Below are positions 1-64,000 of a stretch of DNA of 64,000 nt, piece after piece. The notes under the pieces were generated by a model. It saw only the letters and a program-made list of their open reading frames with translations, made no database searches and had not been told where the DNA came from. Made by a program: the position numbers and the translations under genes. The stretch's first letter is position 1; every line of letters begins with the position of its first letter. Source of the stretch: Candidatus Deferrimicrobiaceae bacterium. GTDB taxonomy: Bacteria; Desulfobacterota; Deferrimicrobia; Deferrimicrobiales; Deferrimicrobiaceae. The stretch lies in the NCBI GenBank assembly GCA_963792415.1, contig CAWBVY010000001.1, positions 288,001 through 352,000 on the forward strand. The letters run 5' to 3'.

Positions 1-1287
1 ACCGGCGAGATCCGCGTCCACACGGGCGACGCGGTCCTTCTGTGCACGGGCGGCTACGTGAACGTCTTCTACCTCTCGACGAACGCCATGGGGTGCAGCG
101 TCACGGCGCTATGGAAGGCCTACAAGAAAGGCGCCTTCTTCGCGAACCCTTGCTACACGCAGATCCACCCCACCTGCATCCCGCAAGCCGGCGACTACCA
201 GTCGAAACTGACCCTCATGTCCGAGTCGCTGCGCAACGACGGCCGGATCTGGGTCCCGGCGAAGAAAGAGGATTGCGGCAAGCCGCCCGGCTCGATCGCC
301 GAGGAGGACCGGGACTACTACCTCGAGCGGAAGTACCCGAGCTTCGGGAACCTCGCCCCCCGGGACATCTCCTCCCGGGCGGCGAAGGAGCAGTGCGACG
401 AGGGGCGCGGCGTCGGGCCGGGCGGGCGCGGCGTCTACCTCGATTTCCGCGACTCGATCCAGCGGTTCGGCGAACACGTGATCCGCGAGCGGTACGGCAA
501 CCTGTTCGAGATGTACGAGCGGATCACCGACGAGGACGGGTACAAGGTTCCGATGCGCATCTACCCCGCCCCCCACTACGCGATGGGAGGCCTCTGGGTC
601 GACTACAACCTGATGAGCAACCTCCCCGGCCTCTTCGTCCTGGGCGAGGCGAACTTCTCCGTCCACGGGGCGAACCGTCTGGGCGCGAGCGCCCTGATGC
701 AGGGGCTGGCGGACGGCTACTTCGTGATCCCCTACACGATCGCCAACTACCTGGTGCAGACGAAGGCGGGCAAGGTGAAGGCGGACCACGCCGAGTGCCG
801 GAAGTCGATCGACGAGGTGAAGGGGACGGCGAAGAAGCTCCTCTCCATAAACGGGAACAGGACCGTCACCGAGTTCATGCGCGAGCTGGGCACCCTGGTG
901 TGGAACAACTGCGGAATGGCGCGCAGCAAGGAGTCCCTCACCGAGGCGATCGCGAAGATCCCGGCCATCCGGGAAGAGTTCTGGGGGAACGTGAAGGTCA
1001 GCGGCACCGGCGACGAGTTCAACCAGCAGCTGGAGAACGCGGGGAGGACGGCGGACTTCATGGAGTTCGCCGAGCTGCTCTGCCGGGACGCGCTCCACCG
1101 CAACGAATCGTGCGGCGGCCACTTCCGGGTGGAGTACCAGTACGAGGACGGCGAGGCGAAGCGGAACGACGCGGACTTCGCCTACTCGGCCGGCTGGGAA
1201 TTCAAGGGGGTCGACAAGGAGCCCGAGCTCCACAAGGAGCCGCTGACGTTCGAGAACATCCACCTCGCGGTAAGGAGCTACAAATAA
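1..1287 (+). CDS. sdhA: Succinate dehydrogenase/fumarate reductase flavoprotein subunit (5' truncated by window edge)
   Basis: Frame open from base 1; motifs [36 protein letters not shown]. Confidence 0.95.
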
Positions 1288-2090
1288 TGAGCGCGCACAC
1301 TTCCGAGCACAAGACGATGACCCTGAAGCTGATCGTCTGGCGGCAGAAGGGGCCGGCCGAGCCGGGCCGGTTCGAAAACTACGTCGCCAGGAACATCACC
1401 GAGCACCACTCCTTCCTCGAGATGCTCGACGTGGTGAACGAGGACCTGATCAAGGAGGGGAAGGATCCGATCGCCTTCGACCACGACTGCCGGGAGGGGA
1501 TCTGCGGGATGTGCTCCACCGTCGTCAACGGGGTTCCCCACGGCGGCCAGGAGCGGACCACCCTCTGCCAGCTCCACATGCGGAAGTTCAAGGACGGCGA
1601 CGCGATCTACCTCGAGCCGTGGCGCGCCCGCGCCTTCCCCATCCTCCGCGACCTGGTGGTGGACCGCGGGGCGCTGGACAGGATCATCCAGGCGGGAGGG
1701 TACATCTCGTGTCACACCGGCGGGGTCCCCGACGGCAACGCCATCCCCGTCCCCAAGGCGAATGCCGACTACGCCATGGACGCGGCGGATTGCATCGGCT
1801 GCGGGGCGTGCGTGGCGGCGTGCCCCAACGGCGCGGCGATGCTCTTCACGGGGGCCAAGGTCGCCCAGTTCGCGGCCCTGCCCCAGGGACAGGTCGAGGC
1901 GCCGGAACGGGTCGCCAACATGATGAAGGAGATGCGGGAGTGCGGCTTCGGCAACTGCACGAACCATTACGAGTGCCAGGCGGCGTGCCCGAAGAACATC
2001 AACGTGAAGTTCATCGCCCGCCTGAACCGGGAGTTCCTCAAGGCGCTGTTCCAGGAGAAGGCGGGAACGTTCACCCCGGTCGGGGAATAA
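1287..2090 (+). CDS. sdhB: Succinate dehydrogenase/fumarate reductase Fe-S subunit
   Basis: ATG overlaps the sdhA TAA; [34 protein letters not shown]. Confidence 0.95.
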
Positions 2091-2231
2091 CCGCAGCAAC
2101 GACCGGTTCATCCGGGGTGTATCGCGGGGCAGGGGCGGGAACGCCCCTGCCCCGTTTCGTTGACGCCGGCACATGCCGATCGTGTCATCATGGAGAGGGC
2201 GCCGGAGCAAGGTTTTCGAGGAGACACGACC

Positions 2232-3284
2232 ATGCACATGGCGGACGCGCTGCTCTCCCCCGCGGTGGGGGCAACCTTCTGGGCCGGGACGATCGGCACG
2301 ATCGGCTACGCGTCGAAGAAGCTGAAGGAGCATCTCGACGACCGGAAGATTCCGCTGATGGGGGTGGCGGGCGCCTTCATCTTCGCCTCCCAGATGATCA
2401 ACTTCACGATCCCGGGGACCGGGTCGAGCGGGCACATCGGGGGCGGGATGATCCTGGCGGTCCTCCTCGGCCCGCACGCCGCCTTCCTGGTCATGGCCTC
2501 GGTGTTGACGGTCCAGGCGCTCTTCTTCGCCGACGGCGGGCTGCTCGCGCTGGGGTGCAACATCTGGAACCTCGGGGCCTACCCGTGCTTCGTCGCCTAC
2601 CCGCTGATCTACAAGCCGCTGGCGGGGGACGGCCGGAGCGCCCGGCGCATCCTCGTCGCATCGTTGGCGGGCGGGGTCGTCTCGCTCCAGATGGGCGCCT
2701 TCTCGGTCGTCCTGCAGACGTTCCTTTCGCGAAACGCCGCGCTCCCCTTCACCACGTTCCTGCTGATGATGCAGCCGATCCACCTTGCCATCGGGATCGT
2801 CGAGGGGTTCGTCACGGCGGGCGTCGTCAACTACGTCCGGGCGGTCCGTCCCGAGATCCTCGACAGCCCCGCCTCCCCCGCGCCGCTCGCGGCGGGGATC
2901 TCCCTCCGGAACGTCCTGATCGGCTTCGTCGCCCTCGCGGTCTTCACGGGAGGGGCGCTTTCATGGTTCGCGTCGGCCCGCCCGGACGGGCTCGAATGGG
3001 CGATCGCGAAAGTGACGGGCAAGCGGGAACTCCCGGAACAGGAGCACGGGGTCCCGGGGGGGTTGAAGAGCGTGCAGGAGAAGACCGCGTTCCTTCCCGG
3101 GTACGGCTTCAAAACGCCGGCGGACGCACCAAACGCGAAGGAGGGTGCGCCGTCCTGGCCGGCCGTCGACGCGGGCACCTCGGTCTCGGGGCTGCTCGGC
3201 GGCCTCCTCGTCCTCGGGCTCGCCCTCGGGATCGGATGGCTGATCCGGGCGTTCCGCGGGAAACGTTCCGGGAGCCGGATGTAA
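2232..3284 (+). CDS. cbiM: ECF-type Co/Ni transporter S component CbiM/NikM fused to a PDGLE (NikN-like) domain
   Basis: N-terminal MHMAD, GSSGHIGG, ADGG, and a PDGLE motif; hydrophobic; GGAG upstream of ATG 2232. Confidence 0.88.
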   Translation: MHMADALLSPAVGATFWAGTIGTIGYASKKLKEHLDDRKIPLMGVAGAFIFASQMINFTIPGTGSSGHIGGGMILAVLLGPHAAFLVMASVLTVQALFFADGGLLALGCNIWNLGAYPCFVAYPLIYKPLAGDGRSARRILVASLAGGVVSLQMGAFSVVLQTFLSRNAALPFTTFLLMMQPIHLAIGIVEGFVTAGVVNYVRAVRPEILDSPASPAPLAAGISLRNVLIGFVALAVFTGGALSWFASARPDGLEWAIAKVTGKRELPEQEHGVPGGLKSVQEKTAFLPGYGFKTPADAPNAKEGAPSWPAVDAGTSVSGLLGGLLVLGLALGIGWLIRAFRGKRSGSRM

Positions 3285-3287
3285 ACG

Positions 3288-3872
3288 ATGACGACGCTCG
3301 CGCTCCTCGGGACGGTGACGGGAATCGCGCTCTTCGCCGGAATCCGTCTCTACGCGACCGTTCTCACGGTCGGGCTCTGCCTTCGCTACGGCCTGCTCCA
3401 CCTGCCGCAGGAACTCGCCTCCCTTTCCGTCCTCGCCCACCCGTATGTGCTGGTCACCGCGGGCGTCTGCGCCGTCATGGAGTTTCTCGCGGACAAGGTG
3501 CCCTGGGTGGACTCCCTGTGGGACGCGGTCCACGCCTTCCTGCGGCCCGCCGGCGCGGCGCTGATCGCGTTCGCGGCCGTCGGCTGGCTCGACCCCGCGG
3601 CCGAGGTCGCCGTCATCCTCCTGTGCGGCGGCGTGGCCTTCTCCTCCCATTCGGCGAAGGCGGGGGCCCGGCTGCTCGTGAATCAGAGCCCGGAGCCGTT
3701 CAGCAACCTCTTCCTGAGCCTGTTCGAAGACGTCGTGGCCGTGGGCGGGAGCTACCTCGCGGTCGCGCACCCGCTCGCGATGCTCGCCGTCGTGGCCGTC
3801 TTCCTCGTCCTGTTCGCCCTCCTCGCCCGGAGGATCTATCGCCGCCTCCGGAGAGACCGCTCGCCTCCGTAG
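3288..3872 (+). CDS. DUF4126-like membrane protein
   Basis: AGIRLY, EFLADKVPWVDSLWD, SPEPFSN..S..ED motifs. Confidence 0.8.
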   Translation: MTTLALLGTVTGIALFAGIRLYATVLTVGLCLRYGLLHLPQELASLSVLAHPYVLVTAGVCAVMEFLADKVPWVDSLWDAVHAFLRPAGAALIAFAAVGWLDPAAEVAVILLCGGVAFSSHSAKAGARLLVNQSPEPFSNLFLSLFEDVVAVGGSYLAVAHPLAMLAVVAVFLVLFALLARRIYRRLRRDRSPP

Positions 3873-4017
3873 AATCCGGGTCCGGGAGAGACGAAACCGG
3901 CTTTTCCCGATGGGGGAACGACGTTTCGCCGCTTGGCAAAGCCGCCGGGGTGAGGTTTACTACCGGGGGACGTTTTTCCGCGATTCTCCGTCCACTACGA
4001 GCCGACCCGGGGGCGCC

Positions 4018-7221
<3,204 letters not shown>

Positions 7222-7377
7222 TCCCCCCTTCGATCCGGGGCGGGGAGCATTTGCATCCGTGCGGGTTGTTTACGCTGCGAGCCGCGGTTTCGCCGCTCGC
7301 CAGAGCCTGTTCCCTGGATTTCCTGCAGACCCTGGCGCAGCACGTTTCCCTGGGGAGCGGCAGCGGATTGACCGCCA

Positions 7378-8373
7378 TCAACCGGCCTGAGGCAACCCTA
7401 TCGCGTTGAAGTCTTCCTGTGTGTGAATCCAACCTTCCTTCCCGTCGAGGCGGACTTTCAGCCAAAGATCCTCTCCAACTCCCAGGCCGATCCACTCGCT
7501 CCCTTCTTCCCAGACCTGTTCCCCCGAGGCTTCCAGGATCTCCACCCTGGAGTCCTTCCTCAGCACGACATGCTCGGCGATCCCTATTCCTTCCTCCGGC
7601 CCCGGATGAAGCCGCACGAAGGACAATTCGCTCCCGGGCGGCCTGCGGTCCGCTTCCACCTTGAATCGGCATTGGGGCTGCCTGCCATGCGCGGTCATCC
7701 GGGAGCATCGCCATGCCGGCCTCACCTTGGCCAGCATCCAGTCCACCCGCACCGGGATAATCACAAAGACATTCCCCGACCAGACGCGGAAGCGCAGCAC
7801 TTCGGCTCGCAGGCCCGGCTCGGCGGAGGTATGCACGACGTTCCCCGTCGGCGGTTCCGGCCGGACCAGACTTCCCTCCATCGAGATCGGCTTGCTGAAG
7901 GGAACCAGCCTGCCGTTGAACGTTCCAAAGACCTGGTAGGATCCGCCTCCGAGCGGCGTAGAAGGCTCCTCGCCGTAAGTAACCAGTAGCCCGCTGCCCT
8001 GGCTCCCCTCCAGCCTCCGCGCCGAGATCCCCATAGTCCCCGCGAAATGGCTCTCTTCCACCTCCCAGGGAAAAGATTTCGCGTAATGAATGCTGCCCGC
8101 ATCGTCCCGGATCTCCATCCGCGTGACGGTCTCCTCGGAACCGGCTGCGCGTGCGCCGGGAACCCGCAAGCGCTTCAGGTGCAGGACCACCGTGAAGTCC
8201 TGTCGGTTGATGTTCAGCGGTCCGATACGGCGCTCGACGTCTTCGGGCGGTGCGGCAGCGGGAGAGGATTCTTGCTGCCCTTGATCCCCCGCGCCGGAAG
8301 CGGATTGCGCCCAGCCGATCGAGGTCGTCACGAGCACGAAACAGAATCCCAGGATACAGGAGGCGATCCTCAC
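7378..8373 (-). CDS. Exported hypothetical protein with C-terminal SH3-like motif (WLKVRLDGKEGWI)
   Basis: GTG after GAGGAG; signal-peptide-like N-terminus; fused in frame to the upstream membrane ORF in this sequence. Confidence 0.6.
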   Translation of the reverse strand: MRIASCILGFCFVLVTTSIGWAQSASGAGDQGQQESSPAAAPPEDVERRIGPLNINRQDFTVVLHLKRLRVPGARAAGSEETVTRMEIRDDAGSIHYAKSFPWEVEESHFAGTMGISARRLEGSQGSGLLVTYGEEPSTPLGGGSYQVFGTFNGRLVPFSKPISMEGSLVRPEPPTGNVVHTSAEPGLRAEVLRFRVWSGNVFVIIPVRVDWMLAKVRPAWRCSRMTAHGRQPQCRFKVEADRRPPGSELSFVRLHPGPEEGIGIAEHVVLRKDSRVEILEASGEQVWEEGSEWIGLGVGEDLWLKVRLDGKEGWIHTQEDFNAIGLPQAG

Positions 8374-8446
8374 GCTTCTTCTCCTCGTTGCCGGACATTG
8401 CCGTCGTTCCCGGGCGCGACGGGGTGGTTTCCGCCTGCGCGACGGC

Positions 8447-10445
8447 TTATTCGCTCGGGCGGAAGCGGTTTCCCTGTCCGGCTCGCGACTCTCCGGGCCA
8501 GGCATCGGGGGGGCCCTGTGCCACCGGCTCAGGGTGATCGACTGGGCCGCGGCGGCGAGGCCGAAGGAGAGGACGCTCAACACCAGCGGAACGCCCTTGG
8601 TTCCCAGCAGGTCGGAGGCGGTCTTTACCGCTCCCACCGCGATGACCAGGATGGCCACGTTGCGGATCTCCCGGTTGCGGGCTCGGAAGGCGTAGAGGCC
8701 AAGCCCCAGGGCGGCCAGGTTGATGATGATCGACTGGGTGCACTGGAAGACCTCCGACCCTCCGGGCCCGGCGGGAAGGATGATCCAGGCGGCGATCACC
8801 CGAAGGAGGAAGAAGGAACCGGTCAGGGCGGCAAGGAGAGTGATGGCGCCGCTCAGATCCTGCTTGTCGTAGGTACCGAAGAAGGGGGAGCGGGCGGGCG
8901 GGGGGTGGCGCCGGCACCAACGGTAATGGACCAGGGCCGCCGCCGCCAGCGCGGCGCTGGGGACCGTTCCTGCGATGGGCGAGGCGGGGATCCCGTGGGC
9001 CAGGAAATAGTTGGCCAGAGACACGACGGCGTAGACCTGGAGCAGGTAGGAGGTCACCCGCACGGCGCCGCTCCCCCATCGATCGGAGAGGACGGCCACG
9101 CCGAGGGCCGCAGCCCCGAGAACGGGGGCCGCCGGTGCGCTGCCGAGGGCGGCGGGGAGGGCCAGCCCCAGGAGAGCGGCCCCGGCGACGACGAAGGAGT
9201 TGGTGCCGGGGACGCCGTCGATTTTCCGCATCGCGAGCCAGAAGGCGGCCCCGACGTGGACGAGTGCGAACAGGATCGCCACCAGGTTGAGCGCGAGGGC
9301 GCTTCCGTCGGCCTCGCTCACGACGACCCTGGCGGCCAGGTACGACCCGACGGCGCCGATCGTCGGAAGGCAGAAATCGAAGACGGAAACCTTCACGTCG
9401 CGGCTCCGGACGATTCCCAGGAGGGCGATCGCCAGGAAGGCGGCGCTGGCGGCAGCCAGAACCGGCAGGAACCACCCGGGGGCCAGGGTAGCCGCCGCGG
9501 TGGTCCTGCGGGCGACGACGGCGGCGAGCCGCATCCCCCAGAGAAGGAACATGGCCAGCGTGACGAGAAGCACGGTCCAGCGAAGCCAGCCGCAGCGCTT
9601 CAGGGTCCCCGCGTAGTACCCCAGGAAGTTGGCCGTCAGCAGGATCATGAAAAGGTAGGGGAAGAACGGATTCGGGTAGTCGATCGCCGCGCCGGCCAGG
9701 CACATCCCCAGGGTGCCGACCGACACCGGGAGAAAAACCGAGAACCGGCGGCTGACGAACGCCATGCCGGCGCCGGTGGCCATCAGCGTCCAGTAGGCGG
9801 GAACGAGGGGGAGCGACCCGAGGCGGGCGTGGGTCTCGACGACAATGGTCGACATGAGGATCGCCCCGCAGGCGACGAACACCGGGGCCAGGGAACTCTC
9901 TCGCCGATACTGGTACCAGCCGGCCACCATGAGGGAGGCGGCGTAGCCCATCCCGAGCCCCATGCCGAGGAGGGGCGCGACGATGCCGCTGTCGGTGATG
10001 GTCCGCAGGATCAGGGCGACAACCATCAGGAAGCAGAGGGTCGCCAGGCGGGGAAAGAGCGACGCCCGGCTCGCCCAGTGGATCACCTCGTCGGAGAGGC
10101 TGTCGGACTCCCCGGCGGCTGCCTTCCCTCCGGAGCCTTGGCGGCGATGGGCATGCCCTCCGGAGCCTTGGCGGCAATGGGCATGCCCTCCGGAGCCTTG
10201 GCGGCAATGGGCAAGCCCTCCGGAGCCTTGGCGGCCATGGGCAAGCCCTCCGGAGCCTTGGCGGAGGAGGGCTCCCCGGGACGCGGGAGAATCGTCTCCG
10301 GGCGGGCCGTGGACGCGGCAGCCGATCGGTCCCGGCCGGGCGCCGTCCGTTGTCCCTCGAGTTCCGCGACCCGCCGGCCGAGGCTCTCGACATGCTCGTA
10401 CAGCCGGTCGACCTTCTCCTCGATCGTCAGTTTTTGATTGCGCAT
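8447..10445 (-). CDS. DUF2339-like polytopic membrane protein with apparent frameshifts near 10125 and 8510
   Basis: Coiled-coil N-terminus (10445-10125) and many TM helices in another frame; adding one base at each site gives a single ORF ending at TAA 8447. Confidence 0.6.
10126..10271. repeat. Tandem repeat of ~5 x 30 bp (CCCTCCGGAGCCTTGGCGGCAATGGGCATG) built from a REP-like hairpin; encodes AAKAPEGMPI
   Basis: Units start at 10126, 10156, 10186, 10216, 10246. Confidence 0.9.
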
Positions 10446-10603
10446 GCGGGTATCCCCGTGGCTCTGCCGCGGATGTCGGTGCGGGCGGGAGGAGAGCCTT
10501 CATCTATAACGCAGTTTTAATATAATATCAGCGGCGATTGCCGGGATGGCAAGCGAATTCATCCGCCCGGGCGCAACATATTTCCACCGGGACCGGCATC
10601 ACG

Positions 10604-10642
10604 AAAAAAAAGGGAACCCGGCGCGATGCCGGGTTCCCTTTT
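10604..10642. terminator. Intrinsic terminator downstream of SOD, possibly bidirectional
   Basis: AAAAAAAGGGAACCCGGC-gcgat-GCCGGGTTCCCTTTT. Confidence 0.8.
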
Positions 10643-10675
10643 GAAATTTCGACGGTTCTACCTTGCAGGCGAGAT

Positions 10676-11287
10676 CTACGCCTTGGCCTTCTTGAAGTTG
10701 TCCGCCACCTGCGCCCAATCGACGGTGTTCCACCACGCCTCGATGTACTCGGGGCGTCGGTTCTGATACTTCAGGTAATAGGCGTGCTCCCAGACGTCGA
10801 GGCCGAAGATCGCCTTGCCGCCGTCCATGACGGGATTGTCCTGGTTCGCGGTCGATTCGACGGCGAGCTTTCCGCCACGGATCAGCAGCCACGCCCAACC
10901 GGAACCGAATCGCGTTGTCGCGGCCTGGGCGAAGGTTTTCCTGAAATCCCCGAAGTTGCCGAACGTGGCTTTGATGGCGTCGGCCAGTTCTCCCGACGGC
11001 TCGCCGCCGCCGCCCTTTTTCATGACCTTCCAGAACATGGAATGATTCAAATGGCCGCCGCCGTTGTTGCGCACGGCGGTACGAACGGCCTCGGGCACTT
11101 TGCCGATCTGCGCGAGCAACTCCTCGACCGGAAGTTTCTGAAGCTCGGGGTGGGATTCGAGAGCCTTGTTGAGGTTGTTCACATACGCCCCGTGGTGCTT
11201 GTCGTGGTGAATCTCCATCGTCTTCGCGTCAATGTACGGCTCGAGCGCGTCAAAGGCGTATGGAAGCGGAGGTAAATTGTATGCCAT
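10676..11287 (-). CDS. sodA: Mn/Fe superoxide dismutase (Mn-type signature)
   Basis: [34 protein letters not shown]. Confidence 0.93.
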
Positions 11288-11544
11288 CGGGTAGATCTCC
11301 TTTCCTTCCGGCGCGTGACCGGCAGCATCTTTAACAATACGATGCGTCGAGGACACGGGAACGTTTCCCCCCGCGAGGATTTTTATCCTCCGCACGCTGG
11401 GGGGGGTGCCGCCTCGTCGTCGGGGGGTCGCGTTCCATTCCCGTTGAGGGGATATGCCCTCCTACGCCCCGCACATATGGAAATGCAGGCGCTTCGGGGC
11501 TACGGAGGGCATCCTTCGCCAGAGATGGCTCGCCATCCGTCTTG

Positions 11545-11570
11545 TCCTCCGGATCCTTGGCGGAGGAGGA
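11545..11570. repeat. REP-like palindrome TCCTCCGGATCCTTGGCGGAGGAGGA
   Basis: Same element as at 10246-10271 and 22546-22572. Confidence 0.7.
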
Positions 11571-11613
11571 AGCTCGGAACCTCGGGGTTACGATTGCGGT
11601 GAGGAGCGAAGGA

Positions 11614-11640
11614 TGGTGCCGAACAGGCGTCCGAACCGGA
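11614..11640 (-). repeat. Degenerate tRNA-Leu 3'-end copy E (distal end of array)
   Basis: TGGTGCCGAA plus flank TGAGGAGCGAAGG matching the flank of copy D (TGAGGAGTGAAGG). Confidence 0.55.
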
Positions 11641-11774
11641 CCCCTGTGGTGGAGGAATATCGCTTTACTGCCTTATCGTTGTCCCGGGCATGGGGGGGGG
11701 GGGGAATGCCTGAAGGCAGATACCACCCCGATGCGGGTCAACCTCGGCGCCGATCAACGACCTTCAACTGCGAT

Positions 11775-12194
11775 TCAGGTCAATCGGATTCCCTTCTCTT
11801 TCAGGAAAGCGGCGAATGCCTGATCCACAACCCGTATGTGGTTCCTCAGCCAGTTGCCCAGGAAGGTGCCGATGGCTTCGCTCAATTTTTCGGTGACACC
11901 CTCTTCGTTGAAATCCTCGATCAGGTGGTCCAGCGTGCCTTTCAATTCCTCGTGCCTGGCCCTGTGGTCCTCCAGTCCGGAGTAACCGGTTTCCGACATG
12001 GATTTCTCTTCCGTCGAGAAATGGAACTGGGTGTAGTTTATAAGGAAATCCAGCGTGCTCGCTATTTGCGGCATGCCTCGACGAGCCTCTATCGCGGCTT
12101 GCACGTTTTGTATATGCCCGATCCACTTCTTATGCTGTTCGTCGATCAACTCGACGCCGATCGAGAGACTTTCGTCCCAGGTTATCCTGCTCAT
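11775..12194 (-). CDS. Bacteriohemerythrin
   Basis: W..SLSIGVELIDEQH, HFSTEE, H...H, WLRNHI...D. Confidence 0.92.
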   Translation of the reverse strand: MSRITWDESLSIGVELIDEQHKKWIGHIQNVQAAIEARRGMPQIASTLDFLINYTQFHFSTEEKSMSETGYSGLEDHRARHEELKGTLDHLIEDFNEEGVTEKLSEAIGTFLGNWLRNHIRVVDQAFAAFLKEKGIRLT

Positions 12195-12251
12195 GCTCCG
12201 GTTCTCCTGTCCGTGTTTTCGGCGACAACGCGCGGCATGAATCGCCTACTA

Positions 12252-12280
12252 ACGATATACAGGAATCCGGGGCCCGTCAA
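12252..12280 (-). promoter_or_regulatory. Candidate sigma70 promoter for hemerythrin
   Basis: Minus strand TTGACG-N17-TATCGT. Confidence 0.5.
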
Positions 12281-12310
12281 CGGTATCGGCACCCCATGGC
12301 AAAGCCCGCG

Positions 12311-12452
12311 AGCCACTTTTTCGCCGCCCGGGCCGTTTTCAGGAAAAAAGGGATTCCGGCGGGAAGCCGAAATCCCGGCTTGCGTTTGAGATGAGGAGTG
12401 AAGGCCGGTGCCGAAGGCGGGATTTGAACCCGCACGGGTTTCCCCACCACCC
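12311..12452 (-). repeat. tRNA-Leu 3'-half copy D (12407-12452) with hairpin and AGCCAC module
   Basis: GGTGCCGAAGGCGGGATTTGAACCCGCACGGGTTTCCCCACCACCC has 1 mismatch to the tRNA; flanked by AAAAAAGGGATTCCGGC..GCCGAAATCCC. Confidence 0.9.
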
Positions 12453-12461
12453 GTCGAGGTT

Positions 12462-12914
12462 CTACCGCCCGGGGGCTTTTATTGCCTCAATTTCTGATGG
12501 GGAAAGTTCCTTTTTCCTCTTCAGCGACCAGTTTCCAATCCACTTCTTGAGGATCTCCAGGTTCGCGCTTCTCTCCGCGTCAGTGCTCCCGAGATAGGTG
12601 TGCATGTTGCCCGGTTTGCCGTCCTTGGTGTTCTTCCCGTCGTCCAGCCTTCTCATCAGGGCGCCAGCGTCCGATCCCTTGACCACCACCATCAGGTGCT
12701 CGTAAGTGTCCAACCTCGGTCCCTTCATCTTCTTCTTGAACCCTTCCTTATCCCGCCCGAACTCCTCCATCGTGGGCGACTCCGACCCGTGGCAGGCGAT
12801 GCACCGGTTGGCGATTATCCCCTTGATGTCTTTCTCGTAGGTCACGGCCTCCCCGGCAAAGACCGTAACTGCCACCACCGTGATTATGAACGCCGCAATA
12901 ATCCCCCTGCTCAT
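12462..12914 (-). CDS. Monoheme c-type cytochrome, exported
   Basis: Signal peptide and a single CIACH. Confidence 0.8.
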   Translation of the reverse strand: MSRGIIAAFIITVVAVTVFAGEAVTYEKDIKGIIANRCIACHGSESPTMEEFGRDKEGFKKKMKGPRLDTYEHLMVVVKGSDAGALMRRLDDGKNTKDGKPGNMHTYLGSTDAERSANLEILKKWIGNWSLKRKKELSPSEIEAIKAPGR

Positions 12915-13056
12915 TCCCCACCTCCTTCGGTACCTGGTATTTATTATTGATCTTGACAGACCAATCCGGATTTCACCACGGGAAAGATTAACACCTCGTC
13001 CATTCGCCCTCGGGACAGACATCGCTGTGGCATCATTCGTCAGTTACCCCCCCGGG

Positions 13057-13188
13057 AGCCACAAATCAGCCACCCGGGCCGCTTTCAAGAAAAAAGAGGG
13101 CCTGGCGCGAATCCAAAATCCCTTTAGTTATTCGAATGGTGCCGAAGCGGAGACTCGAACCCTCACGGGTCTCCCCGCCACCCCCTCA
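13057..13188 (-). repeat. tRNA-Leu 3'-half copy C (13137-13188) with degenerate hairpin and AGCCACAAATCAGCCAC
   Basis: TGGTGCCGAAG..GAACC..CACGGGTCTCCCCGCCACCCCCTCA. Confidence 0.88.
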
Positions 13189-13209
13189 GAACGGCAGCGT
13201 CGGAGAAAC

Positions 13210-14241
13210 TTAGAGTGCATCCCGATCGTGAGCTGCGCACAGATGAGTCTCGAACGTTACATGGACCAATCCGAGTTCCTCGGGCAGGAACCTGTAGTAG
13301 GCGTCAGGATCCAACGGGCGGGCGGAGATGATCGCGATCTCCGCCGCATAGATTCCCGGGCCTACGGACCACACATGCATGTCGGAGACTCGATTGTCCC
13401 CCTCCGATTCGATCGCGTTCCGGATCGCCTCTACCACCTCGCGCGGGGCCTGCATATCGAGAAGTACGCGGGCCGACGACCGAAGCAGCCCCCAGGACCA
13501 GCGGGTCACGAGCGCCGCACCCACCAGACCCATGAAGGGATCCAGCCACTTCTGTCCAAGGTATTTGCCTGCGAGGAGAGCAAAGATCGCAAGAACGGAG
13601 GTCAGGGCGTCCGCAAGCACGTGAAGATAAGCGGATCGGAGGTTGTGATCCTTGTGCTCATGGGGGATCGAGGGATGTTGGACATTGTGACGGTGATTCT
13701 TCCCCTCGCCGGCATGGCGGGGATGCTCGTGGGGATGATTGTCGTCCTCACCCTGTTTCCGGTTCCCCCTTCCGAGAGAATGGACGTGTCCGCCGAGGAT
13801 GGCTAGGCACGCACCGTTGACGATCAGACCGATGATCGCGACGAGGATCGCCTGGTCGAACCCGATCGCCACGGGCGAAATGAACCGCCGGACGCTCTCC
13901 CAGGCCATGGCAAACGCGAACAACGCCAACGTCGATGCGCTCGCGAACGCCGCCAGCGAGTTCACTTTCCCCGTACCGAAGTTGAAGCGTGAGTCGCTGG
14001 CGTGGATGCGGGTGTAGCGGTAGGCGAACACCGAGATGGCGAGCGCCGAGGCGTGGCTCCCCATGTGGAGACCGTCGGCCAGGAGCGCCATCGATCCGAA
14101 GGCGAGTCCCGCCACGATCTCGACGACCATCGTCAGGACCGTGACGATGCTGACGATCAGTGTGCGCTTTTCGGCGGACCTTCTCACTTCCTGACCAAAC
14201 GTGTGGTCGTGCACCCAGCGTTCAATGGATTCCGTGTGCAT
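13210..14241 (-). CDS. dmeF: CDF-family Co/Ni/Zn efflux transporter, DmeF-like
   Basis: GSMALLADGLHM, His-rich loop, NLRSAYLHVLADALTS, DMHVW. Confidence 0.85.
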   Translation of the reverse strand: MHTESIERWVHDHTFGQEVRRSAEKRTLIVSIVTVLTMVVEIVAGLAFGSMALLADGLHMGSHASALAISVFAYRYTRIHASDSRFNFGTGKVNSLAAFASASTLALFAFAMAWESVRRFISPVAIGFDQAILVAIIGLIVNGACLAILGGHVHSLGRGNRKQGEDDNHPHEHPRHAGEGKNHRHNVQHPSIPHEHKDHNLRSAYLHVLADALTSVLAIFALLAGKYLGQKWLDPFMGLVGAALVTRWSWGLLRSSARVLLDMQAPREVVEAIRNAIESEGDNRVSDMHVWSVGPGIYAAEIAIISARPLDPDAYYRFLPEELGLVHVTFETHLCAAHDRDAL

Positions 14242-14349
14242 ATCGATGTCCTTGACTATTTGAGGCAGCGTCCGGTCCCAGCGCTTCGAGATCGGCATGA
14301 TCAGAATACCGGAATATCCGTCGCTTCTTTACACCGCTAATGACCCGCA

Positions 14350-14475
14350 AGCCACAAATCAGCCACTCGGGCCGAAAAAACGAAAAAAGGGACTCCGGAG
14401 GAAAGCCGAAATCCCTTTAAGAATTGCCATGGTGTCGAATGGGGGACTCGAACCCCCACGGGTTTCCCTACCGCT
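14350..14475 (-). repeat. tRNA-Leu 3'-half copy B (14430-14475) with hairpin and AGCCACAAATCAGCCAC
   Basis: TGGTGTCGAATGGGGGACTCGAACCCCCACGGGTTTCCC; AAAAAAGGGACTCCGG..CCGAAATCCCTTT. Confidence 0.88.
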
Positions 14476-14483
14476 GCCATCGC

Positions 14484-14870
14484 CTAACAGCAGCCTGCCG
14501 CACGACCCGCAGTTGTTCGTATCAGGCGTTCCGGAATGGCTTCGTATACTGTCCCTTCTTGCTCCACCGTCCGACATGCGACATCTTCTTCTCCGGTCAG
14601 GTCGCAGCAGGATGCGCACGAACTCTCCCCTCCGCTCGCCCCCGGGACAAGGGACTCAATGGGAATCCCGTTGAAGAGGATCTGATTAGATTGCCGGATC
14701 TCACCCGCCCCCAATAACGTTTCCTTGAATGCCACCCGGATGCCGCTCTCCTCGCACTCGCTGGTCAGCACCTTAACCACCTCGGCTAGTGTTCTTCCAG
14801 TATCCTCGCAGCGAATGCAAGTTGCCCCTTCCTTGTCCAGATGCCTCCACTCTATCTCCAAAGTCTTCAT
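14484..14870 (-). CDS. DUF2703-like Cys-rich thioredoxin-fold protein, often found near heavy-metal/arsenic genes
   Basis: IEWRHLD..G.TCIRC..TG, SNQILFNG, SCASCC, CRTVE..G..YE.IP. Confidence 0.75.
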   Translation of the reverse strand: MKTLEIEWRHLDKEGATCIRCEDTGRTLAEVVKVLTSECEESGIRVAFKETLLGAGEIRQSNQILFNGIPIESLVPGASGGESSCASCCDLTGEEDVACRTVEQEGTVYEAIPERLIRTTAGRAAGCC

Positions 14871-15303
14871 CCTAATCACCTCCCACCAGGACGGTTAACA
14901 GATGCCCCACAATCAGGATACACCCACCACCCACACAAGATGAGGGAAGTTAGGCCACAACGCAATCCACTCCTATATGACCGAATTAATGGAGAATATC
15001 GCGCACGATGTCTTCCGGATAAAAAGACGGAAATCCCGCCATCAATTTCAAATACATCGGGAAAATTAGATTAAGCGGGTCCCAATTCTGGCTGCCATCA
15101 TGTTCGATGGGGTATGCAAACCCCAAGACGATTATGATCTACGTGTATTTGGGGAAATCGTGCATTAGCTAGCAGAGTGAGAAACTCAATGGTACTCGCT
15201 TGCTCCAGTGACAAAGCCTCTATGATGGTCGTGGGCCGGATTGTGTGATTGCCTTCGGGCGGCGACTTTTCCGGCTTTCGCAATCCGGCCCGTTTACCTC
15301 AGT

Positions 15304-15762
15304 CTACATTCCCCCCTCGGATTTCTTCAGCTCCCCCTTAGCCCATTTTTCCAAAGGTTTCGGGTTCGGTTTGTACCAGTGGGATTTATCGGTCCAGACG
15401 TAGGTGGCATGGATTTTGTTTCCTTGGACCGTTCCCTCCCAGTGAATCTTTCCTTTCTTCTCGCTGGTCGTGTCCGCCACGAACTTTATGGTGTCCCCCT
15501 CTACCGTAGCCATATAAGGAGCTTCACTGAAGCCGTACTGGTCGCACTCGACCGAACGGAATTTTCCATCCTTGAAAACCAGCGTATCCGTTCCTTTCGC
15601 CTCCTTCCCCTTTTCCCCCTGCTGGACCACGAAGGTCTTCCCGTCCAGCGCACCACCCGCCGATTCATGATGTGCCCCGATTGCCAACCTCCCACCACCT
15701 GCCACAAGCAGAAAAACCCCTAAAACCGAAAAAATCCGCTTCAAATAGCCTGTCGATCCCAT
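15304..15762 (-). CDS. Exported hypothetical protein, small beta-rich
   Basis: AAGGAGG RBS and signal peptide; LDGKTF..DTLVFKDGKFRS.EC..YGF. Confidence 0.7.
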   Translation of the reverse strand: MGSTGYLKRIFSVLGVFLLVAGGGRLAIGAHHESAGGALDGKTFVVQQGEKGKEAKGTDTLVFKDGKFRSVECDQYGFSEAPYMATVEGDTIKFVADTTSEKKGKIHWEGTVQGNKIHATYVWTDKSHWYKPNPKPLEKWAKGELKKSEGGM

Positions 15763-16011
15763 ATCCCGTTTCCTCCTTTAATAGTCGCCCAATTTGTGTT
15801 TTATTTCAGCCACCTTCCCGTTAGACAGAAATAGATCCGCAATTTTCAAAATTAGATTCCTCCAAACTTGATAATGATTCTTTGGAGATAAAAAATCCTG
15901 TCGCGATCATACATGGAGTGACCAGCCCATATTCGAATCGGTCCGTTGAACGATAAACTCTCTCGTTCCCCATGCTTCCCTTGAGGGTATTGGCTTACCG
16001 CAGCAGTGCGA

Positions 16012-16062
16012 TGGTGCCGAAGGGAGGACTCGAACCCCCACGGGTCTCCCCACCACCCCCAT
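16012..16062 (-). repeat. tRNA-Leu 3'-half copy A, 900 bp from the tRNA end
   Basis: TGGTGCCGAAGGGAGGACTCGAACCCCCACGGGTCTCCCCACCACCCCC. Confidence 0.9.
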
Positions 16063-16367
16063 CAACACCATCCCCGCCCCCCCCTTTCGCCCCGAAAAAC
16101 GACGATATTTGCAAGGGGTTTGCGATACATCACGAGCGAAGATCCTGGTCACCCACCCCAAGCCCCAGTGCTGCGCGGTTCTCTCTTCCGTGAGCGCGGA
16201 GATCGCCATGCCAGGGCTTACGCACCCTCTCGACGGTGACGTCCGCGTCCTCAGAACTTCCTTTCCCGCAGCACCGGCAGGCAGGTTCCCGCATCAAAAT
16301 ACTGATCCTTCCGGCGACCTCCCGTCGCAGGACTCATAATGGTCCTCAGGACAAGGGGGTAACGAAG

Positions 16368-16808
16368 ATGATGAGAACGTTAGTCGGAACCGTACTGCTG
16401 TTGCTGGGGGCGTCCGCCTTCGCCGCGGAGAGCTCGGACATGCCGAAGGTGCTCTCGAACGCGGACTGGTCGAAGATGGAAACCGTCACCGTGACGATGA
16501 CCGAATACGCCTTCTCGCCTTCCCGTGTTCTCCTGAAGGCCGGGACACCGACGAAGCTCGTACTCCGCAACGAGGGGAAGGAGCACCACTACTTCGTCGC
16601 GGAGAAGTTCTTCGGTACGATCGCCACCCGCAAGGTCCAGGGGTCGGACGGGGAGGTGAAGACGCCGCTCCTGACAGCGGCGGAGGTGTACGCCGGGAAA
16701 AGTCTGGAGTGGTTCCTGGTGCCCACGGAGAAGGGGACGTTCGACCTGGTGTGCACCGTCAAGGGACACGCCGACCGCGGGATGAAGGGGACGATCGAGG
16801 TCCGCTGA
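16368..16808 (+). CDS. Periplasmic cupredoxin (blue copper-like) protein
   Basis: Signal peptide; EYAFSP, NEG..HHY, CTVKGHADRGM type-1 Cu ligands. Confidence 0.85.
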   Translation: MMRTLVGTVLLLLGASAFAAESSDMPKVLSNADWSKMETVTVTMTEYAFSPSRVLLKAGTPTKLVLRNEGKEHHYFVAEKFFGTIATRKVQGSDGEVKTPLLTAAEVYAGKSLEWFLVPTEKGTFDLVCTVKGHADRGMKGTIEVR

Positions 16809-16830
16809 CCATCGAGGGCTGTACACCCAC

Positions 16831-16900
16831 GAGCCACAAATGAGCCAGTCGGCCCCTTTTTAGAAAAAAAGGGACTTCGGCGGAAATCCGAAATCCCTTT
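16831..16900 (-). terminator. Hairpin/terminator downstream of the tRNA plus AGCCACAAATGAGCCA direct repeat (putative integrase arm-type site)
   Basis: AAAAAAAGGGACTTCGG-cggaaat-CCGAAATCCCTTT; same module at 14350, 13057, 12311. Confidence 0.7.
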
Positions 16901-16911
16901 CATTATTGCGA

Positions 16912-16996
16912 TGGTGCCGAAGGCGGGATTTGAACCCGCACGGGTCTCCCCACCACCCCCTCAAGATGGCGTGTCTGCCAGTTCCACCACTTCGGC
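16912..16996 (-). tRNA. tRNA-Leu(GAG)
   Basis: GCCGAAGTGGTGGAACTGGCAGACACG CCATC-TTGAGGG-GGTGG, long variable arm, GGTTCAAATCCC, CCA end; 85 nt. Confidence 0.96.
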
Positions 16997-17014
16997 GCGT
17001 TGCTGCGGAGAAAT

Positions 17015-17043
17015 ATAGTATCCACCCTCCCGTCGAAAATCAA
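17015..17043 (-). promoter_or_regulatory. Candidate sigma70 promoter of tRNA-Leu
   Basis: Minus strand TTGATT-N17-TACTAT, ~20 nt upstream of the tRNA. Confidence 0.55.
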
Positions 17044-17178
17044 TATGGAGAGTTCGGCGAGCGGCAGGCGCGACTCCGGGTTCCGCCCATCGATGTCCGG
17101 TTGAACGTTTTTCTTCCAAAATCGACCGCATCCCTGTACTCTTTTCCGGGAAATCTCATACCTTAGCGGGGGACGGTC

Positions 17179-19017
17179 ATGGCGGAAGAAGAAGCGCCGC
17201 GTCGCGGCGGCTTGTACCGGAACGTAATCAGTCTTGCCGGGGCGCTCATCTCCGGGGGAAGCATCCTCCTCATCATCTTCGCGCTCGCGCTCGAGTACAG
17301 CGCCAAGCGGCCCAGCCCCTACATCGGCATCTTCACCTACATGCTGTTCCCGATGTTCTTCGCCCTGGGCGCCGCCGTCTTCCTGTACGGGATGCGGCAC
17401 GAGAGCCTGCGCCGGCGCAGCGCGCAGCGCGAGGATGCGCTCGCATACCCCCTGGTCGACCTGAACATCCCGAGGCACCGGAAACGGTTCATCTACGTCG
17501 TGCTCGGGGGAACGTTCCTCTCCGTGTTCATGGCGTTCGTGACGTACAACGCCTTCCTGTACACCGAGTCCGTCCCGTTCTGCGGCACCCTGTGCCACAC
17601 GGTGATGCAGCCCGAATACACGTCCTACCTCGCATCCCCCCATGCGCGGGTGGCCTGCGTGGATTGCCACGTCGGTCACGGCGCCTCCTGGTACGTCAAG
17701 GCGAAGATCTCGGGGCTGCGCCAGGTGCTCGCCGTGGCGACGGGATCGTACCCCACCCCCATTCCCACCCCGATCGAGAACCTGCGCCCGGCGCGGGAGA
17801 CGTGCGAGGAGTGCCACTGGCCCGACAAATTCTTCGGGACCCAGCTGATGCAGAATCCCCACTTCCGGTACAACGAGGCGAACACCGCGGAGCAGATCAG
17901 CCTCGGCGTGAAGACGGGGGGCGGCAGTTCGTCGCTGGGCGGGACCGCGGGGATCCACTGGCACATGATCATCAAGAACCGGGTCAGCTACGTCGCAACG
18001 GACCGGCAGAAGCAGGAGATCCCGTATCTCGAGGTTCGCGACGCGCAGGGGAACCTGGAGGAGACGTACACCAGCCTCGACTACAAGGGGACCCAGGAGC
18101 AGCTCGCGACCCTCCCCAAGGACATCATGGACTGCATGGACTGCCACAACCGGCCGACGCACATATACCAACCCCCGGACACCGCCGTGGACCGCGCCAT
18201 GACCACGGGGCTCATCCCCCGGACGCTCCCATGGGCAAAGAAGGTGGTCGTGGACGCCCTGGTCCGCGAATACCCCACGACCGAAAAGGCCCACGAGGGG
18301 CTCACCGCCGAGATCGAGGGGTTCTACCGCCAGAAGTACCCCTCCGTCTTCCAGGCGCGCAAGGCCGACGTGGAGAAGACGGTCGCCCAGGCGATCGCCA
18401 TCTTCGACCGCAGCGTCTTCCCCGACATGAAGGTGAACTGGAAGACGTACACCTCCAACATCGGGCACCGGAACTGGCCGGGCTGTTTCCGCTGCCACGA
18501 CAGCCGGCACGTGTCCAAGAAGGGGAAGGTCCTCAGCATGGGGTGCACGGAGTGCCACACGATGCCGGAGCGGGGACCCCTCATGCCGCTGGGATCCGTT
18601 TCCCCGGACAGCAAGATGCCGTGGCACCCCGTGCAACTGCAGGGGAAACACGCCCGGATCCTGTGCAACCAGTGCCACTCCGCGGGCTACCGACCGCCGT
18701 CCGAGTGCGCCGAGTGCCACAAGTTCGACACCTCCGCCCCGATGATGAAGATGGCGTGCACGGACTGCCATCAGAAACCGGGGGAGGCGAAACCGTACAC
18801 CGCGTGCAAGGAGTGCCACGACACGGTGCGTGGGCTGCACACCAAGGGTGGACACCCCGAGGCCGCCTGCATGGAGTGCCACAAGCCGCACGAGTGGGCC
18901 GTCGTTGGGCGCGACCCTTGCCTTGCGTGCCACAGCGACATGAAGGAGCACAACGCCGCGAAGGGCGCGTGCGTCTCCTGTCACTCGTTCCGGGAGGGGA
19001 AACAGGCGAAGAAGTGA
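17179..19017 (+). CDS. NapC/NirT-family inner-membrane multiheme cytochrome (ImcH-like) with C-terminal heme extension
   Basis: 3 N-terminal TM helices; 12 CxxCH plus one CxxxCH (CGTLCH). Confidence 0.85.
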   Translation: MAEEEAPRRGGLYRNVISLAGALISGGSILLIIFALALEYSAKRPSPYIGIFTYMLFPMFFALGAAVFLYGMRHESLRRRSAQREDALAYPLVDLNIPRHRKRFIYVVLGGTFLSVFMAFVTYNAFLYTESVPFCGTLCHTVMQPEYTSYLASPHARVACVDCHVGHGASWYVKAKISGLRQVLAVATGSYPTPIPTPIENLRPARETCEECHWPDKFFGTQLMQNPHFRYNEANTAEQISLGVKTGGGSSSLGGTAGIHWHMIIKNRVSYVATDRQKQEIPYLEVRDAQGNLEETYTSLDYKGTQEQLATLPKDIMDCMDCHNRPTHIYQPPDTAVDRAMTTGLIPRTLPWAKKVVVDALVREYPTTEKAHEGLTAEIEGFYRQKYPSVFQARKADVEKTVAQAIAIFDRSVFPDMKVNWKTYTSNIGHRNWPGCFRCHDSRHVSKKGKVLSMGCTECHTMPERGPLMPLGSVSPDSKMPWHPVQLQGKHARILCNQCHSAGYRPPSECAECHKFDTSAPMMKMACTDCHQKPGEAKPYTACKECHDTVRGLHTKGGHPEAACMECHKPHEWAVVGRDPCLACHSDMKEHNAAKGACVSCHSFREGKQAKK

Positions 19018-19030
19018 CCGGAAGGCGAGG

Positions 19031-20275
19031 CTATTCGCCGTCGCGCCTCTCCCGGGGGAGGGCCCCGGGGACGATCCCCCCGGGCCCGAACTTCTCCCGG
19101 ATCCGGTCCACCGCGCGGTTGAGCTTTTCCTTCTTCTCCGGGTCCACGGCGATCGGGGGGCCCGGTTTCCCCGCACGCGGACGGCCGAAGAGACCGAGCT
19201 GCTCCATCCGGTCCACCTTCGGCGGACCCGCCGCCGCGACGAGCTTCGACACCGAGATCCCAAGGAGCCGAACGGGCCGGGCTCCCGCTTCGGTGTCTTG
19301 CAGCAGGTCGAGCGCGCACCGGTAGATCGTTCCACCGTCGTCGGTGGGGTCGGACAGGGTGATCGCCCGGGTCACCTGGACGAAGTCGTGGTACTTCACC
19401 TTCAGCGTGACCGTCTTCCCCCGGATCCCCCCGCGACGCAGGCGCGACGACACCCGGTCGGAGAGCGAGAGCAGCTCCCGACGCATCGCCCCGCGATCGC
19501 GCAGATCGTGGTCGTAGGTGTCTTCGTGACCGACCGACTTCGCCTCGCGCTCCGTCTCGACGGGGCGGTCGTCGATCCCGCGGGCCAGCGCGTGCAGGTG
19601 CTCCCCGTGCGCGCCGAAGGTTCGCACCAGCGTCTCCCGCGGCGAGCGGCGCAGATCGCCGATCGTCCGGATCCCCCGCCCCAGGAGCGCCTCCTCCGTC
19701 ACCTTCCCCACTCCCCACAGCTTCCCCACCGGAAGAGGGTCCAGGAATTCCCGCTCTTTCCCGGGGGGGACGACCGTGAGGCCGTCCGGCTTCCCGAGAT
19801 CCGAAGCGATCTTCGCGAGGAACTTGTTCCGGGCCACGCCGGCGGAGACGGTCAGCCCGGCCTCTTCCCGCACCGCCGCCCTGATCTTGCGCGCCACCGC
19901 TTCCGCGCCCCCGAAGAGCCGTTCGCACCCCGTGACGTCGAGGAACGCCTCGTCGATGGAGAGCGGCTCCACCAGGGGGGAGAATCGCCGGTAGATCGCG
20001 AAGACCGCGTCGGACATCTCCGCGTAGCGGGACATGCGGACGGGAAGGAAGATCCCCTTCGGGCAGAGCCGCTTCGCGGTCGCCGTCGGCATCGCCGAGT
20101 GAACCCCGAACCTGCGCGCCTCGTACGATGCCGCCGCCACGACGCCGCGACGCTCGTCGCCGCCGACGATCACCGGCTTCCCGCGGAGCTCCGGGCGGTC
20201 GAGGACCTCGACCGAGCAGTAGAACGCGTCGAGATCCAGGTGCAGGATGCTCCGGTCCGCGAGAGGCGCGTTCAT
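19031..20275 (-). CDS. dinB: DNA polymerase IV
   Basis: ILHLDLDAFYCSVE, ASYEAR, SIDEA, AKIASD..KPDG. Confidence 0.95.
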   Translation of the reverse strand: MNAPLADRSILHLDLDAFYCSVEVLDRPELRGKPVIVGGDERRGVVAAASYEARRFGVHSAMPTATAKRLCPKGIFLPVRMSRYAEMSDAVFAIYRRFSPLVEPLSIDEAFLDVTGCERLFGGAEAVARKIRAAVREEAGLTVSAGVARNKFLAKIASDLGKPDGLTVVPPGKEREFLDPLPVGKLWGVGKVTEEALLGRGIRTIGDLRRSPRETLVRTFGAHGEHLHALARGIDDRPVETEREAKSVGHEDTYDHDLRDRGAMRRELLSLSDRVSSRLRRGGIRGKTVTLKVKYHDFVQVTRAITLSDPTDDGGTIYRCALDLLQDTEAGARPVRLLGISVSKLVAAAGPPKVDRMEQLGLFGRPRAGKPGPPIAVDPEKKEKLNRAVDRIREKFGPGGIVPGALPRERRDGE

Positions 20276-21126
20276 GCCCGCGATTGCAGGTAGTAGGAGC
20301 TTCGGACGAGAGGGCCGGACAGGACACTGGCGAAGCCGATCCCGCGCGCCTCCTCCGCGAGGAGGTCGAACCGTTCCGGGGAGACATATTCCGACAGCGG
20401 GAGATGGTCCCTTGAAGGCGGCAGGTATTGCCCCACCGTGATCGAGCGGCACCCAGCGGAGAACAGGTCCCGGAAGACCGCCGTCACTTCCTCCCCGGTC
20501 TCCCCGAACCCGACCATGATCCCGGATTTGAGCGGCAGGGAGGGGCGCATCGCGGCGGCGCGGCGGAGAAGATCGATGGACCGGTCGTACGCCGATCCCT
20601 TCCGGACGCTCGGGTAGAGGCGCGGGACGGTCTCCACGTTGTGGGCGAGTACGTCGGGGGCGGCGTCGACGACGCACCGAAGCGCGTCGGCGTTTCCGGC
20701 GAAGTCCGGGACCAGCAGTTCGACGGCGGCCCCCGGCGCTTCCCGCCGGAGCGCGCGGACAACGGCGGCGAAGTGCGCCGCCCCCCCGTCGGGGAGGTCG
20801 TCGCGGGTGACGGAGGTGACGACCACGTGCCGCCAGGAGAGCTCCGCCGCCGCCCTCGCCACGCGGTCGGGCTCGGAGGGATCCGGCGGAGCGGGCGCCC
20901 CCGCGGAAACGAAGCAGAAGGCGCAACCCCTCGTGCAGACGTCCCCCAGCAGGATCACGGTCGCCGTCCCGGCTCCCCAGCACTCCCCGACGTTGGGGCA
21001 CCGCGCTTCGCGGCACACCGTGCGGAGGCCGTGCCGGGCGAGCGTCGCCGACACCTCCTCGACGCGCTTTCCGGAAGGGGCGCGGACCTTCAGCCAGTCG
21101 GGGCGCGGGGCGCGGTCCGGGTTCAC
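20272..21126 (-). CDS. lipA: Lipoyl synthase
   Basis: CREARCPNVGEC, CTRGCAFC, VRSSY. Confidence 0.95.
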   Translation of the reverse strand: MNPDRAPRPDWLKVRAPSGKRVEEVSATLARHGLRTVCREARCPNVGECWGAGTATVILLGDVCTRGCAFCFVSAGAPAPPDPSEPDRVARAAAELSWRHVVVTSVTRDDLPDGGAAHFAAVVRALRREAPGAAVELLVPDFAGNADALRCVVDAAPDVLAHNVETVPRLYPSVRKGSAYDRSIDLLRRAAAMRPSLPLKSGIMVGFGETGEEVTAVFRDLFSAGCRSITVGQYLPPSRDHLPLSEYVSPERFDLLAEEARGIGFASVLSGPLVRSSYYLQSRA

Positions 21127-21749
21127 GCGAACCCCTCCAGATGGCGGCTGCAGGCGGCGGCCACCGCCTCGCGCACCGCCTCCATCGCCGGGGCGCTTCC
21201 CGTCTCCTCGGCGATCGACGTCGCTTCCCGCCCCTTCAGGCCGCAGAGGTGGATCCGACGGAACCGGGAAAGATCGGTCGCCACGTTCAGGGCGAAGCCG
21301 TGGTAGGTGACCCACTTCCGGATGCCGACGCCGATGGAGGCGATCTTCCGCTCCCCCGCCCACACGCCCGTCAGCCCCTCGATCCGCCGGGACGCGACGC
21401 CGAACACGCGCACGGCGTCGATCAGCGCCGCCTCGATCGACCGGACGAACCTGTGGACGTCCGGCTTCTCCATCAGGACGATCGGGTAGCCGACCAGCTG
21501 CCCCGGACCATGGTAGGTGATGTCTCCGCCCCGCCCGACGCGCTCCACCGGGATCCCCTCCGCCGCGAGCGATTCCCTCGGGACGAGCAGGTTCGCCTCG
21601 TCACCCGAGCGGCCCAGGGTGTAGACGTGCGGGTGGGTGAGAAGAAGCAGGGTGTCCCCGATCCGCCGGGCTGCCCTGCGGTCCAGCCAGGAGAGCTGGA
21701 GGTCGAGCGCCTCCCGGTACCCGACCTCCCCCAGCCAGACGGTCTCCAC
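21123..21749 (-). CDS. lipB: Octanoyltransferase
   Basis: HPHVYTLG, RGGDITYHGPGQLVGYP, KIASIG, HGFALN. Confidence 0.93.
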   Translation of the reverse strand: METVWLGEVGYREALDLQLSWLDRRAARRIGDTLLLLTHPHVYTLGRSGDEANLLVPRESLAAEGIPVERVGRGGDITYHGPGQLVGYPIVLMEKPDVHRFVRSIEAALIDAVRVFGVASRRIEGLTGVWAGERKIASIGVGIRKWVTYHGFALNVATDLSRFRRIHLCGLKGREATSIAEETGSAPAMEAVREAVAAACSRHLEGFA

Positions 21750-21765
21750 GGGGCGCCCTTTCTCC

Positions 21766-23109
21766 CTAGAGGAAATCCCCCGCCTCGAGGATCTCCCGGA
21801 CGCGGTACAGGAAGCCGTTTCCCGCCACGCCGTCGATGACGCGGTGGTCGTACGCGCAGCAGAGGAACATCATCGGCCGGATGACGATGGAGTCCTCGCC
21901 GTCCACGTCGATCACCACGGGCCGCTTCACGATCTGCCCCAGCCGGAGGATCCCCACTTGCGGCTGGTTGATGATCGGGGTGCCGAAGAGGTTCCCCTTG
22001 ATCCCCGGGTTCGTGATGCTGAAGGTCCCCCCCGAGAGCTCGTCCGGGGAGATCTTCCCCGACTTGGCCCGCGCGCCGATGTCGTCCACCGCCGCGGAGA
22101 TCTCCTTCAGGGACATCCGGTCCGTGTGCCGCAGCACCGGGACGAGCAGGCCCTTTTCCGTGTCGACCGCGACGGCGATGTGGATATCCTGTTTCAGCAC
22201 CGTGCTCTCTCCGGACACGGTCGCGTTCATGATCGGGGTCTCCCGAAGCGCCTTCGCGGCGGCGTGGATCACGAAGGGAAGGTACGTGAGGTTCACGCCC
22301 TCCTTTTTCGCCCTGGCCCGCACCCCCGCCACCCTGTGCATGTCCACCTCGGCGAAGATGTGGACGTGGGGAGAGGTGGTCTTGCTCCGGACCATGTGCT
22401 CCGCGATCCTCTTCCGGATCGGCGTCCACGGCACGACCTGGTCCCCCCCAGCGGCCGGGGGAGGCGAAACCTTCGGAGCCCGCGACGGCGCGGCCTTGGG
22501 GGGAGTGGCCGGCGCCGGGGCGGCCGCCGCCTTCGGAATGGGTTTGCCCTCCGTAGCCTTGGCGGAGGAGGGAACGGGCTTGCCCCCGGAGGCGAGGTGC
22601 GCCTCCACGTCTTTCCGCGTCACCCGTCCGTCGATGCCGGTCCCCTGGATCTTCGACAGGTCCAGGCCGTGCTCGGCCGCCATCCGGGCCACCACGGGGG
22701 TGATCCGGACCCGTCCGGTCGCCGGGGGCGGCGAAGGCGCGGGGGCGGACGGTTCGACGCGCGGGGGCGCGGGGATCGGCGGCCCCGACGTCCGGGCCAT
22801 GTGGCCGGGGAACCCCTCGGTCTCCTCGTCCCACTTCGGCGCCGCTTCGGGCGCGGGCCGGGCCGCCGCCGGGTCGGTCTCGATCTTCGCCAGCACCGCC
22901 TGGATGGGGACCGTCTCCCCCGGCTTGACCAGGATCTGCGCGATCCGGCCCGCCGACGGCGAGGGGATCTCCGCGTCCACCTTGTCCGTGGAGATCTCGA
23001 GCAGGGGGTGGTCCTTGGCGACCAGCTCCCCGACCTCCACGAGCCACTTCACCACGACCCCTTCCACCACGCTTTCCCCGAGCTGGGGCATCACGACGTC
23101 GATGAGCAT
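21766..23109 (-). CDS. 2-oxoacid dehydrogenase E2 (dihydrolipoamide acyltransferase)
   Basis: Lipoyl domain TDKVD, E3-binding GTGIDGRVT, DHRVIDG. Confidence 0.93.
   Translation of the reverse strand: MLIDVVMPQLGESVVEGVVVKWLVEVGELVAKDHPLLEISTDKVDAEIPSPSAGRIAQILVKPGETVPIQAVLAKIETDPAAARPAPEAAPKWDEETEGFPGHMARTSGPPIPAPPRVEPSAPAPSPPPATGRVRITPVVARMAAEHGLDLSKIQGTGIDGRVTRKDVEAHLASGGKPVPSSAKATEGKPIPKAAAAPAPATPPKAAPSRAPKVSPPPAAGGDQVVPWTPIRKRIAEHMVRSKTTSPHVHIFAEVDMHRVAGVRARAKKEGVNLTYLPFVIHAAAKALRETPIMNATVSGESTVLKQDIHIAVAVDTEKGLLVPVLRHTDRMSLKEISAAVDDIGARAKSGKISPDELSGGTFSITNPGIKGNLFGTPIINQPQVGILRLGQIVKRPVVIDVDGEDSIVIRPMMFLCCAYDHRVIDGVAGNGFLYRVREILEAGDFL
22546..22572. repeat. REP-like palindrome inserted in frame in the E2 linker (encodes PSSAKATEG)
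   Basis: GCCCTCCGTAGCCTTGGCGGAGGAGGG. Confidence 0.75.
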
Positions 23110-23128
23110 CGCTGCACGCTCCTTGCGT

Positions 23129-24103
23129 TTAATACGCGGCGAGTTTCCGGATCGCCTCGGTGATCTTCTCCTGGTTCGGCAGGACGTAGTCCTCCATCGC
23201 CGGGGCGAACGGGGTGTGGACGTCCCGCGCCGCCAGCCGCACGACCGGCCCGTCCAGCTCCTCGAAGCAGTCCTGCGCGATCCGCGCGGCGACCTCCCCC
23301 CCGATCCCTCCGTTCAGGCGCGCCTCGTGGACGATCAGGACCTTTCCCGTCTTCCGCACGGAAGCCTTCACCGTCGCCCAGTCGATCGGCAGGAGGGTCC
23401 GCAGGTCGATCACCTCGATGTCCACCTCGGCCGCCATGTCCCGCGCCGCCTTCATCACCGCGTGGACCGGGGAGCCGTAGGTGATGACGGTGAGGTCCCT
23501 CCCCTCCTTGCGCAGCGCCGCCTTCCCGATGGGGACCAGGTACTCCTCCTCGGGGATCTCTTCCTTGATCCGCCGATAGAGGAACTTGTGCTCGAAGTAG
23601 ATCACCGGGTCGTCGTCCCGGATCGCGGACTTGAGCAGCCCCTTCGCGTCGTACGCCGTCGCGGGGGCCACCACCTTGAGGCCGGGGACGTGGCAGAACC
23701 ACGCCTCCGGGTTCTGGGAGTGGTACAGGCCGCCGTGGACGCCGCCGCCCGACGGGCCCCGGATCACGATCGGGCAGGCGGTCTGCCCGCCGTGGCGGTA
23801 GCGGAGCGTCGCGGCCGTGTTCACGATCTGGTCGAAGCCGCAGGAGATGAAGTCGATGAACTGCATCTCGAGGATCGGGCGCATCCCCTGCACCGCGAGT
23901 CCGACGCCGGCCCCGACGATCAGCGACTCGGAGATCGGCATGTCGACCACCCGGTCGGCGCCGTGCTTCTCCTGGAGCCCCGCGGACGCCTTGAAGGCGC
24001 CGCCCATCACCCCGACGTCCTCCCCCATCAGCAGGACGTTCCTGTCCCGCGCCAATTCCTCGTCCATGGCCTGCCGGATCGCCTCGATGTAGGTGACGAG
24101 CAT
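23129..24103 (-). CDS. 2-oxoacid dehydrogenase E1 beta subunit
   Basis: GEDVG, PISES, DQIVN, HSQ, EVIDLRTL. Confidence 0.93.
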   Translation of the reverse strand: MLVTYIEAIRQAMDEELARDRNVLLMGEDVGVMGGAFKASAGLQEKHGADRVVDMPISESLIVGAGVGLAVQGMRPILEMQFIDFISCGFDQIVNTAATLRYRHGGQTACPIVIRGPSGGGVHGGLYHSQNPEAWFCHVPGLKVVAPATAYDAKGLLKSAIRDDDPVIYFEHKFLYRRIKEEIPEEEYLVPIGKAALRKEGRDLTVITYGSPVHAVMKAARDMAAEVDIEVIDLRTLLPIDWATVKASVRKTGKVLIVHEARLNGGIGGEVAARIAQDCFEELDGPVVRLAARDVHTPFAPAMEDYVLPNQEKITEAIRKLAAY

Positions 24104-24105
24104 GG

Positions 24106-25083
24106 TCAGCGGGCCTCCGTGTCGATCGGCATGGCGTACAGGTCTTCCATCGCCTCGGGTCCCTCCGGAGACGGGCTCGCCTCCGCGAACGCGACCGCCT
24201 CCTCCACGATCCGCGTCACCTCCTCGGTCGTCTCCCTACGGATGGCGTCGATGTCGTACTTCCGCTGCTTGAGATAGTTCTCCCACAGGAAGATCGGGTC
24301 CCGGCTCTCCCACGTGATGACCTCCTCCTCCGACCGGTAGTCCGCCCGGTCGTGCTCGGAGTGCCCGTGGTACCGGTACGTCTTGCACTCGACCAGCGTG
24401 GGGCCGTCCCCCTTGCGCGCCCGGGCGATCGCCTTCCCGGCCGTCTTCATCACCGCGTGGAGGTCGTTCCCGCTCACCACCTCGCCCTTGAAGCCGTATC
24501 CGACGGCCCGGTCCGCGACGTCGTCGACCCCGAACTGCAATTCGTTCGGGGTGGAGTAGGCGTAGAAGTTGTTCTCGCAGACGAAGATCACGGGGAGCTT
24601 GTGCACGCCGGCGAAGTTCATCGCCTCGTGGACGTCCCCCCGGCTGCTCGCCCCCTCCCCGAAGAAGGCGATCGCCACGCGGTCCTCCTTCCGGATCTTG
24701 AACTTGTACGCCATCCCCGCCGCGACCGGCAGGGTCGCCCCCAGCATGGAGGTGGCGCCGAAGATCCCGTTCGCGAGGTCCCCGCCGTGAAGGTAGGAGT
24801 CCTTCCCCTTCGCGAAGCCGTCCCGCCTGCCGAAGATCTGCGCCATCAGCCGCTTCGGGTCGGCCCCCTTGACGAGAAAGGCGCCCAGGTCCCGGTGCAG
24901 CGGGAAGATCCAGTCGTCCCACCGCAGGTCGTGGCAGAATCCCACCGTCACCGCCTCCTGCCCTTTCCCGGAGTAGACCCCGCCCATGAGCTTCCCCTGC
25001 TTGTCCAGCGCGGAGGTCCGGTCCTCGAACTCGCGGATGAGGCGGAGCCAGCGGTACAGCTCCCGGTCTTTCTGCTCGGCCAT
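24106..25083 (-). CDS. 2-oxoacid dehydrogenase E1 alpha subunit
   Basis: GQEA, TPP motif GEGA...ENN, TYRYHGHS. Confidence 0.93.
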   Translation of the reverse strand: MAEQKDRELYRWLRLIREFEDRTSALDKQGKLMGGVYSGKGQEAVTVGFCHDLRWDDWIFPLHRDLGAFLVKGADPKRLMAQIFGRRDGFAKGKDSYLHGGDLANGIFGATSMLGATLPVAAGMAYKFKIRKEDRVAIAFFGEGASSRGDVHEAMNFAGVHKLPVIFVCENNFYAYSTPNELQFGVDDVADRAVGYGFKGEVVSGNDLHAVMKTAGKAIARARKGDGPTLVECKTYRYHGHSEHDRADYRSEEEVITWESRDPIFLWENYLKQRKYDIDAIRRETTEEVTRIVEEAVAFAEASPSPEGPEAMEDLYAMPIDTEAR

Positions 25084-25102
25084 GGCGTCCTCTCGTGAAA
25101 AG

Positions 25103-26473
25103 TTATAGGTCGATCGCCTCGCCGCCCAGCATGAGCGCCGCCTCCCGGATCGCTTCCGGGAGGGTGGGGTGCGCGTGGACGGTGCGTCCGATCTCGTGGA
25201 ACGTCGCCTCGAGGGAACGGGCGAGGGAGAGCTCCGCGATCATGTCCGGCGCGCCGGCGCCGAGGATGTGGCAGCCGATCACCTCGCCGTACTTCGCCTC
25301 CGCGATCATCTTGACGAACCCCTCGGTGTGCCCGGAGGCGACCGCCTTCCCCAGCGCGGTGAAGGGGAACTTCGACACCTTGCACTCGATCCCGCGCCGC
25401 TTCGCCTCCTCCTCCGACAGGCCGATCGTGGCCACCTCGGGGCGGCAGTAGACGCACGCGGGGATCCGGTCCGGGTCGGGGCGGCGAACGTCCTTCCCCG
25501 CGATCGCCTCGGCCGCGACGACGCCTTCCGCGGACGCCTTGTGGGCGAGCATCATCCCGCCGATCACGTCGCCGATCGCCCAGATCGTGGGGCAGGAGGT
25601 CCGGAGCCGGTCGTCGACCTTGACGAAGCCGCGCTCGATCTCGACCCCGCACGCCTCCAGCCCCAGCCCGGCGGAGAGCACCTTGCGCCCCACGGCGACG
25701 AGGAGCTTCTCGGCGGTCAGGGTCTCCTCCTTGCCGCCGGAGGAAACCGTCAACGTCCGGGTCACCTTGTCGAACCCCTTCGCCGGGGCGGAGGTCAGCA
25801 CCCGGATCCCCTGCTTTCCGAGCGCCTTCTCCAGCTCCTTCGCCACCTCGCGGTCGGTGCGCGGGAGGAGCTGGTCCTCCATCTCGACGATCGTCACGTC
25901 GGCGCCGAACGCCCGGTAGATGTAGGCGAACTCGACCCCCACCGCGCCGCCCCCGAGGACGATCACGGAGCGCGGAAGCGTCTCGAGCGCGAGGGCGTCG
26001 TCGCTGGTCAGGATCACCCGGCCGTCGGGCTCGATCCCCGGCAGCCCCCGCACCGACGTTCCGGAGGCCACGAGGATGTTCCTCGCCGAGAGCTCCTCCT
26101 CCCCCGCCCGGACGGTGGTGGGCGAGAGAACCGTCGCGCCCGCGGGGAAGAGCTCGATCCCGTTCTTCTTGAAGAGGTACGTGACGCCGCGGGACATCCG
26201 GTCCGCCACCTTCCGGCTCCGGCGGACGACGGCGCCGTAGTCCGCGGAAAGCCCCTGGCACCGGATCCCGTACGCCTCGGCGTTGCGCATCTCCTCGTAC
26301 AGCCCCGCGGAGGTGAGGATCGCCTTGGACGGGATGCACCCCCAGTTGACGCACACCCCTCCGGGCTTGTCGCGCTCCGCGACCGCCACGCGCATCCCCA
26401 GCTGGGCGGCGCGGATCGCCGCCACGTAGCCGCCGGGGCCCGCGCCGATCACCACCAGGTCGAAATGCTTCAT
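25103..26473 (-). CDS. lpdA: Dihydrolipoyl dehydrogenase E3
   Basis: GAGPGGY, GGVCVNWGCIPSK, HPTLPE. Confidence 0.95.
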   Translation of the reverse strand: MKHFDLVVIGAGPGGYVAAIRAAQLGMRVAVAERDKPGGVCVNWGCIPSKAILTSAGLYEEMRNAEAYGIRCQGLSADYGAVVRRSRKVADRMSRGVTYLFKKNGIELFPAGATVLSPTTVRAGEEELSARNILVASGTSVRGLPGIEPDGRVILTSDDALALETLPRSVIVLGGGAVGVEFAYIYRAFGADVTIVEMEDQLLPRTDREVAKELEKALGKQGIRVLTSAPAKGFDKVTRTLTVSSGGKEETLTAEKLLVAVGRKVLSAGLGLEACGVEIERGFVKVDDRLRTSCPTIWAIGDVIGGMMLAHKASAEGVVAAEAIAGKDVRRPDPDRIPACVYCRPEVATIGLSEEEAKRRGIECKVSKFPFTALGKAVASGHTEGFVKMIAEAKYGEVIGCHILGAGAPDMIAELSLARSLEATFHEIGRTVHAHPTLPEAIREAALMLGGEAIDL

Positions 26474-26489
26474 CGGGAGACCCCTTCCG

Positions 26490-27692
26490 TCATATCGCCG
26501 ACGCCTCGATGCGCCGGACGACCTCGTTCAGGAACCGCGTCGCCTCCCCGCCGTCCACGATACGGTGATCGAAGGAAAGGCTCAAGTACATCATCTCGCG
26601 GGGGACGATCTCCCCGTCGCGGACCACGGGCCGGGTCACGATCTTGTGCGCCGCCAGGATGGCCGCCTCCGGGACGTTGATGACGGGGTAGCTGAACAGC
26701 CCCCCGATCGAACCGACGCTGGAGATCGTGAAGGTGCCGCCGGTCTGATCCCCGGGGGCGAGGGTCCCCTCCCGGGCCGCCGCCGTCAGCCGTTCGATCT
26801 CCCTGGCCAGTTCGATGACCGATTTCGCGTCGGCGTTGCGGACCACCGGGACGACCAGGCCGTCCCCTGCGTCCACGGCCATGCCGACGTCGACCTTCTT
26901 CCTGCGGACGATCTCCTCGCGCTCCTCGTCGAGAGAGGCGTTGAGGGCGGGGTGCCGCAGGAGGGCCCCGGCGACCGCCTTCATGATGAAGGGAAGGATG
27001 GTGATCCGCACCCCTTCCCGTTCGCCGATCTCCCGCACCTTCGCGCGCTCGGCCAGGAGACCCGAGACGTCGGCCTCGTCGACCAGCAGGGCGTGGGGAA
27101 CGCGGGTCTTGGCGGCCACCATCTTCCGCGCGATCAACCGGCGTTTCCCCTTGAGGGGGATCCGCTCCTCGGACGCAGGCCCCGCGGGGGTGCCCGCCGG
27201 CGGCCTGGACCCCGCCGCCCGCCGCACGTCCTCCCCGGTGACCCGTCCGCCGGGACCGGTTCCAGGGACATCTCCCAGCGCCACGCCGAGGTCCTTCGCG
27301 AGCTTGCGGACGACCGGGGTGGCGAGAGCCGCTCCGCCCGCGCCGGCGGCTTTCCCGGAAGGGGACCCCTGTCCCGGTGTTTCCGCTTCGCGCGGGGCGG
27401 GGGCCGGGCGCCCGGACGGCGCCGTGACGGGATGCGCCGCGGCGTCCTGCCCTGCCGCGGGCTCGATGAGGGCGAGGAGCCCGCCCACCTGCACGACCTG
27501 GCCGGGCGCGGCGACGATCTTCGCCACGGTCCCGCTCACCGGCGAGGGGAGTTCCACGTTCGCCTTGTCGGTCAGGACCTCGACGAGCGGGTCGTCCTCC
27601 TTGACCTGGGCGCCTTCCGCCACCAGCCAGCGGACGACTTCCGCCTCCGCGATCCCCTCCCCCACGTCGGGGAGCCTCAGTTCGATCGGCAT
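26490..27692 (-). CDS. 2-oxoacid dehydrogenase E2, second paralog
   Basis: LPDVGEGIAE, TDKANVE, GTGPGGRVT, FDHRIVDG. Confidence 0.93.
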   Translation of the reverse strand: MPIELRLPDVGEGIAEAEVVRWLVAEGAQVKEDDPLVEVLTDKANVELPSPVSGTVAKIVAAPGQVVQVGGLLALIEPAAGQDAAAHPVTAPSGRPAPAPREAETPGQGSPSGKAAGAGGAALATPVVRKLAKDLGVALGDVPGTGPGGRVTGEDVRRAAGSRPPAGTPAGPASEERIPLKGKRRLIARKMVAAKTRVPHALLVDEADVSGLLAERAKVREIGEREGVRITILPFIMKAVAGALLRHPALNASLDEEREEIVRRKKVDVGMAVDAGDGLVVPVVRNADAKSVIELAREIERLTAAAREGTLAPGDQTGGTFTISSVGSIGGLFSYPVINVPEAAILAAHKIVTRPVVRDGEIVPREMMYLSLSFDHRIVDGGEATRFLNEVVRRIEASAI

Positions 27693-27911
27693 TTCCAGCG
27701 CAGCCCCTTTCGGATGTGATCGCGCCTACCGGAAATGATATTCCGAAACCTTGATGCCGGGGCGAAGAATCAGGAGGCTTTCTTCACGTCGACCGATAGT
27801 TTCAGGCCAAGCGCGTCGGGCACGCCCCCTGCTGCGCAATTCGGGGCTCCCTTTTTCAGAGAGCATCGGGATCGGCGGCCGACGGATGGAGAAATCTTCT
27901 TCGACGCCGGT

Positions 27912-28694
27912 TCATTTCCCGGCCCCGTGCGACTTGAGGAGCGCGACAACGTCCTCGTGCCCCCATTGCGACGCCACGTCCGACGGCGTCCAGTTGTTCC
28001 GGGCCTTCGCGTCGACATCCGCCCCCTTTTCGATGAGCAGCAGGACCAGGTCTTTCTGGTCGTTCATCGCCGCGGCGTGCAGCGGCGTCATGCCGTCCGG
28101 ATATTTCGCGTCGAAACCCGGCCTTTTTTTCATGAGGAGCCCCGGGACGTCCTTGTGACACCGGCTGGTGCTGGCCGTAACACGCAACGGCGATGCCGCA
28201 TCTTCGGCACGGGCATTTACATCCGCTCCGTGGGCGAGAAGAACCTTTGCAACGCTCGCGTGCCCCCAGAGCGCCGCCACGTGCAGCGGTGTCCAGCCAT
28301 TCCTCGCCTTCGCGTTGACCGCGGCCCCTTTTTCGACGAGAAGCGCGGAAAGAACCCGATGCTCCCCGTTTGCGGCGAAGTGCAGCGGCGTCATCCCGTT
28401 CCCATCCCTCGCGTTGACATCCGCCCCTTGCGACAGGAGCAGTTCGGCGACGTCCCTGTGTCCCCAGATCGCCGCGGCGAGCAGCGGAGTGATCCCGGCT
28501 TCGGACACCGCGTCGACGCCCACTCCCCCCGCGAGGAGACGGCGAACCTCATCCACCTTTCCGGCTTCGGCCGCATCGTGTATCGGGCCGGCATCGGCCG
28601 CGGTCCACGCGAATACCCCGAGGACGATCAGCATCCCCATCCAGCGGCTTCCCCACACGGAAAGACGGGACCCGCGGGGACATCTTCCCGTCAT
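27912..28694 (-). CDS. Exported ankyrin-repeat protein
   Basis: Hydrophobic N-terminus; repeated GxTPLH motifs. Confidence 0.75.
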   Translation of the reverse strand: MTGRCPRGSRLSVWGSRWMGMLIVLGVFAWTAADAGPIHDAAEAGKVDEVRRLLAGGVGVDAVSEAGITPLLAAAIWGHRDVAELLLSQGADVNARDGNGMTPLHFAANGEHRVLSALLVEKGAAVNAKARNGWTPLHVAALWGHASVAKVLLAHGADVNARAEDAASPLRVTASTSRCHKDVPGLLMKKRPGFDAKYPDGMTPLHAAAMNDQKDLVLLLIEKGADVDAKARNNWTPSDVASQWGHEDVVALLKSHGAGK

Positions 28695-29552
28695 GGACGT
28701 CCCCCGGACTCCCGGGAGACCCTTCCGGGATCGAGGGAGCGCAGCTTTCTGGAAACCTTCGAGTTTCCCGAGGCCATCGAAAAACGCGCGCCTTTCCGGG
28801 TACCGGGCCGAAAACCGTTTTGCGTCGATTTTCCGGCAGGCCCACGACTCCGCGAAATCGGCGAATCCGTCGTCGACCCCGTCCAAAGGCTCCTTCTCGC
28901 GAATTCCGTTCCACTTCGACGTCAAACGTTTGCCAAGGAATGAGCTGTAGGGGTTGTGGACGTTCACTCCCTGGGCGTAAAGCTTCAGCCACCTGGTTTT
29001 TTCTTCCCGGCTCGACAAAACGACTCCGCGGGTTTCGGGGTACCGCAAGGGCAAGGACACCCGGACTTTCTTCCCGGTAAACACGATGAATCCCGGATCC
29101 GCGTCTTCCCCCATGCCCCACCAGAAGGCGGGATTTTTTTTCATGGATTTCTCTTCGTTGTTTTTCAGATCCCGATCCTCTTTCCACAACAGTTCCAGGA
29201 GACCGTCCCTGCCGAATACGATGTGCTTCGCGTAGGAATCCCGATCCTCCAGAAAATGACAATCCATGAAGGTGTTTTTTTCGAACAGTTCCTCGATCAG
29301 CGCGTCTCTCGCGGGTTCCTCGCCCTTCCCGCATACCCAGACCCATAACCGGTTTTTTTCGTCCCTGTACAGGAAGCGGTTCTCCACGGACAACCGTTCC
29401 CCGCAGGAGGGACAGGGAACCCGGTTGAACTCCCCGGAAAGGATGGCGTCTTTCAGTTCGGGGTCGTGGTCGACAAAAACATATTCGCAAATGTCCCCCC
29501 TGAAGGCCGACCCGCAGCTGCACCGGATGTCGTAGGTTGCTTTCAGCGCCAT
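28691..29552 (-). CDS. CpXC-domain protein with an apparent frameshift near 28760
   Basis: CSCG..F, DPELK..IL.G, CPSCG, FLYRD; the alternative frame ends in TGA overlapping the ankyrin ATG (ATGA). Confidence 0.65.
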
Positions 29553-29625
29553 GCGCGTCTCCCCGGAAAGATGTGCCGGCGGGGCACGGGTGCTTCCGCC
29601 GGCACCTGAAGGATCCTGCCCCTGT

Positions 29626-30837
29626 TCAGGCCTGCTTCGGTATCAGCAGGGTGTTCTTGTCGGCGTACTGCTTCCCGACGAAATATTCCTTGGGGATCAT
29701 CGCGTGAATGCCCAACGCGTAATCCACGAGCTGGGTGACGTGGAGGTCGACCGCCTGGGAGCAGAAGGCGTAGGCTTCCAGCGGGGGCATGCCGTAATGC
29801 TTGTTCAGGAATCCGATCGCCTGGCGCACGGCCATCTGGCACGACTTGTACAGGTCGGTGTGCATCCCCATCATGATCCAGTGGGTGGGGCTGGAGGCCA
29901 TGGGCCAATCGACCAGTTTCTTGAGATCCTTCCTCACGGTAAACCGCAACGTGATGTTCTTGAACGCCCCCTCCAGCGCGTTGAGGTTCACCTCCCCGTG
30001 CCCCTGGGCCAGATGGGCGTCCCCGGTCTTGAACCCGGCCCCCTTGATCCAGACCGGAAGGTACAGCACGGTTCCGGCCACGAGGTCCTTGTTGTCCAGG
30101 TTGCCGCCGTGCCTTCCGGGAGCGACGTTGCTCCACATCCCCTTTTCCGGCAGTTCCACGCCGATCGTTCCGGGGAACGGCTTGATGGGAACCTTGATTC
30201 CCGGCATGAAATCGTACGTCATGTCCCGCCGGTTGACGGCGTACCACCGGACTTTCCCTTCCGGATAGTCGTCCGCGAGAACCCCCAGTTTCATGAACGA
30301 CGTGGTCGGGTTCAGGTTGAAGGCGTAAGGGCCCGGGTCGATATCGAGGATCTCGACCTGCAGCATGTCCCCCGGTTCGGCGTCTTCGATGTAGACCGGG
30401 CCGGTCAGGTGATGGTGGCCGCCGCCCTTCCGGATCTTTTTCGCACCGGTCGTTTCATCCGGGAAGAAGTACGTTTCCGACGTTTTATCGATGACTTCCT
30501 TGTACCACATCATCCAGTCGTTTATGTCGGCCCCGGGGACCATTTTGCCCATCAGGTGCGTCCCGGTTTCCAGGTACACCGTATCGCCCGATTTGATGTT
30601 CAGGACAGGCTTTGTGGAATTGTCCCAGTATCCGTCCGTGGAGGTCATCTCGTTGCAGCCAAGGATATGTACCTTTCCGGTAATATCCATCCTCTTGAGC
30701 TCGACGGCCCGGGCTTTCGGGAGGACCAGGTCGCTCAAGGCAAACGCCGCACCCGTCGCGCCTGCATATTTCAGGAATTTCCGCCGGTCGATCCCTCCCC
30801 CGCCTTTTCCATCCTTCTTTTCGCTCTCGACGCTCAC
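29626..30837 (-). CDS. Acetamidase/formamidase family protein with Tat signal
   Basis: DRRKFLK; HLTGPVY, HGGNLD, GDAHLAQGHGE. Confidence 0.85.
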   Translation of the reverse strand: MSVESEKKDGKGGGGIDRRKFLKYAGATGAAFALSDLVLPKARAVELKRMDITGKVHILGCNEMTSTDGYWDNSTKPVLNIKSGDTVYLETGTHLMGKMVPGADINDWMMWYKEVIDKTSETYFFPDETTGAKKIRKGGGHHHLTGPVYIEDAEPGDMLQVEILDIDPGPYAFNLNPTTSFMKLGVLADDYPEGKVRWYAVNRRDMTYDFMPGIKVPIKPFPGTIGVELPEKGMWSNVAPGRHGGNLDNKDLVAGTVLYLPVWIKGAGFKTGDAHLAQGHGEVNLNALEGAFKNITLRFTVRKDLKKLVDWPMASSPTHWIMMGMHTDLYKSCQMAVRQAIGFLNKHYGMPPLEAYAFCSQAVDLHVTQLVDYALGIHAMIPKEYFVGKQYADKNTLLIPKQA

Positions 30838-30965
30838 GATGCACCTCCGAATTGTGAATTTCTCGAGGCTTCAGGCCTTGCAGAGACTTTCTTCCGCGGC
30901 TTGCCCCTTCCCTTCACCTCCTTTCTTCTCATGCGCACGCCGCCCAGGTCGGTGAAGTGAACGGG

Positions 30966-32399
30966 TCACGGCTTGATCATCACCATCTTGATGCTCGTCA
31001 TCTCCTCGCAGGTGAACCGGACGCCCTCGCGGCCCAGGCCGCTCAGCTTGTTGCCGCCGTACGGCATGTGGTCCACGCGGAAGATGGAGGTGTCGTTGAT
31101 CATCACCCCGCCGACGTCGATCCGGTCCACGGCGTACATCGCCTTCCTGAGGTCGTTGGTGTAGACCCCCGCCTGCAGCCCGTACGGGGAATCGTCGACC
31201 ATCGCCACCGCGTCCTCGAACGACTCGTACTCGTAGATCGAGACCAGCGGCGCGAACGCCTCCTGGCACATCACCTTCATCTCCGGTCGGACGTTCACCA
31301 GCACCGTGGGCTGCATCACCCGCCCCTCGCGCTTCCCGCCGGCCAGCACCTTCGCCCCCTCCTTGACCGCCTCCTTCACCCACGCCTCGGCCCGCTCCGC
31401 CTCCTTGAGCTCGATCATCGGGCCCACGTCGCAATCCTTCTCCAGCGGATTGCCCACTTTCAGCTTCTTCGTCTCCTCGACGAACCGCTTCGTGAACTCC
31501 TTCGCGACCGCCTTGTGGACGTAGAGCCGCTGGAGGGAGATGCACACCTGGCCCGAGTTGGCGAAGGAGCTCATCACGCACCGGGGGACCGCCGCCGAGA
31601 GGTCGGCGTCCGGCTCGACGATCGTCCCGGAGTTGTTCCCCAGCTCCATCGTCACTTTTTTCAGGCCCGCCTTGCGGATGATCTGCTCCCCGACGGGGGG
31701 CGACCCGGTGAAGGAGATCTTCGAGATCCGCGGGTCGACGGTCAGCCACTCGCCCACCGTCCCCCCCGATCCGACGACGACGCTGAAGACCCCGGCGGGG
31801 ACCCCCGCCTCCTCCAGGATCTCCGCCAGCGTGATCGCCGACAGCGGCGTCGTGGACGCGGGCTTCAGGACGATCGTGTTCCCCACCGCCAGCGCGGGCC
31901 CCACCTTGTGCGCCACCAGGTTCAGCGGGAAGTTGAACGGCGTGATCGCCGAGACCACGCCCAGCGGCACGCGCAGCCAGTACCCGAGCCGCCCCTCGCC
32001 CGCGATGCTGGCGTCCATCGGCACCGTCTCGCCGTGGATCCGCTTCGCCTCCTCGGCCGAGAACCGGTACGTCTCGACCGACCGGGACACCTCTCCCATC
32101 GAATATTTCCACGCCTTCCCCGCCTCGCGGCAGATGATCGTGGCGATCTCCTCCTGGCGCTCCTCGAGGAGGCGGGAGACGTTCGAAAGGATCTTGCACC
32201 TCTTGTGGGCCGGCGTGCGCGACCAGGCCGGGAACGCCTCGTGGGCCGCGCGGATGGCGCGCTCCGTGGTTTCCCGCGACGCGACCGGCACGTTCGCGAA
32301 CGTCTCGCCGGTGAACTTGTCGACGACCGGCATCGACTCCTTTTCCGACACCCACTTCCCGGCGACGTACAGCTTGTAACTCCGACCCGCAGCTTTCAT
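30966..32399 (-). CDS. NAD(P)-dependent aldehyde dehydrogenase
   Basis: ITPFNFP, FTGS, MELG, GQVCIS, EAFAP. Confidence 0.93.
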   Translation of the reverse strand: MKAAGRSYKLYVAGKWVSEKESMPVVDKFTGETFANVPVASRETTERAIRAAHEAFPAWSRTPAHKRCKILSNVSRLLEERQEEIATIICREAGKAWKYSMGEVSRSVETYRFSAEEAKRIHGETVPMDASIAGEGRLGYWLRVPLGVVSAITPFNFPLNLVAHKVGPALAVGNTIVLKPASTTPLSAITLAEILEEAGVPAGVFSVVVGSGGTVGEWLTVDPRISKISFTGSPPVGEQIIRKAGLKKVTMELGNNSGTIVEPDADLSAAVPRCVMSSFANSGQVCISLQRLYVHKAVAKEFTKRFVEETKKLKVGNPLEKDCDVGPMIELKEAERAEAWVKEAVKEGAKVLAGGKREGRVMQPTVLVNVRPEMKVMCQEAFAPLVSIYEYESFEDAVAMVDDSPYGLQAGVYTNDLRKAMYAVDRIDVGGVMINDTSIFRVDHMPYGGNKLSGLGREGVRFTCEEMTSIKMVMIKP

Positions 32400-32435
32400 G
32401 GGGGAACTCTCCTTTTCGAAGGGGACTTCTTCCCC

Positions 32436-33881
32436 TTATTTCGTCTCCTTGCCCAAACCGATCACCTTCCTCGCCTGGCGCGTCTTCTCCGGCAGGTCCG
32501 CCTGCCGAAGCATCACGATCCGCTGCGCCTGCGGGGAGCCGGCCCCGTGCAGCGCCTCCACCAGCGTGGACACCGACGTCATCCCCTCGATGTACCGGCA
32601 CAGCTTCCGCTTGTCCTCCGTCGAGAACCCCTGCTTCCCGGCGAAATATTTCTCGAGCAGGCCGCCCACCTCGCTGCTCCGGAAGTCGGCGTCGGACGGC
32701 AGGGTCGACAGGAGCCCCCCCGCGATGTCGTGCGTCAGCCGCCCCACCTGGTACACGAAGCGGGTCACGTTCTGCTTCACCGTGTTCGCCAGGAGCGGGT
32801 CCACCAGCCAGTTCCCGGCGGGGAGCTGTTTCCCCAGCGCGGAGGAGCCGATCGCCCCCGCGAAGTTCGTCTCCACGAGGTGGACGATCTCGGTGAGCTT
32901 GTCCCGCACGATGCTGTTCTTGATCGTCCCGTGGATCTCGGCCAGCAGGGCGGTCGCGCCGAGGAGAACGTCGGCGTTCCCCCCCTTGCAGCCGCCGTAG
33001 TTCGCCCGGTGCCACGCCGAGAAACGGTCGACGAGCGATCCCGCGAACTCCCCCTCCCCGTCCATGAAGACCCGTTCGTTCGGGACGAAGACGTTCTCGA
33101 AGATCAGCGTGCTCTCGCCGCCGACCACCCCCCACTCCGTGCCGCAGTCGATCGTTCCGGCCTCCTCCTTCCGCTCGTCGTTGCTCTGCCGGCCGAAGAC
33201 GAGCGAAAGCCCCGGCGCGTCGATCGGGACCGCGCAGGCGACCGCGTAGTCGGCCCCCTCCGGCGGAAGCCCGAGCGTGGGCATCACGAGGATCTCGTGG
33301 GAGTTCGCCGCCCCCGTGATGTGCGTCTTGGCGCCCCGGATCACGATCCCGTCGGGCCCCCGCTCGACGATGCGGACGTACAGGTCCGGGTCGGCCTGCT
33401 GCCAGGGGGCGAGGGACCGGTCCCCCTTCGCGTCGGTCATCGCCCCGGCCGACATGAGGTCCTCCTGCTGCAGCCGGGCGAGGAACTCCCGGAACCGCGG
33501 GTGGTACCCCGTCCCCTTCGCCTTGTCGACGTCGTACGTCACGGACCAGAGGGCGTTGATCGCGTCGAGCCCCACGCACCGCTGGAAGCAGGTCCCCGTC
33601 TCCCGCCCGATGAACCGGAGCATGGCGATCTTCCGGATCAGGTCCTCCACGCTCCAGAACAGGTGCGTGAACCGGGAGATCTTCGCCCCGTCCAGGTTCG
33701 ACGTCGCCGTCATGACCTCGTCGTACTGTCCCCCCGCCGCCAGGTCGTACGTCGCCGCCGCGGTCCGGACGTGGGGCGCGAGCGCGGGATGGTCGTACGG
33801 GTTGTCCAGCCGCACCCCGCGGTAGAAGATCCTCGGCTTCAGCATTTTCAGGCTTTTCACGTACTGCGCGCCGTTCATCAT
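32436..33881 (-). CDS. abfD: 4-hydroxybutyryl-CoA dehydratase-like (AbfD/HpaB family) FAD/[4Fe-4S] enzyme
   Basis: GTCFQRCVGLDA, MTDAKGDRS, H.ANYGGCKGG, HGAGSPQAQ. Confidence 0.8.
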   Translation of the reverse strand: MMNGAQYVKSLKMLKPRIFYRGVRLDNPYDHPALAPHVRTAAATYDLAAGGQYDEVMTATSNLDGAKISRFTHLFWSVEDLIRKIAMLRFIGRETGTCFQRCVGLDAINALWSVTYDVDKAKGTGYHPRFREFLARLQQEDLMSAGAMTDAKGDRSLAPWQQADPDLYVRIVERGPDGIVIRGAKTHITGAANSHEILVMPTLGLPPEGADYAVACAVPIDAPGLSLVFGRQSNDERKEEAGTIDCGTEWGVVGGESTLIFENVFVPNERVFMDGEGEFAGSLVDRFSAWHRANYGGCKGGNADVLLGATALLAEIHGTIKNSIVRDKLTEIVHLVETNFAGAIGSSALGKQLPAGNWLVDPLLANTVKQNVTRFVYQVGRLTHDIAGGLLSTLPSDADFRSSEVGGLLEKYFAGKQGFSTEDKRKLCRYIEGMTSVSTLVEALHGAGSPQAQRIVMLRQADLPEKTRQARKVIGLGKETK

Positions 33882-35434
33882 CGGGCTTCCTCCTGCGAGC
33901 GGCTCTCCCACTCTCTCCGTAATTCCTTCTTCAATATTTTCCCCCCGGGGTTCCGGGGGATCGCATCCGCGATCCCCACCTGGACCGGGACCTTGTAGTC
34001 CGCGAGGCGGGCGCGGCAGAACGCCTGGACCATCGAAGGGTCGATCGTGGCGCCGGGCAGCGGGACCAGGCGGGCCGCCGGGACCTCCCCGAACACGGGG
34101 TGGGGGATCCCGAACACCGCCGCCTCCGCGACCCCGGGGCACATGTAGAGGACGTTCTCCACCTCGAGGCTGTAGATCTTCTCCCCGCCCCGGTTGATCA
34201 TGTCCTTGGCCCGGTCGAGGATGTACACGAATCCGTCCCCGTCGATCCGGGCGACGTCCCCGGTCTTCAGCCACCCGTCGCGGATCGCCTCCCGCGTCTT
34301 TTCCGGCGCGCCGAAGTACCCCCGCACGATGTGCGGTCCCCGGAGGTACAGTTCGCCGGGCTCCCCGGGCGGAAGCGTCGCTCCGTCGGCGCCGCGCACC
34401 TCGGCCTCCGTCCCCGGGACGGCGAGCCCCACCGACTCGGACCGGGTGAGCGCGAACTCCGACGGGAGGACGGTCCCCAGCGACGAGCACTCCGTCAGCC
34501 CGTAGCAGTTGTGGAGCCGGGCGGGCATCGCCCGGTTCAGCGCCTCGATCGTCTCCGGCGCCATCGGCGCGCCGCCGTACGCCGCGATCCTCACCGACGA
34601 GAGATCGAAGCCGCCGAGGTCGCTCCGGAGCGTGAACAGCTTGTAGATCGCGGGGACGAAAAAGAGCGCCGTGACGCGGTTCCGGGCGATCCGCTCGAGA
34701 ACCTGCCCCGTGTCGTACTCCTTCTGCAGCGCCACCGTCGCGCCGCACGCCAGGAGGGCCACCAGCTGGGAGTGAAGCCCCGTGACGTGAAACAGGGGCA
34801 GCGCGATGAGACCCACGTCGTCCTCGCGGTACCCCAGCGTGGCGCGGCAGGAGTCGACGTTGAACAGGGTGTTCCGGTGGGAGATCATCGCCCCCTTGGG
34901 GAAGCCCGTCGTCCCCGACGTGTACAGGAGCACGGCCACGTCGTCGGGAGCCGCCGGCGCCGGCGCGGGGACCGGGTCCGGAGAGAGGGCGTCGCCGAAC
35001 GGGTGGGAACCTTCCCCCCCGCCGTCCACGAGGAGCCAGGTCCCCACCCCCCGGACACCTTCCTGCCCGGCGACCTTTCCGAACTGCTCCGAGGTCGTCA
35101 CGACGACGGAGGCGGCGCAATCCGACAGGATGTAGGCGATTTCGGGAGGGGAAAGCCGGTAGTTCACCGGCACCGCCACGCACCCGGCCGCGATCGCCCC
35201 GAAATACGCGACGACGAACTCCGGGACGTTCCGGAGGAGGAGGGCGACGCGTTCCCCGGGGGCGACGGGGCGGGACCGGAGGAAGGCGGCGAACCTGCGG
35301 CAACGGTCGTCCAGCGCGGCGTACGACAACGGATCCCCCGCGTCGGAGAGGACGGCCGTCTTCTCCCCCCGCAGCCGCGCCTGGAGAACCGGAATGTCGG
35401 CGATCGCGGCGAACGGCGGCTCCCGGGTCACCAT
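33878..35434 (-). CDS. Acyl-CoA synthetase (AMP-forming)
   Basis: YTSGTTGFPKG, YGLTE, TGD, RAKDMINRGGE. Confidence 0.92.
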   Translation of the reverse strand: MVTREPPFAAIADIPVLQARLRGEKTAVLSDAGDPLSYAALDDRCRRFAAFLRSRPVAPGERVALLLRNVPEFVVAYFGAIAAGCVAVPVNYRLSPPEIAYILSDCAASVVVTTSEQFGKVAGQEGVRGVGTWLLVDGGGEGSHPFGDALSPDPVPAPAPAAPDDVAVLLYTSGTTGFPKGAMISHRNTLFNVDSCRATLGYREDDVGLIALPLFHVTGLHSQLVALLACGATVALQKEYDTGQVLERIARNRVTALFFVPAIYKLFTLRSDLGGFDLSSVRIAAYGGAPMAPETIEALNRAMPARLHNCYGLTECSSLGTVLPSEFALTRSESVGLAVPGTEAEVRGADGATLPPGEPGELYLRGPHIVRGYFGAPEKTREAIRDGWLKTGDVARIDGDGFVYILDRAKDMINRGGEKIYSLEVENVLYMCPGVAEAAVFGIPHPVFGEVPAARLVPLPGATIDPSMVQAFCRARLADYKVPVQVGIADAIPRNPGGKILKKELRREWESRSQEEAR

Positions 35435-36192
35435 ATCGTCCACCCGCCGTCGACGTAGATCGTCTGCCCCGTGATGAAATCCGACGCCTTCGAGGCGAGG
35501 AAGATCACCGTCCCCTCGAGCTCCTCCGGCTGCCCCCAGCGGCCCATCGGCGTCCGCTCGTTGATGAACCGGAACCGCTCCGGGTCGTCCCGCAGCGTCG
35601 CCACCAGGGGGGTCTCGAAGTACGTCGGCCCGATGGCGTTCACCTGGACGTTGTGCGGCGCCCACTCGATCGCCATCACCTTCGTCATCTGGTTGATGCC
35701 GCCCTTGCTGCAGGCGTACGCCAGCTGGTTGTTCATCCCCACGGCGCCGAAGATCGAGGAGATGTGGATGACCTTCCCCCGCTGCCGCCGGATCATGTGC
35801 GGGGCGACGGCCTGCGCGACGAGAAAGTACCCCTTCAGGTTCGTGTCGAGGACGCGGTCCCACTCCCCCTCCGACAGGTCGAGGGTCGTCTTGCGGACGT
35901 TCACCCCGGCGTTGTTCACCAGGATGTCGATCCCGCCGAACGCGCCGGCGACCGCCTCGACGGCCTCCGCCACGCTCTCCCGGCGCAGGACGTCCATCGC
36001 GAACGTCTCCGCACGGACCCCCAGCGCCTCCGCCGCCGCGCGGGTCTCCCGAAGCCCCGCCGCGTCCCGGGCGCACAGCGCCAGGCCGCACCCCGCCTTC
36101 GCCAGCCCCAGCGCCATCGCGCGCCCGAGCCCCTTCGACGCGCCGGTGACCAGCGCCGCCTTCCCGGTCAGGTCGAACAGGTCCGTGCCCAC
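35428..36192 (-). CDS. Short-chain dehydrogenase/reductase (KduD/gluconate 5-dehydrogenase-like)
   Basis: TGASKGLG, NNAG, YACSK. Confidence 0.9.
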   Translation of the reverse strand: MGTDLFDLTGKAALVTGASKGLGRAMALGLAKAGCGLALCARDAAGLRETRAAAEALGVRAETFAMDVLRRESVAEAVEAVAGAFGGIDILVNNAGVNVRKTTLDLSEGEWDRVLDTNLKGYFLVAQAVAPHMIRRQRGKVIHISSIFGAVGMNNQLAYACSKGGINQMTKVMAIEWAPHNVQVNAIGPTYFETPLVATLRDDPERFRFINERTPMGRWGQPEELEGTVIFLASKASDFITGQTIYVDGGWTIW

Positions 36193-36202
36193 GTTGCGCG
36201 CC

Positions 36203-36904
36203 TCACACCACCAGGTATTTCCGGATGACCTCTTCGTTCCCCCAGATCTCCTCCATCCCCCCGCCGAACCGGACCGCCCCCTTCTCGAGGATGTACCCGC
36301 GGCCGCACACCTTCCGGCAGAACTTCAGGTTCTGGTCGGCGAGCAGGATCGTCACCCCCTGCCCGTGGATCCGGCCGAGCACCTCCACCAGGTTCGCCAC
36401 CACCAGCGGCGCGAGCCCCTCGGACGGCTCGTCGAGCAGGAGCACGGACGGGTTCGACATCAGCGCCCGGCCGATCCCCAGCATCTTCTTCTCCCCGCCC
36501 GACAGGTTGATCCCCTTCGCCGGGCCGAGGTCCGCGAGCTTCGGAAAGAGCTCGTACACCCGCTCCCGGTTCCAGTATCCGTCCCGCCGGGAGAGCCTGC
36601 GCGCGATCTCCAGGTTCTCCTCCGTCGTGAGATCGGGAAAGATCCGCAGGTCGTCGGGCACGTACGCCACCCCGAGGCGGGCGACCTCGTACGGCGGGAG
36701 GCCGGCGATCTCCTTCCCGCGCAGCCGGATCGACCCCCGCTTCGGCGGCGAGAGCCCCATGATCGAACGCAGGGTGGTGGTCTTGCCGACGCCGTTCCTC
36801 CCCAGCAGGGCGACCACCTCCCCTTCCCCCACGGAGAGCGAAACCTCCTGGAGGATGTGGCTCGTCCCGTAGAACGTGTCGACGTTCGACGCTTCGAGGA
36901 TCAT
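36203..36904 (-). CDS. Branched-chain-type ABC ATPase (LivF-like)
   Basis: GRNGVGKTT, LSGGE, LLDEPSEGL. Confidence 0.9.
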   Translation of the reverse strand: MILEASNVDTFYGTSHILQEVSLSVGEGEVVALLGRNGVGKTTTLRSIMGLSPPKRGSIRLRGKEIAGLPPYEVARLGVAYVPDDLRIFPDLTTEENLEIARRLSRRDGYWNRERVYELFPKLADLGPAKGINLSGGEKKMLGIGRALMSNPSVLLLDEPSEGLAPLVVANLVEVLGRIHGQGVTILLADQNLKFCRKVCGRGYILEKGAVRFGGGMEEIWGNEEVIRKYLVV

Positions 36905-36908
36905 CGCC

Positions 36909-37691
36909 TCACTCCTCGTTGATCCGGAAGAGCTCGGACACGTCGTCCCCCAGGTACACCTCGCGCACCTTCGCGTCGGCCCGCACCTCCGCGGGGGTGC
37001 CGTCGCAGAGGATCTCCCCGCGGTGGAGGACGATGATCCGCTCGGAGAGGGAGAACACCACGTCCATGTCGTGCTCCACCACCACGAAGGTGGTGCGCCC
37101 CTCGCCGGCGAGCTCGCGGATGTTCTCGAGGAGGCGGACCCGCTCCACGGGGTTCATCCCCGCCGTGGGCTCGTCGAGGAAGAGCAGCGTCGGGGCGGCG
37201 GCGAGCGCGACGCCGACTTCGAGGAGGCGCAAGTCCCCGTGGGACAGCGCGGTGGCGGGGGTGTCCCGCTCCGGAAGCAGGCCGACCTTCTCGAGCATCG
37301 CTTCCGTCTCCCGCAGGACCGCGGTCTCCCGCGAGAGGCTCCGGACCGGGTTCCACGCCCTTCCCTTGCGCGCCAGCACCGGGATCATCACGTTCTGCAA
37401 GACGGTGAGCTCCGGGAAGACGTTGACGACCTGGAACGACCGGCAGATCCCCAGGCGGACCCGCTCGTGGATGGGGAGGCGGGTGATCTCCCGCCCCTGG
37501 AAGCGGATCTTCCCGGCCTGCACCGGGAGGTGCCCCGTGAGGAGGTTGATCAGCGTCGACTTCCCCGCCCCGTTCGGCCCGATGATGGAGGTGAGGACGC
37601 CCGGCTCGAACCGGAGGTCGAGATCGAGCGCGGTGCAGACCATCCCGAAGTGGTTCGACAGCTTCTCCGTCGTGAGGAGGGGCTCGCCCAT
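36909..37691 (-). CDS. Branched-chain-type ABC ATPase (LivG-like)
   Basis: GPNGAGKST, DEPTAGM, EHDM. Confidence 0.9.
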   Translation of the reverse strand: MGEPLLTTEKLSNHFGMVCTALDLDLRFEPGVLTSIIGPNGAGKSTLINLLTGHLPVQAGKIRFQGREITRLPIHERVRLGICRSFQVVNVFPELTVLQNVMIPVLARKGRAWNPVRSLSRETAVLRETEAMLEKVGLLPERDTPATALSHGDLRLLEVGVALAAAPTLLFLDEPTAGMNPVERVRLLENIRELAGEGRTTFVVVEHDMDVVFSLSERIIVLHRGEILCDGTPAEVRADAKVREVYLGDDVSELFRINEE

Positions 37692-37695
37692 CGCG

Positions 37696-38664
37696 CTATC
37701 CCTTCCCCGGGGCGGCGGCCTTCCGGAACAGGGCCGACACGGTCCCGACGACCCCGCCGCGGAACCCCAGGATGATCACCAGGAGGACGATCCCGAACCA
37801 GAGCATCCAGTTCTCGGTGAACCGCTGGATGATCTCCCGCATCGCGACGAAGATCGCGCTCCCGACCAGGGGGCCCGCGAGCGACGACAGCCCGCCGAGC
37901 AGGCTGACCAGGACCGGCTCCGCGGAGTGGGTCCAGTGGGCCATGAAGGGGCGCGCGTTGCTCTCCAGGAGCGCCTCCAGCGCGCCGGCGAGGCCCGCGA
38001 ACGCCCCGCTCAGCGCGAAGACGGCCAGGCGGTAGCGCCGCACCGGGACGCCGGCGAATTCGCTGCGCCGGGCGTTCTCCCGGATCCCCGCCAGCGCCAG
38101 CCCGAAGGGGGATTGCCGGACCCGGTGGGCGGCCCACAGGCTCAGCGCGAAGAAGAAGAGCACGAAGAAGTAGAATTGCCGGTCCTTTCCGATCGGGATG
38201 GCGATCCCGCCGAAGAGCGACACGGGGGCCCGCAGGATGCCGATCAGCCCGTCGTCCCCGCCGGTGATCTCCCGGGCGTTCCAGAAGAAGGAGAAGGCCA
38301 TCATCCCGCACGCCAGGGTCAGCATCGCGAAGTAGATCTCCGTGTGGCGGACGCAGAGGTAGCCGACCAGGAGCGCGAGGAGGACCGCCGCGGCGATCCC
38401 CGCCGCCACCCCGAGAAGGGGGTGGGTCGAGACGTGGACCCCGAAAAGCCCCAGCCCGTAGGCGCCGGCGGCGTAGAACGCGCCGTGCCCGAAGGAGAGG
38501 AGCCCCGTCTGCCCGAGGAGGAGGTTGTACCCGACGGCGAAGATCCCCAGGAGCATGATCCGCATCGCGAGGTAGATCGTGAACTTTCCGGCGAGGAACG
38601 GCACCGCGCACAGTGCCAGGAGAACGGCCGCCGCGGCGACGGCGTTGCGCGTCTGCGCCTTCAT
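37696..38664 (-). CDS. ABC permease (LivM-like)
   Basis: GQTGLLSFGH, YFAMLTLA, TGGDDG. Confidence 0.9.
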   Translation of the reverse strand: MKAQTRNAVAAAAVLLALCAVPFLAGKFTIYLAMRIMLLGIFAVGYNLLLGQTGLLSFGHGAFYAAGAYGLGLFGVHVSTHPLLGVAAGIAAAVLLALLVGYLCVRHTEIYFAMLTLACGMMAFSFFWNAREITGGDDGLIGILRAPVSLFGGIAIPIGKDRQFYFFVLFFFALSLWAAHRVRQSPFGLALAGIRENARRSEFAGVPVRRYRLAVFALSGAFAGLAGALEALLESNARPFMAHWTHSAEPVLVSLLGGLSSLAGPLVGSAIFVAMREIIQRFTENWMLWFGIVLLVIILGFRGGVVGTVSALFRKAAAPGKG

Positions 38665-38671
38665 CGGCCGC

Positions 38672-39538
38672 TCACCGCGTCGCCCCGAAGAGTCCCTGCG
38701 GCCGCCACAGCAGGACCACCGCCATCAGGATGAAGGTGAGGGCCATGTCGAACGCGGGGAAGAACCGGGTCCCGAAGGCGGAGAGGACGCCGATCACCAG
38801 GGCCCCGACGAACGCCCCCTTCAGGCTCCCCAGCCCGCCGATCACGGCGACGATGAACGCCTCGATGATGATCGTGTCCCCCATGCCGGGGGTCAGCAGC
38901 CCCACGTAGGGGACCGCCAGCCCGCCGCCCAGGGCGCCGAGCCAGGTGCCGAAGACGAAGACGCCGGTGAAGAGGGCCGGGACCCGGACGCCCAGGCTGG
39001 CCGCCATTTCGCGGTCCGAGGAGGACGCCCGGATGATCCGCCCGTACCACGTCTTCTCCAGCAGGGCCCACAGGAGGAGCGCCACCGCGGGCCCCACGGC
39101 GATGATGAACAGGTTGTAGACCGGGAATTTCCGCCCCAGGATCGGGACCGACCCGCCGAGGAAGGAAAGGGAGGGGGGCGAGAGCGCCCCCCCTCCCCAG
39201 ACGATCTTCACGAGGTTGTCGAAGATCAGGACGAACGCGAACGTGAGCAGCAGCTGGTACGGCAGCGCGATCCGGTAGACGTGGCGCAGGAAGAACCGCT
39301 CCACCACGAACCCGACCGCGCAGACCGCCAGGGGGCCCAGGAGGAGCCCCGCCCAGTATCCGGCCCCGAGGTACCTGAGGACGGTGAAGGAGCAGTACGC
39401 CCCCAGCATGTAGAAGCTGCCGTGGGCGAAGTTCAGCACCCCGAGGACGCCGAAGATCAGCGTCAGCCCGCTGGCCACGAGCCAGATGAACATCCCGCTG
39501 GAAAGTCCGGCGAGGATCACGTGAACGTACGACTGCAT
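38672..39538 (-). CDS. ABC permease (LivH-like)
   Basis: GLTLIFG...NFAHG, GGLGS. Confidence 0.9.
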   Translation of the reverse strand: MQSYVHVILAGLSSGMFIWLVASGLTLIFGVLGVLNFAHGSFYMLGAYCSFTVLRYLGAGYWAGLLLGPLAVCAVGFVVERFFLRHVYRIALPYQLLLTFAFVLIFDNLVKIVWGGGALSPPSLSFLGGSVPILGRKFPVYNLFIIAVGPAVALLLWALLEKTWYGRIIRASSSDREMAASLGVRVPALFTGVFVFGTWLGALGGGLAVPYVGLLTPGMGDTIIIEAFIVAVIGGLGSLKGAFVGALVIGVLSAFGTRFFPAFDMALTFILMAVVLLWRPQGLFGATR

Positions 39539-39542
39539 TACA

Positions 39543-40838
39543 TCACTTGAACGGCGGAGTCGTCCCCGGCCCCTCGAACGGCGGCCGGTTGTAATAGTCC
39601 TTCGCCGGGATGACCTTCATGTTCTTCATGACCTTGAACGGGTATTTCGGGTCGGACACCGTCTGCCCCCAGGGGACGTCGTACATCGCCTGGTGGTCCT
39701 CTTTCCGGAAGACCCGCGTGCCCGCCGGGCAGACCTGCTCCATCCCCTCGAGCGCCGCGATGACCGCCTTGGTGTCCTTCGATCCCGCCTTCTCGACGGC
39801 CGCCTTGAACGCGTAGATCGCCGAGTAGCCGGTCTCGGAGACGTACGCCGGGTAATGGTTCCAGCGCTTCCGGAAGGCCGCCACCCAGTCGTTGTTCTCC
39901 TTGCTGTTCGGGTACTGGAAGAAGTACCGGGCCGAGATCCAGATGTTGTCGGGCATGTCCTTCCCGAGCCCCTCGAGGACGTCCATGGCCGCCCCGACCG
40001 GGAACATGACGTATTTCACCTTTTCGAAGAGGCCGGCTTCCTTCGCCTGCCGGACGAAGGAGATGAGCTCCCCCGCCCACTCGGTCGAATAGAGGGCGTC
40101 GGGCTTGGCGTCCATGATCGTGTTGATGTGGGAGCGGAAATCGGTGGTGCCGAAGGGGGCGAACGACTCCGCGACGAACTGGGCGGACGGCTTCAGCCCC
40201 TTCAGGGACTCCTGGAACATCTTCCAGCAGGTGAAGCCGTATTCGTACTTGGGGCTCACCGTGGCCCACTTCACGGCGGGGAAATCCTTCGCGATGAAGG
40301 CCGCCGCGTGCCCGTCGTTGTACACGGGCATGCAGTTCCGGAAGATCTGCTTGATCCCCTTCTTGAACACGAACTCCTCGGTCAGCTTCTCCGTGGCGCC
40401 GTGCGTCACCATCAGGACCCGGTCGAGCTGGGCCATCACCGGGGCCAGCGCCAGCGCCTGCCCCGAGGAGTCGATGCCGGCCAGGAAGTCGGCGCCCCAG
40501 CTGTCCACGAAGTAGCGGGCGTTCTTGATCGCCTCGTCGGCCTTCGTGGTCGAGTCGCGGAAATCCATCTCGACCTTCTGCCCGGCGATCCCCCCCTTCG
40601 CGTTGATCTCCTCGACCGCCATGGTCGCGCCCATCTTGTGGAACTCGCCGTACCCCGCGAGCGTCCCGGACAGGATCGCCTGGTACCCGATCTTGATCGG
40701 CCCCTTGACGGAAGGCGTCGCGCCCCAGACCCACTTCGGGGCGAGCAGGCCGCCGGCCAGCCCCCCTGTCGCCGCGGCCAGGGAACCGGCCCCGGTGAGC
40801 TTCAGGAAATCCCGTCGGTTCATCCCTCTCTTTCCCAT
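39543..40838 (-). CDS. ABC substrate-binding protein (LivK-type) with Tat signal
   Basis: NRRDFLK; IKIG..LSG, EINAKGG. Confidence 0.88.
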   Translation of the reverse strand: MGKRGMNRRDFLKLTGAGSLAAATGGLAGGLLAPKWVWGATPSVKGPIKIGYQAILSGTLAGYGEFHKMGATMAVEEINAKGGIAGQKVEMDFRDSTTKADEAIKNARYFVDSWGADFLAGIDSSGQALALAPVMAQLDRVLMVTHGATEKLTEEFVFKKGIKQIFRNCMPVYNDGHAAAFIAKDFPAVKWATVSPKYEYGFTCWKMFQESLKGLKPSAQFVAESFAPFGTTDFRSHINTIMDAKPDALYSTEWAGELISFVRQAKEAGLFEKVKYVMFPVGAAMDVLEGLGKDMPDNIWISARYFFQYPNSKENNDWVAAFRKRWNHYPAYVSETGYSAIYAFKAAVEKAGSKDTKAVIAALEGMEQVCPAGTRVFRKEDHQAMYDVPWGQTVSDPKYPFKVMKNMKVIPAKDYYNRPPFEGPGTTPPFK

Positions 40839-40941
40839 AGGTCCTCCCTCAACGCGTGATCTCGTGAATGCATCGACGCGTCAGGCGACGCCTCGACGCA
40901 TTGACGGCGGTGGTGAACGGTCATCATACCCCGGCGATTCC

Positions 40942-41916
40942 TCAGAAATCCATCGACGCGCGGATCGCCCGCAGCGTCCTGTCCGGGTCCGGCAGGTACG
41001 ACGTTTCGAGGGCGTAGGGGAACGGGGTGTCGTACCCCGTCACGCGCGCGACGGGCGCCTTCAGGTGCAGGAAGCACCGCTCCTGGACGAGCGCGGAAAC
41101 TTCCGCGCCGAAGCCGCACGTCCGGGGCGCCTCGTGGAGGACGACGGCCCGGCCCGTCCGCCTGACCGACGCCTCGATCATCGCGATGTCCAGCGGCCAC
41201 AGGGTGCGCGGGTCGATGACCTCGACGTCGACCCCTTCGGACGCAGCGGCAGCGGCCGCCTTTTCGGCGACCGGCACCATCGCCCCCCACGCGATGAGCG
41301 TCACGTCGGCCCCGGGCCGGACGATCCGCCCCACGCCAAGCGGAACGAGGTGCTCCCCCTCCGGCACCTCCCCCTTCACGGTCCGGTAGAGCGCCTTCGG
41401 CTCGAGGAAGATCACCGGGTCCTCCCCGCGGATCGCCGAGGAGAGGAGCCCCTTCGCGTCGGCCGGCGTCGACGGCATCGCGACGACCAGCCCCGCGGTG
41501 TGGATGTAGTACGCCTCCGGGCTCTGGGAGTGGTAGTGCCCTCCCCGGATCCCGCCGCCCGAGGGGGCGCGCAGCACGACCGCCGCCGTGAACTGCCCCG
41601 CGGAGCGGTACCGCATCTTCGACATCTCCGAGACGATCTGGTCGAACGCCGTGTGGATGAAATCGGAGAACTCGATCTCGGCGACCGGGCGCAGGCCGCT
41701 CATCGCCATCCCGATCGCCATCCCGACGATCCCGACCTCGTTCAGCGGCGTGTCGATCACCCGCTCCGGACCGAATCGCCGGAGCAATCCTTCCGTCGTC
41801 CGGAAGACCCCCCCCGCGCGGCCGATGTCCTCCCCGAGGAGGCAGACCGACGGGTCCCGCGCCATCTCGGTCGCGAGCGCGTCGTTGATCGCCTTGATCA
41901 GCGTCATCTCGGCCAT
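40942..41916 (-). CDS. 2-oxoacid dehydrogenase E1 beta, BCKDH/PDH-like
   Basis: GEDIG..GGVFR, DTPLNE, HSQSPE. Confidence 0.92.
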   Translation of the reverse strand: MAEMTLIKAINDALATEMARDPSVCLLGEDIGRAGGVFRTTEGLLRRFGPERVIDTPLNEVGIVGMAIGMAMSGLRPVAEIEFSDFIHTAFDQIVSEMSKMRYRSAGQFTAAVVLRAPSGGGIRGGHYHSQSPEAYYIHTAGLVVAMPSTPADAKGLLSSAIRGEDPVIFLEPKALYRTVKGEVPEGEHLVPLGVGRIVRPGADVTLIAWGAMVPVAEKAAAAAASEGVDVEVIDPRTLWPLDIAMIEASVRRTGRAVVLHEAPRTCGFGAEVSALVQERCFLHLKAPVARVTGYDTPFPYALETSYLPDPDRTLRAIRASMDF

Positions 41917-41920
41917 CGCC

Positions 41921-42992
41921 TCACCCCTTTCCGGAGAGCAGGGCGTCGCGCTGCTCGGCGAGGTGCCACGGGATTTCCGCGTAGACGTCCTCGAACATGC
42001 TGGACAGCGGCACGGGGGGTGCGGCCTCCGCCGCCTCGACCGCGCCGCGCACGGCCTCCTTCGCCCCCGCCTCCTCCGCGGCCGGGTCCGCGAGCAGGCC
42101 CCGCCCCTGGAGGAACGCGGCGAACCGCCGGATCGGGTCCTTCTCCCTCCAGGCCGCCACCTCCTCGTCCGACCGGTAGACCGTCGGGTCGTCGGAGGTC
42201 GAGTGCGGCCCGAGGCGATACGTGAGCGCCTCGATCATCGTGCCCCCACCCCCGGCCCGCGCGCGCTCCATCGCGTCCCCGACGACCTTGCGGACCGCCA
42301 GCACGTCGTTCCCGTCGACGCGGACGCCGGGAAGGCCGTACGCCGCGGCCTTCTCCGCCAGCGTCCCGGTCGCCGTCTGGCGCTCCACGGGGACGGAGAT
42401 CGCGTACCGGTTGTTCTCGCAGAAGAAGACCACCGGCAGCCGGAAGACCCCGGTGAAGTTCATCGACGCGTGGAAGTCCCCCGTGGAGGTCCCGCCGTCG
42501 CCGAACGTGGTGAGGACGGCGATCCGCTCCCCGCGCACCTTCGCAGCGTACGCCGCCCCGACGGCGTGGGGGAGCTGCGTGGCCACCGGGGAGGAGACCG
42601 ACACCAGGCGGATGGACCGGTCGCACCAGTGGTTCGGCATCTGCCGCCCCCGCGTCGCGTCCGTCGCGCGCCCGATCATCTGGCCGACCAGGGCGGCGAG
42701 CGGGTACCCCCGCATCAGCCCGACCCCGTGGTCCCGGTACGCCGGAAAGATCCAGTCCCCCTCGCGCACGGCGTGTCCCGCCCCGATCGAGCACGCCTCC
42801 TGGCCGGTCGACGGGACGAAGAAGCCGATCCGGCCGGACCGCTGGAGGGCGACCGCCTTCTCGTCGATCGCCCGCAGCAGCACCATGTGCCGGTAGAGGG
42901 AGAGCAGCTCCGGATCGGGCAGCCCGGGATCGAGCAGACGGGTCGACCGTCCCGTCCTTCCGCAGGACCGACAGGATTCCCGCGTCCGCCAT
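41921..42992 (-). CDS. 2-oxoacid dehydrogenase E1 alpha, BCKDH/PDH-like, with frameshift near 42938
   Basis: GRQMPNH, GDGGTS...ENN, HSTSDD; the N-terminus MADAGILSVLRKDG lies in another frame. Confidence 0.85.
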
Positions 42993-43042
42993 GACGTTCC
43001 TCCCTTCTTCGCGCTGCCGGGCGGCGCCCGCCCCCCGACGCC

Positions 43043-44224
43043 TTATCGCTTCCGGATCACGCCCCTCGCGCGCAGGCCGGCGATCTCCTCGGCCGAATAC
43101 CCCAGCTCCGCGAGGACCTCGTCGTCGTGTTCCCCCAGGCGGGGCGCCCTCCCGGGAGCGCGCTCCCCCTCCCCCGCGATCTTGATCGGAAGGCCGAGCT
43201 GCCGCTCCGTCCCCCCGAGGGGGGAAGCGACCTCCACGACCATGCGGCGCGCGAGGGTGTTGGGGTGGGACATCGCCTCGTCGAGCGACAGGACGGGGGA
43301 GATGCAGACGTCCTCCCCGTCGAAGAAACGGATCCATTCGTCCCGCGTCTTCCCGAGGAAGATCGCCTGGAGATCCCGCCGCACCCCGTCCGCCGACTCC
43401 CCCACCGCGTACTGCAGTTCGTCGAAATCCCCCCTCCCCAGGCGGGTGACGAGCTTTTTCCAGAACCACGGCTCCAGCCCCCCCAGGCTCACGTACCCCC
43501 CGTCCGAACACCGGTAGGTGTCGTAGCAGGGGAGCAATCCGGCCAGCGGCAACGACCCCCGCTCCTGGGGGATCCCCCCTCCCAGAAGATTGGACGCGGG
43601 GATCGCCAGCGACGCGACCGAGCCGTCGGTCATCGAGATGTCGATCCACGCCCCCTTCCCCGTCCGCTGCCGGGAGAGGAGCGCCATCAGGATCCCGGAG
43701 AGCGCCATCATCGACCCGCCGTAGACGTCCCCCACCTGGACGGGAAGCAGCGCCGGCGGCTCTTCCGGACGCCCGGAAAGGCCCAGGACCCCGGCGTACG
43801 AGAGGTAGTTCACGTCGTGGCCGGCGACGTCGCGCATCGGCCCCGTCTGCCCGTAGCCGGAGATCGAGCAGTACACCAGCCCCGGGTTCGCCGCCGACAA
43901 GGTTTCGTACTCCACGCCGAGGCGCTTCACCACCCCCGGGCGGAACCCTTCCACGACGACGTCGGCGGTCGCCGCCATCTTCCGGAAGATCTCCTGCCCC
44001 TCCGCGGATTTCAGGTTCAGGGTGACGCTCCTCTTCCCGCGGTTCAGGTACCGGTCGAGCGGTCCCGTCCCGGGATCCTCGGCGGCGAACGGGTTGCGCG
44101 CCCGCGGGCTCGGCTCGTCGATCTTCACGACGTCCGCCCCGTGGTCCGCCATCATCATCGTGCAGAACGGCCCCGGCAGCTGGAGCGAGAGGTCCAGCAC
44201 GCGGACCCCCGAGAGCAGCGTCAT
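43043..44224 (-). CDS. CaiB/BaiF family III CoA-transferase
   Basis: VLDLS..LPGP, NRGKRS, EGFRPGV, GHDVNY. Confidence 0.92.
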   Translation of the reverse strand: MTLLSGVRVLDLSLQLPGPFCTMMMADHGADVVKIDEPSPRARNPFAAEDPGTGPLDRYLNRGKRSVTLNLKSAEGQEIFRKMAATADVVVEGFRPGVVKRLGVEYETLSAANPGLVYCSISGYGQTGPMRDVAGHDVNYLSYAGVLGLSGRPEEPPALLPVQVGDVYGGSMMALSGILMALLSRQRTGKGAWIDISMTDGSVASLAIPASNLLGGGIPQERGSLPLAGLLPCYDTYRCSDGGYVSLGGLEPWFWKKLVTRLGRGDFDELQYAVGESADGVRRDLQAIFLGKTRDEWIRFFDGEDVCISPVLSLDEAMSHPNTLARRMVVEVASPLGGTERQLGLPIKIAGEGERAPGRAPRLGEHDDEVLAELGYSAEEIAGLRARGVIRKR

Positions 44225-44269
44225 CCCCGATCCTCCGTTGGAATCTCTTGTGCTATCTTAATATCTCCT

Positions 44270-45037
44270 ATGGAAAAAGGGTTTCCGATCTCTCCGGACC
44301 GGGCGATCTTCCTCGCGGACGCGCACCTGAACCAGGAAGACATCCACACCCGAAACTTCCTCGCCCTCGCCGACAAGGCGGCGGCGGAGAAGGTGCCCCT
44401 GTTCCTCCTCGGGGACGTGTTCGACCTCTGGTTCGGCAACCCCGGGCTCACCTTCGGGTTCCAGAAACCGATCATCGCGCATCTGCGGAAATTGCGGCGG
44501 GAGGGGTTGCGCCTGTACTACGTGGAGGGGAACCGCGACTTCTACCTCAAACGGGAACACGAGGGGACGACGTTCGACGCGGTCTCGGAGGGGGATACGC
44601 CGGCGGCGGTCGGGAAGAAGCGGCTGGTCCTGTCCCACGGGGACACGGTGAACCGCGCCGATTTCGTCTACCGGTTCTGGAAGGGGATCTCGAAGAGCCG
44701 CCTCGCCAACGAAGCGGTCGCCCACCTGCCTCCCTCCATCATCCTCCCCATGGCGGACTGGATCGAGCGGAACTTCAAGCGGTCCAACCGGCGATACAGG
44801 GGGTCGTTCCCCGAGCGGGAGTGCCGGGAGTACGCGATGCGCCTCTTCCGCGAGGGGGTCGACTTCCTCATCCTCGGGCACTTCCACCAGGAGCGGCTGA
44901 ACCGCTTTTCCAACGAGGAGGCGACGAAGGTCGTCGCGGTCCTGCCGTCGTGGAAGGATCAGTGGCGCTACTTCTACCTCACCGCCGAGGGGGCGTACGG
45001 CTTCCGCGGGTTCAAGCCCGGCGAACCGCTGCTCTGA
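44270..45037 (+). CDS. lpxH: UDP-2,3-diacylglucosamine hydrolase
   Basis: ADAHL, GDVFDLW, GNRD, SHGD, GHFH. Confidence 0.8.
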   Translation: MEKGFPISPDRAIFLADAHLNQEDIHTRNFLALADKAAAEKVPLFLLGDVFDLWFGNPGLTFGFQKPIIAHLRKLRREGLRLYYVEGNRDFYLKREHEGTTFDAVSEGDTPAAVGKKRLVLSHGDTVNRADFVYRFWKGISKSRLANEAVAHLPPSIILPMADWIERNFKRSNRRYRGSFPERECREYAMRLFREGVDFLILGHFHQERLNRFSNEEATKVVAVLPSWKDQWRYFYLTAEGAYGFRGFKPGEPLL

Positions 45038-45081
45038 AAACCGAAGCGGGGAGGGAACCCGCGCGCCGGCGGGAGATCACC

Positions 45082-45750
45082 TCACTTCGCGGAAACCGCA
45101 TCCTTGCCGTACCCCTTTATGAGAGGCCCCGGGGGAAGGGTGTGGATCACCCCGTTGTTCGCCTGCCGGGCGAGGGGCATGTAGTTCGGGGCGGCCTTGG
45201 TGACCGCCGCCGCCACCGCCATGCCGACGAGGTCGACGAAGGGATTGCCGGATCCCCTGCTCTGTCCCGCGGACGAGTTCACCACCCGCCGGTGCTCCTT
45301 CCAGATCGTGTCCCCCGTCTTCGCGTCCTTCATCTCGTAGTCGAACTCCACGGTCACCGTGGTGTCCAGGAGCAGGTACTGCGCGGTCCACGCCTCGATC
45401 GTCACGAAGAGCACCGCGTCCGCCCCGAAGAGATTGCACAACCGTGCGGGGTCGGCCATGTGGACCAGGTCCGCGTCCGACAACCCCTCGTCCTCCAGCA
45501 CCCGCTTCACCATGTTCACCGGGAAGACGTAGTACCCCCGCTCCGCCACGGGGATGGACAGGGTCGACAGGAACAGGCTGGGAGCCTCGACGTTGTTGGT
45601 GTTGTTGACGACGGGGACGACCAGGATCGAGCGGGGGTCCGCCGCGCGAAACGCCGAGTAATCCCTCTTCGGCGGGGCGTGGGCGGCGGCGCACCCGAGG
45701 GAGAGGAGCAGGCACCCGAGCAGGGGGAGAAGGATCCCTTTCCGGCTCAT
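45082..45750 (-). CDS. DUF799-family lipoprotein
   Basis: Lipobox LSLGC; PRSILVVP, AERGYYVFPV, FGADAVL. Confidence 0.8.
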   Translation of the reverse strand: MSRKGILLPLLGCLLLSLGCAAAHAPPKRDYSAFRAADPRSILVVPVVNNTNNVEAPSLFLSTLSIPVAERGYYVFPVNMVKRVLEDEGLSDADLVHMADPARLCNLFGADAVLFVTIEAWTAQYLLLDTTVTVEFDYEMKDAKTGDTIWKEHRRVVNSSAGQSRGSGNPFVDLVGMAVAAAVTKAAPNYMPLARQANNGVIHTLPPGPLIKGYGKDAVSAK

Positions 45751-46193
45751 TTCTCGCCCCCGGCCGGCGCGGCCTCCGGGGGAGCCCCTGCCGGAGGAGG
45801 CAGCTCCCCGCCCGGCGCGGGCCCCGGACGGTTCTCCTTCAGCCGCCGGGTGTTCCGGATCATCTTGTCCATGAAGACGCGGGACTCCTGCCACTCCTCC
45901 CGCTCCTTCCCGTAATACGTGATCGCCTCGTCGAGCCGCCCCGCCTCGAAGAGCGCGTACCCGTACTCGGCGTACAGGCCGGGCGGCACCTTGTCCTTCT
46001 CGACCTCCGCCTTCTGCACGATCCGCCCCAGCCGTTCGACGTACCGCTCGGTGTCCTGGGGGTACCGGTAATGGTCGTACAGCGCGGAATCGTAGTCCCC
46101 CCAGAGGTAGGCGGTCTTCGGGGCGCATCCGCCCGCCGCCGCCGCGACCGCGAGCGCGGCCAGCAGCAGGAAGGAGGGACGACGGGGAGTCAC
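45747..46193 (-). CDS. DUF4810-family lipoprotein
   Basis: Lipobox; Y.WG.Y, VPPGLYAEYG. Confidence 0.8.
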   Translation of the reverse strand: MTPRRPSFLLLAALAVAAAAGGCAPKTAYLWGDYDSALYDHYRYPQDTERYVERLGRIVQKAEVEKDKVPPGLYAEYGYALFEAGRLDEAITYYGKEREEWQESRVFMDKMIRNTRRLKENRPGPAPGGELPPPAGAPPEAAPAGGEK

Positions 46194-46194
46194 C

Positions 46195-46494
46195 TCAGTG
46201 GACCTTGAGCGTCTTCAACTCGCTTTCGACGAACACCTTCTGCTCCAGCAGGACGGCCCCGTCCGCCCCCTTGACCGTCACGAGGTGGGTGCCCGGCTCG
46301 ACGCGGAGGACGTTGGGCTGGCCGTCGTACTGGCCCGCGAGGCCCGTCGGGACCCCGTCGAGGAACAGGACCGCCCCCTCCGGCGCCCCCTCGAAGGCGA
46401 GGCTCGGGCGCGTGTCCGGCGTCTTGACCACCGTGGACGGCATGGAGCACGCCGCGAGGAGAATCATCAGGGAAATGGCGAGAGGTTTGCGCAT
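46195..46494 (-). CDS. Small lipoprotein (PEGA-like)
   Basis: LLAAC lipobox; GAVLFLDG, EPGTH. Confidence 0.7.
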   Translation of the reverse strand: MRKPLAISLMILLAACSMPSTVVKTPDTRPSLAFEGAPEGAVLFLDGVPTGLAGQYDGQPNVLRVEPGTHLVTVKGADGAVLLEQKVFVESELKTLKVH

Positions 46495-46504
46495 CCCGTG
46501 CCCC

Positions 46505-47467
46505 CTACCTTGTGGGTTCCGCGACGTACAGCCTCGGGGAGAGCGGCGCGGCGATGGAACCGCCGGCCAGCTCGCAGACGGCCCCCTCGTCGGTCTCCGT
46601 CTCGCCGAACAGGCTCACCACCCTGAGCGTGGCCACCTGCCGCGGCGGGAGCGTCACGTCGAATCCCGTCTGCCTGCTCTTCACGGTGTCGCCGGCCTCC
46701 ATCACGGCCAGCGTGTCCCCTTCCCGCATCCCCTGCCGGCGGCCGCCGGTGACGAAGACCTGGCTCCCCCGGATCTCGAGGATGTCCGTCCTCCACTTCC
46801 GGTCCTGGAGCCGGGACACCAGCCGGTCGATGACGTCGGAGATGGCCGCCCCGATGGCGCGGTCGTTCAGCGTGGCGTCGTAGTCCGCGCGGCTGCCGAA
46901 GCCGGCGATCTCCCCCGACTCGGCGCTCGCCTCCCCCGCCCCGATGGCGGAGAAGTAGGCGTGCCCGGTCTTCACGTCCACCAGCCGGATGTCGACCTTC
47001 GCCTTGGCGGTCTGCACCTTGGTGCTGCTGAGGAACCCGGACTTCCCGCCCACCGACCGCCCGAATTCGGTGACCGACCCGATGATCAGGGTGTCCGACC
47101 CGACCAGCTTCGCGTCGCCCGCGATCTGCTGCTCCTTCAGGACCTTGTTCAGGTCGGTGCGCTCCAGGACGACGAACTGACCGGACTGGATCAGGCGGGA
47201 GGTGAGCATGTCGGACGCCTGCTTCCCGATCCGGTCCAGGTCGGCGTCGTTCAGGAGGGAGCGCCCGTAGTTGGTCTCGTTGGTGAATCGGCCCACCGCG
47301 ACCTTGATCTTGTACCGCTTCGCGGCGGGGGCCGCCGCCGCTTCCTGCGCCTTCTGCTGCCGGGCCGCCGGGACCGGCGACTCCTGGGGCGCCGGGGGCG
47401 TGGAGACGGTGGCGCACCCGGTCAGGAGCAGTGCGACGATCAGCGGGGAAAAGGCTTTCCTCGTCAC
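46505..47467 (-). CDS. CsgG/HfaB-family lipoprotein
   Basis: LLTGC; AVGRFTNET, FVVLER, GSVTEFGR, DIRLVDVKTG. Confidence 0.85.
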   Translation of the reverse strand: MTRKAFSPLIVALLLTGCATVSTPPAPQESPVPAARQQKAQEAAAAPAAKRYKIKVAVGRFTNETNYGRSLLNDADLDRIGKQASDMLTSRLIQSGQFVVLERTDLNKVLKEQQIAGDAKLVGSDTLIIGSVTEFGRSVGGKSGFLSSTKVQTAKAKVDIRLVDVKTGHAYFSAIGAGEASAESGEIAGFGSRADYDATLNDRAIGAAISDVIDRLVSRLQDRKWRTDILEIRGSQVFVTGGRRQGMREGDTLAVMEAGDTVKSRQTGFDVTLPPRQVATLRVVSLFGETETDEGAVCELAGGSIAAPLSPRLYVAEPTR

Positions 47468-47508
47468 TTGGGATTCCCTCCGCGGTTGCCGGGGCCGGCG
47501 GATTTCCG

Positions 47509-48093
47509 TCAGAACCGGTACCCGATGTTCGCCGTCACGGTGGCGCCATCGAGCCGGGTGTCGACCCCGAAGGTGCTGGTCGTGAGCCAGAGATACTTCC
47601 CCTCCAGGCCAAGGAACACGTTCCTCGTCGCGTGGTACCGGCCTCCGAGGCCCAGGTGGAGCCCCAGGTCCGCGGAGCTGTCCGACCCTCCCGACGCGCC
47701 GAAGGCCGGGGCGGAGATCTCGTCCTTCACCATGTAGACGCCGAGACCCCCCATCCCGTACGCCTCGAACTGCCCGAAGGGGGCGACCCCCAGGACACTG
47801 AAAACGAGGGGCGTGACCTTGAACTTCCGCTCCACATGCCCCGAGGTTTGCCCCTTCGTCTCGAAGTAGCCGAGGCTTCCCTCGACCGCGAAGCCGGGGG
47901 CGAGGTACCGGCCGAACGTCACTTCCCCGTTGAAGCCGGAATCGAAGCTGTCCGCGTCGCCGGCCATCGGGAAATACCCCCCCAGCTTCGCCTCCACGTA
48001 ATTGGGCGGTGGCGGGGCGGGGTGGACCGGATCCGGAACCAGGAGGACGATCGTTGCGAGGAGCGCCAGGACCGGCAGGACGGGACGGCTCAT
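47509..48093 (-). CDS. Outer-membrane beta-barrel protein (OmpA/OmpW-like)
   Basis: Signal peptide; alternating beta strands; C-terminal GYRF. Confidence 0.8.
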   Translation of the reverse strand: MSRPVLPVLALLATIVLLVPDPVHPAPPPPNYVEAKLGGYFPMAGDADSFDSGFNGEVTFGRYLAPGFAVEGSLGYFETKGQTSGHVERKFKVTPLVFSVLGVAPFGQFEAYGMGGLGVYMVKDEISAPAFGASGGSDSSADLGLHLGLGGRYHATRNVFLGLEGKYLWLTTSTFGVDTRLDGATVTANIGYRF

Positions 48094-48220
48094 AGGTGAC
48101 TCCTCCCTCGGCCGACGTGAGAACGGTCTATCGACAAGTATGTCCCCTCCCGCAAAGGCGGTCAATTCCCATCCCGGATACCACGCATGGGGGGCGTGAG
48201 ACGGGCCGGGGCTTCCTCTT

Positions 48221-48958
48221 TCAGAGATTCGCGACCAGCGCCACGGTCAGCCCCGTATCGGTTTTCTCCAGGTCCGCCGGGACCGGCTTGTGGTCGTGCC
48301 GCACGGTGTACGCCGCCTTGAGGGAGAAGATGTCGGTGAGGGCCGCGATGACCGCCGTCTCGGCGTTCACCTTGAAGTGCGAGGAGTCGGAGAAATCGTA
48401 CAGGTACTCCACCGACTGCGAGAGCCTGTTCTTCTTCGTGATCGCGTATTCGTACTTGCCGAAGAGGCGCCCCGTGAGGAAACCGCTGCTCGTGTTGTCG
48501 GTATAGTTCTCCTGCGTGTAGTTCAGCCCGGCCTCGCCCAACAGGAAATGCTTCGGCCCGAGGAGGAACTTGTAGCCCGCGCCGCCGCCGCCGTAGTACC
48601 GCTGGTCGATCCCCGCGAACCGGTCCTTGTTCCACCCGACCATCGCGAACGTGTAGACCCTTTCCGTGTGCATGTAGTCCAGCCGCAGCTCGCTGGCGTA
48701 CTGCTCCGCCGTGGTGACACCGCTGTCCGCGCCATAGAGGCCGCCGATCCTCCACGTCCCCGTGGCCCGCGGAAGAAACCGGTACGACAGCGTGTTCTTC
48801 CCCGCCATGCTGGTGGTGTCGGTGTTTCCGGTCGTCTTCACGAAGGACAGTTCCGCCTGGTCGCTCCAGACATTGTCGTTCTTCGGTTCCGCGGCGAACG
48901 CGGCGGGCGCGGCAAGCAGGAAAACCGCGGCGGCGAGCAGATACAGATTCCTCTTCAT
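48221..48958 (-). CDS. DUF481 (YdiY-like) outer-membrane beta-barrel
   Basis: TTGNTDT, DRFAGID.R, AGYK. Confidence 0.82.
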   Translation of the reverse strand: MKRNLYLLAAAVFLLAAPAAFAAEPKNDNVWSDQAELSFVKTTGNTDTTSMAGKNTLSYRFLPRATGTWRIGGLYGADSGVTTAEQYASELRLDYMHTERVYTFAMVGWNKDRFAGIDQRYYGGGGAGYKFLLGPKHFLLGEAGLNYTQENYTDNTSSGFLTGRLFGKYEYAITKKNRLSQSVEYLYDFSDSSHFKVNAETAVIAALTDIFSLKAAYTVRHDHKPVPADLEKTDTGLTVALVANL

Positions 48959-49059
48959 TTCGCGGTTCCTCCTCTCTTGTCAGGGAATGCCTGTGCGATG
49001 CAAGCGGAATCCGTCGGGTTTCGGGACGGGGGGACGGGACCGTCCCGGTTCTGCTCAAT

Positions 49060-49205
49060 GCGCGATCCGATGACATCGCCTCGCGCATCCGGACGAACGC
49101 CCGCATGATGGCAACGTTAACCCGTATCGCGCGGGAACGATTGAGAACACCGGAGAGCATTGCGACTCCTTGTTCCGTGAAGGCCGGCGGGAGGGTCGGC
49201 GTCGG
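49060..49205 (-). pseudogene. ORF6N gene, central/C-terminal remnant (copy 1)
   Basis: [37 protein letters not shown]. Confidence 0.8.
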
Positions 49206-49239
49206 CCGCCCCGACAGGGAGTGAGAGAGCTGCCCGACT

Positions 49240-49527
49240 TTATCCCAAAGCCTCTGCAACAGCTTCAGGATTTTCGGAGGCCACCATCAGCAAGGCACGG
49301 GCAGGTCCCTCTGGAGAGCGACGGCCCTGTTCCCAATTCCGAAGGGTGGAAACGCTCACACCTATCAACAGGGCGAATTCGCTCTGGGATTTCCCGAGAC
49401 GATCACGGATCGCCTTGATATCGGCCGGAGCAAATTTGATAATGCGAGAAGCTTTCATTTCGCCCCGCCGAATCTTGCCAGCCTGCTTGACACTCTCGAC
49501 CAGTTTGTCGAAATCCTGCTTCCTCAT
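49240..49527 (-). CDS. HigA-2/NadS-like HTH antitoxin
   Basis: SQSEFALLIGVSVSTLRNWEQGRR.P.GPA; overlaps the toxin stop. Confidence 0.85.
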   Translation of the reverse strand: MRKQDFDKLVESVKQAGKIRRGEMKASRIIKFAPADIKAIRDRLGKSQSEFALLIGVSVSTLRNWEQGRRSPEGPARALLMVASENPEAVAEALG

Positions 49528-49841
49528 TTGAAATCCTCCCGGACCAGGCGGCTGAGCACACGAAGCTGTGTGGGCGTCAGGTCTTCTTGCACATTCTTTG
49601 GATAGACGAACAGCATGTGGAAAATCTCCTCTTCCGCGGCCCAATAGTAAATCACCCTGAGACCTCCGCGCTTCCCGCGACCACCGACGCCCCATCTCAA
49701 CTTGCGAAGGCCACCACTCCCTGGAATGACAGCGCCCTGCTCCGGCCGAAATAACAAGGCCAACTGTAAGGCACGATATTCATCGTCAGTAAGGTGGTCG
49801 CGTGCCTCCTTGGTGAAGACGGAGGTTTCAACGAACCGCAT
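49524..49841 (-). CDS. RelE/HigB-2-like toxin
   Basis: FVETSVF, G.VIPGSGGLRKLRW, GKRGGLRVIYY. Confidence 0.88.
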   Translation of the reverse strand: MRFVETSVFTKEARDHLTDDEYRALQLALLFRPEQGAVIPGSGGLRKLRWGVGGRGKRGGLRVIYYWAAEEEIFHMLFVYPKNVQEDLTPTQLRVLSRLVREDFK

Positions 49842-49920
49842 AATCGATCATACGCCAATGGCGTATGGGGAGCAACATCACGGATCCAGTGCCTTCCCGA
49901 GAAATATGTCCAGGCATTGT

Positions 49921-50052
49921 GGATATCCGGTTCTCCACTCGTTCCATCGGTACGGTCATCGGTCTGTTCTCCCCGGGGAAAGGATTTTCATCCGATGAGA
50001 GCATGTATTGTGCCGATCGATCCCACATAGACGAAAGCCCCCGGGAGGGGGC
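49921..50052 (-). repeat. ORF6N 5' end plus upstream region (copy 1; ATG at 49959)
   Basis: CCACTCGTTCCATCGGTACGGTCATCGGTCTGTTCTCCCC, also at ~56301 and ~56889. Confidence 0.85.
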
Positions 50053-50094
50053 TCTCTTATGGAACCCCAGAACCGGGACGTCCCCGTTTTGGGG

Positions 50095-50250
50095 TTAGTA
50101 ATAGTACTTGGTGGCGTCGGCCTGGCGGTTCAGCACGATTCCCAGGACCTTCTCCTTCGGGTACATCCCCAGCGCCTTACGCACGTCCGCCATCGACGAC
50201 TTTTCCGCCTGGACGACGAACAGGATATGGTCCACGAGAGGGGCCTGATC
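50095..50250 (-). pseudogene. C-terminal remnant of a CpsD/CapB tyrosine kinase
   Basis: APLVDHILFVVQAEKSS...KVLGIVLN..KYYY. Confidence 0.65.
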
Positions 50251-50291
50251 TTTGACAGCCCCCCCTTGGATTGCGAAACCAGTGCTCTCGA

Positions 50292-50663
50292 CTATTGCGG
50301 GTTCTTGGACCCGTTGAGCCGGTACACGAAATTCGGCTGAACCGCTTTGACGTGACTGTCCTGCGTGCGGAGTTCCTCCATCCGGTCCGGTCCCGGGTCT
50401 TCGGTGAGGGTCACCAGGAAGATGTTGTGTCCCAGGTCCTTTGTGCCCTTGATCCCGAAACGACCGTAGAGGGCGGCGATGACCTTGACATCGGCCCCCT
50501 CGGCCAGTGTAACGAGGTATTCCCCCGGTACCCTCGTTTGCTGGGACCAAGCGCCCGCAGGCCCCGCCTGCAGATTGCCCGACGTATGGCCGCAGGCACA
50601 TACCATGGCGGCACCTGCCAGGGCCACGGCAAGACCGATGAAGCATGCCATCCCGTACTTCAT
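50292..50663 (-). CDS. Lipoprotein made of a stand-alone subtilase propeptide-like (I9/fervidolysin-pro) domain
   Basis: Lipobox-like CACG; VPGEYLV...VKAVQPNFVYRL parallels the neighbour's prodomain VAGEVLV...VEYVQPNYIYHL. Confidence 0.7.
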   Translation of the reverse strand: MKYGMACFIGLAVALAGAAMVCACGHTSGNLQAGPAGAWSQQTRVPGEYLVTLAEGADVKVIAALYGRFGIKGTKDLGHNIFLVTLTEDPGPDRMEELRTQDSHVKAVQPNFVYRLNGSKNPQ

Positions 50664-50671
50664 TCCGCCTT

Positions 50672-52492
50672 CTATTCCACCGTGGCCGTCAGGCCAGTAG
50701 GCGGGTTGATATACGCCAGGGACGACATGACGTCGATCACCTTGCCGGTAGTGGTCTTCCCGGCGAGGGCGGCCACCGCCCGACCACGCTGCTTGATGGA
50801 GTTGACGACATCGGAGTAGGTATATTGCGGGTTGCGTGCACGCAGCATCGTTGCAAGCCCGGCGACCTCGGGCGAGGCCATCGACGTTCCGCTGATCGTG
50901 TTGTAGCTCGTCGCATTGAGGGTCATCGTATCGATACGAACCCCCGTAATTGCCACGCCGAGATCCGTAAGGGAAGAATTGGATTTCAACTGAAACCCGA
51001 TGCTGCAGTTTGCACTGATGCAATCCGCTATATCCTCTGTCAGCGTGAGCAAATACGGGTATGTCGCTATCCCCGTGAAGCTATAGGGGATTATTCCAAC
51101 GTCAAACGGATCTCCACCCCCGCTAGAATAACCGATCCGGAAGTAGTCGCCGCTGCTGACATCGATTGCGAAACTTGCCTTCAGCAGTGCTACGTCGACA
51201 CCTGCAAGGTTAAACGATTTGTATCCCCGATCGTCCGTGTTGTCGTTGTATTGGCCGGTGGGATACGTCCCTGGATCGACCAGAAACGGGGTGGGAATCC
51301 CATCCACTGAAAGGGATTTATAGGCCCAGCCACCGCTCGTGGTGGTACTGACCGTCCACCCCGACGTCAGGCTGTCCGTAATCAAACCTTCCGTTCCTGC
51401 CCACGCGCTCAGGATATTCGTGCCCGGCGCGCCGACGTCCACGCTCGTCGATCCGTAATTGGAGAAGTAGGCGAGTTGATAGAACTGATCCAGGGCGGCG
51501 ACGCAGATGAGATTGGGTTGAGGGAAATTACACGGATAGGTCGGCGTGGTTACGTTGTCGTTATTCGACCCATCGTTGCCTGCGGAGACAACCACTACGA
51601 CATCACTGGTTTGCGCATTCGTGATGGTATCGCTATAAGCATTGTCAAAGGCACCACCTCCGATGCTCATATTGATCACCTTGGCCCCATTCGCGACCGC
51701 AAAATTCACACCCTGTATGATACTGGCTGTGGTGCCATGACCTGTTGCATCCAATACACGCACGGCCATGATGCTTGCCTTCCAACAGACCCCTGTAGTG
51801 CCCTTGGCGTTATTGCCCGCGGCTCCAATGATGCCCGCGACGTGTGTCCCGTGTCCGTGGAGATCCATCGGGTCGTTGTTGTTATTGACGTAATTGTAAC
51901 CATGGTTGGGGTAGGCCGATCCCCCGTTCCACATATTGCCCGCGAGTTCCTCCTGGTTGTAGTTGACCCCCGAATCTATAACCGCCGTTACAACGCTGCT
52001 GCAGTCGGTGACGTGATCCCAGGCCTTCTCGATGTTGATGTCGGCACCCGGCATTCCGAAATTGGGTATATACGTTCCGGTACTGACGACCTGTCCGGTG
52101 TTCTTGAACGCCCAGAGTTGGCCGTATTGCGTGTCGTTGGGAACAGCGGTCAAGTGGTAGATATAGTTGGGCTGGACATATTCGACATTCGGATCGTTCC
52201 GGTAGGCCGCAAGCGCCTGGTCCACCGTCTGGTTGGCGCCTACCTTGAGCTGCACCCATCCGGGTTGATTCAGGTTGGCCAGGACGGAATGACCTTGGGC
52301 CATCACGGTCGCTTTGCGAATGGACGTGGTGATCATCGGCTTGAATTTGACAAGCACCTCCCCCGCCACATATTTGGCCGCGGCAGGATGGACCTGGGTG
52401 TACAGGTCGGCGCCGATAGCGTTGGAAAGGGTAAGGACTGCGCTGGCGAGGACGACAATAAAGATCGCACACAACGGTGTTTTCGTCTTCAT
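50672..52492 (-). CDS. S8 family serine peptidase (subtilase)
   Basis: AVIDSG, HGTHVAG, GTSMASP; signal peptide and prodomain. Confidence 0.93.
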   Translation of the reverse strand: MKTKTPLCAIFIVVLASAVLTLSNAIGADLYTQVHPAAAKYVAGEVLVKFKPMITTSIRKATVMAQGHSVLANLNQPGWVQLKVGANQTVDQALAAYRNDPNVEYVQPNYIYHLTAVPNDTQYGQLWAFKNTGQVVSTGTYIPNFGMPGADINIEKAWDHVTDCSSVVTAVIDSGVNYNQEELAGNMWNGGSAYPNHGYNYVNNNNDPMDLHGHGTHVAGIIGAAGNNAKGTTGVCWKASIMAVRVLDATGHGTTASIIQGVNFAVANGAKVINMSIGGGAFDNAYSDTITNAQTSDVVVVVSAGNDGSNNDNVTTPTYPCNFPQPNLICVAALDQFYQLAYFSNYGSTSVDVGAPGTNILSAWAGTEGLITDSLTSGWTVSTTTSGGWAYKSLSVDGIPTPFLVDPGTYPTGQYNDNTDDRGYKSFNLAGVDVALLKASFAIDVSSGDYFRIGYSSGGGDPFDVGIIPYSFTGIATYPYLLTLTEDIADCISANCSIGFQLKSNSSLTDLGVAITGVRIDTMTLNATSYNTISGTSMASPEVAGLATMLRARNPQYTYSDVVNSIKQRGRAVAALAGKTTTGKVIDVMSSLAYINPPTGLTATVE

Positions 52493-52507
52493 GGGGTCAT
52501 CCTCTCG

Positions 52508-54082
52508 TTAAGGGACGTTGATGGTAATTGGTGCCGAGGGAGCGCTGAGACTGCCACCGCTGCCGCCTTGCGCATCCAACGCCGCGTAGGCCTTTACCGT
52601 TACCGTGTAGGTCCCTGCCTGCAAAGAGACCGTGGTAGAGGTCGGCGCCGTGGGACCGGACGTGTAGGGCACGTTGATCGCGGGCTGCCCGCTGATCAAA
52701 ACCTGGTAGCCGCCGCCCGTGCTGTTCACGCCGCTTTCACGGTTTGGCGCCCAGGACAGGACGACATCGCGGGTCGCTATCGCCGCCGGCGTGAAACTCG
52801 CGATGTTTCCTTTCGTTGTCCCGGAACCGTTGCTGGCGGCGACCCGGTAGTAATACGTGGTCCCCGTGGACAGTCCCGTTACCCCGGCATTGATTGGCTG
52901 GCTGGTGGATCCGGCCCCCATCGCCTGCGGCGATGTGCTGCCGGGAGAGGCAAGAGACGAATCCGTCCCGTACTCGAACCATGCACTCGTCGCCAGACCG
53001 TTGGGCGTTACGCTGCCGTTCAGGGTCGCAGTGGTCGCGCCGACCGATGTCGCAGCCAAGGTGGAAACTCCGGGGGCGGCGCCTGGGATGAAACTCGCGA
53101 TGTTTCCTTTCGTTGTCCCGGAACCGTTGCTGGCGGCGACCCGGTAGTAATACGTGGTCCCCGTGGACAGTCCCGTTACACCGGCATTGACCAACTGGCT
53201 GGTGGATCCGGCCCCCATCGCCTGCGGCGATGTGCTGCCGGGAGAGGCAAGAGACGAATCCGTCCCGTACTCGAACCATGCACTCGTCGCCAGGCCGTTG
53301 GGCGTTACGCTGCCGTTCAGGGTCGCAGTGGTCGCGCCGACCGATGTCGCAGCCAAGGTGGAAACTCCGGGGGCGGCGCCTGGGATGAAACTCGCGATGC
53401 TTCCTTTCGTTGTCCCGGAACCGTTGCTGGCGGCGACCCGATAGTAATACGTGGTCCCCGTGGACAGTCCCGTTACCCCGGCATTGATCGGCTGGCTGGT
53501 GGATCCGGCCCCCATCGCCTGCGGCGATGTGCTGCCGGGAGAGGCAAGAGACGGGTCCGTCCCGTACTCGAACCATGCACTCGTCGCCAGGCCGTTGGGC
53601 GTTACATTGCCGTTCAGGGTCGCAGTGGTCGCACCGACCGATGTCGCAGCCAAGGTGGAAACTGCGGGGGCGGCGCCGGGCGAGGAGGTTAAAAAACCGG
53701 CGATCGTGCTTTTCGTCGATCCCTTCGCGTTTCTACCGCACACTCTGTAGTAATAAGTCGTTCCACCTGTACATCCGCTGATCGACTGATTGACCGGCAC
53801 TGCGTTCAGCCCTTGCCCGATTGCCTGCTCGGGTGTGCTTGTGTTGGCAAGCAAGCCAGGATCGGTGCCATACTCAAACCACACCTGGGTATCCAGCCCG
53901 TTCGGGGTTACGATCCCGTTCAGTACGGCCCCGCTCTGGGTAATCGAGGTCGTCGCGGAAACCGATGCGATCGGAGTGCCGCCGCTTCCTTGCGGGGTAT
54001 CCCCACCCCCTCCACCCCCGCCTCCGCACCCACCGCAAACGACAAGAAAGCCCGCAACAAGCAGGCCGGCGATTCTTTTCAC
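52508..54082 (-). CDS. Lipoprotein with tandem FN3-like Thr/Ser-rich domains
   Basis: GTG after GGAGG; lipobox then poly-Gly; ATLNG.V.PNG...WFEYGT...TTYYYR repeated four times. Confidence 0.8.
   Translation of the reverse strand: MKRIAGLLVAGFLVVCGGCGGGGGGGGDTPQGSGGTPIASVSATTSITQSGAVLNGIVTPNGLDTQVWFEYGTDPGLLANTSTPEQAIGQGLNAVPVNQSISGCTGGTTYYYRVCGRNAKGSTKSTIAGFLTSSPGAAPAVSTLAATSVGATTATLNGNVTPNGLATSAWFEYGTDPSLASPGSTSPQAMGAGSTSQPINAGVTGLSTGTTYYYRVAASNGSGTTKGSIASFIPGAAPGVSTLAATSVGATTATLNGSVTPNGLATSAWFEYGTDSSLASPGSTSPQAMGAGSTSQLVNAGVTGLSTGTTYYYRVAASNGSGTTKGNIASFIPGAAPGVSTLAATSVGATTATLNGSVTPNGLATSAWFEYGTDSSLASPGSTSPQAMGAGSTSQPINAGVTGLSTGTTYYYRVAASNGSGTTKGNIASFTPAAIATRDVVLSWAPNRESGVNSTGGGYQVLISGQPAINVPYTSGPTAPTSTTVSLQAGTYTVTVKAYAALDAQGGSGGSLSAPSAPITINVP
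52792..53677. repeat. Three near-identical 297-bp tandem repeats
   Basis: Matching anchors at 52794, 53091, 53388. Confidence 0.92.
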
Positions 54083-54134
54083 AGATGCCTCCTTCCGGAG
54101 AATTCCAGATTCGCACACGTACGCGATGTACCAC

Positions 54135-54150
54135 GCAATATGCATACCGA
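54135..54150 (-). promoter_or_regulatory. Candidate sigma54 (-24/-12) promoter of the lipoprotein-subtilase operon
   Basis: Minus strand tcGGtatgcatattGC (GG-N10-GC with TTGC), ~50 bp upstream of the start. Confidence 0.45.
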
Positions 54151-54391
54151 CACCAAGGACATCTAATTCCTTGTAATATTTGTATTTATTACCAGGAATC
54201 CCTATCGCCACAACGCAAATTTGGTTATGTGAAATATATTTCCCAATTTTGCCAATGATTTACCTACCTCATCCTTCGATGCGTTCCCGGATGTTGACCT
54301 TCGGGGGGAATCGGAATAGGACCTGCCCCCAACGCCTTTGCATCTTATAATGAGTACCAGCGGGAAGCCGAACCGGGCGGGGGGCGCGGGA

Positions 54392-54559
54392 ATGATCTAT
54401 GCCCAGGGGATCGCCGAATATGCGTCCATTCTTTCCGCGATCGGTGGAGGGATCCTTGGAGGCATTTCCAGTCTTACCCATCTCGATGTCACATGGAATA
54501 TCCTTCTGATAGGCGGTGTCTTCGGTTTCCTGTTCTGGTACATCGTCTTCAAAATGTGA
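54392..54559 (+). CDS. Small hydrophobic hypothetical protein
   Basis: 55 aa with a TM-like C-terminus, just upstream of PAP2. Confidence 0.35.
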   Translation: MIYAQGIAEYASILSAIGGGILGGISSLTHLDVTWNILLIGGVFGFLFWYIVFKM

Positions 54560-54620
54560 GCGGGTGCCTCGTCGGCATCCTGTGGTTCGACGGACCGAAA
54601 GACTGCCGAAGGGGGCGGAA

Positions 54621-55277
54621 ATGGAACGCATGACCGCCCCGGGGAAACTCCGGCTCACAGCGGGCGGTTTCCTCCTGACCGCCAACCTCGTCGTCATCAG
54701 CTACGCGTTCCTGGACGAGCGGATCGCCCTGTGGATCTACCGGCTGCTCCGGTCCCATGGCCTGCTTTCCCTTTATACCTCCCGCATCCCCAGCCTTCTG
54801 CTCCCGGCGGTCCTGGTCCTGTCCGGGGTCATGTGGGTCCTGTACCTCCTGGAGGTGCGAAGGGGGGAGCGCGACGGCCGCTCGACGTTCTTTCTGCTGA
54901 CGGGTATCGCATTGCCCGCGACGTTCGTCGTGAAACTGGCGCTGAAGCACGTCTTCGGGCGGATGGGCCCCCGCGCCTGGCTGGGAAGCGCCGCGGATCC
55001 CTCCTTCCACTGGTTTCATGGAGGGGGGAACCTCACGGGTTTTCCGTCCGGACACATGGCGGTATTCACCGCCCTGGCGGCCGCCTGCTGGCTCTTCTTT
55101 CCGAAGGCTCGTCCCGCATGCGTCGCCGGAATCGCGGTCCTGGGGATCGCCCTGATCGCCACGGGACAGCATTTCCTGAGCGATGTGATCGCCGGAGGGT
55201 ACGTCGGCTGGGCGGTTCTCGTATGCACGGATCGCGGCCTGGCGATCCTGCGGGGTTTGCTCCAGAAGTCCCGATGA
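54621..55277 (+). CDS. PAP2 family phosphatase
   Basis: K.VFGR..P, FPSGH, HFLSDV.AG. Confidence 0.85.
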   Translation: MERMTAPGKLRLTAGGFLLTANLVVISYAFLDERIALWIYRLLRSHGLLSLYTSRIPSLLLPAVLVLSGVMWVLYLLEVRRGERDGRSTFFLLTGIALPATFVVKLALKHVFGRMGPRAWLGSAADPSFHWFHGGGNLTGFPSGHMAVFTALAAACWLFFPKARPACVAGIAVLGIALIATGQHFLSDVIAGGYVGWAVLVCTDRGLAILRGLLQKSR

Positions 55278-55313
55278 ATTCATCGGGACTTCTGGGGAAC
55301 GTCCCTGCTCCGC

Positions 55314-55495
55314 TCAATACCCGATCCGCCGCCTCGTCTTTGCCGGCGGTTCCATCAGCGCCCGGATGGCGTCGAACACCACCTTGAATTGCGCGTCATA
55401 CCAACGTACGGATTGGTTCGTCGACCGCCGCGCCCTGGCTTTGAGATCGCAATTTGCGATTTCAAAGCGGTGAATTCCTCCGCAGTCATCTGAAA
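55314..55495 (-). pseudogene. ORF6N gene, central and C-terminal remnant (copy 2)
   Basis: Minus strand reads FQMTAEEFTALKSQIAISKPGRGGRR...[25 protein letters not shown]. Confidence 0.75.
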
Positions 55496-55529
55496 CAGGC
55501 AGGCATGTCCCTATCGAGCTACTCCAAGA

Positions 55530-55904
55530 TCAAACGGCAATGTCCAGATTGATCGAATCGTATGGGACGATCGGTTTAACCTTCCCCCGCGGCGTCTTCG
55601 TTTTCATGAGTTCGACCACACCCAATTGCTCAAGGATCGCAAGGTCGGCCGAAACGTTTTTCACGTCCCTCATGACAATCTTCGCCAACGCGTAAATCGA
55701 GTCCGGGTTCTTCGACCTGATCGCACGCAACAGGGCAAGTCTCTGGTCTGTCAGCGCCCGACGGAACGCTCGCAAGTCGGTGAAATACAACCCCTTCTTT
55801 GGAGTCACCTGCTCTCCCCGTTCAATCGCCTTGGCGGTTTCGACGAAATCTCCCAAGACTTCGTCTACGCTTCTGATCCCGATACTGAGTTTCTTGACCT
55901 TCAT
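55530..55904 (-). CDS. HVO_A0114-like HTH antitoxin/regulator
   Basis: LTDQRLALL..I....P.SIYALA..V.RDVKNV..DL..LE; overlaps the upstream stop. Confidence 0.78.
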   Translation of the reverse strand: MKVKKLSIGIRSVDEVLGDFVETAKAIERGEQVTPKKGLYFTDLRAFRRALTDQRLALLRAIRSKNPDSIYALAKIVMRDVKNVSADLAILEQLGVVELMKTKTPRGKVKPIVPYDSINLDIAV

Positions 55905-56221
55905 CTTTCCCCCCTCCACTTGGCAACATCCGCCAAAAAGTCGCTCACCAACCGGTCAAGGGAGGTAAACCGATAAGGTTCCTCCCTATTCCCGTCGTGC
56001 CGATGATCGCCCCGCCGTTCCGCGTTATCGTAGCCGATGACGCGCCTCCCCTCTGCAATGTAAACCAGGGAGTACCTGTACCCGTGAGGTTTATCGGGAG
56101 ACGCCGGCACGCCCCACAACTTCACCTCGATCAACCCGCCGTCGGCGAATCGCAACCGCGTGTGGCGGATCAGGACGGCTTTTATAGGGGTGATATTATC
56201 ACCCCCTTCCGAAATTTTCAT
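55901..56221 (-). CDS. DUF6516 (TumE-like) toxin-family protein
   Basis: W.VP....PHGYRYSL, GYDNAE.RGDHRH, PYRFTS..L..DF; start codon uncertain. Confidence 0.72.
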   Translation of the reverse strand: MKISEGGDNITPIKAVLIRHTRLRFADGGLIEVKLWGVPASPDKPHGYRYSLVYIAEGRRVIGYDNAERRGDHRHDGNREEPYRFTSLDRLVSDFLADVAKWRGER

Positions 56222-56248
56222 CCCCAAGTCCTTTTCGGTGACCTTGGA

Positions 56249-56410
56249 ATATCGACCTCCAATACCACCCGTTTTCCCCGGATCGACAGGATCCGGTCTC
56301 CCACTCGTTCCATCGGTACGGTCATCGATCTGTTCTCCCCGGGGAATTGGTTTCCATCCGGAGGAACGCATCTACCGTGCCGCCGGGGCCGGAAATGCGA
56401 ACGCCCCCGG
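56249..56410 (-). repeat. ORF6N 5' end plus upstream region (copy 2; ATG at 56325)
   Basis: MTVPMERVGDRILSIRGKRVVLEVDI; upstream ~85 bp matches 56914-56998. Confidence 0.82.
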
Positions 56411-56913
56411 TCAATACCCGATCCGCCGCCTCGGCTTTACCGGCGGTTCCATCAGCGCACGGATGGCGTCGAAGATCCCAGTGATACGAACATCATGCGC
56501 GGCATACTTCTTTTCGAGCGCATCCAATCGCCTGGCGAGTTCCCGGTCCGAAACATCGCCTCACGCATCCGGACGAACGCCCGCATAATGGCAACGTTGA
56601 CCTTTACCGCGCGGGGACTATTGAGAACCCCTGAGAGCATCGCAACTCCTTGTTCTGTGAAGGCCAGCGGGAGGGATCGGCGTCGTCCGCCCCAGCCGTT
56701 TGAAATCACAATCTGTGATTTCAAGTATGCCCCCTCCTCGGCCGTCAATCGGAACATGAAATCGCCGGGGAACCGCTCCGCGTTCCTCTTCACGGCCTGA
56801 TTGAGCGCCCCTGTCGTCACATCGTAAAGCACCGCCAGGTCGGCGTCCAACATCACCCGATGTCCCGCGGATGGTCAGGATCCGGTTGCCACTCGTTCCA
56901 TCGGTACGGTCAT
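56411..56913 (-). pseudogene. Near full-length ORF6N-domain gene with indels (copy 3)
   Basis: [40 protein letters not shown]; indels near 56890, 56865 and 56550. Confidence 0.85.
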
Positions 56914-56985
56914 CGGTCTGTTCTCCCCGTCGAAATGAATCCCGTCCGGAGGAGAGCATGTACCGTGCCGCCAGGGCCGGAAATG

Positions 56986-57011
56986 CGAACGCCCCCGGAA
57001 GGGGGCGTTCC
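56986..57011. terminator. Hairpin downstream of uxs
   Basis: GAACGCCCCC-ggaa-GGGGGCGTTC. Confidence 0.55.
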
Positions 57012-57042
57012 TGCATGACGAGCGCGGGTCGACCGGGAGGGG

Positions 57043-57987
57043 TTACCCCGGAAGAACCCCCGGATGCGACCGGAAATATTCGATCGTGCGGACGAGACCG
57101 TCGCGCAGCGGGATCGTCGGCTCCCAGCGAAGCTTCGCCTTCGCCAGGGTGATGTCCGGGCAGCGGCGGACCGGGTCATCCTGCGGGAGCGGCTGGAAAA
57201 CGATCTCCGATTTCGAGCCGGTGAGCTCCTTGACCAGCGTTGCCAGCTGGAGGATCGTGAACTCCCCGGGGTTCCCCAGGTTCACCGGCCCGATCAGCTC
57301 GTCCTGGTCCATCATCGCGATCATCCCGGTGACGAGGTCGTCCACGTAGCAGAAGGAGCGCGTCTGGCTCCCCGTTCCGAACAGCGTGATCGGCTTCCCC
57401 TTCAGCGCCTGGACGATGAAGTTCGACACCACGCGGCCGTCGTTGGGGTGCATCCGCGGGCCGTACGTGTTGAAGATCCGGATCACGCGGATCTGCAGTT
57501 TGTGCTGGCGATGATAGTCGAAGAAGAGCGTCTCCGCGCACCGCTTCGCTTCGTCGTAGCAGGCCCGCGGGCCGATCGGGTTCACGTTCCCCCAGTACGA
57601 CTCCGTCTGCGGGTGCTGCGCCGGGTCGCCGTACACCTCGGAGGTGGAGGATTGGAGGATGCGCACCTTGAGGCGCTTGGCGAGCCCGAGCATGTTGATC
57701 GAGCCGTGCACGCAGGTCTTCGTCGTCTGCACCGGGTCGAACTGGTAATGGACGGGGGAGGCGGGGCAGGCGAGGTTGTAGATCTGGTCCACCTCGACGT
57801 AGAGCGGCCAGGTGATGTCGTGGCGCAGGAACTCGAACTGCGGGTTGCCGACGAGGTGGGCGATGTTCTGCCGGCGGGAGGTGAAGAAGTTGTCGACGCA
57901 CAGGACCTCGTCCCCCCGCGCCAGCAGCCGCTCGCACAGGTGCGATCCGATGAACCCGGCGCCGCCGGTGACCAGTACCCGTTTCAT
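57043..57987 (-). CDS. uxs: UDP-glucuronate decarboxylase (UDP-xylose synthase)
   Basis: [44 protein letters not shown]. Confidence 0.93.
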
Positions 57988-58056
57988 CGCTCCCCTCCCC
58001 GGTTCAGTGGTATTTCAGTATGCACCAGATGGCGCGAAGTTCCCGTCAAGGAGGCG

Positions 58057-58940
58057 TCAGGGGTCGAGATATCCCTTTTTTATATACTTCTCTCTCAGCG
58101 CCTCATTCCACGAGTATTTTTTCAGATTTTCCGTCTGCAATATGATTTCATCGGTGGTTGGATCCTGGTACACGGCGGCCTTGAGCACGAATCGCGGATC
58201 TCTATAGATATGATGATCCATAAGATAGGGGTATCTTGGATCGACCCTGTCCTTTGGATGCCCCAAAGGATGGCCTAAATATCTGCCAATATTGAATATT
58301 GGAAATGACTTGTAGGGATGCGGGAAATGGATGCCAGCGGCTGCATATGCTGCTATTGCAAGCTGTTGACATGAAAATTGATTCTGTTTATGAAACTATG
58401 TTAGGCAGACCAAATGCGTATGGCAACATTTTATATCTCCATCTTGACTGATCAAATTCTGAACCTACCTTTGATTTTGCAAAATCAACGATTATTTTCT
58501 TTGTTCCTCATCAATCCCTTCAAATTTCAAGTATTTCCATTCTGCGTCTCACTTCGGGATTTTCATTGGTAAATTTTCTTGGAGTTATATGCTGAATATG
58601 AACACCTTTCTCTATAGTTGAATGAATAATCCAATTGTTGATTCTTTTGTGATTTTTTCTCTTTCTACTAATATAATATATTCCTACATGCCAAGTAGTC
58701 AAATCATCCCTGTCAAATCCAAGCCATGGTCTCCATCCAGGATATCCTCCCAAATTCCTCTTCTCAAATATTTGCTTCTACATTATCCTTTGTCGGTTTT
58801 ATTATGATAACTAGTTATAAAAAATATAATATCTCCAGGTTCGGCAACAGGATAGGAACATTACAAATTTGAATAATATTTCGTTTATTTTTCTTTGTTT
58901 ACTTAAGTTATTGCTCATATTAGACACGATCCCCATATCC
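58057..58940 (-). pseudogene. Low-GC disrupted permuted papain-like (YiiX/YebB, NlpC/P60-type) gene
   Basis: Fragments AEPGDIIFF, WHVGIY, IIHSTIEKGV, FSCQQLAIAAYAAAG, broken by stops/frameshifts. Confidence 0.5.
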
Positions 58941-58984
58941 TTTTAAAAAATTAGCAATTCAACCTTGAAGAATAGGGTCTAAGC

Positions 58985-59388
58985 GCAAAGCTTCCCTTCG
59001 TCGTAGCAGGCCCGCAGACCGATCGGGTTCACGTTCCCCCAGTACGACTCCGTCTGCGGGTGCTGGGCCGGATCGCCGTACACCACGGATGTGGAGAATT
59101 GGAGGATGCGCACTCGAGGCCTTGGAGCCCGAGCATGTTGATGGAGCCGTGCACGCAGGTCTTCGTCGTCTGCACCGGGTCGAACTGGTAATGGACGGGG
59201 GAGGCGGGACACGCGAGGTTGTAGATCCGGTCGACCTCGACGTAGAGTGGCCAGGTGATGTCGTGGCGCATGAACTCGAACAGGGGGTTGCCGACCAGGT
59301 GGGCGATGTTCTGCCGGCGGGAGGTGAAGAAGTTGTCGACGCACAGGACCTCGTCCCCCCGCGCCAGCAGCCGCTCGCACAGGTGCGT
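58985..59388 (-). pseudogene. Partial degenerate duplicate of uxs (N-terminal half)
   Basis: Close nucleotide match to ~57550-57945 with frameshifts. Confidence 0.85.
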
Positions 59389-59500
59389 GAGGATGATCCA
59401 ACGAGGTGTGTGTCCTTGGTGGTCAGGCGGTCACTCTTAATTTATCCCAGGCAAGTCGTGGTGGCGGAGGATGTTTTATATCAAGTTCCAATAATTAGTT

Positions 59501-59812
59501 GAGCAGTTCCGTCCCACCCTACCGAGGGATTTCATAAAATCGTTTAAGATTCTTTTATCCATCAACTCGAACAATCAAAACGGTACCAATTCAACAATTA
59601 TGGCACCGTCATCTATCGGCCCCAATATTTTTTTAGAGCAGCTCCGTCCCGCCTTGGCGGGATTACATAAATTTTTCAACGAAAAATTTATTCAGTCTTG
59701 AACCTTGAACCTTGTACCTTGAACCCTGAAGCTTTTACCTTTCACCTTTGAGCTTCCCAGCTTCCAGGCTTAGTTTTTTAGAGCAGCTCCGCTGCGTTTC
59801 ATAAATTTTTCC
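59501..59812. repeat. Three copies of GAGCAGCTCCG...TTCATAAA(T)TTTT plus 7-bp TTGAACC-like tandem repeats (59698-59752)
   Basis: Copies at ~59501, 59636, 59781. Confidence 0.7.
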
Positions 59813-59825
59813 CGGGAAAAATTTA

Positions 59826-61491
59826 TTGGCACAACCCACCCTCCAACTCGACGACCTCCAGAACCTGTTTGACAACCAGGCCGGCCAACCGGAAAGCCAG
59901 CTCGACATCGGCTATTATGTCAACCTGGTGCTGCGCCGGCGCTGGTTTGTCATCATTCCCCTCTGTTTGGCCCTGATCGCAGGGATTTACCTGGCCGTTG
60001 CGCTGCCCAAGAAATATCAGGCCGAAACCCTGATTTTGATCGAACCCCAGAGAGTGCCGGACAATTACGTGCAGGCCATCGTATCGAGCGATCTCGAAGC
60101 GCGCATCGCCACCCTCAAGGAAATGATCTTGAGCCGGACCAACCTGTTCAAGATTATAGAAGATTTCAACCTGCTCAGCGATCCCAAGTATGCCGACATG
60201 TTCCTGGATGAGAAGATCCAAGTCATGCGCAAACGCACGACGGTGGATATTGTCAGCGATAGACGAAATCGCACCGCCAATGCCTTTAAGATAACCTTTG
60301 AAGGTGAAGAACCCCGTAAGGTGATGCAGGTGGTCAACGCCATGGCCACGCTTGTCATCGATCAAAACCTGAAGGTGCGCGAATCACAGGCTATCGGCAC
60401 CGTCGAGTTTCTCGAAAATGAACGGGTCAAAATGCGCCGCAGGCTCGAGGAAGTCGAAGCCGCGCTCAAGGATTTCCGCGAGACCCACATGGGAGAGTTG
60501 CCGGATCAGCTGGCCGGCAACCTGATGGTACTTGAACGCGTGCAGCAGCAGTTGAGTGACAGACAAAAGAGCCTGCGCGACGAAAAATACAGGCTGATCT
60601 CCTTAAATAACCAGCTTAAGCTTGTCCGGGAGCAGGCCGCTATGACGGAGGTGGCTACTCCAATACCCGAAATCGGTGAGCCCACCACCCTCGAAGGTCT
60701 GAAACAGCAGCTGGCGGACTACAGAATCCGCTACACGCCGCAGCACCCGGATGTGATCAGGCTCCAAAGGAAAATAGAAGAGCTGGAAAAGCAAAGCCCG
60801 ACGCCTTCCACTGATTCCACTGACGCCGGTTTGACGCGCGTGGCTGGCGGCGTCGGCTTCCCGGGGGTGAGAAGGAGCGTCGAAGCCGATTTGATCGCGC
60901 AGCGTAACAATGCCGCCAGGGAGATTGCCGCCATCAAGGAAGAAATCTCAGCCTTGCACGAGCAAATCACTTTCTACCAAGGGCGCATCGAAAATACACC
61001 CAAGCTGGAACAAGAGCTCTTGTCCCTCAACCGCGATTACGACAATACCCAGAAAACATATGAATCACTGTTGACCCGCAAACAGGAAGCCGAGGTAGCC
61101 GCCAACATGGAGCGCCAGCAGAAGGGCGAACAGTTTCGCATTCTGGATCCCGCCCGCCTGCCCGACAAACCCCAAGTCGCCCGACATGCGCAAGCTGTTT
61201 TTAATGTGCGTCATGGCCGGACTGGGATTAGGCGGCGGCCTCATCTTTTTGCTGGAGTTTCTCGACAAATCCGTGAAGAAACTCGAGAGCGTTCCTGCTA
61301 AATTGGGGATCCCCATTTTGGTCGCTATACCATCAATCAGACGTCCTAAGGATATCATCAAACGCCGCATCAACGATGGCCTCAGCGTCCTCGCGGCAAT
61401 GATTTGCATGGCCCTCCTGGTCCTTTTCGCCGCCGTCTCCGTCCTCGGCATGCCCGGACCGACAGAGTTTGTAAAAAGTTTAATAACGTGA
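59826..61491 (+). CDS. GumC/Wzc-N-like polysaccharide chain-length determinant, frameshifted near 61170
   Basis: RRRW..TM, Y.A...I, RYTPQHPDV, GEQFRILDPARLP; C-terminal TMs in another frame. Confidence 0.8.
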
Positions 61492-61557
61492 TTTGTATGT
61501 TGTCGGTTGTTGGTGGTATGTAGTTAGTTGCAGAAATAGAACTAATCGAATTTATTT

Positions 61558-62122
61558 TACCACAGAGGCACAGAGTACGCAGAGATTTTTCCTTTTTTTC
61601 ATTGTCGGTGATCCCAGTACCATCTAATAGAGCTACGGGACAAGGAGGCCGACAATGAAAAACCAATCTACAATTTCTATGAAATTAAGTGCCGGATTTT
61701 ATTTATAGGCTGCAAAGCATATTCCACTGGGATCAAAGGATATGCCCCCCTTTAGGCAATAAAACACAATCTGTCGTAATCCCGGCGTCTATAGGAAAAA
61801 TTTAAAATTGAAGCGGATATCTTTATGTTTGCCGCCCTATCAACGGCAAACATAAAACAAGTACCCTCTTCTTCCTCCGTGCCTCGAGCGCAGCGGGTGG
61901 TGAAAACCTAAAGAAAGATCTCACCACAGAGACACCGAGGACACAGCGAATTTTATTTTTCACCAAATCGGGAGACGACGATTTGATGAAACTTCTGTCC
62001 ACAAATATCCAAATTTCACCCCAGAAGGTGAGCGGTTTTCATTGAGCGATGTCTCCTGCTCAATGAAAAAAATCTTAAACTCTCAGTGCTCTCTGTGCCT
62101 CAAGCGCAGCGGGTGGTGAAAC
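61558..62122. repeat. Two tandem MITE/REP-like units bounded by ACCACAGAG(G/A)CAC... and ...GTGCCTC(G/A)AGCGCAGCGGGTGGTGAAA
   Basis: Units ~61558-61906 and ~61922-62122, with internal palindromes. Confidence 0.6.
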
Positions 62123-62159
62123 CCTATTGATCCCCAACCTCCATTTGCGCAGCAAATAA

Positions 62160-63311
62160 ATGTCCAAAATCGTTAAAGCCCTCGAAAAGTATAAAAAAGA
62201 ACACAACCTGACTTCGTCCCAGGTTTTCAATCTCGATCATGCGAAACCGCCTGAATCTGCACTGGATTCCGATGAAGACCAGTATATTCAGGAAAACGTC
62301 GATGCCGATGCGGCAAAAGAGTCGACGCAGCCGTATCCACAGCAAGAAGAAAGAATCGCTGTGCAAGTTGTTGATTCTCGCGAGGCATCGCAGCCGCAGG
62401 CTGATAGGCCTTTAAGTGAGCCGGCGAACATCGCGCCGAAACGAAGCCCCCATTTTGTTTTGGCCGATAAACAACCTGCAAAAACAGCATCCACAGAAAT
62501 CGAAAACAAAGGGAGGGTACCTCTCCTCGGTGACGAAAAGGCCAACCCGGCAACGCAACCACCAGAACTCACTTCGGCTGCCCCATCGGAGCCGACCTGC
62601 GCTTGCATGCCGTCAAATCGGTTCGCCCCGGACCTCATATCGATTGTCAATCCTCGCTGTGTCGAAGCGGAAATATTCAAGGTGCTGAGGGGTAAGATCC
62701 TTTTCCCGACTTCCGGCAAACCGCCGCGGTCCATAATGGTCACCAGCACGGTCCCGGGCGAGGGGAAATCCTTCGTTGCCGCTAATCTCGCCGTGAACAT
62801 GGCCCACAACATCGAAAAACACGTCCTGCTGGTAGACTGCGACATCCGCAGGCCGACCATTCACAAACTCTTTGGGATCGGCATGGTCAAGGGGCTGAGC
62901 GAGCACCTGTCGAATGGCAACAAGCTTCCCTCCTTGCTTCTCAAAACCGGAGTCGATAAGTTGACCATTCTGCCCAGCGGAACACCGCCCGCCAATCCAT
63001 CGGAACTCTTGTCCTCCGATAAAATGGCCGCCCTCATTGAGGAGCTCAAATCCCGCTATGATGACCGTTTTTTGATTATCGATTCCCCCCCGCCCATGCT
63101 GGGTCCGGAAACCACTGCCATCGCCAAGCAGGTCGACGGCATCATCGTGGTGATCAAGTTCGGCAGCACCCCGATGGATGCGGTCGAAGAGCTGATCGAC
63201 AACCTGGGCAAAGAAAAGATCATCGGCGCGGTCATCAACCGCTTCGATGGCCGCACCTCCAGATACTACGGCTACAAGAAATACGGGAAATATTACCGCA
63301 GCAAACCGTAG
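62160..63311 (+). CDS. CpsD/CapB family tyrosine-protein kinase
   Basis: VTSTVPGEGKS, LVDCDIRRP, IIDSPP, Tyr-rich C-terminus. Confidence 0.9.
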   Translation: MSKIVKALEKYKKEHNLTSSQVFNLDHAKPPESALDSDEDQYIQENVDADAAKESTQPYPQQEERIAVQVVDSREASQPQADRPLSEPANIAPKRSPHFVLADKQPAKTASTEIENKGRVPLLGDEKANPATQPPELTSAAPSEPTCACMPSNRFAPDLISIVNPRCVEAEIFKVLRGKILFPTSGKPPRSIMVTSTVPGEGKSFVAANLAVNMAHNIEKHVLLVDCDIRRPTIHKLFGIGMVKGLSEHLSNGNKLPSLLLKTGVDKLTILPSGTPPANPSELLSSDKMAALIEELKSRYDDRFLIIDSPPPMLGPETTAIAKQVDGIIVVIKFGSTPMDAVEELIDNLGKEKIIGAVINRFDGRTSRYYGYKKYGKYYRSKP

Positions 63312-63368
63312 GTTTGTGTTTGTTGCGGGTTGTGTGTTGATTCAAGAGAAGTAAGCAGAGCAGCTGAA

Positions 63369-63881
63369 GGAATGGATTCGATTTGATGCTGAAAAGAATT
63401 AGACAGGATAATCAGGATAAACATAAATATTCCTGGCTTTCCAGATGAAAGCCAGGAAGGCACTATCCGCCGCTTCACTCAATGATATTTTGATCTTTCG
63501 CCGAAGGCGATTGAGTTTTGCCTGTTTCATCCGGAAACAGGCAAAGCTAATAATTCAACAGATCCTGTAAATCCCGTCCAATAAAAAATCTTAAAATCGA
63601 ATCCATTCCACTAAAATAAGAACTGGACAGGATAGACAAGATTGTCAGGTTAAATTTCCGGTTTCCAGCCTGCCCGCTGTGTCCTTTTTGGACTTCGGGA
63701 AGAAACCGAAAAACCAACACCCGCTTTCAGCGACAATAATATTTTTCGTATAACTGAAATGGTAGCCCTTCTCCGAAGGCGATTGAATTTTATAACTTTC
63801 TTCAGGAAAGTTATAAACAAAAAAATCCAAAAAATCCTGTAAATCCTGTCCAATAAAAAAACTTAAGATCGAATCCATTCC
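63369..63881. mobile_element. MITE-like element with 16-bp inverted ends, followed by a second related unit
   Basis: GGAATGGATTCGATTT (63369) / AAATCGAATCCATTCC (63594-63609); right end repeated at 63868-63881. Confidence 0.55.
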
Positions 63882-63895
63882 TCCAAGAGAAAAAT

Positions 63896-64000
63896 ATGCA
63901 AATCCCTTTCTTAGATCTCAAAGCCCAATACAAACAAATCGAGTCTGAAGTCGTCCCCGCCGTCACCGAAGCCATGGCCACCGGTATGTTCATCGGCGGC
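63896..64000 (+). CDS. DegT/DnrJ/EryC1/StrS aminotransferase (3' truncated by window edge)
   Basis: MQIPFLDLKAQY..I..E........G.FIGG. Confidence 0.8.
   Translation, partial: MQIPFLDLKAQYKQIESEVVPAVTEAMATGMFIGG

Follow-up and report, generated by a model that had tools for sequence, protein, structure and literature searches.

Integrons and CALINs hold cassettes of one or two genes, each with its own recombination site; their cargo includes toxin-antitoxin and stress genes, and integrase-free arrays exist. Islands standing in tandem at tRNA and tmRNA genes typically each have their own integrase and measure several to tens of kb. The tandems are described as an intact target gene accompanied by displaced 3′ fragments in direct repeat (Islander, PMC4383910; Dehalococcoides ssrA, PMC3146451). 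CIMEs are portrayed as integrase-less elements that retain their att sites, stack at a target gene's 3′ end and owe their mobility to the integrase of a neighbouring or incoming element (PMC5704250). The tycheposon islands of Prochlorococcus are likewise described as anchored at tRNA genes, with partial tRNAs scattered through them, older material pushed outward and niche-related cargo remaining (10.1101/2020.12.28.424599).

The tRNA-Leu(GAG) Locus

The locus considered here belongs to a sediment bacterium, whose genome is called G000; other G-numbers denote genomes and L-numbers metagenome loci. The sole tRNA in the window (the whole 64-kb stretch of DNA that was analysed) is the tRNA-Leu(GAG) already recognized in the preliminary description, at 16912-16996 on the minus strand, identified by ARAGORN and scoring 48.9 bits with Rfam; an Rfam scan of 9000-19000 returned nothing beyond this tRNA and one weak leader match. 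Next to it lies an array with a GC content of 48-62%, against 65-72% in the flanks, whose cargo consists of intact metal and redox genes. Summed from the coordinates, coding sequence takes up about 65% of the array and junction modules about 11%. The features are as follows:

17179-19017, plus strand: conserved flank, multihaem cytochrome, 80-92% identity across the genus
16912-16996, minus strand: tRNA-Leu(GAG), intact, attB anchor, the genome's single GAG isoacceptor gene
16826-16911, minus strand: P′-like arm 1, hairpin, then CTGGCT/GTGGCT 11 bp apart, the repeats beginning ~63 nt past the tRNA end
16236-16808, plus strand: unit 1 cargo, cupredoxin-like secreted protein (PF13473), convergent with the tRNA
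16013-16063, minus strand: fragment A, tRNA-Leu 3′ half, GGGGG/CCTCC T-stem variant, without an arm behind it
15304-15762, minus strand: unit 2 cargo, 152-aa secreted protein without a Pfam family
14484-14879, minus strand: unit 2 cargo, DUF2703 protein, stop codon abutting fragment B
14431-14482, minus strand: fragment B, diverged 3′ half
14344-14430, minus strand: P′-like arm of unit 3, hairpin and two GTGGCT
13210-14298, minus strand: unit 3 cargo, cation diffusion facilitator (CDF, PF01545)
13138-13189, minus strand: fragment C, 3′ half with decayed T-stem
13051-13137, minus strand: P′-like arm of unit 4
12462-13022, minus strand: unit 4 cargo, PccH-type cytochrome c (PF22297)
12407-12457, minus strand: fragment D, 98% identity to the resident tRNA 3′ half
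12305-12406, minus strand: arm of unit 5, ~30 nt resembling the flank of tRNA-Leu(CAG), hairpin, degenerate repeat GCGGCG/GTGGCT
11775-12194, minus strand: unit 5 cargo, hemerythrin (PF01814)
11497-11625, minus strand: relic E, last ~12 nt of tRNA-Leu and 117 nt of tRNA-Leu(CAG)-like flank
10676-11395, minus strand: Fe/Mn superoxide dismutase (SOD), distal gene of the low-GC block
10566-10652, minus strand: arm-like terminator behind SOD, without a tRNA fragment
7378-10503, minus strand: conserved flank, membrane-protein gene, opposite border of the variable region

Over 46 nt, fragments A-D share 78-98% identity with copy D, taken as the reference, and the tRNA itself shares 98%. A degenerate 32-nt pattern allowing at most two mismatches matches exactly five times, at the tRNA and at A-D, and never in 100 dinucleotide shuffles. 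The same-strand copies of the tRNA 3′ end that the preliminary description placed near 16012, 14430, 13137 and 12407 are therefore borne out as four clear copies, and its unit sizes of ~900, ~1580, ~1290 and ~730 bp agree with the measured spacing from the tRNA through A, B and C to D (900, 1582, 1293 and 731 bp). The degenerate copy claimed near 11614 stands in part: a tRNA end is indeed there, but only ~12 nt of it are left, and the adjoining 117 nt match the sequence downstream of the tRNA-Leu(CAG) gene (3′ flank, G000:C6:455170-455287) at 86% identity, which makes relic E the terminal piece and flank of a gene of the tRNA-Leu(CAG) type. Likewise, the better copies were said to run from about the anticodon arm to the CCA end. 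The 5′ edges of all fragments do lie either in the anticodon loop or on the 3′ side of the anticodon stem, but behind the tRNA and fragments B, C and D the repeat continues for ~88 nt past the tRNA end, in an arm overlooked at the time, where a terminator hairpin is followed by a pair of GTGGCT repeats with a spacing of 11 bp. These repeats are putative integrase binding sites.

The arm is rare rather than a general repeat, with eight profile matches and four motif matches in the 2.84-Mb genome; the terminator behind SOD fits the arm profile with an E-value of 3.4e-9, or 5e-8 genome-wide. Of the 28 genomes in the genus, 12 have the arm motif (the reversed control gave no match). Among 401 genomes sampled from the phylum, G000 and five of the 11 other family members have it, while outside the family its frequency is close to the control rate. 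Two T-arm alleles, distinguished by a compensated pair (GC in 19 of 40 modules, CG in 16 of 40), occur among the fragments, and the arm hairpin has both-sided changes at three base pairs; the modules must therefore have been functional as tRNA ends and terminators in different hosts. Fragment B has an acceptor strand, ATTCGAC, that would not be able to pair with the resident 5′ half.

Cargo and Variability of the Array

Gene calls place one or two intact small genes in every unit, as first described. Units 1-4 have cores on both sides and no recombinase, and the cargo genes of G000 stop 0-20 nt ahead of the core. Some of this cargo keeps its modules in other contexts, CDF in five more and PccH in one: CDF lies between two arms in G021:C1, L198 and L202 and has an arm upstream in G023:C374 and L209, and L225 repeats the order of unit 4, with fragment, arm, PccH and arm. 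Homologues of the 152-aa protein of unit 2, with 46-58% identity, lie within relatives' arrays. Hemerythrin stands immediately behind the tRNA in G014, and six relatives have SOD at the tRNA-Leu(GAG) locus, with G002 carrying it at another place.

The preliminary description had proposed comparing the locus across related genomes, and both its size and its content vary within the genus. In the seven genomes that allow a measurement, the tRNA and the conserved membrane-protein gene lie 1.7 kb apart in G002, ~4 kb in G014, 6.4 kb in G000, 8.6 kb in G004, ~16 kb in G011 and G021 and 37 kb in G024. The only variable-region genes common to G000 and the measured relatives are hemerythrin and SOD.

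A metagenome scan with the arm motif returned more than 120 stretches, of which 80 loci were kept. They contain 67 inter-site segments (median 1466 bp, one or two genes) and, between relatives at least 95% identical, 42 internal breakpoints, 30 of them within junction modules that make up 6.2% of the bases; both counts contain near-duplicate contigs, and short contigs favour short units. The expectation that breakpoints coincide with the tRNA fragments largely holds among these close relatives, but between G000 and G014 they match the fragments on one side only. Cassette homology, moreover, often begins 80-190 nt past the previous core and not at the core, and the arms ahead of hemerythrin in G000 and G014 are not alignable, so more than core-to-core exchange must be reshaping the arrays. 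Toxin-antitoxin, TerC, RsgA and cation-efflux families are frequent in the metagenome cargo, and integrase families are absent from the 25 commonest Pfam families among 85 genes scanned. About one-third of the called genes in these arrays lie on the opposite strand, and an RsgA cassette is found in arrays at Leu, Asn and Lys tRNAs.

Integrases in This Genome and in Its Relatives

The earlier statement that no integrase is recognizable in the 64 kb is upheld. There is no PF00589 match in the window, the closest lying ~100 kb off on the contig, and no PF00239 match in the G000 genome. A tblastn search with integrases against 10400-17300 revealed no integrase body or remnant, the matches consisting solely of a read-through tail overlying tRNA and arm DNA. 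No integrase of G000 comes near the tRNA-Leu clade, the best match having 50% identity over 52 residues, with 72 kb of contig C6 outside the search. Neither circular nor excised forms turned up, contig-based read placement yielding only short-sided joints at repeats.

A few relatives do carry a clade of tyrosine integrases that sits against tRNA-Leu(GAG). The intact integrase of L178 (PF00589, 1.4e-29) is accompanied downstream by a hairpin and then two GGGCAGA repeats ~63 nt past the tRNA, and the GGGCAGA repeat recurs upstream, ~110 nt before the displaced fragment; L197 is an empty site matching this occupied one at 95.7% identity. In L185, the arm repeat of the integrase element at the tRNA is ATGGAAG, present twice. 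These integrase elements are laid out as the cassettes are but have other arm repeats, and in them the integrase gene abuts the P′ repeats.

A P arm of ~150 nt with two GTGTCC repeats precedes 21 of the 77 displaced fragments in the metagenome loci that are complete at the 5′ end, and occurs in the genomes of five relatives. The full P-core-P′ of these relatives, with two GTGTCC ~117 nt upstream and two GTGGCT ~63 nt downstream of the core, mirrors the two GGGCAGA on both arms of L178. In G000, by contrast, the P arm has no match genome-wide, and its junctions are core-P′ only. With no P arm and with cargo ending so close to the core, the sites of G000 are incomplete relative to those of its relatives. 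Looking for a tyrosine integrase beside the same module, another proposal of the preliminary description, gave a negative answer: four of the 80 loci have any integrase match, and neither in these loci nor in the genus does an integrase lie next to a GTGGCT or GTGTCC arm. The enzyme for these arms is therefore hypothetical.

Origin of the Array

We consider it somewhat better than even, with a probability of about 0.55, that the array arose as non-autonomous cassettes were captured site-specifically, one after another, by an integrase working in trans. The attachment site of tyrosine-integrase elements would be the one tRNA-Leu(GAG) gene, with the crossover in the anticodon loop and the incoming element supplying its own tRNA 3′ half. 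A cassette would consist of a core, the ~52-nt tRNA 3′ half, and one or two cargo genes, to which four cassettes would add the ~88-nt P′-type arm, with its terminator hairpin and two GTGGCT one helical turn apart. Each newcomer would restore the tRNA and shift the earlier 3′ half and its cassette outward, so that the array would represent five small stacked cassettes and a sixth, more decayed unit with SOD. Since no cassette encodes an integrase, the enzyme must have come in trans, perhaps from a transient integrase-bearing element at the tRNA-Leu(GAG) site or from a gene elsewhere. The capture in trans proposed in the preliminary description is favoured in part, by the small integrase-free units and by the pair L178/L197, but no integrase matched to the GTGGCT arms turned up anywhere. 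Each cassette would have moved independently, and the acting enzyme is putative. As G000 has neither a P arm nor a candidate enzyme, its array may now be immobile, a fossil.

Only tentatively can the proposal be widened, to a self-standing cassette system that arose independently of integrons and extends across one bacterial family. In such a system, ~290-nt P-core-P′ modules would be the equivalent of attC, and a dedicated integrase, its gene lying apart from the arrays, would insert, excise and rearrange single-gene cassettes at tRNA anchors of several kinds (Leu, Asn, Arg, Lys), stocking tRNA-linked banks with genes for stress, metals and toxin-antitoxin systems.

Rather unlikely, but the most serious competitor of trans capture, is an origin from decayed islands, in which the units were once full integrase elements at the tRNA and later lost the integrase and most genes. 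This is the textbook origin described for integrase-less, att-flanked elements (PMC5704250), and several observations speak for it: a frameshifted integrase against tRNA-Leu in G021, with the same gene at a contig end in G020, a 100-aa integrase relic beside the junction in L192 and L193, and an integrase unit of L185 that has lost the core separating it from a GTGGCT-type cassette and is now fused to that cassette. The absence of P arms from the G000 junctions, and of any arm from fragments A and E, also resembles erosion. However, the units in the window are compact and free of integrase relics, and the scarcity of integrase matches in the 80 loci, none adjoining a GTGGCT arm, weighs the same way. 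Moreover, in dozens of cassettes the GTGGCT arms end at one place with unrelated cargo behind, which would need either many identical deletions or the spread of one integrase-less ancestor, the latter being the best explanation.

It is improbable that the 140-nt fragment-and-arm modules act today merely as portable homology by which RecA-type recombination, unequal crossing-over or the taking up of foreign DNA stacks and shuffles the intervening genes, with no site-specific enzyme: at 70-98% similarity the modules have the length that homologous exchange requires, no suitable integrase was found in G000, module-located breakpoints would be equally expected and homology edges behind the arm fit better, but the first 3′-half duplicates with anticodon-loop edges, the arm repeats at integrase-element distances and the occupied and empty pair L178/L197 are left unexplained.

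If single genes do travel as minimal att cassettes, there would be a second, integron-independent way of banking and swapping small adaptive genes, one that island finders seeking integrases would overlook and that would explain hypervariable tRNA-linked regions in streamlined sediment bacteria with few recognizable mobile elements. The regular site layout offers a handle for experiments and possibly compact, tRNA-restoring landing modules for genetic tools. Even should the units prove to be no more than decayed islands, the locus is a clear example of accretion at one tRNA building a metal and redox gene cluster.

Comparison With Known Systems

The array is a variation on a known kind, that of CIME accretion and tycheposon islands. 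With CIMEs and the site-specific accretion of the streptococcal ICESt1/ICESt3-type tandems it shares serially stacked, att-flanked units without an integrase. CIMEs, however, are characterized as ICEs or IMEs in decay that span many kb and usually occupy a site singly, whereas here there are up to five single-gene units of 0.7-1.6 kb without a conjugation or integration relic, and across the arrays one conserved att module serves dozens of cargos.

Tycheposon islands, as described, resemble the array in the tRNA-anchored variable region, the partial tRNAs and the outward displacement. Tycheposons themselves carry an integrase by definition and often replication genes, integrase-less island genes being treated as remnants; the units here hold no tycheposon-type recombinase or replication genes, only cupredoxin, DUF2703, CDF, PccH and hemerythrin being found, and combine the lack of an integrase with a regular att module, extended in relatives to the full P-core-P′. 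Like tandem tRNA and tmRNA islands, the array has an intact tRNA with direct-orientation 3′ fragments whose edge lies at a fixed place, here the anticodon loop, but no unit of the array carries the integrase that such islands typically have. In the relatives, the sequence layout resembles that of a lambda-type attP with putative arm-type sites, G000 having the P′ half only.

With integrons and CALINs the arrays have in common small cassettes with their own sites, a richness in toxin-antitoxin and stress genes and, in the case of CALINs, the lack of a nearby integrase. Unlike integrons, they have no intI, attI or Pc, and in place of attC their sites combine a 3′ half of a tRNA with arm repeats of the lambda type. 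The integron-like platform of the preliminary description, which has no resident integrase, attI or common promoter, is accordingly an analogy with integrons and not membership among them.

Structure and cargo of the tRNA-Leu(GAG) array

The genome under study (G000; 2.84 Mb, 11 contigs) holds no second GAG isoacceptor gene besides the tRNA-Leu(GAG) of the window, and this gene is followed in the same orientation by four clear displaced copies of its 3' part, in line with the preliminary description, which had reported such copies from the sequence.

16912-16996, minus strand: tRNA-Leu(GAG), the sole tRNA gene in the window
16063-16013, minus strand: fragment A, 3' part of tRNA-Leu(GAG), anticodon loop to 3' end
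14482-14431, minus strand: fragment B, same extent
13189-13138, minus strand: fragment C, same extent
12457-12407, minus strand: fragment D, same extent

The steps from the tRNA through A, B and C to D measure 900, 1582, 1293 and 731 bp, and a degenerate 32-nt pattern gave five matches, exactly the tRNA and A-D, with none in 100 shuffles. Of the fifth copy proposed near 11614, only some 12 nt of tRNA sequence remain before it passes into the 3' flank of tRNA-Leu(CAG); it belongs to a relic at about 11497-11623, between the genes for hemerythrin and superoxide dismutase (SOD), that corresponds to the end and 3' flank of tRNA-Leu(CAG) on contig C6 (455160-455287; 86% identity over 127 nt in all and over the 117 nt of flank). 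A stretch of about 30 nt from this type of flank also interrupts the repeat extension behind fragment D (arm D), and together with the relic it suggests sequence exchange between the two Leu loci. The possibility that fragment D conceals a whole tRNA was rejected, as cmscan needs a 51-nt insert to reach 24.8 bits (E = 0.13), a match under the gathering score that was judged to be chance.

The units between the copies carry, in order, a cupredoxin; a secreted protein of no assigned family with a DUF2703 protein; a cation-diffusion-facilitator (CDF) pump; a PccH-type cytochrome c; and a hemerythrin, with an Fe/Mn SOD as distal cargo. Every one of these reading frames is intact, the genes stop 0-20 nt ahead of the core (the tRNA 3' half), and the GC content of the array is 48-62%, as against 65-72% in the flanks. 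The lack of an integrase in the window, likewise claimed earlier, was borne out: no tyrosine recombinase was found in the 64 kb, and tblastn with integrases detected no relic in the array units, the sole matches coming from the read-through tail of an integrase frame from metagenome locus L178, which overlies tRNA and arm DNA. The search for serine recombinases, covering the genome apart from 72 kb of contig C6, was also empty.

A conserved arm behind the displaced copies

Behind the tRNA and fragments B, C and D the repeat extends about 88 nt past the tRNA end, a feature absent from the preliminary description. This P'-like arm is composed of a terminator hairpin followed by GGCCCG-GTGGCT-N5-GTGGCT-CGCGGG; the terminator 3' of the SOD gene is arm-like but weaker and has no tRNA fragment. 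Genome-wide, the arm profile matches 8 places. Four belong to the array and a fifth is the SOD terminator; two follow displaced fragments, one of tRNA-Lys on C8 and one of tRNA-Leu (an additional copy, within a tRNA-Arg array) on C9, and the last match is weak. The arm was for this reason rejected as a genome-wide REP-like terminator. The motif itself has four true matches in the 2.84 Mb at up to 3 mismatches; at up to 2 mismatches it occurs in 12 of 28 genus genomes (reversed control 0), and in a phylum sample of 401 genomes it was found in G000 and 5 of the 11 other family members, with roughly the control rate only beyond the family. Its TGGCT-N7-TGGCT has the GG/GC spacing of sigma-54 promoters; a promoter as its main role was dropped because the motif is confined to the modules (core plus arms), a further contrary point being that the copy behind the tRNA points at a gene in convergent orientation.

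Across 40 distinct modules, three pairs of the arm hairpin vary on both strands of the stem, and the T-stem exists as two compensated alleles (GC in 19, CG in 16); long-range pairs proposed by RNAalifold in the module consensus are invariant and hence uninformative. Since the G000 array contains both T-stem alleles and the acceptor strand of fragment B is mismatched to the resident 5' half, the modules must derive from working tRNA-Leu genes of other lineages. Comparison of the tRNA locus in 14 relatives showed the arm immediately 3' of the tRNA in 7 of them. On metagenome contigs, intact tRNA-Arg(ACG) and tRNA-Asn(GTT) genes have a full or partial arm copy directly 3', and a Leu fragment with arm lies 220 nt behind a tRNA-Lys(CTT), so that the module is not tied to the Leu gene (arm copies or Leu modules at non-Leu tRNAs: L162:50-210, L150:2662-2826, L190:420-639, L205:3655-4088).

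The locus across the genus

Two conserved flanks, the genes for a multihaem cytochrome and for a membrane protein, enclose the array; they share 80-95% identity within the genus and lie at very different distances from each other.

Flank-to-flank distance in G000 and genus relatives
G002: 1.7 kb
G014: about 4 kb
G000: 6.4 kb
G004: 8.6 kb
G011, G021: about 16 kb
G024: 37 kb

Hemerythrin (in G014) and SOD (in six genomes) are the only G000 cargo recurring at the locus in relatives, where genes were called with a home-made codon-score caller trained on G000 that gives approximate strands. Small units bounded by Leu fragments were found in four relatives, the cargo labels for those of G008 and G017 being read from the sequence by eye, without a family search.

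Small units bounded by Leu fragments
G008: 1.1 kb, HicAB-like pair
G012: 1.6 kb
G001: 1.7 kb
G017: 2.4 and 4 kb

The T-arm/acceptor pattern is present at least three times in 18 of 28 genus genomes, reaching 10 copies each in G002 and G011, which exceeds what the GAG and CAG genes explain. In the closest relative, G014 (92% in the flank), the order is tRNA, its own hairpin and hemerythrin, and homology with G000 begins about 100 nt ahead of the hemerythrin start and ends at its stop codon; these limits place the left breakpoint in the tRNA and the right one behind arm D, not at fragment D. The product of the flanking membrane-protein gene (window 7378-10503) starts with a coiled segment and serial copies of AKAPEG(L/M)P(I/M)A (10083-10445), and as the gene's long frame in G000 differs from the start frame, the repeat may contain a frameshift or an assembly slip.

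Metagenome spread, recurrent cargo and breakpoints

The arm motif was detected in more than 120 metagenome stretches, from which 80 loci (375 kb) were retained. Between their sites lie 67 segments, which range from 333 to 6855 bp (median 1466 bp) and mostly carry 1-2 genes, figures that include near-duplicate contigs and are pushed down in size by short ones. By approximate strand calls, 63 of the genes lie on the array strand and 31 on the opposite one; a Pfam scan of 85 of these 94 (9 duplicates removed) gave as commonest families Gp49 and HTH antitoxin partners, BrnA, MazE, Fic, Cache, RsgA, TerC and cation efflux. Arms border the CDF gene at either end in G021 (contig C1), L198 and L202, and G023 (contig C374) and L209 have one upstream of it. 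PccH is likewise flanked by arms in L225, and an RsgA cassette occurs in arrays whose anchor is a tRNA for Leu (L185), Asn (L190) or Lys (C8 of G000). Comparison of loci sharing 95% identity or more gave 42 internal breakpoints, of which 30 fall in a module of at least one partner and 19 in modules of both, modules making up 6.2% of bases and the locus pairs not being independent.

Integrase-bearing elements and att-site layout

Integrases do occur at this site in relatives. A frameshifted tyrosine-integrase gene abuts the tRNA-Leu(GAG) 3' end convergently in G021, the same gene lies at a contig end in G020, and in a species-genome scan the clade was found beside tRNA-Leu(GAG) or tRNA-Leu(CAG) in L073, L075 and L076. 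An intact integrase of the tRNA-Leu clade (PF00589, 1.4e-29) resides in L178 within a 6.9-kb low-GC element that also carries a DNA methylase; L197 represents the same chromosome (95.7% identity) with the element missing, so the two are an occupied/empty pair with the joint in the core. A second integrase type is found at tRNA-Leu in L185. Three integrase frames by tRNA-Leu (L178:6927-8228, L073:2584-2991, L024:2051-2671) have no stop before the tRNA and run antisense through the P' repeats and the entire tRNA gene, so that the protein end would differ between the integrated and the circular form.

On the P' side of L178, a hairpin comes after the tRNA and then, about 63 nt past the tRNA end, two GGGCAGA repeats 11 bp apart that overlap the 3' end of the integrase gene. 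A GGGCAGA pair is also present on the P side, about 110 nt ahead of the displaced fragment; in L185 two ATGGAAG repeats take the P' position. The integrase-less arms carry their two GTGGCT at 63-64 nt, matching the L178 distance. Many relatives further possess a conserved P arm of about 150 nt whose GTGTCC (or GTGGCT) pair lies about 117 nt ahead of the fragment (G001, G005, G008, G009, G017 and about 25 of the 80 metagenome loci); a genome-wide search for it in G000 gave 0 matches. Judged by their layout, these P-arm junctions would be complete P-core-P' sites, as expected within a tandem of att-bearing elements.

Junctions at the 77 5'-complete displaced fragments of the metagenome loci
P and P': 17
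P' without the conserved P arm: 31
neither: 20
P only: 3
cut by contig end: 6

Among the 80 metagenome loci, none has an integrase adjoining the GTGGCT arm and 4 have any integrase match; the gene behind the C8 arm was rejected as a matching integrase, its product being the GTPase RsgA. G000 encodes a 340-aa tyrosine integrase near tRNA-Met (C6:355753-356775). It is distantly related to the L185 enzyme, and 12 relatives have it at 86-92% identity; G021 and G012 carry broken copies, and when whole, cut or more distant copies are counted, the gene occurs in 19 of 28 genus genomes, G000 included. It is only a candidate for the arm enzyme because it is missing from the arm-bearing G004 and G008. 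Phage carriers of the module were discarded: of two viral-contig scans one was empty and the other gave a single match, inside a coding region, without tRNA or hairpin and by rough estimate within chance. In contigs from public runs examined for excision, none of which contained more than 31% of the sampled words and one of which may be the source sample, joints at the repeats all had sides under 30 nt, and such joints can stem from repeats or other organisms.

Other tRNA-linked arrays in the genome

At least nine other G000 tRNA genes, on contigs C1, C2, C4, C6, C7, C8 and C9, have displaced fragments nearby (Thr-CGT, Ser-CGA, Arg-CCT, Met, Ala-GGC (two), Arg-ACG, Arg-TCT and Lys-CTT (three on C8)), spaced 1-5 kb and mostly without integrases, with five displaced 5' halves of Arg genes on C9. 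Among the cargo genes are TerC (three times), RsgA, a chromate transporter, an FtsH paralogue and ParE. Two Leu 3' fragments lie elsewhere than at the Leu gene: one, with an arm, is inside the tRNA-Arg(TCG) array (C9:132080-132196), and the other is at a distance of 1.6 kb from a tRNA-Asn and has TerC and ParE genes as neighbours (C4:132402-132449). A tRNA-Thr(CGT) occurs on three contigs (C1:187859-193500, C2:1776-5444, C3:90-2248), with partly identical downstream genes and a displaced fragment at the C1 and C2 copies and adjoining integrase pieces at C1 and C3; the copies resemble variant forms of a single island within the population that was assembled.

Interpretation and known relatives

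Integration sites in the anticodon loop are a known class among tRNA sites, and the repeats, edges and common site layout point to integrase-made junctions. We consider it somewhat probable (about 55%) that the array consists of cassettes travelling without an enzyme of their own, and in this reading a hypothetical integrase would bind the GTGGCT and GTGTCC arms, with excision and transfer likewise inferred. Independent decay of large islands could also have left small units between tRNA fragments; we regard it as unlikely, the cassette reading being favoured because a regular att module surrounds many unrelated small cargos and integrase relics are lacking. Homologous exchange between modules probably also reshapes the arrays and may be the only process today in G000, and is quite improbable as the sole process.

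None of the titles and abstract openings that the literature searches listed describes such arrays, and the supplements of the tycheposon work may contain comparable cases. Integrons and CALINs are analogues of travelling cassettes in function only; the closest known concepts are CIME accretion (PMC5704250) and tycheposon-shaped islands (preprint 10.1101/2020.12.28.424599).
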